A stretch of DNA of 64,000 nucleotides from Callorhinchus milii (Eukaryota). This document shows, piece by piece, positions 1-64,000 of the stretch. The notes beneath the pieces are model-generated. The model made no database searches, was not told the DNA's origin, and was given only the letters and a program-made list of their open reading frames with translations. The stretch spans positions 30,194,001 to 30,258,000 of the forward strand of contig NW_024704747.1 of the NCBI RefSeq assembly GCF_018977255.1, given 5' to 3'. The position numbers and the translations under genes were made by a program. The first letter of the stretch is position 1. Each line of letters opens with the position of its first letter.

Positions 1-615
1 AATAGCACGCCACATTTCATCAGGACCTGCACTTGAAAACTTTATGTGCATATTTCACCATCTAATCTGTTGAATTATTTACTGTTCAAAAAAATGTGCT
101 GCTTTCAATCTACTCGAACCTGCAATTCCGTCCGACATTCAACAACAGATTGTACTAATACAGACGATGAAACAAAACACATTCCATCCAGCCTGTCACG
201 CCAATGACAGCTCCTGTTGTGATCACATCCCTTTGTGAGGAGTGCTGAAGTTGGTGCTTGTTGTGTAGCTTGTGTCAGTGATTAGAAAAGCAAACCAAAT
301 GTATACCACAATCCAACCTCTTTTCCTGACAACCTCTCCTATCTCAGTCTGCAGACGCACACACTATGGAAAGACTCCCTTCTGACTTCTGACAGAAATA
401 GCCCCCGAAAGATAATTTCACGAGGCAGCGACACTGAAGGCCTTATCTTTACTGGAACAAACGGGAACGACTTTGTGGCAAAGTGCAATGGTTTTGTTAA
501 CATGTGAGCTGATAATTACTGCTTGAATCATTTGAGTGGCTTTGGAATGCATTCAGCATCCCTCCTTTTGTAAGATAGAAGGCAGTTTCGTGACAGCAAT
601 TAGTTTCTTGTAAGG

Positions 616-830
616 TAGGGTTGTCCAACTGCCGGCCCGCGGGCCACATCCGGCCCTCCCCACCCCACCACCCTCTATTTCATCTGTCGCACCTGCTCTC
701 TCCATAACCTGTAAATGTTATGTTTTTGGAAAGGGAAACAAAAAAATATTACTTAGCAGCAAGCAGACATTTCTCTAATAGGATATCCAGGCCTCAGCAG
801 CCAAAAGTTTAGACCAGCCCCACCCCCCTT
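616..830. mobile_element. hAT (Charlie/MER58-like) non-autonomous DNA transposon
   Basis: Starts TAGGGTTGTCCAACTGCCGGCCCGCGGGCCACATCCGGCCC, resembling hAT-Charlie termini (CAGGGGT...GGCCCGCGGGCC). Degenerate right end AAAAGTTTAGACCAGCCCC. TTGTAAGG is duplicated at 608-615 and 831-838 (8-bp TSD). Confidence 0.7.
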
Positions 831-970
831 TTGTAAGGTTGTACTTCATTAATACTAAAATTATTTCAATTTTGATCATGAACTTTAATTCTTCTGAATC
901 GATTCTCCAGGAAAATGAGACACTCCCCTTGTGTGGCTCACCTTCAATTTTGATTGAGTTGATGTCATCA

Positions 971-1178
971 TCTTGCCAACCTGCGCCTAATACTCTCCCG
1001 AATTAGGTAAGCAGGTGGCATCGCGCCCGAGAGAGAGAGGGAGAGTGGATTCCATTCCAATAATCTATCATGTGTGCAGGTGGGATGTACGGAATTCTCA
1101 GCTTGGTTTGGAGACTCTGAAGTAACGGTGATGGGTTGGTATCTGCTTGTGTCAAGACAACCGGCGGGCAAAAAAAAA
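971..1178. mobile_element. Fragment of unclassified TIR family C (internal GA tract)
   Basis: Clear similarity to 8481-8690, 44520-44660, 55550-55700 and 59267-59480 (CTTGC(C)AACCTGCGCCTAAT...GAGAGA...ATTCCATTCCAA...GGAATTCTCAGCTT...GGAGACTCT...AACGGTGATGGGTT). Confidence 0.7.
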
Positions 1179-1744
1179 GTCTGCAATACATTGTGTGGGG
1201 AAACAAAGACATTGGGGTCTAAAGCCCACGAGGCAGTCAGCATGTTCAATCCATGCAGGTGCCCTTCACTGTGTAATTAACCAATGGAAAGAATTACAAA
1301 GCTTATCTTATCATTGGTGGCTAATTGCATAATTAAGAGAACCTTTTATGAGTTTAAAAAAGGCTAGCTCACAGGTTAATAACCAGTATTTTAAGACACA
1401 CTATCTGCGCCAATATTTAATCTATCTGATTAAGCACACAATTTAAATGTGTATTTAATCGGGAATTTCTGGGTTCCATATTTCAATAGGAACAGCAGTG
1501 GATTTACAAGGTTATGATTTCATTTAGTAGCTCTTAGCCACTTCATTAATAAATGTGAACATCGAAAATTGGGGCAACCATTGTACAATATTTATACAAT
1601 AATTCTGTATATTTATATTATGCCTTTCACATCAGGAAGGTGGCTGGGAGAGGTTGACACGGTTGGCTGGACGCCCGAGCTGGGGTAAGAGCTGAAGGGA
1701 GTGGGGCGTAGGGGAAAGATAAAGATAATAATAGAATAATAACA

Positions 1745-1920
1745 ATTTGTTCGCTCGATCCACAACTGTTTGTGGGACGCTGCTGTGCGCAATTGGCTGC
1801 CGCGTTTCATCCACAAAATGTACAGTTAATTCACTTTACAGTATATTCTGTGAAGCGCTTTGAGACGTCTCGAAGATGTGAAAAAGCGCTATATCAAAGT
1901 GCAAGGATTATTGTTATTAT
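1745..1920 (+). mobile_element. 5'-truncated SINE, shared 3' half
   Basis: GCTGTGCGCAATTGGCTGCCGCGTTTC...GTGAAGCGCTTTGAGACGTCTCGAAGA...GCAAGGATTATT tail. Confidence 0.85.
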
Positions 1921-3199
1921 ATCAAAACTAAGGATTATTTAGTAAAGATGGCATTACATGGGACCAAGTGTTCCTCAGGTACACATCTTTCGCAAGACTT
2001 AGGTTCAAAAAAAGCAGGCGGAAAAACTCGCCAACCACAAGGACAAATGAAATGTCAGTCGCTGAGAGGCACGGCTTGGAAACCATCCATCCCTGTTGAT
2101 GCAGATGAATGAGATTATACAACTTTAATGACATGGTGATCAGAAGCTAACCATACACAGGCTCCACACAAGGAGACTTTTTTCCTTGAGTTTATGTTGT
2201 TTGGTAATAACCAGCAAAGCAGATTAAGGTGCATTATTACAATCCTCTCATTAAATTCATACACATTATAGGATAATACAGCACTAATATTTTTATAGGC
2301 CACATGCCTCTGTTTACCTAAGCTAAAAGTCTTGAGGTGGGACTTGAACCCATAACCTTCTGACTCGAAGGAGAGAGTACCAAAGGCTGGCTAGACTGAC
2401 TATGTGTAGTATATCCTGAGGATATTCTTATTCCTGTTACATTTCCTTAAAAGCATCCTTCTTCTCATTAGAAAGGGCTAAGTATAAGTTAACATTAATA
2501 GATAGATTCTGAACAGATTGGCATCTGTTTTAAGTGCGAGGTGAAGGGAACCATTAGATGTGAGTATCTGAAGCGTACTCATACATAGGATGTTCGATGC
2601 ATATTCATCTTTATAGCCTGCAACAGGATATTAATACAACTTAATTTTTTTGTAGCTCAGTAATGGAATAGAGCATTATCATCTGCATGATATTACTGGG
2701 CCTCACTGACCTGATCTTCTAGGAGTCAAACACCTTTATGTAATTTAGCTTTCAATTTGCCTGTGAATGAGGAATTGTCACCTATAAATAAATGATGGGC
2801 GCTCCTTCACCTCTGAACAATCAGATTTAAAATCTCGCCTTTGGCAGAGAGGATCATCTGCATATTTATTGAATGGAGTCTTTTGGATTAATATAGATGA
2901 ACTCATCTACAGGTTGAAGAATTTGTCCGGAAAATAAGATCAGTCTGTTAGATTCACTGTGTTGGAACACCAGAATCCAAGCAGAGATTAAACTCAATTC
3001 TCTGTTGAAGTTTCTGCCATCACAGGAGGTAAAATATGCACTTATGAAATGCATCCAAAATGGGCATCTGTAGCTTTAGCAAATGCAACAGCGCACAGAA
3101 GTTAGTATGAAATGATTAGCATATTCAGTTCAGGTTTGGAAGCCACCACAACACATAAAGTAACATGGGTTAAGAATGTCTTGCTACTCTGGTAAGATT

Positions 3200-3330
3200 T
3201 AACAACTTTGCACAAAGGATGGTGAGTGTGTGGAACAAATTACATATACCAAGAAACATTGGAAGTGGAGAGTGTTGACAATTTCAATAATCAATTGGGT
3301 AGATCGTGGGATTGGGCAGGTGATGAGAAA
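3200..3330 (+). mobile_element. Degraded CR1 LINE 3' fragment
   Basis: Decayed F(T/A)QRVVxxWNxL...FKxxLD-type coding remnant (TTTGCACAAAGGATGGTGAGTGTGTGGAACAAATTA). Confidence 0.5.
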
Positions 3331-4185
3331 TAGCAAAGCAATAGTGTTCCATCTATGTTTTTAGTGGAGAATTGGAAAAACACAACAGAAATTAAAGTTC
3401 AGCAGTATGATCTAAAATGTATCTAAAATCTCAGCCAATTTAAAATTGGTGATTAGTTCAAACTATTGATCACTATTGACAGTGAAAAAAGTTGTGTATT
3501 CCTATAGCAAGATGTTAATACATTAATGTGATAATGTAGTATATTCCTAGGAACTGGGTATTGTGAACAATACATTATCAGTCTTAAACAATTCACAGCA
3601 GTAACAATTAGAAAAGAGGCTGTCTATGTATGCTGTATATCCCAATAAATGTTCCTTTATAAGTAGATTATGGGCAATTTGAAAAGCTTACGATATTGCA
3701 TTGACTGTACTCTGGTGGATTGGCAATAAACAGATATGAAATTATGATAATAAAAGTGGATTGCAAAATTACACACTTCAAAAAGTACTTGTGTTATAAT
3801 ACACTTGACACAACAGGGAGAGTGGCACAAATGACAAATAATTTACATTTCACAGGTGAAGTACACTCTATACAAAATACATTTATTTCAGAATGAACAT
3901 TTTTGATCAAAGAAACGGCAAATGAATGGATGAAATGAAGCAATGCAAGTTTTTTTATCAGACCAAATGAAATATATTTACCAGCTGTTATTACTGACTT
4001 TGACAAAGCAAGATAAGTGGAAAGTAATTGTTATCCATATTTCAGCACTTTAAAATAGATTTAGTAAGCTATCCAAACGTCCTGCTGTTAACCTTGTAAG
4101 ATTTCCCTTGTGTGTACAATAGTCAGTGCCTGAATGTGTTTTCTCAATCATATTCAAATTCTGTACTTTGACCAATGCTATTATC

Positions 4186-4333
4186 GTGGAGTCCTGTAGC
4201 TCAGTGGTTAGAGCACTCTCCTCGCAAGCGAGAGAATCTGGGTCTGATTCCCAGCAGACAAAACATTGTCCATGAATCGAACCCAGGACCTCTCGCATAC
4301 GAGGAGAGTGCTCTAACCACTAAACTACAGGAT
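4186..4333. mobile_element. Two SINE tRNA heads fused in inverted orientation
   Basis: GTCCTGTAGCTCAGTGGTTAGAGCACTCTCCTCG... followed within about 30 nt by the reverse complement ...CGAGGAGAGTGCTCTAACCACTAAACTACAGGA. Confidence 0.85.
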
Positions 4334-4627
4334 TGCATAGGAGGTTAATATTACAGTAGAGTTATTCATTTATTATATAAGTATCTTTTATATTAGTATT
4401 TTTTCAGAGCATGAAATAAAAAGCAGACAGAACGAGTTGGCCCACAGAAACAGGAGACTTCATAGACCTGCCAACAGCCTAAGGATTAATAATCACAATA
4501 AATTAGGTTAAATGTGAAGGGATTGTCTGTTGCATTATTGTCAACGTCTATTTTCATCTGTGAAATGCACCCATTAGTTCAAGACCAGACATCTTGCTTC
4601 TGTTGTGGAATAAATGTATGATGTATG

Positions 4628-4900
4628 TGGAGTCCTGGAGCTTCGTGGTTAGAGCACTCGTCTGGTTAGCGAGAGAGAAGACCTGGGTTCGATTCATGGA
4701 CAGAGTGAAACAGTGAGCAAGTTTCCTTAATCCACACACCTCTGTTTACCAGCAGTAAGTAGGAACTCAGTTGATAGTCGATTGGCAAATTGCTTTCCGG
4801 GGATAATAATCCCTTCAAAAAACATAATAATAATAATAATTTAGTCACTCAATCCACGACTGTTTGTGGGACACTACTGTGCACAATTATTATTATTATT
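4628..4900 (+). mobile_element. tRNA-headed SINE (family A) lacking most of the tail
   Basis: A/B-box head and central body present; sequence jumps from CTGTGCACAATT directly into an (ATT)n run. Confidence 0.85.
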
Positions 4901-6114
4901 TTATTGATAATTATTTTTCAAAGAGGCAATACCTAACAATGCCTGCAAGTTTTGTACAATGGGTATTCGAAAGGAAAGAAAACTAGATCTGGGGAGTAAG
5001 AGAGAGGCTTAGATTAATCAAATAGCGGATTTTACATTAGAAAAGGGAGAACGAAGTCAATTTGAATGGAAGACAATGGCATAAAGGGACAAAATAACTA
5101 TAACGACTTCAAGAGCAAAAGGAAAGCAATTGATATGGAATCATCCGAGCAAATAATGAAAACACTGAACAAGGAAGAGGACAAATCACAGGTGAATTTA
5201 TCAGATTTCTCAGAAGATGAAATGGTTTGAGGGAAATTTGGGAGAGATAGATTTATGGTTTTCACAGAAACCTCCTGAATAAAAGTATACAAGACAACAT
5301 GACATGTCTCATTTGGTATTTACTAGTGAATCTGGGAGGATAAATAAGTTGGAGATTTCAGAATACTTGAAGACCAGCGATCATAATGTAATTTTGTTTG
5401 GCTCTGTGGTGAGATAAAATCTATGCAATGTAATTTTCTAAAGCAGTGGGTTAGCGTTAAAGTTGGTTAATGATGTGTTGTGCCAATCTTCAGAGTTTTA
5501 ATAATAATAACAATAACCTTTTATGTCAGGAGGATATCTCAAAGAGCTTCACAGAACTTACTGTAAAGTGTAGTGACTGTGTATTGTTATAGGCAAGTCT
5601 GGCAGCCAATTTGTGCACAGCAACGACTATAAACAGTTATGAGTACCATTTCTCCACCAGAATTTCTATCTTTGTGTTCTAGTGCATGTGCAACCTGGCT
5701 TCCTGAAGATTCCTAAATTGTTTGATCTTTAATCCTCGCCTCATCTCTTGTGTGAGTGGGATTGGTGTGATGTGTAATCTGCTATTGTGGGCAGCAAAAT
5801 TTGTTCCTACATGAGTTCAAGGATGAGTCCTTCAGAGAATGATCTGCCCTGTTTGGAAGTTCGATGGCAGTGGGGAATATTTTGCCTCCATCCTTTGTGC
5901 ACAAAATTGGCAGAAAGGCTTGCCTCCCGCTTGTCTGATTTTGATCCTTGCCAACTACTTGTTCAGTGTCCAATATAAAAGGCTATTTTTAGATGATATC
6001 TGTGGTGAGGAGGATTGAACATATTTAGAGCTGGAGACAGGACTCTACTTTTGGGGGCGGGAGGGGGAGGGGCTGTTAAACATGAAAGAAAACAAGCAAT
6101 GTAGAATATTTATA

Positions 6115-6475
6115 AGCCTTGATGTGATTTATATCACATATACATATCACGTTTTCGAGACGTCTCAAAGCGCTTCACAGAATATACTGTAGGTGCAGTG
6201 ACTGTGAATTTTGTGGGCCAAACATGGCAGCCAATTGCCCACAGCAATGACTCACAAACAGTTGTGCGTTGAAGTGACCAAGTTTTTTTAAGCAATTATT
6301 ACCCCCGGAAAAGTGACCCGCCAATCAACTAACAACCAGGTTCCTACTTATTATTGGTAAACAGAGGGGTGTGGAGTAAGGAAACTTGCCCAATGTTTCA
6401 CCCTGACCGGGAATCAAACCTGGGACCTCTCGCTTGGGAGGAGAGTGCTCTAACCACTGAGCTACAGGACTCCAC
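6115..6475 (-). mobile_element. Near full-length tRNA-headed SINE (family A)
   Basis: Reverse complement of head (ends ...GAGCTACAGGACTCCAC), body and tail. Confidence 0.9.
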
Positions 6476-8216
6476 ATTATTTCATATTAAAAGTTTGAAT
6501 TTTCCATTCGTTGTTTTTTGGGGATAAGTGTTTACAGCATTAGTTCTTTCCAGTAAAGTCTCTTTAGAACATGAAATATATTTACGTTTTGTTGGTGTGT
6601 ATTTTCAAATCAAACGTGATTCTTGTTGAGTGTTTGGAACCAGAAGGCAGGCAGGGAGACTGAGTTCCAGACTGCTCCTTAAATAAAACAAAATGGACTT
6701 GACAGCTATTCTTTACACAACTATAATCTATTAGACTTCAAGGGTTTATTCTGGTGGATTAATAAATTATTACTGCTCTGAAAGCTTGGCCTCCTGCCTT
6801 CCAAATGGTCATGTGGGAACACCGCTGTAAGCGAAAACCCTATTCAATTACCCTGTTACATTCTTGTGTTTATCGCTGTATCTCTTTAACACGGTCAATG
6901 CACACCGTGTAACTAATTTATCATTTCATCTCATTAATGAAGCCTTCCTCCCTACAGAGTGGGTTATGTTCCATTTCCTTTAGACCCACCTTTGTTGAGA
7001 AAACAAGCAGGAGTTTGCAGTATCTTTCCTGCTATGAAACAAGGAGCTAAGGTTCTGTGCTATACAGTGTGCTTGCTCGTACACGAGTACATTTGTCATT
7101 AATGTCTGAATACTCCATGACAGATTGCCACATTTTGTGCACCTGTAAACGAATAATCTTGGAATGAGGAAGGCTCCGTTTATGATTCCATTTAGAAGTA
7201 CTCCTCACATATGGTATTATTAATGCCTTGTTTTCCATAGGGATTATGTTGGAACTGCATTTAAATACCAACACACTGTGTATATAATCCATGGCAAATA
7301 GCTTTCTTGCCAGAAAACATTTATATTGTACCCTTCACATCGGGAGGATGTATAGAGAACGAACAGAAGGCTTCGGAAAGGACCAGAGATGCAAAGAATG
7401 GGTAGATAATGACACTGTTTTAGAACCTGCTCTGGCAAGAGTATCCAACACAAACAAAAAATGCTTATAAAATAAACGGCAGGCCTTCTGTCACCAGGAA
7501 CTTTGATTCGACAAGCGAATGCACTTATCTTCCACAGCACCAGGACTTTACAAACCCCAGTTGATGCTATTGAAGGCAATGTTTAGGTATGTGCTTAACA
7601 GTAGCGGACCTGACACCGAGCCAGGTGGAGGGAGGGAGGGAGGGAGGAAAGAGGTGACCGTAAGAACGTTCGAAGAGTATCCAAAGAGTGTACACTTTGT
7701 TAAACTAAGCAATAGATTACTTAACAAAACCATGAATGAAAAGATGTGCACTGTCTGTCTGTCTGTCAAAGTTTTTACCAAAGGAATACCAAGACAGCAT
7801 TCACTCATAACAGGAGCAGAAGTCGTTACATATGTCAGTGAGCTGTGTCACAGTGTTTACGCCTTCTGTCCAAGCCCTGCACCATTTTGTAAATGGCAGC
7901 AACGTGTTTAATAGATTGAAGTAGTCAGTGGGTTACCCTGGAGCAGACTGTGTCACTACAGGTAAGTAGTACAGGCACTGCCAATTTTTTAATTAACTGG
8001 GAAACCCAACAAGTTTTCCTTTTTTCGTGTTAGTATCAAGTCCTCTCAGTGATAAACCTTCATTACTCTTTCCCCCCAACAACAGGTTTTAATTTGTAGC
8101 ATTTGCTGAAGAGGGTTTCTTATGAAAGAGTGCCCCCACTGAGGAGATCCCCTTTTTAACGGGATTCCTTAATGCAAAATTGGAGTTGTGTAAATAGGAA
8201 CTTTGTTGGTTTAAGA

Positions 8217-8412
8217 GAACAACAACAACAAAATGACATGTATAGAGCGCCTTTCACGTCGGGAGGACGTCCCAAAGTGCTGAACAGTCAGGTCTCGGGG
8301 CCTGAGCATGGGGGAGGGGTGAGGACGAGGATTTTGAACTCAATCCTCTGGTGGATGGGGAGCCAGTGGAGTCGGGCGAGGGTGGGAGTGATGGGGCCAC
8401 GGAGCCTGGTGA
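8217..8412 (-). mobile_element. L2-clade LINE 3' end, internally deleted
   Basis: Minus strand translates ITPTLARLHWLPIHQRIEFKILVLT (L2 ORF2 C-terminal HWLP motif), joined to tail GGGACGTCCTCCCGACGTGAAAGGCGCT...(TTG)n. Confidence 0.85.
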
Positions 8413-8480
8413 ACTTCATCAGACCAACTTGTAAACAGTTCCCTGCAATTCAATCCATTTCCAGAATAGAATTCCGTTGG

Positions 8481-8534
8481 TTCTTGCAACCTGCGCCTAA
8501 TACTTTCGGAATTACGTAAGCAGGGTACATCCCC

Positions 8535-8573
<39 letters not shown>

Positions 8574-8690
8574 CATTCCAACAATCTCTCTCTGGGATTT
8601 CCAGGTGTAGAGGGAGGCCTGGAATTCTCATCTTAGTTTGGAGACTCTTAAGCAACGGTGATGGGTTTCCGTACGTGTCAGATGAAAAAA
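8481..8690. mobile_element. Fragment of unclassified TIR family C with (GA)n tract
   Basis: Homologous to 971-1178 and to the reverse complement of 59267-59480; (GA)n at about 8537-8566. Confidence 0.75.
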
Positions 8691-11339
8691 TAAGAAATCA
8701 TCCCCAATTCAAAGCAATATAGAATGGATGGAGTGGGACGTTTAAATCAGATTTTCCATTCTACACAGCTATACTGCCTTGAGTCAAGTGGTTTTGTTCC
8801 TCACAAACACAGCATTAATGAGACTCAGACACGTGGAATAACAGACAAGTGAGCATCAGTGACACAAAGACTTTGCAGCACATTCCCCAATCCCCAAGTG
8901 AGCATAAAGACGTTTGCCACTAACTCTTTCTAGTCTGTGGAAGACAATTCTCTTCACCATCTGTGTCCCACTACATGCACAATAACACATGTATTAACAT
9001 CGACCTGTAACCTGGATAACTAGATCTCCTTGCCTTCCTATCTCTCAATCGATTAACATGAGCTGACAATGTCTTGTTTCTTCTCAATCACACCTAACTG
9101 ATCTGAGTCTCCTCATCCTGTTCACAGCTTTCTGCATCTATCAGTCTCTGAATAGCTTGTCCTGCTCTTTAAAATGTTTGTAATGGAATTTATCTGGAGC
9201 TCTATTTTAAATGCTGGTAAAATATACAGTATTAAACATTTTTGTTTTGCCCACAGAATATTACAGTCACTAAACTTTACAGTATATCCTGTGAAGCGCT
9301 TTGAGACGTCTCGAAGACGTGAAGGGGCGCTGTATCAAATGCAAATATTATTATTATTACCCTGTTCCCTGACTTCCTGTTATTATTTACTAGGTACAAC
9401 CTTAACTGCCTTGTAGTGTAAGCTTTGTCTTGTTCTAAGGCCCACCCGCGTGTAGGGGCTGTCCCATCTCATTCTCTTGTTTTGTTTGCAATGGATTGTC
9501 TTCATCAAACGCAGTCACAATCATACAAGCCATTAGAAATGCCCAGAATATTTGCCTAGAAATGCAGAGTCACTGCACTTTACAGTGGGTCCTGTGAAGC
9601 GCTTTGAGACATCCTCTGACATGAAAGGCACTACAGTCTACCCAATGTAAAGATTATTGTTATTATTCTACTTCCTGTCAACCAGTATGTCTGTTCATCT
9701 GCTCCAAACATATCCCAAATCTGCTAGAAAACAGCTCAAAGTGTTCTATCTGTGGGCCTAGTATAGGAACTAGTATAATAGCATGCCTCAGCAATGTCCT
9801 GTAAAGATGGAATCCTCCTTGTAATAATCATCACAGTCTGTGCCATGCTTAGCTTTCACAAGTGGTGACATTCAAAAGGCTTCAGTGAGAAAGCTTACAA
9901 GAACATTTTTATATTAGCAGATCTTATTCACAATGAAATAATAGAAGTTGTAATTGAAGCCATTCATACCTGAAGGCTTTCCTTGGTTACTGATGATCCA
10001 ATGTCACAACATTCATCCAAATGGACAATTTCCCCTTTTTGTACAGAACAAAGTCGTTCACCTTAACGCCAGTGAACTGAATTCTACTTATGTCACTCTT
10101 GAATGTGCCAAGATTTCTATTCAAAACTTTCAAGTGGCCATTGATTTATTTTTAGCGAACCACAGGATTATACTTTAGTTTCTGGTTTCCTTTTGTCTTT
10201 GTATCAATAAAGAGCAGAACTCTTTTCATCTTGTTAACAGGGCCGGGCAGAGGTGAGATTCCAGGTGGAAAAATTTCACCTTCGCCCTTATTTTCTTAGC
10301 ATTTCACAACAAGCAGCGATGAGCAAACTCTTAAAATTCAGCCTTAATTTTGAAACCTTTAGAATAATAATAATAATCCTTGCATTTGATATAGCGCCTT
10401 ATCATATTGCCTCAAAGCACGCCACGACTGTGATGTGGTGTGAATGTGTGTTTTGTGGCTGAACACAACAGCCAATTTTGTGGAGAGCAATGTCCCACAA
10501 CCATTGAATGAGTGACCATTTGTTATAGCCCTAAGAAATCTGTTTCTGTGGTCAATGTATGATGCTCCACATATAAAATAAGCAGTAGATTGTGTTGGTT
10601 TATATTGCAGGGGAATTGAAAAACTGCAATTTAGCAGGTAAATCAATTCACACAATAGATAACAATTAAACAGCCCATATGGCAGATAAAACTGCTGTTC
10701 CCTCAGGTTTCCTTGCGGTGCCATTGCAGACTGGGGCCAAGTGCGAGGAATGCCTCTGTTGATTGTATGCAGATTAATGAAAGATTATAGAAAACGTGCA
10801 AAGGCAGTGTTACAGAATGTGCAATGGGCTGAAACATTGACTCACACAAGTGTGATGTGTGGTGCAGTTCAACCTTGTATTAAACAGCAATTAGAATCTT
10901 CCCATGTGAATAAACATGAAGCAGTAACACAGATGGAATCGATTAGAGACATTCATACATTATATATGTATATATATCAGCAGCCAGTTTGCACAAATAA
11001 TAATAATAATCTTTGTGTTTGATATAGCGCCTTATCACGTCTTCAAGACATCTCAAAACGCTTCCCACTCAGTGAATGGGGGATCGGGGGAGGGGTTAGA
11101 AGCAATGAGTCTTAAATTAGTTTACATAGCTCAGGCTGGTCATTAACATTAGTGAACTGAGTTATGTTTTATTTAAATATATGTTCCATTGAATTATGAG
11201 TTTTATTCATCTTTTGCTGAATTGGAGATCGGCTTTTGGGATGAAAACCCACATTGCTATAATCCTCCAGACAACATACTCTGGCTCTTCAGATGTAATA
11301 TATTATGGCTCAATAAGTATTATGGATGAATAAATATTC

Positions 11340-11497
11340 AAATTTTCAAGACTGAGGTGGATAAATGTTTGCTGGGTCAGGGATCAAGGGATACGGGGCA
11401 AAGGCGAGTAATTGGAGATGAGGTACAGAACAGCCATGATCTAATAGAACAGGTGAACCAAGCTCAAGGGGCTGAATAGCCAACTCTTGTTCCTATG
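11340..11497 (+). mobile_element. CR1 LINE 3' end
   Basis: TTCAAGACTGAGGTGGATA (FKTEVD) then GGGGCTGAATAGCCAACTCTTGTTCCTATG tail; matches 35910-36100 and 48860-48970. Confidence 0.8.
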
Positions 11498-11892
11498 GTG
11501 CTATGGTGCTGAACTAAACAGACTTTGGTCTGTGTATTTTTAGAGTAAGTTGATCTCACCTGGGAGGACAGCTGAGTTATCTCAGCTGGGGTATCCTGAA
11601 TGTCCTTGGACTTAGAAGAGGAAAATGAGCCAGTATTTCCACTGGTGATTGCTATCTCGTTATCCCTTCCGGACAGTGCACATTTGGGGATTTGGACGCT
11701 TTCCATGTTTGAACAGCCTGCCAACAATCACAGTCCAGATTAACATCGGATAAACAGACACTGGTGAAAGGGCTCACAAAGGGCAGCTGGTGCCCATGGA
11801 ACCAGACTTCAACATCATTTATTATCTTCATGAGAGGAAGCAGAGAAAATGGAAATTGGAAATAAATCTTATATTGGGGACTTTGATCTCAT

Positions 11893-12192
11893 GGTCCAGG
11901 CTGACACTCCAGTGGAGCAATAAGATTAATGGAGCATTAGGATTAATGGAGCGTTAGGATTAATGGAGCATTAATGCATTAATGGAGCATTGTCAGTGAT
12001 GCCATTCTTTGGACGAGATATTAAACCAAGGTCCCATCTGCCTGTTCAGGTGGGCAATAAAGAACCCAGGACACTATTCCCAAAAGACAAGACAGTTTCT
12101 TCCTGTTTGGTCAACAAATACACAGTCACTACATTTTGTGAAAAAAACACTGAAATCCTTTGAGACATTTCAATGTCAAATGCAAAGATTAT
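11893..12192 (+). mobile_element. Old DeuSINE (SacSINE1-like) fragment with internal 17-bp tandem repeat
   Basis: GGCTGACACTCCAGTG...GAGATATTAAACCAAGGTCCCATCTGCCTGTTCAGGTGG Deu-like core; TGGAGCATTAGGATTAA repeated about 4.5 times at 11913-11991. Confidence 0.7.
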
Positions 12193-12827
12193 ATATGTAC
12201 ATATATTATAAAATTGGGAAACACGAATGGGAAGGAATTACACTCAGGTCCAGATTTATTCTATTCATGTGGTTTATTTCAAAGTGCCCAGAATTTGGCA
12301 AGTTGTTAAATTCACTCTTAACTTTGAAGTTGATTTTTTCTGTATTTTATCGTGCGCAGCAGTGTTCCACGAACAGTTGTGGATTGAGTGACCAAATTAT
12401 TATTTTTTTTTCCGTTGAAATATATTTCATTGTAAAAGCAAGCTAAAGGCTTGTGTAAAACCTACCTCTGAGCACATGTTATACTGAGCTAAGGTAAACT
12501 TTACAAGATGAAGAACATGCTGAGACAAGACTTGAGGCTGTAAAATAGGATAAGAATTTGTCACAGGAGCAAACTGTTTTTTCCAATTTACTTGTAAAGC
12601 CACAATGGGATAAAGTAACCAGCATTGAAAAATAGTATTTCAGCTCTTGTCAGCAAGATTTTCTCATCTTCACCCCCAAAGGAGAATTTGTGATTATTTT
12701 TTCATGCTGATATTATCTGCTACACATCACTCATACATAGCAAGTTATCTGAAGAAAGGAAAAATACTTAATTAGATATTTTGGCATTCGTTACTATTCT
12801 CATAGATCTTGATGATATGGTACTTTA

Positions 12828-13046
12828 CAGTTGATTGGCAGATCGCTTTTCCGGGGGTAATAATCCCTTAAAAAAAAAATAATAATAATTTGGTCACTCA
12901 ATCCACGACTGTGGAACACTCCTATTCGCCCCCGAAATGCACAGTCAATTCACTTTACAGTATATTCTGTGAAGCGTTTTGAGACGCCTCGAAGACATGA
13001 TAAGGCGCTGCAGCAAATGCAAGGATTATTATTATTATTATTATTA
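12828..13046 (+). mobile_element. 5'-truncated SINE family A
   Basis: Body plus tail ending GCAAGGATT(ATT)n. Confidence 0.85.
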
Positions 13047-26769: not shown

Positions 26770-27312
26770 GGGGTGAAAATTGCAATGTGTGATCTTTTAT
26801 AATACCAATGTGCTCATTAGCACATGCAGTGTTGCCTTACACAATAAAATGGCCTGAGAGCAATTACCACATCACGCTGTTCTCAAGTGAGTTGGAGGTT
26901 GACCCCTTCAATTTCCCAAACCAGTTTCAATAATAATAAATAATAATCCCCGCATTTGATACAGCGCCTTATCACATCTTCGAGACGTCTCAAGGCGCTT
27001 CACAGAATATACTGTAAAGTGGATTGACTGTATAATGTGTGGGCATTTCGCCCTGTCCTGCCGGGGAATCGAACCTAGGTCCTCTCGCTTGCGAGGCGAG
27101 TGCTCAAACCACTGAGCTACAGGACTCCACATGCTCTTCACATGGGGGAGTGTGAAACTGCTGGTTTGAGGAAAGCAGGCTTAACCAACAAAAAGAATCA
27201 AGGACCCGTCGGTGTGTAAATCATCAATAGGTAGGTTTTTGCAAGGCGTGTGTGGTAATTAGAAGCCTGGGTGTTAATGAATTAACACAACACACAACAC
27301 AATTTTCACCCC
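26770..27312. mobile_element. Putative PIF/Harbinger-like MITE containing a nested SINE
   Basis: 13-bp TIR GGGGTGAAAATTG (26770-26782) / CAATTTTCACCCC (27300-27312); ATA on both flanks. Confidence 0.45.
26928..27131 (-). mobile_element. Family A SINE with the central body deleted
   Basis: tRNA head joined to the tail at ...GGGCGAAATGCCCACA.... Confidence 0.85.
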
Positions 27313-27604
27313 ATACTTACAAGATGGGTAGTGAAATCTCTGGTGTGTCAGATATTCTCAGAGAGCAATCCTGGGCAGTGAGTGCCAGGGGGTATTTGAC
27401 AACGTACACCATCAATTACACACATTAGGAAATGATGCAATGCTCAGAGTCGCATCTCGCCATGCTGGGAACACTCATTATTCCTCTTCACCACCAACCA
27501 TTGTGGTCCTCGCTGCTGTTAACCAACTCAGCCCAACGCTATTATGTCTCATTGTGACATAATCGACAATTGAAGTGTTTTTGCCGGCAAACAGACAGAG
27601 ATTT

Positions 27605-27925
27605 ATAATAATACTAATCCTTGCATTTGATATAGCGCTTTTCACCTCAGGAGGCCGTCCCAAAGCGCTTCACAGAATATACTGTAAAGTGAATTGACTG
27701 TATATTTGTGGGCGAACGCAGCAGCCAATTGCGCACAGCAATGTCCCACAAACAGTCGTAGATTGAAAATGACCAATTTATTATTGTTTTTGGTTTTGGA
27801 GGGATTATTATTAGGCTCTGTGTGGAGTAAGGAAACTTGCCCAAGGTTTCGCCCTCTGCCTGGGATTGAACTCAGGTCTCTCACTTGCAAAGCGAGTGCT
27901 CTAACCACTGAGCTACAGGACTCCA
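27605..27925 (-). mobile_element. Young SINE subfamily B, full length
   Basis: Near-identical to copies at 40540, 44777, 52989 and 58049; diagnostic CTCCACACAGAGCCTAATAATAATCCC junction. Confidence 0.92.
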
Positions 27926-27934
27926 ACAATGCCA

Positions 27935-28231
27935 ACAATGTCCCCCACACAGTCTTGAGGTGAATGACTGATGAATCAGGGAGAATTGTTGGCACATCAG
28001 GACACAGGGAGAATCTCCCTTCTCTTTTGAAGGTGAGATGTTTCACACTGAGCTCTGAACAGGCAGATGAGACCTTGTTTTTAAGTGATGTCTGCAACAA
28101 TGCAACACTCTCCCAGTGCTGTACTGCTGTCCTGTCAGCTCTGACCATGAGCTCAAGCCCCAGTGTGAGGCTTCAATCCATATCCTTCTCAACCGGAGAG
28201 ATGAAATAACTACCAATGGAGCCAGACTGAC
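27935..28231 (-). mobile_element. Old DeuSINE (SacSINE1-like), 3' part missing
   Basis: Reverse complement of GTCAGTCTGGCTCCATTGGTAG head and Deu-like core (CTGAACAGGCAGATGAGACCTTG on the + strand). Confidence 0.65.
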
Positions 28232-30444
28232 ATAAAGAAGGCGCAGAGGTAAACAGTTCTCGTCATAACAACGTGTTTACTTACAATCAATACTTAGAAA
28301 GAAGAATATAATATTTGCTAGCGAGAGAAGACCAAGGTCTGTCTAGTTCACCTTCCAGCATCTTGGCACTCGCTTGACATGTCATGTTCCCCAAACTATA
28401 CACGGTCTCCCCAGATACTATTTTCTAGCATAAATCTATCTCATTTGTTCTTGAAGCAAATGACATTTTCTGCTTCCACCGTCTCCCTAGGGAACCTGTT
28501 CTATAAGTTTACCAAAATTACTATTTATCTCTTAGAAGACTGACGTGACGAGTTCATATTTAAAGTACATTTCAAAAAACATTAAAAAAACTGAAGTTAA
28601 TATTCGTAGCAACAGGAGTTCAGAGCTCTTATCAATACAGGTTCTAACAACCTTTTATCCTTTTCTAATGTGATAATAGTAAGTGCCCACATTGACTGGC
28701 TGGAGCTTTGATTTTCATTTGTCACTTGAACTCTAATCAGATTGAACGCATGTGAAACTCAGCAATCTATTTGCTGGATCTTTACGCAGTACAGTGGAGT
28801 AAATAAGAATAGGACACTGCACAAAGAGGCCATGATGGAATAGAATTATGTGTAACAAATACTTCCTTGAGAAAAATGTTCACGCGTTCCTACACAGGAC
28901 ACCATTATATTGATGTTTCAATACGAGTATCTTCGTGTGGGACAGATATTCGGGTCTGAAGCCTAAAGCACTGATAACAAAAAAACAGCAATCTTCAGCA
29001 CAGAAATCACTGGTGTAAAACGACAGTAAACCAGATTTTAGAGCAATGTTATGTTCTTTTCGGATGAGGTTATTGCATTGGAATCCTTCCCGTACTATTG
29101 GGACATGTTCTGGGGGAGCTGGTGTCTTGCTTTAGCTTTGCTGGTGGGTATAATGACGGATTCTGAGCACATTTCATGCACTTGATGAATGGCAACCTCA
29201 CGAAAGGTTTGTGATGCAATCATTACAACGTTAGTGAAAGAATTACTCTGAGGTTATTTTGCACAATAACAAAAAACTCCTGAGCTTGGAGTATCATTTA
29301 TACAATTGCAGCAAATGTGTGAACTAACTTCAAGTTATTGGCGGATATTGTCAAAATCCTTGTAACATCCTTGCAAAAGGTTGTTTGTGTGGTTGTTGGT
29401 GGCTGTGCAGTGTACACCATTTAATGAGCTGACGTGATTGTAGTAATTGACGTTTACCATGCCAACTCAACCTAACTCTCTAACGGTCGCCACACAACTC
29501 CATTCCACATGTAATCTACTTTCACTGTCTTCCAAAAACGATACTAACCAAAAGGAAAGACAAAATCCTAAATCGTGTCCACCACACCATAACACAGCAC
29601 ATTTAATTTTCTCTTGCCATTATATCTTGCGACTTAGACAATAATATGTGTTAATAATAGAGCTGCCAAACCATTAATCTTGGTAGCAAATCAGATAATA
29701 CTAATTTGGTCACTCAATCCACGACTGTTTGTGGGACACTGCTGTACGCAATTGGCTGCCACGTTTCGCCCACAGACATACAGTCACTACGCTTTACAAT
29801 ATTTTCTATGAAGCGCTTTGAGACGTCTTGAAGACGGGGTAAGACTCAATATCAAATGCAAGGATTATTATTATTAATAAGTGGAATATCTCACCTCCGA
29901 CGCCAAATGCATTATTTTTTTTAACCTCAATCTAAAAATTACAAGAATTTTTTTTCTATAATGCATCTTGTTTGAAATGGCAGCAGGAACTGATATGTGA
30001 TGGATTCCAGACATCTGGTCGCAAACAGATTTCTGTAGAAATAAAGTTGTCATTTGCTGATTTAACAAAAGCAATTAATTTGTAGCAAACAGAGACGGAG
30101 TGGGCATTGCTGGGAAACATATGGTGTGACGGGGTACAAGATTGCAAGGCTTCCCTTGTTCAGTGAAGCGCAGGAAAACACAGGGGCTTCACAGGTGCAC
30201 TAAAGAAATTAAATTGTAAGATGAGTGATCACAAAACATGGCCTGCATTTTTCATGTAAAACATGCACAGAAGCTATCCAACTGAGTAGGAGTAGAAGGC
30301 GAGATTGCTTGTTTTTTTTAAAAAAGGGGGAAATCATTAGTAAAAGCAGAGGCCTAATTTACATTTGCTGCTTTGAATTTGGACACACGTCAAATGTTCA
30401 TTGTTGGGAACATTTGAGTATACGCTGTGGTTGAAGAACTGTGT

Positions 30445-30682
30445 ACAACAACAACAACAAATGACATTTACACAGCGCTTTTCACGTCGGGAGGACGTCC
30501 CAAGGCGCTGGGCAGTGGCGGAGCACGACACTGAGCCGGAGTGGGAGGTGGGAGGTGACCATAGGCACGGTCAAAGAGGAAGGTCTTCAGACGCAACCTG
30601 AAGATGGGGAAGGAAGGGGCGAGACGGGGGTACAGAGGGAGAGCGTTCCAGATTTTCGGGGCTGAAAGCACGGCCACCGACG
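30445..30682 (-). mobile_element. L2-clade LINE 3' end
   Basis: Translates SAPKIWNALP...SFPIFRLRLKTFLFDRAY (L2 ORF2 C-terminus), then the terminal stem-loop and (TTG)n. Confidence 0.88.
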
Positions 30683-33600
30683 GTGGAATCCTCTCAGATT
30701 AGGTCTCTTATGTTCTGTGTGGATGTGAGGCTGTAGCTGCTTTGCTTCTCTACAGGAGTTCCTCTGCCGACCAAGCAATCTGCCGTTATACAAGACAAAG
30801 CGAAATGCATTGGAAACAAGTTTCAGGTCATCAGCAGACAAGCTTTCAGAGTGTGTGCTAATTTGTAGATAAAGCAAAGATGTACTGCCCGTAGTCAAAC
30901 TAAAATCACTTAAGCGCTTAAGAGATCAAAGGTAAGGCATTTCTGTCATTACCAGAATTTGTAGCATTTTAAAGTCTTAAATGTTTAAAAACCTGCAATC
31001 TCTTCCATTTGTTGTGCACACGAAGAAAGACAGTATTTAATTTTCTGCCTTCTGTTGGGTTAAATCATACTTTTGAAGCCTTAGGGGCAAAATTTCCTTC
31101 TGTCAGAAACATTGATACATGATTGTCTTTCTAGCAGAACAGACATTTGGGTCATTGCCGATTGAAGTGGTGGCCTTCAGCTGTTGGAATGTTCTGCAAT
31201 GTCTCAAACCTTTTGGCAACAGAGGAGGGGCATGGGGGGGATTTCATTATTTGCAGACGAGGTGGGAAGTCTTAGCTGCGTGTGTGCGGATTAATGCAAA
31301 TTTGGCTGAGAATTCAATGGCAGCATTACTTGGAGTTAATCATTTCAATTCATTTTTCACCCACAAAATACAGTCAATTCAATACACAATATTTCTATGA
31401 GGGACTTTGAGACATCTCTCTCAACCATGTCATAAGACAACTTATCAAATGCAAGGATTATGATTATTATTACTAACTAATGCCTAAAAATTAAAGAATT
31501 AAAGTTAGGTAACAATTTTAATATTCTGTTCACAGTTGGAGTTCTCTTTTGGCGATGGATGCAATACCGATTTGTCTTTGTTAAGGTAAATAAAACTTAC
31601 AAATTCTGAAGGTGCCTTGTATTAATCAAAAAAAGTCCCCAATATCCATGTATTTTGTAAGCTACACACAGTCCATGGTTTACTCACCCTGGTACAGTCG
31701 GATTATTCTGTTCAGCCAGGCTGTCACACCAGGACCGGTGTGATGGGAGTTTCAGGGCATTGGAAACACAGAGTTCATTGAGAATGAATTTCACAGTTCA
31801 GCCATCGGAGACGCATGTAAATGAAAGAATTCCCTCTTCACAACCACAAGAACTTCGGCTGCCAATCTGAGCCCAACAGGGATTTCCAGATAGCAGCAGC
31901 CTGATGATCAACAGAGATAATGTGGATGTGACATTATGTTGAACGCTTGCCTTGACTGCCTTGCGGATTGCTTACACACAAAGGTATTTTTTGTTACTTC
32001 CCTGTTTTCCTTTGCTTTAGCACATGTTAAGTAAACAGTGTTTTGGAAAGACAGATTGTTTCCCCCTATCCCCACTCCACGATTCTCTCTTCTGAAGGCA
32101 CTGATGATGTTTGCTGCATACACCACCACTGGTGCTAGTTATTCTCCAGTTATATTCTCCAGTTACCCAAGTGGCCATTTTTCATGTGTGAGTGTAAACA
32201 GTTTCCTGATATCCACGCACTGTTTCCCAGCCGAGGTAACCAGAGAGACATCAGGAGCAGATCATCTTGGATACAAAGGCCTTGGATGATTTCTTTCCAC
32301 ATAGCTTAGGGCAGTGGAAGTGTGTGTGACCCAGTACATTTTACACGAGATAAATCCCATGGCAACTGCAGGGAAAAAGAAGATAGTTTTTGCCTGTTGT
32401 CCTGGCCAACAATCTCCCCAGATTAAAATTGGTCATTCAACCAGTCGTGGATTGAGTGACCAAATTATTAGTATTAATAATAATAATAAAATCCTTTGTT
32501 TCCATTCCCCCTCCCCCAACCCACACAGACTGCTTACTACCAGCTATTCCCTTCCAGGGAATGTCCTGACACAGATCCTACCGTACCTCTTGCTAGAGTC
32601 TCCTAGATCACCTAACTGGAAATTATATCATTCAAGCAGTTTGCTCATGGTGCTTGAACTGATAAATTGATTAGGAATTGACAACTTGAGTCACCCTGCA
32701 CTGGGACGTTTGTTGTGTGCAATTGGCTGCCGCGTTTCAGCCACAAAATATACATTCCAGTCACCTTACCTTATATTCTGTGAAACACTTTGAGAAGTCT
32801 CGAAGATGTACTAAAGCGCTATATCAAATGCAAGGATTATTATTTATTATATGCCACAAATGGTACATTTAAATAATCGTACTCAAATTGCAGCAAGCAT
32901 GACACACCTTACTTTGTAGTGCTTTGATCCTATTCTAATGCCTGCAAATACTAATTCCCCTCTCCCAGTAATAGACGATGTACTCTAGTAGGACCTACCC
33001 CTCTTTAAATCACCTTTCATCAATTGTGGACAACAGTGTCTCCTTGATTACTATTACTGACAAAGTAATAGGAGTCAAACAACCCACGTGCTCATAGTCG
33101 ATGACTCGTTCAGAACAGATGATAACTGAAGGTTATTCATGTGTGAAAAAACCTATTATACCACAGGTGATGTAGAAAAATATGTAAATAATTTACCAAC
33201 GTGACAGCCTGCTGTCTTATCAAAGGCACATTTACAATCACACTTGATACCATCTTACAGCAGGAAGCATGATATTGCAGCTTCACAGCCTTTGTTGTTG
33301 CTGACATATGTGTTATCGTTTGGATAGCCCAAAGGGGGAGAGAACAATACTGTGTTTACAAGGGTTTACAATTCCCAGGCACCACCATTTATCACACTTT
33401 GTTGTTTGATCTCCTCATAGTTATTTGGAGTAACAGGAAACTTTTGTGCATTATAATGTAGACAGTGAATACCGTATGTGATATTAATGGAATACATGAT
33501 TTGGTGAGAATGGTGAAAGTGCTTGACTGGCTTCATAGATTATTCAAACTTTTGGTGACGAAATCCTTGATGTCACAAGCCTTACTCACATTGAAATTAT

Positions 33601-34414
33601 GATTGGAAACTCACCTGCTCGACTGACCAGGAAACTCATACAGTTACCAGAGGAAAACATTCAACAAAGGGATCTGTTTATCGCATGGCTCGATACTACC
33701 ACATGGCAAAGACCGCCCATAACATTTCAGACCCCATATCTGTCCTGCACTACCATGAATCCTATGGGTATTATTTTGTTTAAAATAAAATTCCAATCCT
33801 CTCCTAACATCGCTGAATCAAGCTGGGTTTGGTTTGGCGATTTCCCTCCAGCACCTCATTCGTTTTATGTTAGTGAGACAGTGAGTGTCAGGAGGCTATT
33901 TAACAAAGGAGATATCAGCCAAATCTGATTCTGACTTGACGTCCATTATTCTGTGAGCTATTTTGTACATTTAGTTGGTGAGATATTGCCTCAGAGGCCT
34001 GTTATTATAGATTCTGTGTCCATACTTGTGATCAAAGAGCTGCTTACAGCAAAGAGTGTTGGCGTTTTAACATGTGCTTCTTCCTAAAAAGACACTTACT
34101 GGATTTTTATTCCACATTGGCTTTGAAACCAGAGCTGTTTGAGTTTGGCTCACAAAATAACGTGGAAGACGTCAAAAGTAATGTAGGAGAAAGTCTACCA
34201 CGGGAATTGTTCTGTTGCATTGTCAGGTCCAGAGAGACTGGCTGGTTATTTAAAATTACTGCAGAAAAAAAATGAAGGATAAATATCGGTGATAATTATA
34301 TAATTTGAAACTTTGAAATTGTCTGCTCTTCCTATAGACTTCCTTTAATAATAAATCCCAACAGGACCTAAGAACATGGAGGACAATTTTAATGAGCTGT
34401 TTATACTGTGATGA

Positions 34415-34670
34415 TAATGATAATAATAATTCTTGCATTTGATATAGGGCTTTTCACATCTTCGAGACATCTCAAAGCTCTTCACAGAATATGCTGTAAC
34501 GTGAATTGACTGTGTGTTTTGTGGGTGAAAGGCAATTTATCCTGGATATTTAGACTAGGACACTGGGAGAGAGAAATTCTCTTCTCTTTTCATGTATTGC
34601 GGTGAGTCTTCAACCCCCACTTGAACAGGCAGACAGGACCTCGTGTTAATGACGGCACCTCGTGACTGCC
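34415..34670 (-). mobile_element. DeuSINE fragment with shared tail
   Basis: Tail plus TTGAACAGGCAGACAGGACCTCG...GACGGCACCTC Deu-like core. Confidence 0.7.
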
Positions 34671-35577
34671 GTCAAATGCAAGGTTTATTATTTACTGACT
34701 ACAGTGTTTTAAACAGATTCAAATAGAATGAACAGCCCTGGGAAGCTGTGTTTAAATTGTGTTCAAACAGCAATGTCTGTGTTTTTAGTACACAAAGTGG
34801 TATTTTCTTGCGGTAATTACGAACAATTGTGTCACAGTTAACTCGCACATTTCCTTCTCTGACCTCTGAACACCTCCTCTTTGAGAAAGATTTATCTCTC
34901 TATTATGCAATGCATCTTTCCGAACAAACCCATCCTTTTCTACTTTGTTTTATTCTAAACCCAGCTGTAGTCATTTCCATAGAATTTCTCCAGTAAAAAT
35001 CAAAGTGTAATTATCCTTGAAAATCTATTCAAAGCATCCATCAAACTTGATGCATGCCGTGCTCCATTTAACATCGTACGTAAATCTCTCTGCTTTAAAC
35101 TCCCCATAACCTCTAAAAAAAAGGCCAATTCTTCCTCTCAATTTGAATCACTGACGTCACATTTCACATTAGAAATAGAACAGAGGACACAACAGCAAAA
35201 TAGGTTTGGCTTAACAAACCCCAGATATAGATTTACAAACAACAAAAGTGAAATAGTTTAAACTCTATTCCAATATACTTCGAATATTCTGTTATTTACT
35301 GTGAAGGTACATGTCAAATAAAATGGTACATATTAAAGAATCGACCTTCTTTGAAATTGTTGAGTATTTCATCGAGAGATGGACGTGGATTTTTTTTGAG
35401 ATGAGTGGGTCATGCTATTTCAGATTAGATGTTAAACCGTCTGCCTGCCCGCCCAAGTCCTTCAGATACATGTTAACGATCCCAATGGCACCCCATCCTA
35501 GAGAGTGCTGGAGACCTGGAGAGTTCTGTTAGTATCTTCACCAGTAGGACTTCCTCATGCAAATTCACTCCAAACAA

Positions 35578-35912
35578 AAGAGGACCCGGGTTCGATTCCC
35601 GGCAGGGTGAAACGTTAGGTAAGTCTCCTTACTCCACATGTCTCTGTTTACCCAGCAGTAAGTAGGAACCCGGTTGTTAGTCGATTGGCAGATCACTTTC
35701 CTGGAGTCATAATCGTTTCAAAAATAAGTAATAATTTAGTCACTCAATCCACGACTGCTTGTGAGATGCTGCTGTGCGAAATTGGCTGCTGCGTTTCGCC
35801 CACAAAATATACAGTCAATTCACTTTACAGGGTATCCTGTGAAGCGCTTTGAGGTGTCTCGAAGACGTGATAAGGCGCTGTGCCAAATGCAAAGATTATT
35901 ATTATTATTAAT
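35578..35912 (+). mobile_element. Family A SINE starting at the B-box arm
   Basis: GAGGACCCGGGTTCGATTCCCGG through the (ATT)n tail. Confidence 0.9.
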
Positions 35913-36100
35913 AACTCTCTCCCTGAAAGACTGTGGTTGCTGGATCCATTCAAGACTGAAGTGGATAGATGTTGGGTCAGGGGATCAAGGGATATGGGGC
36001 AAAGACGGGTAATTGGAGTTGAGGTACAGATCAGCGGTGAGCTAACAAAATGTGGAACAGGCTCGAGGGGCTGAATGGCCACCTCCTGTTCCTATGTTCC
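35912..36100 (+). mobile_element. CR1 LINE 3' end
   Basis: NSLP...FKTEVDR coding remnant and GGGGCTGAATGGCCACCTCCTGTTCCTATGTTCC tail. Confidence 0.82.
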
Positions 36101-36981
36101 ATTTCCCTCCCCCCAACCACACACACACACACACTAATGACCTATAACATATTTTAAGCAGGACAACAGGATTACTTTGTTTGGCTCCAAGGTTAACAAG
36201 TGCATTGATGACTTGAATGCTCTACTGAAGAGTAACAGAGTAAGACTGGATTCCGAATGTTCCTCCAGTTTGTCAGGACATTTTCAACATCTGCTGACGG
36301 TATCTATTTCAGGGACTTCCCCAGGAAGTCTTGCTGCTCTCTGTATAGTCTGTATCTCATTACAGGAAGCTTCACAATAGGACTTTCCCGTTCACTGCTC
36401 ATTCAAAGGCACATTAAAATCAGCTCACTCTCAAAATACACCTGAAGTTCTTACCCTTTCAACCTACCCCGGATGGTGACATTGAAAGGTGCCATCAAAT
36501 GACTCGCAAAGGAAACCTAGCTTTCTATCCACCACTTAACATCTATTTTAGGAGATTCCCATGAGTCAATTTGTGTGTAGCGCTGCTGTGAGAAAGTCAA
36601 TTAAAACACACACTTTCAACCCATTTAACCCATCAAATCAAATTCAGATAAAGCCTTTTTCTATTTTTTTCTGAAAAAATTGGCAATAATATTATTTTCT
36701 GTGAGAAGTATTATGTAGCCGGGTACGTAGCCAATGACAGCTGAAATATATAATAATAAAAATAATAATTCTTGTCTTTGATATAGCGCCTTATTGCGAC
36801 GTCTTAAAAGTGCTTCACAGGATATATCGTAAAGTGGAATGACTGTGTATTTTGTGGGAGACATGTGGCAGCCAATTTTTATCTTGAGTCATTGGAAAGA
36901 AACCCAGAGAGGAAATTCTAGCTGTTTTTTTTCCTTGAAACCGTTATAGTCTCTTCTGGCTTCCAGCCTGAGATCTGTTGT

Positions 36982-37150
36982 TAACAACAATAATAACAAC
37001 TTGTATTTATACAGCGCCCTTCATGTGGGGCAGCATCCCGGAGCGCTTGACGGTGGCGGAGTCTGACCCCTAGCCGGGGGGGAGAGGGTGGGGTGAGGAG
37101 ACCGTAAGTACAAAAAGGAAGGTCTTCAGGTGGGACTTGAAGGTGGGGAA
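36982..37150 (-). mobile_element. L2-clade LINE 3' end, second tail type
   Basis: Minus strand ...TTCAAGTCCCACCTGAAGACCTTCCTTTTT (FKSHLKTFLF)...GAAGGGCGCTGTATAAATACAAGTTGTT. Confidence 0.78.
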
Positions 37151-39384
37151 AGCAGTTAGCATAGCACTTGCCAGCAGTTGAACTTAGCACCTTTCCTGCT
37201 AAATGACACTCACAGATTTTAGAGTCATGGTTTCTTGATCCAAGGAGACAAAGCAGTTTATAAGGGGTAATAATTACTGACTGTGTTGTAAAATCCCACG
37301 GATTGTACGTGTTCTAGACAATGTCACCTGGAATAAAATGGAAGCAACACTTAAGGGCCTGTGAAGTTGATTGGCATTTCTATATGTGAATCATATTGTT
37401 TTCAACTTCATTGGTTACCGGTTCCCAAAGCCTACAATCAGGCTGTCAAATCAGGCTCAAGATCGCTCATGTGAAACCCAACAATAAAAGGTTAACAAAA
37501 AACTGAGGAGATACAGGAAAATACAATTGTACATATAAAATTAATATCTTAATCATTGCTGCATTAAGAACTAATTATTGAATATGGGTACACATTTATA
37601 AATGGCAATAATTCTGTCTACCTTTAAAATTGCCGATTTTGCTGCATATACTCCAGCAAATCAAATGCATTGTCATCTCCTAATCTGTTATTACCTACAA
37701 AATTGCACAAGTTATTTCAATGATTACGGTAGCTAGTTACTGTTTCCATTAAATCATTTGGAATCAAGGACAGGTGGTGGGATGGTTCAATAATAATAAT
37801 CAAAGCCCAGATCCTCTCGCTTGTGAGGCGAGCGCTCCAACCACTAAGCTACAGGATGTTATCACAGTATTTTGACAGTTATACAGTGAATGTTATCAGG
37901 AAAGCTCCTCAATGACTTGTGCTATGGTGACTGATTCTGTTCTCTTCTCTCCCCACCTGCCCAATCTTAAATAGCGAGCATCAGCTTCTTATTTTGTTCA
38001 CACAAATTATCGGTTTTTTTTCCTCCCGTATCAGTAACAGATTTTGAGTCGTGTGTTGCAAATCAATATCTGTGCGCAATTGTCTGCCGTGTTTCGCCCA
38101 CAAAATACACAGTCACTACACTTTACTGTAGATTTTGTGATGCGCTTTGAGACGTCTCAAAGCCATAATAAGTCGCTGTACCAAATGCAAGGATTAGTAT
38201 TATTATAAATAGTTTTTTAAATAGCTTTTTTTTTAACTTTAAAATGAAACTTCGGACATACATCTGCAACGCAATTCAAAGAGGGGTATTCCTGGCTCAT
38301 GGCCTTTAGTTCAATCGGTCATTAACTTGTGTTTTGCCAAAGAAATGGCTTGAGTTCAGCTGTGATTTACTGATTTACTGAGATACAGATTCATGGCTGT
38401 TTGTGGGACTTTACAGTGTGAGAATTGGCAGCTATGTTTGCCTACTAACACACAGTCACTACACTTGACAGCAGCTGCTTGCTTTTAAATATTTTGCCAT
38501 TACAGGCACTATATTAATTGCAAGGGGCATTTTATTATATTTAGATATGACCAGAAAAATAATCAAAGATATAGGTTCATGTTTTCTTTTAAAAGCAGGA
38601 ATATTGTATACTGTATGTAGGTACAGTTATATCCCTTCTCTTCATGAATTTGCCGTAGGAATATCGCAAGTATGAATACTTCAGCTTCCTGCCTCTCAAT
38701 TTCCTTTGCAGCTCATCTGAAGTTGTCTTCAACAATTTGTTAACGTGATCCCGAGAAGGCTTCATATTGTTGTAAGATGCAAAGAGTGGAAAAACCTCTT
38801 TTATAAAGTGCTCTTAGCCTTCCTGCCACGCGCTGAGCTGCTGTTGGGGATGTCAGGGTATAAAATGATGTGCCAGGGCTGTTCGTTAGAGCAGAGTCAA
38901 TTGGGCAGTTTAACAATTGGACACACACACACATGCAGAGGAAGAGTATGAGAGGGAACTGGGAAAGAGCAGGGAAATGGGACTAGGATAGATGACTTCC
39001 TAGAGGAGGAAAGTGTCACAAAATAATGAGCCAAATGGCCTCCTACCGTGTTTTACTTTTCTATGGCTCTATGGTACATCATAATAGCAAGATTGTCTGT
39101 CATGGTATCCCTAGGCAGTAGGTCTCATGTTATACGATCCCAGTACTGTGTCTTTGAATCCCCAATTATATATAATGGATCCACGGCAATTAGTAAACAA
39201 AGACTTGCATTCAGGCTTGGATTCGAGGTAGTTAGTAATCTCCAACATTTAAAGGAGTAGTATGCCCCAGAAATATGCTTGTTAATGTTGGTTTAGGGAT
39301 ATTATTATTTGTTTTTATATCATCTCAGCCTAGTATTTAACATTTAAAATTTTAATTTTATTTGGATAGCGCACTACACCGTCA

Positions 39385-39756
39385 ATTATAGCGCCTTATC
39401 ACATCTTTGAGACATCTCAAAGCGCTTCACAGAATATACTGTAAAGTGAATTGACTGTGTATTTTGTGGGTGAAACACGGCAGCCACTTGTGTACAGCAG
39501 CGTCCCACAAACAGTCGTGGATTGAGCAACCAAATTATTATTTTTATTATTAATTTATTTATTTTGAAGGGATTATTACCCTCAGAAAAGCGATCCATCA
39601 ATTGACCAATAACCAGGTTCCTACTTACTGCTGGTAAACAGAGGCTGTGTGTGGAGTAAGGAAACTTGCCCAATGTTTCGCCCTGTCCGGGAATCAAACC
39701 CAGGTACCTCTTACTCGCAAGGTGAGTGATCTAACCACTGAGTTACAGAACTCCAC
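39385..39756 (-). mobile_element. Family A SINE, near full length
   Basis: Head, body and most of the tail in reverse complement. Confidence 0.9.
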
Positions 39757-39849
39757 AATTATAAAATCGATAGTTCTTTCTTTTTCAAAGATAACTCGTA
39801 CAATTGGGAATTAGGAAATAACATTATGGGATATACTGCATTGGTACAT

Positions 39850-39950
39850 ATGGGGGCATATGTGCATGCGACCGCCAGGAAGGTGGAAGGCGAACTGGAT
39901 GGACCTTGGTCTTTTCTCGTCAAGCATTTCTTATGTTCTTATATGTTCTT
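39850..39950 (+). mobile_element. CR1-type 3' tail, second type
   Basis: GGCGAACTGGATGGACCTTGGTCTTTTCTCGTC...(TTCTTATG)n; related minus-strand copy at about 28320-28510. Confidence 0.6.
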
Positions 39951-40196
39951 AATTGTACCTTATTAACCCTCTGCCTTTCCGACATGAAGTGCCAATGTAA
40001 GGTAACAATGCCTATTTTGTTTTCTGGAAAATCTGCCCCCGTTGTAATGAGATCTTTACTGCTTGTTAAAGTGTAGTGTGGGTATCCCTTACCAGCTAAT
40101 GAGTCAGACACACAAAATGCTCTTCCTATAATTTAGAAAGTAAAGGGATACCATTAAAGTGGACACAGGCCAAGTTATCTTCTTACTTCAGAATAA

Positions 40197-40505
40197 GACA
40201 ACAACAACAACAAATGACATTTACACATCGCCTTTCAAGTCAGGACAAGTCCCTGACATCCTAAGGCGCTGGACAGTCAGGGATTTGGACCCAAACTGGG
40301 GGCTGGGATCAGGAGGGATGCAGGGCAGGGAGGGTGACCAAAGGCACAGTCAAAGAGGAGGGTCTTGAAGGAGGCCAGGGAGGGAACGAGGTGGACAGAC
40401 TGTGAGATGGAGTTTCCAAAGGATGGGAGCAGAGAGGCTGAAGGCCTGACCACCGATAGTGGGGAGGAACGTGGAGCAGGCCGGAGCAGAGGGAGCAGAC
40501 AGGTT
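40197..40505 (-). mobile_element. L2-clade LINE 3' end
   Basis: TIGGQAFSLSAPILWK...FKTLLFD remnant with (TTG)n terminus. Confidence 0.8.
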
Positions 40506-40539
40506 GATATGGAGATAAATGTTTAGCTTACTGGATGTG

Positions 40540-40873
40540 TAATAATAAATAATAATAATAATAATCCTTGCATTTGATATAGCGCTTTTCACGTCGGGAG
40601 GACGTCCCAAAGCGCTTCACAGAACACACTGTAAAGTGAATTGACTGTATATTTGTGGGCGAACGCGGCAGCCAATTGCGCACAGCAATGTCCCACAAAC
40701 AGTCGTAGATTGAAAATGACCAATTTATTATTGTTTTTGGTTTTGAAGGGATTATTATTAGGCTCTGTGTGGAGTAAGGAAACTTGCCCGAGGTTTGGCC
40801 CTCTGCCTGGAATTGAACTCAGGTCTCTCGCTTGCAAAGCGAGTGCTCTAACCACTGAGCTACAGGACTCCAC
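40540..40873 (-). mobile_element. Young SINE subfamily B, full length
   Basis: Diagnostic B junction and L2-type GGGACGTCCTCCCGACGTGAAAAGCGCT tail. Confidence 0.93.
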
Positions 40874-42027
40874 TGTGTATATTGGAGTATACATCAGAAA
40901 GGTTTACCCTGTGAGTGAGTTAGTGAGTGAGTATGTTTTACACTCCTAACGTCATGTATTGAGGCCTGATGGTAGTTGACATAATACATTGCAAAAGAGG
41001 CCATGCAGCGAGGCTTGTGACTACTCAGCTGTGCTGTGAGATGAAGTGTTGGGCCAGTGTGGTGCACCTCATGTTCTGCGTGCCTTTGCAATTGTAAGAT
41101 ACCGTACATTCTGCCAACTGATCCACTGAGAGGCCGTGGTATCACAATCATTAACTCATCATCCTCTCGGCCGGCACGTTTTAGTGTGGAGGTGATCATC
41201 TCTGACAGTAAAAGGGAAACCCAATGGAAAATTCTAAACGAAAAGTATAATTTAACAAGTTAATTGTGCCATTGTTTATGAAACCACTATCAATTTTACC
41301 TAGCAGTAAGTAGGAACCCAGTTGTTAGTCAATTGGCAGATCACCTTCCAAGGATAATGATCCCCTAAAAAAAATGTGGTCACTCAATCCACGACTGTTT
41401 GTGGGGCACTGCTGTGCGCAATTGGCTGCCGCGTTTCACCCGGAAAACACACAGTCACTATACTTTACCGTATATTCTGTGAAGCGCTTTGGGACATCTC
41501 AGCAACATGATCAGGCGCTATATCAAATGCAAGGATTATTATTAATTTCACCCATAATTTTAATAGTTTGTGCCATTTTGTAACTGTTTTACTGTCAGAA
41601 GGAATATGTTCCACTTCATTTAATGCACAAAACTATTGCTCATAAATTCAATCTGATGGAAGAATTTCCATAATTTATCAACTCATCAATTTACTATTCT
41701 CAGAATAATTACTCTGTAAAACCGTATATTTGCTTTGAATGAATCAAGGGTGAGTTGAACTGCTCGAAAAAACATCCGAATCGCCCAAGTCAGCTATTTC
41801 CTCACAACCGCATCCCCCACACACACATACACAAACACACACACACACAACCCTTCCCCACCGAACCCCCCCCCCCACCCCACACAGACACACAACCAAT
41901 TTCAACTGTTTATCGTTAGTTAAATGCCCAGTAGCTAAATGATCCAACCATTAACTCTAATTCCAATACACTGAAACAACAACACTGCACCACCGACTTG
42001 GATGTTTGGACAATTAAATTCTGAACG

Positions 42028-42298
42028 TGGAGTCCTGTAGCTCAGTGGTTAGAGCACTCGCCTCGCAAGTGAGAGGACCTGGATTTGATTCCCGGGCAGT
42101 GCTGAATCCTTGGGCAAGTTTCCTTACTCCATACGCCTCTGTTTACCAGCAGTAAGCAGAAACCCAGTTGTTAGTCGATTGGCAATTCGTTGCCGCATTT
42201 CGCCCACAAAATATACAGTCGATTCACAGAGGTAAACAGAGGTGTGTGGAATAAAGAAACTTGCCGAAGGTTTCGCCCCGCCCGGGAATCAAACCCGA
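42028..42298. mobile_element. Deleted family A SINE (+) fused to an inverted partial copy
   Basis: Plus-strand head and body to about 42230, then reverse complement of the B-box/body segment at 42231-42297. Confidence 0.8.
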
Positions 42299-43739
42299 TG
42301 TGTGTATGCACATGTGAAGTTAATTTGGTAATAGAATATTTCCTGCTCCATCCAAGGTCAGATTTGTGAGCCAGTTGCCCTTGTTGGTCTTGTCTCTAGC
42401 TGCATCTGTTGCTATGGTACCTAATGTACACGTTAGCATGTCTTTCCCAAGATGATTACACTCCTCTCAATATTCAGCATATAACAAGCTCCTGAAATCA
42501 AGCTCATTCCTTCCTTCAGGATCATGTATAATTTACACAATCATTGACACTACACAACGTGTTTAATGTGAGGGACATGAAGACCCAAAGGGTACAGAAT
42601 GATATTGTACAGAAAAACAAACCCTCAAAACCTCTCTCTACCCACTGAAGATGATCAGGAGAAATCTACATCACGTCAATTTAACATTGCAATCCGCCTT
42701 TTCCAAGCCTGGTTTGCTGACGTCCCATGTCTGATATTTCGTAGCCAACAGGACAGAAGCCATAGCGTGAAATAGCAATGTTGATAATCCTTATGTAATG
42801 TTCCATTCAATCTGGTGCCACGAGCGCTTAAAACACTCTGATGTTGGAGTCACTTTGTGCCGTGCAAAATTTAAATGACAGCGATTTAAATGTAATCAAT
42901 TAATACGGTTTTTGGAGCTGGTTCCAGCAGCCATGCTCTGACAGTGTTGCTGTGTATGGTGAGAGTAATGTGATTATTGGCCGTAAGCTTATAATCAGGC
43001 TGCGCCTCACAGCATTCACCATAGACTTCAGCACAATACACAAATTGATTGCAGTTCTGAGAGGGATTTTTCTAAAATAAATGGCAGTAAAGAAGTTTCA
43101 AACAGATTTCTAAGTCTATAATCTGACCAGGAAAATAATAATAATAATCCTGATACAGTGACTCACCACGTCTTCAAGTCATCTCAAAGCTCTTCACAGG
43201 ATATACTGTAAAGTCAATTGAATATTGAAAGAATATTTTGTGGGTTTGCACACAGCAGTGTCCCACTGCCCTGCGTAAGGGGCGCTATGTAAATGCAAGT
43301 TGTTGTTGTTGACAATTTGGCTCCACACAATTGTATATACTGATTATTGCCAGCGGCTTTGTGAGCTCAGTAATATTAGGTTTCATATTTTATAATGTTT
43401 CCAAGATCTCAGGCAATAAACACAGTGATTCATCTTGTAATGTAATTGCTGTAACAAGTTTACATATCTAATGTTATCACAGCTCCAAAATAATACCTTT
43501 ATCAATTTATGATTTACGGCAAAAATGCAGTCAGTAATTCAATGAAAACCATCATCTCAAATCAGTGAATGTTGTACACAGAAATGAAACCTGACATTAG
43601 CCTAAAAAATAGACACCCATTAGTAATAGTGCGATTGTAATCAGATCTCTGAATTCTGAGCTTGACAAACCACAAGAGTAGACCTGCAGCAATATGTCTC
43701 TTGAATCGTTGCAAATCGAGCCATACTTATATCTGCTCA

Positions 43740-44060
43740 AGGAGTTCTGTAGCGTAGTGGTTAGAGCATTCACGTCGCAAGCGAGAGGACCTGGGTTTAA
43801 TTCCCGGGTGGGATGAAATGTTAGGCAAGTTTCCTTGCTCCACGCACACACCTCTGTTTACCTTAAAAGTTAGTAGGAACCCGATTGTTAGTCGATTGGT
43901 GGATCGTTTTCTGGGAGTAATAGAAAAAAATTTGATACTTCAATCAATGACTGTTTGTGGGACACTGCTGTGTGTAATTGGCTGGCGCATTTCACCCACA
44001 AAATAAGACATGATAAGGCACTATATCAAATGAAAAAAAAGTTAGGATTATTATTATTAT
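43740..44060 (+). mobile_element. Family A SINE with a tail deletion
   Basis: Head, body, and tail lacking the CAGTC...CTCGA segment. Confidence 0.85.
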
Positions 44061-44519
44061 AAGTGCTTTTATCTCTGCAAATTTGCTTTAATACTGCACG
44101 GTATCACAATCTGTTATTGGAGTTTAGTATTTCTATCTTCTTACTGAATCAGTGTACAGTGTATATGAATGGTAAAGGTTAAGGTTTATGATTCTGAAAA
44201 CTTTATATTCACCCAATATTGTAATCATTTCCCATTCTTTTTGCTAATGACTGTCTATCCTAATGGAAAATGGAACAAATCGATAGGATACAGTAAACCG
44301 TTTGACAGATCGGTTTACTGAAGCCAATAAGGGTTGTATTGCAACATGTACAGATTTCTTCCATAGTTCTGTAATGGAGGTTAAGGCTGTAACTAGAGAT
44401 TTAAAAAAAACACAAGGTGAAGTGCAATGTTCTCCCATTAGTCTGTCTTGTAACAAACACCGTTGCTATGTACCAGCTCTTACGAGACCCACATAACAAG
44501 ATCAGGAAAAAAAAATAGT

Positions 44520-44660
44520 TTTGGTCAGTCAGGTGTCTGACACATGCGGAAACCATCACTGTGCTTAAGGGTATCCAAACCAAGCTGAGAATTCCATGCC
44601 TCCCACCAACACACATGGAAATCCCAGAGAGAGATGGTTGGAATGGAACCCCCTCTTCAT
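44520..44660. mobile_element. Fragment of unclassified TIR family C
   Basis: CAGTCAGGTGTCTGACACATGCGGAAACCATCAC...GAAATCCCAGAGAGAGATGGTTGGAATGGAA matches 59267 onward. Confidence 0.75.
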
Positions 44661-44776
44661 CGGGAAAAACACTGAACAAAATGGTTATTAAACCTTAATT
44701 ATGTTCGGAGAGATTTGTCGTATACGATAATTATCACATCACAAATTTGCCCCCTTAGGATTCAAAGATGACCTTT

Positions 44777-45106
44777 GTGGAGTCCTGTAGCTCAGTGGTT
44801 AGAGCACTCGCTTTGCAAGCGAGAGACCTGAGTTCAATTCCAAGCAGAGGGCGAAACCTCGGGCAAGTTTCCTTACTCCACACAGAGCCTAATAATAATC
44901 CCTCCAAAACAAAAAAAAAACAATAATAAATTGGTCATTTTCAATCTACGACTGTTTGTGGGACATTGCTGTGCGCAATTGGCTGCCGCGTTCGCCCACA
45001 AATATACAGTCAATTCACTTTACAGTGTGTTCTGTGAAGCGCTTTGGGACGTCCTCCCGACGTGAAAAGCTCTATATCAAATGCAAGGATTATTATTATT
45101 ATTATT
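44777..45106 (+). mobile_element. Young SINE subfamily B, full length
   Basis: GTGGAGTCCTGTAGCTCAGTGGTTAGAGCACTCGCTTTGCAAGCGAGAGACCTGAGTTCAATTCC...(ATT)n. Confidence 0.93.
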
Positions 45107-47899
45107 TTCAGGGAGTTTATCTGGATTGGTACTGTAGGAAGAGGCTAAGCATTAGCTACTGTGACACCTGTACCTGACATCATGTTGGATGACAACAAAT
45201 ATCCAAAGGAACCCAATTCATATCATTTTTAATATTCCTACCAAGTGTCACACGTACTGATTTGAAGACATTCTGCTATTTTTTTCCCCCTTTTTGGGGA
45301 TTGAAGTGAGAGGCTTGCTCTGCAAGTTACTCAAGTAACTTTACAAAGGCCATACATAGTGTTCCCATAGGAAGACCTCCAGTGCTTCCAGATCAATTTG
45401 TTTTAAACAGGGTAAGTGCGTGGCCTGAAGGGCACATGTGAAACTGTGCAGGAGAGGAGAAAGGGGCTGATTCAGCCGACACCTCAGAGCAGCTGAGTCC
45501 CAAACGGATTCTCCTGATAAAGGTCAATGGATTTACAATTGCTACCTATGTTCGCAGTCCCAGATTCCATCAACCAATGTTTTTATTTCCGACTTGAACT
45601 TTAATGGAAGTTGACCTGTGGACTCATTTGGTTGAGGTCTGCTTTTCCTTGGTATCAGTCTTGTTCGTTTAAACCTAATCATTCCAAATAGGATTTTGAT
45701 CGTAGTTCGTGTGCATCTGCCTCTCACACTTAATTTAACTAAAGCTGTTGTCACCTTTAAATCATGGCAGTAGGAGAACAATAATAATAATCCTTACATT
45801 TGATAAAGTGCTTCACAGAATACACCGTAAAGTGAATTGACTGAATATTTTGTGGATGAAACACGGCAGCCAATCATGCACAACAGCGTCCCGCAAACGG
45901 TTGTTGTGACCAAATTTTATTCTTTTGGAAAGGGATTATTACCGCGGAAAAGTGATCCGCCAATCGACTAACAATCGGGTTCCTATGCTAGACTTACTCT
46001 AAACTCAAGCTTTAAGTGGATGATGCTTTCCCTGAAATGTACAAACAAATTTCTGATATGCCGAATCTGTCCGTCCTTTTTATAAAGCTGAGATTTGCAT
46101 CATGGGAGCATCTGTTCCCAGTTTAATTTGATAGGATCATAAATGCTGTAGTTAAAGCCAGATTTGTGGTCTGAAATTGAACTTGCGACTAATCCTGTGA
46201 ATCATACTCTTCATAACGGGAACAGTGTCCAAAATGACCTATTTGACCAGTGAGTGGAGAAGAAATATACGTGATCACAACCAGCTACCACCTTTGGATA
46301 GTTTCAAACAGATGAAATCTTTAACATTATCCGCATTTGACTGCATTTTATGGATTGTTTCGCCCACAAAACACACAGTGAATCCACTTTACAGTGTATC
46401 CTGTGAAGCGCTTTGAGACGTCTCAACGACGTGATGAGGCGCTGTATCAAATGCCAGGATTATTATTATTATATTTTATTGCATTTTATATATGGATTGC
46501 GCAGTTAGTATTAGGTGGTAATGCAGTGAAATGCTAAATGGATGGTAGCTGTGAATTACATGTTAGAAATGGTGGAAAGCTATTAATAGTGAGTGGTTAA
46601 TCTTCTGTCCACAATCACACTGCAGTAATAGTACTATAGATTTCAGGTTTCCAGATGGTGATTTTGCTGGTTTTGGTTGGGGGAAAAAAAATCTCCTTTT
46701 GTTACAGAAAATGACTTCTAATCATGTGTGTTGTTTCAGCTAGGCATGAGTGCAAATTCAGGTCAGTCAGCAATCTCAGCTAATCCGAACTCCGTTGAAT
46801 ATGATCGAGCTGGGTCAAACCTAGTTATACCTGGTTCAACCCCTGATACATTTTAAGTAGAGTGGAATTCATACATTTTCTGGCTGCAAATTCACTGCAG
46901 GCAAAGCTTGTGGTAGTATATCACCTGTCACAAACTTGCCCCTATTGTTAATTCAGGCACATTGGAGTCTACAGGGAGTCCCGTAGCTTCGTGGTTACTG
47001 AGCGACTGGTTGTTAGTCGATTGGCGGATTGCTTTGCCGGGGATAATAATCCCTTAAAAAATAATAATAATAATAATTTGGTCACTTCAATCCAACACTG
47101 TTTGCGGGACCTGTGCTGTGCACAATTGGCTGCCGCGTTTCGCCCACAAAATATACAGTCAATTCACTTTATGGTATAATCTGTGAAGCATCTCGAAGAC
47201 ATGATAAGACACTATATCAAATGTGAGGATTAGTATTATTAGATCAATCAGTGCAAAATAGAAAAGCAAGACATTTAAATAAAAAGATAAATATCATTCA
47301 TAAAATGGCTTTTTAAACTCATCCTATTTAAACAGTGAATGAGATCTTGGGATCATTTGAAATAATGTATTAAACTCCCTTTGATACCTGCATAAGGGAT
47401 TTTATTTTCGATGGGGAAAGCTTGCGTTTAAGTTAAATATTTTTACAGTATAAGTTAAGCTTTTTAAGAAGGGTCTGTGTGGCTTTGTGAATAATTGCAC
47501 ACGGTGACCCAGACATTGTGCTATCCACAGGGCAAAGGNTTTTTGAAGGTCTAGTCTAATTGCTTAGTCCCAGGGCTTTGCGAAACATCATCTCACCCCT
47601 GGAAGTGAATACAGTAGTTTAACATTTAATAAAGCCTTGGCTGGAGCCACTGACGCCTGATTGATTTTCATTCATTCAGCAAATTAATTCTGTATCACTC
47701 GCATTCATTCTTTTCTGTGATTCTTCCCCCATGCCAGAGAATAACCCTGGGTAAGACAATCTCAACAACAACAAGGCTGAGTGTCAGTGGACTCTATGGG
47801 AACCTCTATGACTAACCAAGGGCAGGGCGAGGGAGAGACAGTCTGAGCAGGGGGTATGTCTTAGGTGGGGCTAAGATCCTCCAACAAACTTTATCTAAT

Positions 47900-47988
47900 A
47901 TAAACACAGAAGTCACTGGGAACACGCAGCATCCATGGAGAGAGGAAAATGAGTTAACGTTTCAGGTCTATGACCTGTCGTCAGAACT
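47900..47988 (-). mobile_element. Tiny Penelope-type insertion with TSD
   Basis: TTTATCTAAT duplicated at 47890-47899 and 47989-47998; homologous to 52741-52830; carries a hammerhead motif. Confidence 0.7.
47952..47988 (-). ncRNA. Minimal type I hammerhead ribozyme motif
   Basis: Minus strand AGUU-CUGACGA-C-AGGUC(AUA)GACCU-GAA-ACGU-U-AACU: stem I, conserved core, stem II, palindromic stem III, predicted cleavage after GUU. Confidence 0.75.
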
Positions 47989-48024
47989 TTTATCTAATCA
48001 TGACCTAACCTCTCGGAGATTGTT

Positions 48025-48482
48025 GTTAATAATAATAATAATCCTTGCATTTGATACAGCGCCTTATCACGTCTTCGAGATGTCTCAAAGCGCTTCACAG
48101 AATATACTGTAAAGTGTAGTGACTGTGTATTTTGTGGGTGAAATGCAGCAGCCAATTGCGCACAGCAGTGTCTGTCCCACAAACAATCACGGAGCAAGTG
48201 ACTGATTTTATTTAGGGGATTGTTGGCCAGGGATAGGATACCGGGAGAAATTCTCCTTTTGAATAATGTGGCGGGATCTTTATCTTCCACCTGAACAGGC
48301 AGACAGGACCTTGGTGTAACGTCTCATCTGAAGGACGGCACCTCCGACAATGCAACTCCACCCCCTGTTCCACCAGCAAAGTATTGAAGTGTCAGCTTAG
48401 ACAATGTGATTCCAAGTCCCTGCTTGGGGGCTTGACCCTACAACCTTCTGACTCAAGAGAAGAGAGTTCCCCCAGGCTGACA
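48025..48482 (-). mobile_element. Near full-length DeuSINE (SacSINE1-like head and Deu core, shared tail)
   Basis: Minus strand GTCAGCC...GAGTCAGAAGGTTGTAGGGTCAAG...GCTGACACT...GGAGGTGCCGTCCTTCAGATGAGACGTTACACCAAGGTCCTGTCTGCCTGTTCAGGTGG...AATTGGCTGC...GCAAGGATTATT. Confidence 0.82.
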
Positions 48483-51071
48483 CACAGATGGAAATGTGAT
48501 AAATTCAGGTACCCTCCAAGAAGAGGGNAAAAAAAGAACATTGAGGATTCTACCATGCACTGATGGCTAAACATAGCAATATTTTTCATTATCTCTTCAT
48601 GCAATTGGAGATGATGTGGTGAAAGTGTTGTTATAGAGCAATCCGATTATCTGACAAAGGGCATCTCAATTAGACAAAGCTCTATTTTTCTCCTGTTACT
48701 CAGTGAAGCAGGAAAAGTGGTACGTAGCAACTTAGAACAAGTCCTATTGTAGCTCTCACAGAATCCAAATCATTTCTGGTGGAGAAACTTGTCAATCCAC
48801 AGAGACCCTGGAAAATGTCAGATTCTGCTTCCACTAACCTGAGTCATGTCAGCCATAAAATCTGGAACTCTCTCCCTCCCCCAAAAGGCTGTGGATTATG
48901 GCTGGATCCTTTCCAATTTTCAAGACTGAGGTGGATAGCTATTTGTTAGGTCAGGGTATCAAGGGATATAATAATAACCCTTGCATTTGACACAGCGCCT
49001 TACCATGTCTTTGAGACGTCTCAAAGCACTTCACAGAATATGCCGTAAAGTGACCGTGTATTTTGTGGGCAAAGTTCTGGGAGAATGTGCTGAACGTAGG
49101 AGTGTGAAGCCTCCTTTCATTATTAACTGAGAACCAATGGTACATTAAAGAAAGCCAAATTAGAAAACAAGCCAAACTTCAGAAGGTTTTTTTTCAGTAA
49201 TTGAGATGTTCTCTCGAGAAACTCAACAACCCGAGTCAACCTCATCTATTTTGGGGTTTGGTGTCACAATGATCCCCTAAATTAATCCCTAAAAAAGCTC
49301 AAGTGCATTTTTGGAGACTGCAGATATAACTGAGATGGTTACAAGAGTGTCTGTTCACCATAACAAATTGGAGAATGTCACAGTGCAAACTCCTTATGGT
49401 TTAAGTTCCTCTCATGCATGTAAACAAAGGCAAATGACTGTGTTTTCTTAAGGAATGTGTTTGCTCTGGAGGGCTGGGGATTGACTGTCTGAGAGAGACT
49501 CATTAAAGTGCTCTTCCTTTAATAATTGATAATGGAAATAAACCCTAATGAAATTTCCATCTTCCAGACACGTGAACTGTTCCTGATATTACTCTGTGTT
49601 TGCTAATAGAATGACAGAGCAAGCTTAGTTTGGTTGCAGCTTTACTTAAAGTCTTTTCTGNTTTTTTTATCCGATTCATTTGGGAGCCCAATGGATATAT
49701 ATTATACATATTTGGTTTACGGCAGAAGAGGCTGACAACATCACCAAAATCCTCTCTGCTGGAGCTGTCCCACAGAAACAGATTTTCCAAAAGTGCCATC
49801 TTGCAGTAAGATTATAATAATAATAATCCCTTGTAATTGAAACAGCGCCTTATCATGTCTTCGAGACGTCTCAAAACGCTTCACAGGATATACTGTAAAG
49901 TGAATTGACTGTATTTTGTGGATGAAGAATAGCAGCCAATTGCAATCCGCCAATCGACTACATGGAGCAATACGGCGGAAGTAATACCAATTAACATAAA
50001 AGCAGTTTCAAAATCTGTTCCATGTTGTGGTTCCATAAATGCAGAGATTCCTATATTCCAAGGAAAATCACAAAGGAAGACAAAGGAACAAATGAGGTGG
50101 AGGGCAGTAAATGGTGAGATCAGAGGTGATCATGGTGCAGGGCAAAAGGCAATAAATAGTGGGAGATTATAGAAAGAAAAGATGTGTGATTGGTTATAGA
50201 AGAAGGGGAGGGGAGAGGCAAGGCTGAGAGAAGATAGGAGCTGAAACATCATAGTAATCTTTTTAAATGAATAATAAGCTTCCTCAAAGTGCTTTTCTAA
50301 AAGGTATATCCTCAAGCTAAATCAGGTAAGAACATTAAGGTCCACTTTTGGTACCCAGTGTCAGTACGACAGCTCTAATTATTATTTAATCAACACGCAT
50401 GCAATATATAATAACCCATAGCATTTGATACAGCAACTTATGACGTTGAAATGTCAAAGGACCTCACACAGCATTTTTTTATTCCTGTATAATTTAGTGA
50501 CTGTATTTGTAACCCACACAGCAGCCAATTTGTTCACAGCAATGTTCACAACCAGGAATAAAGTGAATAGCTATATGTTTTTAATCTAAGCAATTATTGT
50601 CCTGTCAGGACACAGGAAAACCTTCCTGTGTATAAGTTTACATTGTATTCTCAAAGTTTACTGCAGTTGTCTTTTCAGCAATGCAGACAGGCCACGTATT
50701 AATTATTCAAATATGTGTGTGGTATATCAGCTTCCAGATTGATAAAGTATTGTTTGAGATGTGTCTGATTAGGTTCCCCCTCCCCTTCCCACCCCATCCA
50801 CCTCCCTTTCTTGGAAATCGACAACAACAACTACTTGTATTATATAGCACCCCGCCACAGGGTAGTGTCCCAGAGTGCTCAATCTACCTAAACCTTCAGA
50901 CACAAAACCTCTCATTGAAATCTCCATCTGACAGCAGCGAAGAAACCTGCTTTGGGGGTTGAAAACCACTTTCTAAAGAAAGTCAACCTACTTTAGAAAA
51001 AACGTATAATAATAATATACTAACCCTATTATTATTAAATAAGATATATTATTATTATTACGTATACATAC

Positions 51072-51406
51072 AGGGCCTTATCACGTCTTCGAGATGTCTC
51101 AAAGCGCTTCACAGAATATACTGTAAAGTGAATTGACTGTATATTTGGTGGGTGAAACACGGCAGCAAATTGCGCACCGCAGCGTCCCACAAGCAGTCGT
51201 GGATTGAGTGACCAAGTTTTTTTTAACGAATTATTACCCCAGAAAAGTGATCCGCCAATCGACTAACAACCGGGTTCCTGCTCACTGCTGGTAAACAGAG
51301 GTGTGTGGAGTAAGGAAAGTTGCCCAACGTTTCGCCCTGACCCGGGAATCAAACCCGGGTCCTCTCGCTTGCGAGGCGAGTGCTCTAACCACTGAGCTAC
51401 GGGACT
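51072..51406 (-). mobile_element. Family A SINE, near full length
   Basis: Well-preserved head with CTCGC-CTCGCAA-GCGAG anticodon-like arm, body and tail. Confidence 0.9.
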
Positions 51407-52740
51407 ATGACCTGAGAGGGGGAAAATCAAGCTTTGTGTGGGTGCAGGTTTTCAACCATTATTTACCATTTACCTTCAAGGAAACACTACCCAGTGATGT
51501 ACAAAAAAGACTGTTTCATGGTTAGCTAAATGCATGCTGTGAAACAAATGGCCGGGCTTTGTTTAACATTGTTTTGCAACTGTTTAGCAGATTAAACACA
51601 AAAGATTTACAAGAATTAATTGTATATGAAATTACTGTAACCCAGCTAATGAATTGAAATCCATTAAATTGTCATTTTGTACAATGTAGAAAAGATATAT
51701 TAACACAGGCAAGAAATTGGCCTTAAAAATGGTGCTATTTTACACTACATGCAGTGGTGTAAGCATGAAATCAATTGCTATAATTATTCACTGCCTACAG
51801 CGTTTTTCTCAGAAATATGACATGATCCTAAAGCCTGACATCGTTCTTCATTGTGCATTTAAGTCAGCTTGAAAGATGAACTCGCTTGCATTTAAAATGA
51901 TATTTCAATCGTTCAGTTACAAATACAATCTCCTGCTTTGTGCTACTCTCTGTTCCTCTGCCGTGAATGAATCCAGCTTAAAATAACGCAGTATTGAAAA
52001 GGCTTAAACAATGGTATTTTGAGGATGTAAGTACTGAAAATACCCATCATTGCTTTCCTATTTTGTAAATTGAATGATAGGTAGTTTTTGTGGTTTTATC
52101 TTTTATGCCATTTTTATAGACACCGTGAACAGAGAACAAACTGCAGAAAGATATTGAAGTAAAACACAGTGAGCTAAATATGAATACAGCATTTTCTGTG
52201 CCAGAGAGGAAGAAATCTGTTNAAAAAAAGCCTTCTTTTATCAACCTCCCTCTTTGAAGTCATTACCTCTGCTGCCTTACAATGCTATGATATCAAATGT
52301 TTCAGCTTGCCTCTGTTAGTAGCATTCTTGCATCTGCTTCAGACATTTGTGGGTTCAATAATAATCCTTACATTTGATATAGCACCTTGTCATGTCATTA
52401 AGATACAGTACTGACTTGACTGTATATTTTGTGGACGAAATTCGGCAGCCAATTGTGCACAGCAGTGTCCCACAAATAGTCGAGGATTGAGTCACCAAAT
52501 TTTTTTTGAAAGGTTATTGTAATATAATAATATAACCAGAAAAGCGATCCGCCAATCGACTAACAACCGGATTCCTATTTACTGCCAGGTAAACAGAGGC
52601 GAAACTTGCCCAACATTTTGCTACAATATTTATATGGGCATCTTTCATTTCAGGAGGATGCATCTCAAAATGTTTCACACAGCTAACTGGGAGACTGAGC
52701 TCTCCCTGACTGTGGGGGGAGAGCAAGGAGGTGGCCAAAA

Positions 52741-52873
52741 ACACAGAGAGAGCTGGGAAAACTCAGCAGGTCAGGCAGCATCTATGGAGAAAGGAAAGTG
52801 AGTCAAGGTTTCGGGTCCACGACCCTTCGAAACAACTTGTTTCAGATTCCAGCATCTGCAGTATTTTGTGTTT
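52741..52873. mobile_element. Mini Penelope-type insertion with inverted ends and truncated hammerhead
   Basis: TGGCCAAAA duplicated at 52732-52740 and 52874-52882; left arm matches the 47900 element; right arm CCAGCATCTGCAGTATTTTGTGTTT is an inverted version of the left terminus. Confidence 0.65.
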
Positions 52874-52988
52874 TGGCCAAAAGCACGGTTGATAGAGGTA
52901 GGTTAGGTATTCAGGTGGGTTTGACGGCAGCACGGTAAACCAACTCCCTAATGGAATTCCAGAAGGTATTTATTCTCTTTTGAGTGAG

Positions 52989-53312
52989 ATAATAATAATA
53001 ATGATCCTTGCATTTGATATAGCGCTTTTCACGTCGGGAGGACGTCCCAAAGCGCTTCACAGAACACACTGTAAAGTGAATTGACTGTATATTTGTGGGC
53101 GAACGCGGCAGCCAATTGCGCACAGCAATGTCCCACAAACAGTCATGGATTGAAAATGACCAATTTATTATTGTTTTGGTTTTGGAGGGATTATTATTAG
53201 GCTCTGTGTGGAGTAAGGAAACTTGCCCAAGGTTTCGCCCTCTGCCTGGAATTGAACTCAGGTCTCTCACTTGCAAAGCGAGTGCTCTAACCACTGAGCT
53301 ACAGGACTCCAC
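52989..53312 (-). mobile_element. Young SINE subfamily B, full length
   Basis: Near-identical to the other B copies. Confidence 0.93.
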
Positions 53313-53771
53313 TATTAGAGATAATTAACTAATATCCTGTTCTCCTGCGATCAATAGAAAAGGAAGTTTCTCCTGATGTCCTGAGCCTGACAATCTTCCA
53401 GATAGATTGGCCATTCACTCCCTGATAATGTGTGTAAAGACCTGCCATGGTCAAATTGACTGCCACACTTGCCCACAAAATATAGTGCTTTATTTGACAA
53501 TGATTACCTGTAAAGCACTTAACAGATGTTTTGGAGTTATTGGCACTATAAAAATGTATAGGCACTATAAAAATGAAAGGATTATTTATTGTTAGTGTTA
53601 TTTATCATCTCCAACCCAAGTGTTTATTCTCCATGAGCCTGGCTATTAGACTCTAGAGACTTCACAGCCAAAGCTGATCATGTCCTCACTTGATCTCTAC
53701 AAACACACACAAGCTATCAGCAGACACCACTTTGAAATCAGAGGTGGGAAGCCTGGCTGACTCTTTTAATT

Positions 53772-53897
53772 ATAATAATAATCATAATAATCCTTACATT
53801 TGATACAGCGCCTTATCACGTCTTCGAGATGTCTCAAAGCGCTTCATAGAGTAAGCACTTTGAGACTTCTCGAAGACGTGATAAGGATTATTATTAT
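53772..53897. repeat. Inverted pair of SINE tails forming a 34-bp hairpin
   Basis: 53811-53844 pairs with 53853-53886, 2 mismatches, 8-nt loop. Confidence 0.85.
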
Positions 53898-55549
53898 CAA
53901 TATATTGTTAGAAACAAGAAAGATGTAGGTTGGGAGAAACTAACATGTTTCAGTGTCTGCATGCCTTCCCTTCTAGCGATAAATTGGTGAGGTTCTCTGC
54001 TTGTGTAGCAGAGGTGAGTTTATTGGGTCGGTCAATATGCATGTAGCTTTCATACAGTAACATGTCTGGTATAAGACAGAGACTGAAACCTCCAGTATTG
54101 CCTTGTGAAAAAAACACATTCATGTTGTTTACCTGTAGGCTGATTGTACTAAATAATTGTTTTGGGTTTTGCATGTTCCTTTCAATATTCGACACAGAAG
54201 TGTGAGGAGCTTGGTGTTGATATGGAAGCAAACACACAGCACTTCAGGATTATTCATTATTGAACTATTTAGTTGCAGTAAATTGCGTTCAGATACAATC
54301 ATTTCAAACGGCCATGTTAAAAAAAAAGCAATTATGCAGATGTGTGCTTTCGTGAGAAGAATATTAACTATTCCACAGATCAACCTGCCGTGTGTTCCTC
54401 TGACTAAGTCTAATACAAACCCGAACTGATACCGGCTTTCATGAAGTTTCTTGGCTATTTGGGGATTGTAATGATATCCCTATCTCGAAGAGATATTAAT
54501 TATGTTGTGAATATTCTGTGGCATCGTTCATCACCAGCGCTTGGATTTATGCTGTGCACAATAATTTCATTCTGTGTGTAAAAAAAACCATGTCGCACTC
54601 CACTGCTGAAACTATTTTGCCTTTGAAAATGATTGTGAAGAGCATTCTCAAGGAATAAACATTTTTTCTTGAGTTCAACCCACACCAAAAAATACTTAAC
54701 TAACAAACGAACAACTTGCACAACTACATTGATTGGCCAGTCATAGCACTAACCATAACACAATCAGGTGTGACTTTCCAATTTGTCATTTGTTAAGTTA
54801 CCCCATTCATGGGATATAAAACACACCCACAAGTCCTCAAAATATGCTCTACAGCATCTGTCTTTGTGAGGCTGGTGCTATTTTCAACTCAAAAGGATAG
54901 TTTGTATTGCTTATACAGGATCCTGCACAGGTACATAAGTGCTTGTATATTGGACCATTTTGAATGTTATGAAGGCAGACATGTACTGTATCTATGGTGA
55001 TATATTCCATGGCATATAATACAGTATTGTGCTCAGAGACTCAAAATGTCACTCTAAACCATTCGTCACTGTACTGTCAGCTTCAGCATGTTCCAATGTT
55101 CCTAAAGTCCTACTGAGAACGATTACATTACACAATACAGTCTCCTGCTGCACCTGAACTTCTTATATGGCAATTATCAATGACATTTAAGGGGTATTTT
55201 AGTGAAGTATAAAGTTTGTCTTTGCACTGCAAATGTCAGCAGTGCAAAATAACAATGCCCGGCAAATTTACGTTTATCACATCAATAACAATGTTTGTCA
55301 CAGGTTCTGTGTCAATATTATTTTACAAAATGATATGAAAATTTAGCTAACTATGTGAGATCTAGAAATGAATTTTACACAAACAGAAATAGCATTTATT
55401 TGCTTACATTGATTTACTTGGTATCTAGATGAGCCCATCAATTCAAGACATATTGAGCAGTTTAAAATCAGCCTTGAGTGACTTAAGCTTAAATCTGACA
55501 GTAAATACATTCAGCCCAGCAAATCAGAAGCTAATAATACTAATACGTG

Positions 55550-55703
55550 AGCAGGAGAGAGAGCGCATTCCATTCCAACAATCTCTCTCTGGGATTTCCA
55601 TGTGTAGGTGGGAGGCCTGGAAATATCAGCTTGGTATGGAGACTCTTAAGCAACGGTGATGGGTTTCCTCACGAGGCAGACACCCGGCTGAGCAGAAAAA
55701 AAA
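55550..55703. mobile_element. Fragment of unclassified TIR family C
   Basis: GAGAGCGCATTCCATTCCAACAATCTCTCTCTGGGATTTCC...GGAGACTCTTAAGCAACGGTGATGGGTTTCC...CAGACACCCGGCTG. Confidence 0.78.
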
Positions 55704-58048
55704 CATCAATGGCCGACTTTATCCAAAGTTGTCAACGTGTGACTGTGTACATTGGCCTTTAAGTCTCATATTCTAAAGAGATAAAGAGATGCTAAAGGCA
55801 AAGAGAGACGGCTGAGATTTTAGTTTTAAAAATCCTTTCCATTCCGCCATTGATTTGCTGCTGAAATGAATGAATGACTGGAGACTGATCCCATGGACAA
55901 ACAGCTTCCATCGCCCTCCATTAATTGAGTGAGTGTTAGCAGGCTATTCTACCATGGGAGGGCTTCACTGCTTAGTTTGTTCTATCCCTCATCCGCAAAG
56001 ATACATTTTCTGGCAGTGGGTTCTATGGATAGTGATCTCTGAGGCAATCATTTATCTGAATTTTCCTTCCTTAAGCGAGGGTTCAGTGAGGCCAATTGAG
56101 GTCCCTATCAGCTGCCCCGACTGAGATCAGACAATGCAGCTCACATCCCGAATTTGCACTGCAACTTTCTAATCTTCGCGGCTTACTGTTACACAGGAGG
56201 TTTTCGGGGGAACTTAAATGCAACCTAAGTAGAAATAAGATGAGGCAAAAAAGCATCAAAAAGTGTGGAATGAGAAAAAGCCATTTAATGTGTCAAACCA
56301 ATTTCTTTCCCAGTCCGTGGACATATTTTACTGTGTCCTCGAGACTCTCTAAGCCAATCAGCCTCCTCTTCTGCATGCATCCCCACAGCATGCCTCATTG
56401 AACTTATCGTATAGGAAGGTTTGTGTGGACAAAAAAAAGTATCATTAGGAACTTGAAAAATAGCTCTTAAAGCAGAGCAGAAAATTCTGAGGGTAACTCA
56501 TCTATATTTCAATGGTTCACGGCAGCCTTTTGTTTCAGGGACATATTTTTTTCCAACACTATGTTTGTTACCCTCTGTCTGAAGATGAACTGATAAGATT
56601 TTATTTGGGTGGGGAATGAGTAAGGATTGTATCCAGTATAAAAGTGATAGTTTTTGTGATCTGTAATGTGTTAGAGATGTGATATTATCGCAGATATATT
56701 TCAACTTCGAGGGAGAATGTGACTGATTTCTTACGAGTCTCTCAACCTCCACAAAAACAAAAGACGCTGATCCTCCCCCGCCTGCCTCCTGGCAATTGTA
56801 ATAGACTGTGTTGCTTCTAAAAATAACTCGCTTCAGCACTGAACCGTAAAGCTATGATTTTTTAAGCTACAAAAAAAACTGTCAATCGTGTGAAGCGATT
56901 GGAGACTCACTCCCAACACGGAAGGTGCTATACCATTCTTACTCTATCAAATGCAAACAGTATTACACTTACTATTATTTATTATTATTGTGTGACTGAG
57001 AATAGATCGTTACCTGTACTGGTTGGTGGCTGCTGGCTGTATACCAGTCCACAAAAACACACAGTCACTACACTTTACAGTATATTCTGTGAAGCGCTTT
57101 GAGACGTCTCGAAGACTTAATAATGCATATATCAAATGCAAGTTTTATTATTATTAATAGTAATATTGGCATTTCATATAGTGCCTTAATTAGTGTTGAA
57201 ATGTTTCAAAGTGCTTCACGTCACAGGATTTAGAGTTTTGTGACTGTATATTTTGTAGGTGAACAGAGTCAAAGTTTCTTGAATATTTTTATTGTTCTAT
57301 TAGTATCCAGTGTCGTGGTCACTTATCTGTTCCAGTACATTAGGATGTGATTAAAGAACCAAGGAGCTGTGTGTTTGCAAGGCCTCACTTATTTAACACT
57401 TTTACAATCGATTCAACACAGTTTTCACATCAAGTTAACGGTGTAGTGCTTCAGACAGGCCATCTGACAGCTATCGGCTTTGGAAGCTCCATACAAAAAC
57501 CACCTCTAGGAAGTAGCTTCAGAACCAATTATTTATGCCCTGATATAACTGCAACATCAATGCAGATGCTCTCTCTCTCTCTCTCTCTCCCTCCCTCCTT
57601 CCCATCGTCAGCACAACATTGACACACGTAAAGCTTTTGAAAAAGCACAGTAATGTCACGTATATCCATTTCAAGCGTTCTTGCGTCATAAGCACAAGTG
57701 CCAAGGTTCCGTGCGTATGAGGATCAGGAAATGTTGAATTAATTCTAATATGAGTTGTGTTAGTGAACAGTTAGCATAAATCAGGTCCACCTCCTGGTAT
57801 AGTTCTAACTACTGGAATCAATGGTAATGTTGAATAATATAGGAAATGCCCAGCTTAATCTTTCTTAATTAAGTTTTGACTTAAAGCCCATTTTATATTT
57901 CATAATCACATGAGAAAATGCTAGGGAACAATTGTTTCAAATCCACAAGCTTTAGAAACGACCTTGTTATAACGTGGGCCAGTGACTTTGCCCGATGTAT
58001 GGAGAGCATCTCTGTTGGGCAGTCAACACAAACAGCTTTCACTGTTTA

Positions 58049-58396
58049 TATAATAATAATAATAATAATAGTAATAATAATAATAATAATCCTTGCATTT
58101 GATATAGCGCTTTTCACGTCTTCTAGATGTCCCAAAGCGCTTCACAGAATATACTGTAAAGTGAATTGACTGTATATTTGTGGGTGAAGGCGACAGCCAA
58201 TTGTGCACAGCAATGTCCCACAAACAGTCGTGGATTGAAAATGACCAATTTATTATTGTTTTTGGTTTTGGAGGATTATTATTAGGCTCTGTGTGGAGTA
58301 AGGAAACTTGCCCAAGGTTTCGCCCTCTGCCTGGGATTGAACTCAGGTCTCTCGCTTGCAAAGCGGTGCTCTAACTATTGAGCTACAGGACTCCAC
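58049..58396 (-). mobile_element. SINE subfamily B with an A-like tail loop and long (TAA)n
   Basis: B-type head and junction, but tail reads GGGACATCTAGAAGACGTGAAAAGCGCT. Confidence 0.9.
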
Positions 58397-59266
58397 AATG
58401 GTCAGCTTGATGCTCAGTCAAAAAAAAGAACTACAGTATCTCTACTCCAACAGTGGGACAAGACATGTATTACTATCAGGATCAGGATTGTCACTGGAAG
58501 TGCTGACAGAGCCCAGATCTTTAGGTGGGTTTTGAGATGCTTTGCCAACAGGAGCTGCTATCAGCAACAATGCAGCGTCAGATTTAAGCAGTCTGATTCA
58601 CCTCTGTTTATTGCTCCATTATATCTCTTTCACCCAGCTCTATCCTGCGTTGGGGCGCTATATAAATACAAGTTGTTGTTGTTCACTTTCTCAGTCACTT
58701 GAAAGGATGGTTCAGAATGGATCATTCAGAATTGGAAGGTTAATATCAGTTTTGTCAGTCGCCTTTTAATCCATTTGAGTCACGGTTTATTGGTGTTTTA
58801 ATTAAATCATTCTAAACGGAATTAATGCAAAATAAAATCATGATCATTTTAAAATCATTTTCAAAACCCTTTGTCATATCCTTAGTTTCAATTATTTGCA
58901 GTTATTTCTGTTGCAATCTGTTAATGAAATACCTCCATTGGGAGCATAATATTCACTGTAATCCAATGGTTCACATTAAGAAAATGCCATTAAATGTACA
59001 TTTGCTGACCCCAATTAGTTGTAATGTCTTGTCTCCCAAGAAGACAGTCACGGAAATCATTGACCCAAGTGTAACACCATTTGGATTTGGTGACAGTGGG
59101 CTGTAAATCAGGACTATTACGGTCCTAAGCATGAGGACAAAAGCAGGATGTATATTATGAAAAATCACCTCAATGATACCACTGATCTCTATTTAAGAAA
59201 AACTTGATGAAATGTACTGCAAAGGGTCACAATCCACTGTTAATCAGAATTAAAAATGTTTTTGCT

Positions 59267-59631
59267 CAGTCAGGTGTCTGACACGTGTGGAAACCCATCA
59301 CCGTGGCTTAAGAGTCTCCAAACTAAGCTGAGAATTCCCCGCCTCCCTCTACACCTGGAAATCCCAGAGAGAGATTGTTGGAATGGAATACGCTCTCTCT
59401 CTCTCTCTCTCTCTCTCTCCCTGGAGGGACGCTCCCCTGCTTACCTAATTTCCGAGAGAATTAGGCTCAGGTTAGCAAGAGCCAAGGCTTGGGGGGGGGG
59501 GGGAGCCCAGAGTGTACGTTGGGGTAACTGCTGAAGTCTAACCAGCTAAACCCACACATAGCTTAGCCATTGAGAGCACTGTCCAGCTGCCTTTCCCCTT
59601 TGGGTTTCTGCTTGTGTCAGACACCTGGCTG
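59267..59631. mobile_element. Family C copy bounded by 31-bp inverted repeats (MITE-like)
   Basis: CAGTCAGGTGTCTGACACGTGTGGAAACCCA (59267-59297) versus reverse complement of 59601-59631, 26/31 identical; internal (TC)n and poly-G. Confidence 0.7.
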
Positions 59632-61345
59632 ACTGAACCCCCCAAAAAGTATCTCAATGATCTGATAAGGCGCTATATCAAATGCAGAAATTATTATTAT
59701 TAGTGTTAAATTGTGCAAACAGGCAGTTTTTCCATTAGAGCAGATGAGTTATGAATCATCGCATATTTTCTTTATAATGTTTCATTTCGGGGGCTGTTTG
59801 CTGATTATCTGCTGCTTCCCCAGACATTTGATTCTTCAAGATTGTTAGAACTAAAGCGTCTTCTGTGAAGATAATATTATTTCATGCCACTGAGAACAAA
59901 TCTTTTTTTTATTAAAACTATTTCATCTCCCAATATCGCCGCTGAAGGCAGTGATTCTTGCTTAGATGAGGGTTAGCAGGAAGAGTTTCTTAAATCAGCT
60001 TAGGACACCAGAAGCATTTAGAAAATAGTGTGATGCAGTAAGAGGAAAATAATAGAGCTGGGTGTTGTGGAAGGATAAAATGGGCACAAAGCCAATTCAT
60101 CCAAACATTTTGTTTGTGGTCTAAAGCTCTAATATCTTGTATCAGCCATTGTCATCGCCTTTCAGTACAGAATAAATGGGTCGATTTATTATGTTGCCTC
60201 AACCTGCTGGGGACTGAAGATGGGTTCAAAATGGCCAAACTGGTTTAACACGGGATCATTACATTTATCCAGAGGCAGGGGAGATTCAACTCCATTCTCA
60301 AAGAGATCACAAGAGTGTGTTAACCCAGTAAGCTTACATTGTTATTGTAGATTGCTGATGGACTGATTCTCCAAACTATTTGTATAAGTCCATCTGACAC
60401 ACGTATTTAATTCTTCATTCTGCTAAATTCATAGTTGAGCATAATAATAATAATCCTTGCATTTGATACAGTGCCTTATCACGTCTTCGAGACGCCTCAA
60501 AGCGCTTCACAGAATTTACTGTAAAGTGGAGTGACTGTGTATTTTGTGGGCCCATTAACAACATGTTAGAGAACCAATGGCACTGCTTATTTGCAATTGC
60601 TGGAGTTAGGAATGGTGCATAACAATCAAAATAGTTCCAACAACAGATCATAAAAGAGTAGGCAAAACTAGTTTGAATACTCAGTGTTGCTGCTGTTACT
60701 CTCAGGTGAGTGTGTGCTTTAATCACAGCTGCCAGTGTTGCAGGAAATCCTATAAAGGTAAATAGCACCACTGCTTAATCTGAGCTACGCATGTGATTTA
60801 TGTGAGTGACGTGACTTGCAAACAAAGAAATCTTGACTCAGTCAATAGCCTCATAATGAAGTCTGGCTCTGTAATGAAATTATAATATATTTGATTAGGC
60901 ACCATCTGTATCTGCAGAGATCTCTGCTCAATTATTGTAAATACAGAGTCTGCTTCTCTCGGATATATTACACTAATTTATTTTTATTAAAGATATGAAA
61001 TAAAAGCTTTCTGACAAGGATCACTGTCCGTTTGTACAACTGCCGGGGTATTGACTTGGACTGAAATTGGAACTGAAGGTAAACCATACTTTCAACAACA
61101 ATAGGGCAATCCCAGCTCTTCCTATTCATTTGGAATTGAAAGCAGGTAAAAGTGTGTGATGTGAGTAATCGGAGCCGAGGCTACAGATCACTATCCTAGG
61201 AGAAGATGCTATTTTTAACGTCTTCCTGTCATGTAAGCACGCAATCACTGTTGGAGAGAGATATTGCCAGTAAAGCAGTTTTATAGCCAACGACTCTTAA
61301 CCTGCCATTTTGTGAGCTCTTGAGAATTCAATTGCTGTTTGTTAG

Positions 61346-61797
61346 TAGTCCTGTAGCTCAGTGGTTAGAGCACTCTCCTTGCAAGCGAGAGGACCCGGGT
61401 TTGATTCCCGGGCAGGACAAAACATTGGGCAAGTTTCCTTACTCCACACGCCTCTGTTTACCAGCAGTAAGTAGGAACCCGGTTGTTAGTCGATTGGCGG
61501 ATCGATTTTCCAGGGGTAATAATCCCTTCAAACAAATTAAATAAAAATAATTTGGTCACTCAATCCATGACTGTTTGTGTGACGTTGCTGTGTGCAATTG
61601 ACTGCCACGTTTGGCCCACAAAATACACAGTCAACTCACTTTACAGTAGTTACAGTAAGATGTCCAGCGCCTTGGGAAATCCTCCCGACGCGCTTTACAA
61701 ATGTAATTTTGTTGTTGTTGTATATTCTATGAAGAGTTTTGAGACGTCTCAAAGACATGATAAGGCACTACATCAAGTGCAAGGATTATTATTACTA
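61346..61797 (+). mobile_element. Full-length family A SINE with an L2 tail nested at about 61649-61720
   Basis: SINE interrupted at TTACAGTA|TATTCT by CAGCGCCTTGGGAAATCCTCCCGACG...(TTG)n. Confidence 0.85.
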
Positions 61798-63157
61798 ATA
61801 GGAGCTTCTATGTAGATTGCAAATTAGATTGCAACTACAAATTCATAAAGTGGAAACTAATTTATTTTCTGCTCATTTATTGATTGCCCGACTATCAATC
61901 GATCAGCGCGGACGCTTTTGGCTTTAGGAAATCTCTGCGTGTTGATCTGTTAAAGGGCTAGGAGTAGAATTGTGCCGTGTGACTGTACCACATTCCTGGT
62001 AGTTCAGCGGGAAGAGAATAAACACGAGGAGTTTGGTAAAGCCCCCTCTGAGCTAAATGTGCTATGGATCCATGGATTGATCCAGTTATTCTCTGCAGTT
62101 GGAGGAAGATGAATGTTTTGATTGCGTAATAGCCTGTTGTATATAAAGGTCACGGCTCTGCATTTCTGTGAAACCAAAACAATGCCATTGATTTGGGCTC
62201 TTGATAGCTACAATGGTCTGAGGGTTTGAACAGGTCAGCCCCGAAGAGTGAACCAGAGGTCAATGCTTCCTCACACAATTTGTAGCACAAGCTTATGTAT
62301 GTACCGACTGTTTAATCAACTGTTATTTACCTTTATATATATTATTAAAGGTCAGTCACAGCGAGATTCTTCTGGAACTGCACCGACACAGATTCATTTC
62401 AAACCCAAATATAACCGAACACTACACAGTACATCTTTCCTGCACTGAATGAACATACGGTAATGAATATCAGGGCTATCTCTGGCATTAATCATATATA
62501 CTGTGTGCACTCACCAAACAGCCTTTGGTGGGTAAAAGGCTGAGGATTTTACAGTTTGCCTCTCCAAAAATAATCAGCAGCGAGTGCAATAGAAATGAGG
62601 TTTGTGCTGTCTGTTCTTTTACCATAGTTCGCCATCATTTACTCGGCCCTCAATCAAATCTACTTTACATACTTTACAGAAGTACAAATCTACTTTACAT
62701 AACACTGCTGTGTGCAATTGGCTGCCGCGTTTCGCCCACAAAATACAAAGTCAATTCACATTACAGTATATTCTGTGCTCATTGAGGGCTCTATATCAAA
62801 TGTAAGGATTATCATTATTAGAATTATTATCAGAATAGGTCCCAAAGGCCACTTTCTAGCATTGTTCACACTGCCTACATTCGCACTCTTATTTGCACTG
62901 TTCAGTTTTCCTGGGTGGTTGATGTGTAATAAATGATTGTTGACAATGCACTTCCTAATCTTACTGTGGTTTGAAATGAAGGTTGTGTGTGGAGGCGCCA
63001 TAGAATGCTAGGATGTAATTTGACGTGTTTGCCTGACTGTGTGGGTGTTTCCCTGAGTAACTTACTCAATCAGATCAAAGTGTGAGCTTTGTCTTAAGTT
63101 GTACAACCAAAAAAAATGCTGTTTCTCGCAAGCATAGAGTCGTTCAAGATGACAATC

Positions 63158-63254
63158 ACACACACACACACTCATACACACTCACACACATACTCACACA
63201 CATATACACACAGACACACACACACATACACACATACACATACTCACGCACACT
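63158..63254. repeat. Imperfect (CA)n microsatellite
   Basis: CA runs interrupted by CT/TA. Confidence 0.95.
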
Positions 63255-63974
63255 CTGTATTTTTAACAGGCACATGTCCTTTTTATCTGCAAACTCGGAA
63301 TATTTTAGTGACTCTGAATACAGAAAAAACCTTGCTGTGAAACAGGGAAATGCCAAAGGGTATTGACATAACCAGCACTAACCAGCCATTTTGTGCACGT
63401 TTAAACCTATTTGACTCTTTTCTCAATAGCCTGCTCTGTTAATTTCTATTTCAGCCGTTATGTATCGAGATAATACATTGTACTTACCGACAACAATAAG
63501 CTGCCTTTATTGCGAAGCATTTAAGTGCAAACATCATGTAATATCTTCCAAATGGAAAACAAACAGAGCATTAACCTTTGATGAGGTCAAATATAAAAAC
63601 TGGTAGGGTCAAATATAAAAATCGTGATTATACAGCAGTTCAATTATGAGACATTCTCAAAATGCGCTAATGAACTTGTAACTGGTTTATTAAATATCAG
63701 GCAGCCCATCTGGAAGCAAGGAGATCCAGTTTGTTTTAATTTGCTGATATTGTTGACCAATGCTGTAAGTGTTAGAGAGAGCACATCCTCAACATGCCGG
63801 CAAAAAGCAGCTGTCACTTGATCTTAAGCGAACCAGTTCAGCACCTCATACAGAGCTGTCATATTACATTAAGGTACAGTGCGGGAAATCATCAGATTCA
63901 TCAAAAAAGGATGAGATGTGCCCTATTGGTTTGAATCTGAAGACCTTCCTCTTTGAACGCACTTATGATCAACT

Positions 63975-64000
63975 CTTCCCTCCTTCCCTCCTTCCCTCCC
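63975..64000. repeat. (CCTT/CCCT)n simple repeat at window end
   Basis: CTTCCCTCCTTCCCTCCTTCCCTCCC. Confidence 0.85.

Follow-up and report, generated by a model that had tools for sequence, protein, structure and literature searches.

An 89-bp hammerhead-bearing insert in intron 2 of Callorhinchus milii KCNH7 and the recurrent ends of its Penelope-like element family

Intron 2 of the KCNH7 gene in Callorhinchus milii carries a short insert whose edge falls at the start of a hammerhead ribozyme motif, which raises three connected questions: from what kind of element the insert derives, how so short a copy came to begin where it does, and whether it does anything where it lies. The window considered here is the whole 64,000-nucleotide stretch analysed (assembly GCF_018977255.1, contig NW_024704747.1, positions 30,194,001 to 30,258,000), to which all coordinates refer; element positions are counted on the minus strand from the A of AGUU at 47988, taken as +1, so that the hammerhead spans +1 to +37. 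Direct reading of the sequence confirms an 89-bp insert at 47900-47988, minus strand, between perfect duplications of a 10-bp target site (TSDs), just as the original prediction had it. Its further description of the insert as mostly hammerhead fails, the motif making up 37 of the 89 nucleotides (42%), while its placing of the insert edge at the first base of stem I agrees with the letters as read but is ambiguous by a few bases at this single locus because of microhomology at both junctions. In element orientation, the 3′ TSD copy opens with ATTAGAT, seven nucleotides similar to those with which the element continues (AYYAGAT), a microhomology at the putative priming site, and at the 5′ junction the target runs on as (A)GTT, the same as the element's first bases. 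The features of the insert are these:

47890-47899, plus strand: TSD copy at the element's 3′ end, TTTATCTAAT
47900-47988, minus strand: 89-bp pseudo-LTR piece of a Penelope-like element (PLE), almost certainly so by origin; family +1 to +101, with 12 nt deleted internally and the 35-nt tail absent
47926-47932, minus strand: site of the 12-nt deletion, at a short direct repeat, common to five other insertions
47989-47998, plus strand: TSD copy at the element's 5′ end, TTTATCTAAT, 10/10 identical
47952-47988, minus strand: minimal type I hammerhead motif, with the anatomy described in PMC4209133
47988-47985 with 47955-47952, minus strand: stem I
47984-47978, minus strand: CUGACGA box
47977, minus strand: bulged C between A9 and 10.1, predicted to pair with G12
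47976-47964, minus strand: stem II, 5 bp
47963-47960, minus strand: GAAA box
47960-47957, minus strand: palindromic ACGU
between 47956 and 47955, minus strand: predicted cut (after +33)

The window copy lacks 12 nt that are present in most family members, and the five other insertions bearing the deletion were retrieved with the window copy itself as query. Contigs from four other individuals of one study contain the insertion; no empty site was seen among these four, whose contigs, of a kind that drops rare variants, run from the left flank into the insert, none of them spanning it whole.

The complete minimal type I core that had been proposed is borne out letter by letter. From 47988 to 47952 the minus strand reads, in succession, AGUU, CUGACGA, C, AGGUC-AUA-GACCU, GAAA, CGU, U and AACU, and thereby has the CUGANGA and GAAA boxes, the bulge before stem II, the palindromic 15.2-16.2 and the NUH site of minimal hammerheads. 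A scan with Rfam covariance models, the check originally suggested, gave no hammerhead match at E ≤ 10 or at the gathering score, so that the identification draws on motif anatomy and literature. The lone strand is predicted to fold into an inactive hairpin, and stem I, of 4 bp, is absent from the predicted monomer fold in two of the three copies tested; the active dimer, as predicted for three natural copies, is 10-19 kcal/mol less favourable than the dimer MFE, with the largest gap in the window copy. Cleavage of PLE hammerheads as dimers is credited to Lunse et al. in a review (PMC6765202). Set against one natural copy (L042), the hammerhead of the window copy differs only at the bulged base, which is C rather than A; of 161 distinct segments within five mismatches of the core, 154 have A at this position and 3 have C. 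Its predicted probability of pairing with G12 is 1.00 in the window copy versus 0.00 in L042, which supports the earlier suggestion that the extra C pairs with the G of GAAA. The same A-to-C substitution is reported to be strongly detrimental in the CChMVd hammerhead (review PMC3705267). As modelled, the C at the bulge likely traps the catalytic G12 with loss of activity, a loss put no higher than likely because a lamprey PLE family has C at the same bulge place (PMC4209133 supplement). The core is otherwise intact in the window copy, with both CpGs retained.

The gene around the insert, and two further fragments of the same element, map as follows:

14952-15027, plus strand: KCNH7 exon 1, coding part (context)
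18671-18901 (ends approximate), plus strand: KCNH7 exon 2, PAS domain (context)
50077-50243, minus strand: upstream pseudo-LTR (pLTR) fragment from this element, lacking the hammerhead, 73% to a natural long copy (L071)
52739-52860, minus strand: second copy, of an older subfamily (stem II with a G-C closing pair; 5′ part of the core missing), plus a short inverted tail piece

Exon 2 finds its best match in the PAS domain of human KCNH7 (PDB 6y7q, E 1.5e-46, versus 1.3e-39 for KCNH2), and the next KCNH7 coding exon was found about 11.5 kb beyond the window end (L127). With exon 2 inside the window and the next coding exon past its end, the insert lies in intron 2, antisense to the gene mapped on the plus strand, as had been claimed. 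Both extra fragments (50077-50243 and 52739-52860) also lie in intron 2, antisense to KCNH7; overall, four of the five element fragments in KCNH7 are antisense (p=0.19, from five fragments in one gene). Being antisense and single, the insert would not cut KCNH7 pre-mRNA, and it is probably a neutral, dead copy with no sign of function in KCNH7. Several other repeats surround it. The insert is bracketed by two inverted SINE copies (47114-47241 and 48030-48167), 84-87% complementary and separated by about 0.8-0.9 kb, which could pair into a long duplex in KCNH7 pre-mRNA. About 30 bp separate the insert from an abundant SINE's AT-rich tail (47999-48040), and many copies of the insert's family lie in or beside the same SINE. 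Matches to tRNA models occur at 11 places in the window, most likely as heads of tRNA-derived SINEs.

As to origin, the insert is almost certainly of PLE descent and appears to be a pLTR piece of a Neptune-type element. The Penelope origin proposed for it, as a short pLTR piece, is upheld by longer copies that join it to an ORF with RT and GIY-YIG. Copies extending upstream have a pyrimidine-rich pLTR part, preceded by an ORF end with GIY-YIG, RT thumb and YIDD motifs; one contiguous run (L094) holds an N-terminal region, DKG, RT, linker, endonuclease, pLTR, hammerhead and tail; and in L228 the pLTR, hammerhead and tail read into the 5′ end of the ORF, with an apparent ATG at +169. Partial-tandem pLTRs occur in L228 and L095. 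The endonuclease piece shares 61% identity with a stingray protein and 47% with a protein carrying RVT_1 and GIY-YIG, and the Pfam GIY-YIG match on a broken copy (L067) is weak (E 0.012). A CX4CXXC linker before the endonuclease is intact in eight element-derived frames, degraded or absent in seven others (two of these being repeat fetches of the same loci), and found also in a stingray relative (P0001). Since a CX2-5CxxC linker is a mark of Neptune/Nematis (PMC8557442), the linker points to an element of that type. The family is old, because the ORF copies seen are all broken and 70-90% alike.

A Pfam GIY-YIG search of the genome returned two matches, which were rejected as this family's ORF: they are a different PLE-like ORF, in which a loose hammerhead-core pattern is unmatched. 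This second PLE-like family, with RT and GIY-YIG, was observed at L061:1579-2981 (a 401-aa open frame) and L062:1456-2900. Splice-acceptor-like signals were noted at two places on the sense strand of the element studied here. One, at +30 to +59 (window 47959-47930, minus strand), consists of TTAAC, a pyrimidine tract and an AG before an ATG at +57; the AG is lost in the subfamily of the window copy. In the other, at about +140 to +170 (L207, L228, L229, L237), a pyrimidine tract is followed by YAG and GAATG ahead of the apparent ORF start at +169. The ATG at +57 opens a short upstream frame in L228, and no donor for the acceptor-like signals was identified.

How large is the family, and is its ribozyme maintained? 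A 91-mer search of the genome gave 2125 first-look candidates, of which 40 were scored. In its family form, the core is matched exactly 161 times in the genome, a reversed control not once, and a 23-nt motif (+79 to +101) 855 times, its reversed control again not once, both counts being lower bounds; that the hammerhead-bearing family is not due to chance follows from the 161 core matches against the empty control. The same family is abundant in sequencing runs of three other organism labels. The expectation of a dispersed, high-copy family is supported by these counts. The closing pair of stem II (10.1-11.1) is A-U in 135 of 161 segments, the window copy included, and G-C in 12 of 161, the latter limited to the older subfamily. 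One compensatory change (A-U/G-C at 10.1-11.1) and a U-A/U-G change at 2.1-1.1 were found, and because the two co-occur in 12/12 G-C segments the stem covariation amounts to about one lineage event. In 36 copies picked by the 3′ motif alone, changed cells numbered 17/282 in the core versus 74/1279 downstream (p=0.89), with 41/143 at CpG positions; no selection on the hammerhead core after insertion was found in this comparison of core and downstream sequence, and since the two rates are alike, inserted copies decay neutrally. Every stem II subtype (A-U with an ATA, ATC or ATT loop; G-C) occurs in both short and long copies. The idea of a distinct family of "mini ribozyme elements" is not supported by these results, given that the subtypes are shared with long copies, that long copies enter the PLE ORF and that the core is unselected. 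Near-identical flanks mark local segmental duplications carrying the element (L117/L119, L021/L023, L171/L174, L232-L234, L227/L230/L236).

The ends of the copies are the most informative about how they arose, and were surveyed in copies chosen by the 3′ motif alone, so that the sample is unbiased at the 5′ end. Thirty loci and 60 further regions were drawn from the first 100 listed places of the 23-nt-motif matches; dropping four loci that repeat a neighbour and two segmental duplicates left 84 loci with 91 segments, all within the first 84 Mb of one contig (C1). Among the 40 non-inverted segments, 22 start at -3 to +7, 5 at +8 to +29, none at +30 to +38, 10 at +39 to +79 and 3 upstream of -10, a loss per base of 0.159 within -3 to +7 versus 0.006 (p 7e-19, for an interval set after the data had been viewed). 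Counted by locus, 52 of 84 start at -3 to +7 and 4 of 84 extend beyond -10; the exact segment starts are 7 at -1, 9 at +1, 6 at +2 and 7 at +3. Ends at the ribozyme cut site were considered and rejected, with none in the 40 simple copies and 2 in the 91 segments. In sequencing runs, heterogeneous loose ends stack at 47987/47988 in 8/8 runs of four organism labels with an agreement of 0.35-0.42, and of this only the low agreement is informative, because the pile sits at the query's own element end. An AT-rich hexamer at about -29 (TTATAA or TTAAAA, a weak TATA match) is kept in long copies of both stem II subfamilies, and the Inr-like CCA(+1)GTTC lets long copies of both subfamilies match YYANWYY at +1. 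These two signals are to be seen beside the established spacing of TATA and the YYANWYY (Inr) consensus. As a test for a cap G, a G precedes AGTT in 16 of 51 segments; 11 of the 16 are TG, which stem I fold-back could explain, and the remainder gives p=0.26. The ORF is joined directly to about +1 in two copies (L238, L240); other ORF-to-pLTR joins (L241, L215) fall at -16 and further upstream rather than at +1, which counts against a start-site reading of these ends. A published report of 5′ ends clustering at a pLTR start was not found in the literature searched, which comprised open papers, most subscription papers and Repbase/Dfam lying outside it.

At the other end of the copies there are two modes, near +101, where the window copy belongs, and near +135. 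Inverted structures are common (45 of 84 loci flagged, 40 of 84 by a stricter rule), and 35 of the 40 head-to-head inverted inserts have one arm near +101 and the other near +135, the remainder comprising one with two short arms, none with two long arms and four intermediate. One-each pairing thus holds in 35 of 36 clear cases, versus 44% if the arms were independent (p 1e-11). TSDs of at least 6 nt (6-14 nt) flank 11 of 39 non-inverted copies versus 57 of 1482 swapped-flank controls, and TSDs of at least 9 nt flank 7 of 39 versus 16 of 1482 (p ~1e-6); those of at least 10 nt are 81% A+T (65/80 nt).

We lean towards the view, somewhat better than even as a whole mechanism and based on sequence patterns, that the short copies are abortive cDNAs, primed internally and extended as far as the 5′ end of an uncut RNA. 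Transcription would start at about +1, the first base of hammerhead stem I; the GIY-YIG endonuclease would nick AT-rich DNA, with RT priming at an internal site, +101 or about +135, as the biochemistry of an Anolis PLE suggests; and in the window copy RT would have primed inside the RNA at +101 and copied back to the RNA 5′ end. Since the whole hammerhead is retained in the window copy and none of the simple copies begins at the cut site, the template was presumably uncut, and a later A-to-C change may then have trapped G12 in the window copy. Directly observed are tandem copies in which this pLTR precedes the ORF, the position of the hammerhead 29 nt behind the AT-rich hexamer and on the Inr-like site, and the 10-bp TSD. 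The joins of ORF to +1 in L238 and L240 fit a jump from an RNA end, and the +101 and +135 modes fit two internal RT starts bounding a 30-40 nt tail (PMC11167929). The TATA plus Inr of Adineta pLTRs (PMC3846280) offers a precedent, and the TATA-less, internal promoter of D. virilis Penelope (PMC2377424) counts against the start-site reading. A more detailed version, held tentatively, would make the short copies the PLE counterpart of retroviral strong-stop DNA: RT would start near the 5′ end of a capped, uncut RNA, the two cut target ends would be primed as a fixed pair, one at +135 and one at +101, full-length copies would depend on a strand jump or on a circular template, and the main service of the palindromic hammerhead would lie in pairing two RNAs for a protein dimer, not in cutting the template.

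Among competing accounts, the one with most weight, though doubtful, keeps the PLE origin and sees in the short copies ordinary 5′-truncated products of a long transcript whose 3′ pLTR was the place of priming, with RT stopping at +1 through fold-back of the cDNA on the complement of stem I or a stall at the C-rich tract just upstream. A TG before AGTT in 11 of 51 segments is what stem I fold-back predicts, short microhomologies occur at many inverted junctions, 5′ truncation is general in PLEs (PMC8557442) and 3 of 40 simple copies pass the wall at +1. Yet stem I has only 4 bp and does not form in two of the three monomer folds predicted, a structured template should arrest RT at the 3′ foot of the structure (+37), a point at which none of the simple copies ends, and the copies that pass -10 continue for hundreds of bases. 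It is much less probable that a separate non-autonomous ribozyme mini-element, retrozyme or SINE-like, was mobilised by a PLE from a master gene of its own. Short copies do far outnumber long ones (4 of 84 loci reach beyond -10) and have true TSDs, and monomers of PLE-derived retrozymes have been described (bioRxiv 10.64898/2026.07.22.740005); but collinearity with the autonomous pLTR speaks against it, as does the lack of any head-to-tail array of the short unit among the loci fetched, the window copy being a solo insert with a TSD, and a separate master is unlikely because short and long copies alike occur in each stem II subtype.

A wall at +1 would also result from splicing at a CAG/TT acceptor-like site lying just ahead of the core, and a pyrimidine tract and CAG do precede the core, as an intron of D. 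virilis ends at the 5′ end of helix I (PMC4209133); since the AG and the preceding C are often kept, as the exact starts from -1 to +3 given above attest, and the flanks share no upstream exon, we consider this very improbable. Least credible of all is a working role for the window copy as a regulatory ribozyme, be it for KCNH7 or for an antisense transcript. To its credit are the otherwise intact core with both CpGs and the presence of the insertion in the four other individuals; against it are the antisense, single state of the insert, the bulged C predicted to trap G12, the neutral decay of the family and an insert flank that contigs of organisms B, C and D leave uncovered at 80%.

The hammerhead is a new member of a described motif class, since solo minimal hammerheads from truncated PLEs are already known, and the new interest lies in the end patterns of the family. 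Cervera and De la Pena (2014, PMC4209133) attributed thousands of solo minimal hammerheads in fish, coelacanth and frog to truncated PLEs; a search of supplement file 2 of that paper found no shark or chimaera term. As in those ribozymes, the motif here is of type I, with a short helix I, a single unpaired base separating 9 from 10.1, a palindromic 15.2-16.2 and a helix III without a loop, whereas the main subfamily closes its 5-bp stem II with A-U instead of the usual G10.1-C11.1. In Poseidon PAc of Anolis carolinensis (Frangieh et al., 2024, PMC11167929), the protein nicks AT-rich DNA on both strands, uses uncut RNA as template and primes at two internal RNA sites bounding the tail. The present family resembles PAc in its two fixed 3′ ends about 35 nt apart (the tail), its AT-rich targets, a hammerhead near the element's 5′ region and, as we propose, uncut RNA as template. 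It differs in the CX4CXXC linker, of Neptune/Nematis type, and in an apparent ORF ATG at about +169, downstream of both putative priming sites, whereas the PAc ORF starts in stem II with priming 111-118 nt into the ORF. With the Neptune-clade EN+ PLEs of Craig et al. (2021, PMC8557442) it shares a C-terminal GIY-YIG, the CX2-5CxxC linker, partial tandems, inverted 5′-truncated copies, an optional 30-40 nt tail and the frequent presence of that tail at one end only, the last a trait already described there; this likeness is drawn from linker and motifs in ORF copies that are all broken. The type I hammerhead, the relation to PLEs and the dispersed monomers recall non-LTR retrozymes (bioRxiv 10.64898/2026.07.22.740005), which differ in forming tandem arrays of at least two hammerhead units, the insert here being a solo piece.

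The single insert, then, matters little, being ordinary genomic debris of a described motif. The family is of wider interest as a natural record of PLE integration. Should the 5′ wall be a transcription start, then the RNA start and the two priming sites would be mapped to the base by hundreds to thousands of copies, and the ribozyme-cut linear RNA would not be used as a template, which would narrow the role of the hammerhead. The coupled ends at +101 and +135 offer a concrete prediction for in vitro work on the PLE protein dimer.
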